Under the pieces are notes generated by a model, which was not told the origin of the DNA, searched no databases, and saw only the letters and a program-made list of their open reading frames with translations. This document shows, one piece after another, positions 1 through 64,000 of a stretch of DNA of 64,000 bases. The first letter of the stretch is position 1, and every line of letters starts with the position of its first letter. The position numbers and the translations under genes were made by a program. The DNA comes from Octopus vulgaris. Lineage: Eukaryota. The stretch is taken from NCBI GenBank assembly GCA_951406725.2, contig OX597822.1:40548001-40612000 (forward strand), in the 5' to 3' direction.

Positions 1-56858: not shown

Positions 56859-58116
56859 CAACACACACACACACACACACACATACACACTCGTACGTAC
56901 GTACACCTATTGCATACATGGTTTTTGTACGCATACATGTTCGCGCGCGCGTGTGTGTTTCCAACTACCAAATCCACTTATACGGTTTTGGTCGACCCAA
57001 GGCTCTAGTAGAAGACCCTTACCAGAAGTACTACACGGTCAGATTGAACCAGGAACCAAGAGTTTGGGTAGCAAACTTTATACGACACAGCCACGCCTGC
57101 CAACAAAACGCTACATTATTCTAGAGATCTCATCTCCACTTCCGTACTACAATGCTTCAAGCGAACTACAATGCTCTTCTATAAGCACATCACATAATGC
57201 AGTCATAGGTACACTATGCCTGAACAAAGTATGGTGTACACGCAGTTGGACTGCATTTTACCATGGGTCTACTGGATCAGGACAAGCCTGGGGCTAAACA
57301 GCAATAGCAACCAGTTTCCTTATCATAACATAGCAAGGTATATACACATATCACAAGGTATATGAAGAGAGCCCCTACAGAGCTACTTGAAATGCTAGAG
57401 ACACCAGTTAAATTACACCTTGTAAAAATGAAGGACACATTGGAAAATGTGGTTCTGAGTATACAGAAATACAAGGTGGTCATGGTTGGATCATGTTTGA
57501 TCATTGTGCTTTGAGCTGGGCTGACCTGGGCTGAAATACAGCAACAACAACAACGCGTAATAGTCTCCACCTATCAACCTATACGCTGATGACAGTGCGT
57601 GTCTCTATACACCCATCCATGACTACCTCTGGGGAGTTTAAAATGTCTGCGGAAATTAAAACGTTTTCTGAAATGTCATTGCGATGGCATCAGGTGACAG
57701 TTACTGTATTACGTCATAGACCACCAGGAGTGACGATAGTGATGATGATGATGATGATGATCATCATCATCATCATCATCGTCGTCGTCGTCGTCGTTAT
57801 GTATGTGATGATGATGGTGGTTGTAGCGGTGGTAATGATGATGATGATGATTGTGGTGGTGGTGGTGGTGGTGATGATGAGGATGATGAGAAGGAGGATA
57901 AAGATGATGTTGGTGGTGGTGGTGGTGGTGGTAGTAGAGATGACGTTTAGGGCAATAATCATAATGAGGATATTGCATTTAACAACATCCCTACGACGGT
58001 CACGAATAGGAAAAGACGGGGATGATCACAGACGGATCTTTGATCTCTAATCATAGGTCTGACCAATCAGGGTTGGCCTGCGGCTAAACAGAAACAACAT
58101 CATCCACAAGAATAAA

Positions 58117-58458
58117 ACAGATACCTCCATTCTAACAACATTATTGTACCCCACCACAGTCACTAATACACTATCCCAATTACACTTAGCTCTACTACTA
58201 TCACGCCGATTCAAATCCGCTATTGTAGGCGTAGGCGTAGCTTTGCGGTAATATATATATATATAGTAGAAGATATTACGCAGTGGACTGAACCCGGAAC
58301 CATGTGTTTGGGAAACAAACATCTTACCGCAAAGCTACGCCTACGCCTACAATAGCGGATTTGAATCGGCGTGATAGTAGTAGAGCTAAGTGTAATGGGG
58401 ATAGTGTATTAGTGACTGTAGTGGGGTACAATAATGTTGCTAGAATGGAGGCATCTGT
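58117..58458. repeat. ~135-bp inverted duplication with 72-bp spacer
   Basis: 58117-58251 vs 58324-58458, few mismatches; the spacer is a SINE family 1 head fragment. Confidence 0.9.
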
Positions 58459-58662
58459 GGTTTATAACACATATATACAGATATTGGCCTGCTCGCTTAG
58501 CCAGCGGGGTGGCGTCATTTGAAGGCTAAAACAATGCGAAGCGCATTGTGACCAGCGATGTGTAACAACATCTGATATAAATAATATATATGCATATATA
58601 CATACGTCTACGTACATACTTACATCTATACATACGTCTACGTACATACTTACATCTATACG

Positions 58663-58735
<73 letters not shown>

Positions 58736-58739
58736 ATAT

Positions 58740-59335
58740 GTGGGCACAGGAGTCACGAAACGTGTACAAGAAAAAATACGAAGTACGAGTACATAGAATA
58801 TGAACTATTTTTTCGAACAACGAAAGACACAAATGGAAAACAAAGACAAACAACATAAAGAACGACCCTTCATCCGTTGTTAGCTGTTTGTCTAATCTTG
58901 TATTTCGAACATTTAAAAACAATATATACTTTCGATAAAACAGTTGCTCCCGCAAAGCAAATTAAGTCAAACTTGGGATTTTGTGGAGGATCAAAATTGG
59001 TAATACAACAGGACAGTGAAAACAAACAGGAAGAGCTGCTTAGACTAAGCAAAGTTGTGGTGGCGAACGCGAAAATTAAGCTTGGACAGGAGAAAGACAA
59101 GAACATGTCTTCCTTGTTCCAACCACAACGGAGATAAAGAAACACAAGTTAGGAGAAGAAAGAAAGATGGCCGATGGTCACGTGGGAGCCACGTGAGCAA
59201 GTGAGGAGGAGGGAAGGAGACAGAGTGACAGTAATAGGTTAGAATAGTGGGAGAAGAGGAGGTAAAAGAATGCGAGAGAGAAAGAAAGAAAAACGAAAGA
59301 GTAAAAAGATCGCATAGAGTGCGCATCAGAATTAT
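58740..59335 (-). mobile_element. Family P diverged subfamily copy; permuted hammerhead motif at 58864-58928
   Basis: Minus strand TATAT-A-TTGTT-(6)-TGTTC-GAA-ATACA-(17)-AACAA-CGGATGA-A-GGGTC. Confidence 0.65.
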
Positions 59336-59426
59336 TAAGATAAAACTTACTTGGAAGAGGATGCGTGGCGTTCAATCATATACTAATATAAATAATATAT
59401 ATAAATGCATATATACATACGTATAT

Positions 59427-59509
<83 letters not shown>

Positions 59510-59559
59510 GACATGCATATATGGGTACAGGACATCACCAACGGTATACATACGTATAT

Positions 59560-59653
<94 letters not shown>

Positions 59654-59656
59654 CAT

Positions 59657-60078
59657 GAATATATGGGTACAGGACATCACCTGTACCCATATATTCTGAC
59701 ATCACATATTTGCAACGGTGCAAATAACATGAAATAAGTAAAAAAAAAAGGAGAAGAAAAAATGGAAAACAGGATAAATATACACAGAGAAACGACCCTT
59801 CATCATTTGTCGGCCGTCTATCTACTCCTCATTTCGAGCATTCAACGACAATATGAGTCTTCAAAGACAACTGCTCCCATAAATTCTAAAATAAAATTTA
59901 GGATTTATGGAGGGTCAAAGTTGGTAACAAAAACATGACAATGGAGACATACAAGAAAACCGAACAAAAACAAACATGGAGGGTCGTTAGACCAGAACGA
60001 GAGGAAAATAGTGAACGCTGGGAGAAATATTTTCTTTGAAAAGAGAAAAGATAGAATAGAGAGAGAAAAAAAAACACG
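59657..60078 (-). mobile_element. Family P copy; permuted hammerhead motif at 59794-59857; terminal hairpin
   Basis: Minus strand CTCAT-A-TTGTCG-ttgaa-TGCTC-GAA-ATGAG-(15)-CGACAA-ATGATGA-A-GGGTC; 17-bp hairpin at 59657-59696. Confidence 0.75.
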
Positions 60079-60093
60079 TCATACGTATATATA

Positions 60094-60268
60094 GGCGCAG
60101 GAGTGGCTATACGTTAAGAAGCTTGCTTTCCGATCACATAGTTCCGGTTTCAGTCCTACTACGTGGCACCTTGGGCATGTGTCTTCTACTATAGCCTTGG
60201 GCCAACCAAAGCCTTGTGAGTGGATTTGTTTGTCGGAAACTGAAAGCCCGTCGTATGTGTGTGTTTGT

Positions 60269-60328
<60 letters not shown>

Positions 60329-60520
60329 GTATGTGTCTGTATTCGTTCCTCCCCATCATCGCTTGACAACCGATGCTGGTGAGCTAACGTCCCGTAACTT
60401 AGCGGTTCGGCAAAAGAGACACGGTACTAGGCTTACAAAGAATAAGTCCTGGGGTCGATTTGTTCGACTGAAGGCGCTGCTCCAGCATGACTGCAGTCAA
60501 ATGACTGTAGCAAGTGAAAG
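60094..60520 (+). mobile_element. SINE family 1 copy
   Basis: Colinear match to the family. Confidence 0.85.
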
Positions 60521-60587
60521 CTAAATGTTTAAAAAAAAACACCGTACGACGACGATCACCAACACCACCACTACCACCACCACCACT

Positions 60588-60619
<32 letters not shown>

Positions 60620-60928
60620 CAACAAGATTAACACCGACAGTATGACTTCTACTACAACAGCATCATCAACAATATTATAGCAACAATGACAATCAATACC
60701 AGTAGTACCACCACCACGGCAACAACACAACACCACTGTAATATGATCAACGATACTACAACAGTAGCATCACAGCAACGTTGACAGCAGCAACATAAAC
60801 ACGACCACCATTACAGCTACAACATTGACTGCAACACTGAAACAAGATCGTTACAACTACACTGCAGCCACTACTAGCGCAGTGATATCAGAAACACCAA
60901 TACTGTTGATACTACTACTACTACTACA

Positions 60929-61013
<85 letters not shown>

Positions 61014-61179
61014 GTAATAGTAATAGTAATAATAATAATGATAAGATTTTTAATAATAATAATAATAATAATTAGAAGAAGAAGAAGAAGAAGAAGAAGA
61101 AGAAGAAGAAGAAGAAGAAGAAGAAGAAGAAGAAGAAGAAGAAGAAGAAGAAGAAGAAGAAGAAGAAAAAGAAGAAGAA

Positions 61180-61734
61180 GCCCTGATGCAGTACAAGACA
61201 TTGGCTCTCATGGCTTCTGATCTTAACTGATCGGAAGTGTTATCATGTACATTGTTTTGTCTTAGTATAAAAGATGGGCTACAGCAAATATTCTGCTCAA
61301 TACCACAGATTTGCTTGTCAATTATTTGACCATAACCAGTTGAGCATGTCCCTTAGTGGCTGAAGATATGTGCATCTCTGGTCACAACCAGAAGTAGTGG
61401 GGGAGCATCATAGCCATGTGTTAAGAGGGATTCTTGGAGGTTTGGATAATTCACCTTTGGAAACATGGGTAGTTCGTTCAAAATCCTTAAACAATCCTTA
61501 TTCAGGGACCTTTTGAGCGGGATGGGTTACTCGACTAGGAGAAAATTGTAACTGAGACCCATCTGCAGGGTCATGCGCTGTTTATCTTGATATGAGATCA
61601 CCATGTCGCGGACATATGGTTGTAATCCATGTGCCTAGTGTGCCCTTATCAGACGGGTAGTCATGATGGGTATACTGGGCTTCGTATATTTTACCCCAGT
61701 GTCACTTTGACAGCATGCACTGCTCTCTCACTCA
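61180..61734 (+). mobile_element. ~555-bp non-coding insert between (AAT)n(GAA)n and (AAT)n tracts; probable non-autonomous retroelement
   Basis: Complex sequence with sharp borders inside trinucleotide microsatellites; no ORF or TIR. Strand inferred from the (AAT)n at its right end. Confidence 0.5.
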
Positions 61735-61814
<80 letters not shown>

Positions 61815-62318
61815 TAATACAAAAGCAATACTGTGCAATGATCAACACGGCATTGCTAGCACTACCATCGCTACCACCACCACTACCACCACAACCACCA
61901 CCACCACCACAACCACAACAATAACAGCAACAACAACAACAACAACAACACCCCACCAGTCAGTAATTTCGCAATAAATATGTTAAGCCTTTGTTTCATC
62001 ATTTATATCAGTCACGCATACACGCACACGCACGCGCGCGCACACACACACACACATACACACACATACACACATGCATATACTTATACATATGCAGACA
62101 CACGCACACATTACCGGCACACACAAACATATAGACAGATATATTTATGTACGCGTATATTGTGATACACATGTATAATAATTACATCTAATCAGAGTAT
62201 ATAAAAATGACTATACGCACAATTTATATTTGCATATGATGTGAGTCTATGTGTGTATGTATATATATATATGTGTGTGTTTGTGTGTATACATGCATAT
62301 ATATATTTATATATATAT

Positions 62319-62366
<48 letters not shown>

Positions 62367-62367
62367 C

Positions 62368-62440
<73 letters not shown>

Positions 62441-62949
62441 CATACATACATACATACATACATACATACATACATACATACATACATACAAACAAGTGGC
62501 TGTGTGGTAAGAAGCTTGCTTCCCAACCACATGGTCCTGAGTTCAGTCCCTCTGCATAGTGTCTGCTACTATGGCCTCGAGCCGACCAAAGCCTTGTGAG
62601 TGGACCTGAGAGACGAAAACTGAAAGAAGCCCGTAGTATACCTGGATATTCTACTCTCCTATACTTAGAACTTCCTACACTTCGGACTCCTATACTTCAG
62701 ACTTCCACCTGGTTTTTCTGCCTCTCTCCTACATACATATGGATTACACTGGACTCTTCCGTTGATGAGAAATCGATCCAATACACCACGACGTTTGAAC
62801 CTTTTGAACTTTTCTGAACTTTTTTTGTATTTTCTGCTTTTTCCTATCGTCGCTAAACAATATGGTTGAGAAGCAGACTTCTTACCACACAGCCACTCCT
62901 GCGCCTGACATTTTATGGAGGAGTGGTTGATTTCAACGATCCGTGTGTG

Positions 62950-63295
62950 CAGAAGCGCGTTAGCGCGCCGGGTGAAATGCCTTGTCGTATTTCGTCTGTC
63001 CTTATGTTCTGAGTTCAAATTCCACCGAGGTCGACTTTGCCTTTCTTCCTTTCGGGGTCGATAAATTAAGTACCAGTTACGCACTGGGGTCGATGTAATC
63101 GACTTAATACCTATGTCTGTCTTTGTTTGTCCCTTCTATGTTTAGCCCCTTGTGGGCAATAAAGAAATAGGTATTTATTTGATCGACCTCGAAAGAATGA
63201 AAGGTAAAGTCGACCGCGATGGAATTTCAAGTCTGGAAAAAATGTCATTTAAGCATTTCGTCCGGCACAGTTACAGTTCTGCCAGCTCACCATCT
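62950..63295. mobile_element. Two SINE family 2 copies, tail-to-tail
   Basis: 62950-63170(+) and 63170-63295(-). Confidence 0.75.
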
Positions 63296-64000
63296 TAGTA
63301 ATAACAACAGCAGTGATAACATCAACATTAGCAACGACAAAAAATCACGGTCAGGGTCCGAATTTTGAACGGCCGGTCACTGAAGAAGAAAGAAGAGCAG
63401 CATTCGAAACCGGAACTCAGAGCATTATGGTATACTATAGTGCAATGTATTTTTGGTACAAGAGTATAGAGGGCAGGAGGGTAGAATGTCGAAGCAGTCG
63501 GTGGGGGAGTCAGAGACTTTGTGTCGTCGCAAATATTAGATGTCGGATGATAGCCTCAGTAGATTTGCCACTGACCTTTACAAGGTGAGAGGTCAGCAGA
63601 AATAATGGTCAGCGGTCTGAGGCTTTGGACAAACCTATAGATCGTTACCAACAACATCACGACATACGACATATTGATAAGAATATCTCTATGGCAACCA
63701 GAGAATAATGCTATCAAAAAACGGACATACATACATACATGCATAAAAATATTGTGTCGTCTGCGTATATGTTATTTACGTATGTATGCATGCATGCATT
63801 TATGTATGTATATATGTATGTATGTATTTATGTATGTATGTGTGAGTGTGTATGTATGTATGAATGTGTGTGTATATATATGTATGTGTGTTTGTGTGTG
63901 TGCAAGTATATGTATATCTATATGTACATATATGCATACATTCATGCATACACTAGCACGCATACGTTTGTATTTAGACGCATAGGTGTGCGCGCACACA

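Follow-up and report, generated by a model that had tools for sequence, protein, structure and literature searches.

A decayed hammerhead-like motif with a predicted split catalytic core in a non-coding repeat of Octopus vulgaris

The motif copies and their repeat unit

The stretch of DNA that was analysed (referred to as the window) comprises 64,000 nt of the Octopus vulgaris genome (assembly GCA_951406725.2, contig OX597822.1, positions 40,548,001 to 40,612,000) and contains four related copies of a hammerhead-like motif, near 46.97, 53.2, 58.87 and 59.8 kb (Table 1). The motif sits on the minus strand of a non-coding repeat of ~800 nt (units of ~750–840 nt), which has no long ORF and in which the GIY-YIG plus reverse transcriptase (RT) ORF of an autonomous Naiad Penelope-like element (PLE) is missing. 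Each unit bears one motif, and the repeat occurs mostly as one or two units, with head-to-tail tandem periods of 836, 839, 831, 768 and 752 nt and a triple at 832 nt. Units start and finish in TA-rich sequence and are inserted inside (TA)n; their 3′ ends fall mostly within the TA-rich tail, their 5′ ends are variable, and both fold-back inversions and partial tandems occur. Inserts longer than one unit would be consistent with a circular or multimeric RNA template, like that of retrozymes. The fold-back inversions in L184, L207, L101, L249 and L102/L103 have their junctions either at helix I or at the CTTCGAAG palindrome that precedes GAAA, a pattern suggesting that the cDNA primes itself close to the cut site.

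The insertion that holds the copy near 58.87 kb consists of ~50 nt from the TA-rich tail of a preceding unit and then one full non-coding unit from near 59379, whose last part is the 3′ end with a tail that merges into (TA)n/(CA)n. Its ORFs are short or microsatellite only, with at most 93 aa within the unique part. Elsewhere in the window, a ~350 bp inverted repeat (84% self-complementary) surrounds a short (TA)n at 58112–58465, and a very common repeat, present in many of the fetched loci and presumably SINE-like, lies at ~60095–60520.

Table 1. Coordinates of the motif copies in the window and of the elements of the copy near 58.87 kb
Feature	Position	Strand	Remarks
Decayed motif copy, whole	58863–58993	minus	subfamily B
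Subfamily B insertion, ends approximate	58578–59430	minus	from extent of homology
Helix IV 5′ strand	58987–58993	minus	UGAUCCU (majority UGACCCU)
Hairpin V	58950–58986	minus	abuts helix IV and helix II without linker
Helix II 5′ strand	58945–58949	minus	GAGCA, source of G10.1, upstream of the predicted cut; 25/25 Watson–Crick, 5 variants
Helix IIIb 5′ strand	58937–58943	minus	in the B majority followed by AUC bulge and G·A/A·G pairs, kink-turn-like
Block S	58917–58928	minus	helix III 3′ strand 58928–58924; A17 58923; helix I 3′ strand 58922–58917
Predicted cut	between 58923 and 58922	minus	
Block G	58899–58911	minus	helix II 3′ strand UGUUC; GAAA 58906–58903; helix III 5′ strand
Helix IIIb 3′ strand	58884–58890	minus	
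Helix I 5′ strand and core	58870–58882	minus	core CGGAUGA (U4>G; majority CUGAUGA)
Helix IV 3′ strand	58863–58869	minus	AGGGUCG, immediately after A9; helix II strand of the earlier note
Subfamily A copy	59793–59917	minus	helices I–V pair; core C3>A
Subfamily A copy	46962–47086	minus	intact core; G10.1>A; two changes in helix IV
Subfamily A copy	53169–53227	minus	follows (TA)n; 5′ truncation close to the predicted cut; damaged core

An earlier note had proposed, from the letters of the window, that this copy retains a permuted hammerhead fold. The elements that it named were found again in the copy: helix I (UUGUU/AACAA, pairing 58922–58918 with 58881–58877), the GAAA and the AUA triplet with its A17, the U4>G change in the core at 58876–58870, and helix III (UAUAU/AUACA, mismatched at a single A·C). 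The UUGUCG/CGACAA helix I and the AUGAUGA core (C3>A) of the neighbouring copy at 59793–59917 were also as described. The note's expectation, a subfamily consensus in which CUGAUGA is present and helix III pairs throughout, was borne out by the subfamily B majority (36 copies), although that helix reads CGUAU/AUACG rather than the suggested UGUAU/AUACA. The core is intact in 28 of these 36 copies, and six retain the core together with all five tested helices. The copy near 58.87 kb was rightly suspected of decay: U4>G breaks its set of core bases, its isolated fold is no better than that of shuffles (z +0.78), and both the outer U–A pair of helix III and the A·C mismatch lie at CpG positions (majority counts over 39 copies). 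On these sequence changes, the copy is probably inactive.

Covariation across twelve subfamilies

DNA searches of the 2.8-Gb genome with two types of window returned 3,503 and 4,661 candidates, the best 40 of each being scored, and homology and pattern searches yielded 12 subfamily majorities with motif identities of 42–93% to one another. These were built from 48 (A), 36 (B), 8 (C), 19 (D), 7 (E), 6 (G1b), 7 (G2), 3 (G3), 2 (G4, identical), 36 (H), 15 (I) and 1 (Ib) copies, omitting those with less than 84% identity to the seed or less than 80% length and dropping seed G1, a single truncated copy; G2 copies are up to 98% identical to their majority. The core pattern matched 3,910 times, versus 17 for the reversed control, and further core patterns matched 979 versus 0, 3,327 versus 2 and 492 versus 0 times. 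Moreover, block S, which one search pattern did not contain, was found upstream as predicted in L095, L116 and L122, and block C, absent from another pattern, lay downstream in 30/30 fetched loci, either intact or with one change. Twenty diverged pattern matches that were fetched comprised eight of H or I, one Naiad end, four that look like chance in another repeat, and seven that were left unparsed. More GAAA…CUGAnGA repeats, also unparsed and some truncated just 5′ of GAAA, were noticed in L228 and L253–L256, and possibly represent additional subfamilies.

From 5′ to 3′, the motif starts with the helix IV 5′ strand, hairpin V, the 5′ strands of helices II and IIIb, the helix III 3′ strand and H17, continues with the 3′ strands of helices I and II, GAAA and the helix III 5′ strand, and ends with the IIIb 3′ strand, the helix I 5′ strand, CUGAnGA and the helix IV 3′ strand. 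Covariation was tested on the 12 majorities by permutation across families, with identical variants collapsed and each helix placed at the best pairing within its majority. Helix I proved entirely Watson–Crick (40/40 in 8 variants, cross-family mean 22.5; P 2.5e-5), helix III entirely paired (32/32 in 8 variants; P 5e-5) and hairpin V nearly so (29/32; P 6e-4), with the proviso that the subfamilies are related, so that variants are not independent events and these P values overstate independence. Helix IV was paired at 20/20, yet its covariation was not significant (P 0.15). CUGAnGA, CGAAA and the A–U pair at 15.1–16.1 are kept in 12/12 majorities, of which C, D, E and G had been found with core-containing patterns. 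The cut triplets follow the NUH rule (AUA, GUU, GUC, GUA and AUC), and H17 is never G.

At the family level, the motif thus combines the core bases of a hammerhead, NUH with A15.1–U16.1, covarying helices I, II and III, and R10.1–Y11.1. We consider it very likely that the fold is real and has been under selection, in line with the earlier note's claim of selection in several subfamilies; the covariation is stronger than it had reported, but its helix II was wrong, and helices IIIb and IV and hairpin V had been missed. Chance pairing among decayed repeats, which could be read from unremarkable single-sequence folds (z +0.78 to −1.68) and from the lack of a hammerhead match in Rfam, is refuted at the family level by the permutation tests and pattern controls, and neither folding nor Rfam tools can model crossing helices. 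Rfam gave no hammerhead match on the copy near 58.87 kb, on an intact G2 copy or on a canonical-order motif of a Neptune-like PLE (see below), and this blank says little because the canonical-order motif was missed as well; over the whole window, microsatellite-driven miRNA matches were among the best 150 of the 464 matches.

The partner of helix II and known hammerheads

The earlier note's weak, G·U-rich helix II used the wrong partner, as the strand preceding GAAA (58911–58907) pairs with GAGCA at 58949–58945, beyond the segment that it had considered. This upstream helix II is Watson–Crick at 25/25 positions in five variants (GAGCA/UGCUC, GAAGG/CCUUC, GGCUG/CAGCC, GUGCC/GGCAC and GCACC/GGUGC; P 1/120, the minimum possible), and carries G10.1–C11.1 in 12/12 majorities. 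The corrected version of the permuted fold is therefore one with a split catalytic strand rather than a plain SGC permutation: helix II would usually follow A9 directly or after 1–2 nt, and here helices IV and V intervene. The helix IV strand comes directly after A9 in 12/12 majorities, and helices IV, V and II adjoin without a gap in 10/12.

A plain type-SGC hammerhead, with the strand after CUGAUGA-A as helix II, is very unlikely. SGC ribozymes are proven (Eckert et al. 2023, PMC10085705), and in A, B, C, D and G the strand could form 4 bp, two of them G·U. However, the post-core strand is Watson–Crick at only 8/24 positions, no better than cross-family shuffles (P 0.92), and offers 0–1 pair in H, I and Ib; in family H, AAGAAAA follows the core and a post-core helix II cannot form. 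The corresponding duplex energies are +1.1 to −3.9 kcal/mol, versus −5.7 to −10.1 kcal/mol for the upstream pairing, and helix IV already occupies the post-core strand. A strand-swap switch between the upstream strand and a U-rich tract after the core was also considered, and was dropped once helices IV and V had been recognised in families H and I.

Between helices III and IIIb lies a signature that we take to be a kink-turn. It is strict in B and H only, has a 2-nt bulge in D, E and G4, and was not found in the C, G2, G3, I or Ib majorities. A canonical-order minimal hammerhead (CUGAUGA-A-GGCUG…CAGCC-GAAA-CGU) was observed in another repeat of the window at ~10000–10050 (+); its helix II is the same as that of family H, and it had nine matches (fetched loci L008, L038, L049, L206, L221, L232 and L289).

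Eckert et al. define blocks S, G and C and their six permutations (PMC10085705), and in the parts of that paper that bear on this, insertions of more than 1–2 nt between CUGAnGA and its stems are given as unknown, block C is assumed to be unbreakable, and the search is reported to have found no SGC example in the genomes of known organisms. The octopus motif shares with its type-SGC hammerheads (HRIMA-1 and variants) the S-G-C order, all core bases, the crossing helices and a short linker between helices I and II. In contrast, block C is split here at A9|G10.1, with helix II taking its 5′ strand from upstream and IV and V intervening, and the helix that joins the free sides of stems I and II in type SGC is absent, those strands forming IIIb and IV instead. 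For core insertions, Perreault et al. likewise describe 1–2 nt only in the relevant part of their paper (PMC3088659).

Minimal hammerheads of PLEs, as described by Cervera and De la Peña (2014, PMC4209133), have one conserved extra base at 9/10.1. Like the octopus motif, they lie near the 3′ end of PLE-type insertions, have G10.1–C11.1 and carry an insertion after A9, which is one base there and two helices here. They are, however, of type I and canonical order, with a minimal helix III, and are thought to act as dimers, whereas helix III is full-length in the octopus motif. Metazoan non-LTR retrozymes are also non-coding, head-to-tail arranged and provided with one hammerhead per unit, and co-occur with autonomous PLEs as is the case here (PMC7229834; bioRxiv 10.64898/2026.07.22.740005, in the parts relevant here); their units are ~170–400 nt with type I hammerheads (PMC7229834), versus octopus units of 752–839 nt with a split SGC order and mostly one or two units. 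In a full-text literature search, with most subscription journals outside its scope, no record described an animal retroelement with a split-core or SGC hammerhead. Judged by its sequence, the octopus motif would work like that of a hammerhead-bearing retrozyme, while on the features tested it falls outside both type SGC and the described retrozymes.

Cleavage and mobilisation by Penelope-like elements

Breakpoints of 5′-truncated copies were compared with the predicted cut. Among 83 core-anchored copies of the G subfamilies, 34 break within ~95 nt upstream of the core, 18 of these at 0..+11 after the predicted cut, none at −12..−1 and three in the next 12 nt 3′. This gives the 0..+11 window a rate ratio of 9.9 (nominal P 8e-10), where the window had been chosen after an earlier breakpoint set that shares many copies, and 5/13 newly added breaks fall inside it. 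Three G2 ‘breaks’ at −84, which look like alignment artefacts, were kept (a conservative choice), and the earlier E/G set included L206, which is not of the family. The peak lies at +5..+8 rather than at 0, and TA/CA/TG dinucleotides are fewer in the 0..+11 window than before the predicted cut in the G copies. We read this peak as run-off at the 5′ end left by the cut, followed by trimming to TA or CA microhomology. No such peak was seen in the B/A set of 91 copies, the family of the copy near 58.87 kb (7 breaks at 0..+11, 8 at +12..+23 and 4 at −12..−1).

In three RNA runs, a locus with both B and H gathered 1,908, 2,024 and 1,420 reads with no pile-up of ends at positions 1699 or 2581 of L015, where ~6% of each raw run was covered, both strands were equal in depth and the organism may differ from that of the genome. 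G2 was represented by 1, 3 and 0 reads and reads were present for B and H, data of a kind that cannot show circles. An index of sequencing runs named no RNA run for family H.

These results bear on an unlikely alternative, namely that the conserved fold has little or no cutting activity by itself, serving as an RT-binding or packaging signal or depending on a dimer or chaperone, with the breakpoint peak reflecting pausing. Such a reading would suit the offset of the peak, its absence in B and the lack of RNA ends at the site, and also the weak in vitro cleavage of PLE minimal hammerheads (PMC4209133) and the two-helix core insertion, for which the parts of the hammerhead literature examined hold no precedent. 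It sits poorly with the retention of all catalytic bases and of the NUH rule while the stems turn over. Moreover, the peak is 5′ of helix II, and a polymerase travelling 3′ to 5′ would by then have removed the partner strands. On this indirect evidence, we regard self-cleavage in the source elements as likely.

As to the element that moves the units, Naiad insertions are characterised by (TA)n targeting, 5′ truncation, partial tandems and inverted copies (Craig et al. 2021, PMC8557442), and the octopus repeat has the same insertion features. Naiad PLEs carry an EN-RT ORF, whereas the octopus repeat does not, and the likeness rests on the fold and the insertion features. The passages of that paper on ribozymes report that Naiads lack hammerheads, call cephalopod Naiads long inactive, and flag the Naiad_Ovul 3′ end only as ‘HHR_half_core’. 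By eye, however, the ends of Naiad_Obim and Naiad_Ovul have the same wiring as the octopus motif, in the order hairpin V, GACAC, IIIb, AUGGU-A-CUGCCC, GUGUC-GAAA-CCAU, IIIb and GGGCAG-CUGAUGA, with helices I, II and III all Watson–Crick. In the Naiad_Esco end, helices I, III and IIIb keep this order and helix II is ambiguous, and no such motif was seen by eye at the ends of Naiad_Omin and Naiad_Adux (both listed as incomplete) or Naiad-1_Skow; the comparison covers 6 of the 54 published consensi. A decayed Obim-type Naiad 3′ end with the split motif is also present in this genome (L261:3070–4160, +). The shared 3′ fold, as read by eye, makes a Naiad a plausible mobiliser of the repeat units. 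The long inactivity ascribed to cephalopod Naiads speaks against this, given that G2 copies are still up to 98% identical to their majority.

Several other PLEs were encountered. A very young Neptune-like PLE (L061–L090; best 150 of 16,146 candidates at 94–100% identity) has open frames of up to 1,214 aa, and in Pfam its protein matched RVT_1 (E 1e-8) and, weakly, GIY-YIG (E 0.004). It ends in (TA)n and bears a canonical-order motif with a single A at 9/10.1, of which the window holds three 3′ ends, at ~45845–45875 (+), 48350–48378 (+) and 50878–50908 (−). The core of this motif is CUGU(U/G)GA rather than CUGAnGA, the A6 change being fixed in the young family. An abundant element (L123–L152; 15,810 candidates), whose endonuclease we take to be Hydra-like, has CGAAA ~45 nt before CUGAAGA in its 3′ region, possibly another scrambled motif. 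The C-terminus of a third, diverged PLE (L344:1–960, +) is 28% identical to the Neptune-like protein and has a B tandem in its TA tail; Pfam returned nothing for the Hydra-like or the third PLE protein. None of the three was retained as a physical carrier, the motif unit being a separate neighbour in the loci that were read throughout (L013, L038, L115 and L344) and the Neptune and Hydra loci having 3′ ends of their own. Searches of 442 motif-bearing loci with two PLE proteins, neither of them from a Naiad, found no motif-bearing unit joined to an ORF. A 237-aa frame with the look of a zinc knuckle and a restriction-like endonuclease, presumably of HERO type, lies in L056:530–1240 (+) and is not joined to the motif.

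A further, improbable alternative keeps the same ribozyme and differs in that helix IV stacks under G12·A9, or in that the Neptune-like element rather than a Naiad mobilises the units. The placement of helix IV directly after A9 in every majority speaks for the first, and the youth and (TA)n end of the Neptune-like element for the second; against them, G10.1–C11.1 is on the upstream helix, and the Neptune end has a canonical-order motif where the Naiad end has a split one.

Taken together, we favour, with a probability of roughly 0.7, the reading that the locus holds a decayed hammerhead-like copy with blocks in S-G-C order, in which helix II is drawn from upstream and helices IV and V are predicted to split the core, and whose intact sources self-cleave and are mobilised by a PLE. 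Five helices would surround the core, and the putative kink-turn that separates III from IIIb would allow the chain to turn back on itself. Intact source copies would cut after the NUH triplet and yield unit-length RNA, which would pass through a circular or multimeric intermediate before the reverse transcriptase of a PLE, probably a Naiad, reinserts it as a DNA copy at (TA)n sites. We incline, by a small degree, to the more specific proposal that this topology lies outside the six permutations of 2023, with the catalytic strand opened at A9|G10.1 within a five-helix junction with a kink-turn, that it is active as a monomer, and that it represents the missing ribozyme of Naiads and of their non-coding circular-RNA passengers.

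Such an architecture would contradict the stated premise that hammerhead block C is uninterruptible, and would suggest an engineerable insertion point in the hammerhead core. An animal genome would thereby contain thousands of non-circularly permuted hammerheads. For the Naiads, it offers a testable answer to their reported lack of hammerheads, as canonical-order descriptors would miss a split motif, and replication by cutting and circularisation would explain the tandem insertions of more than one unit.
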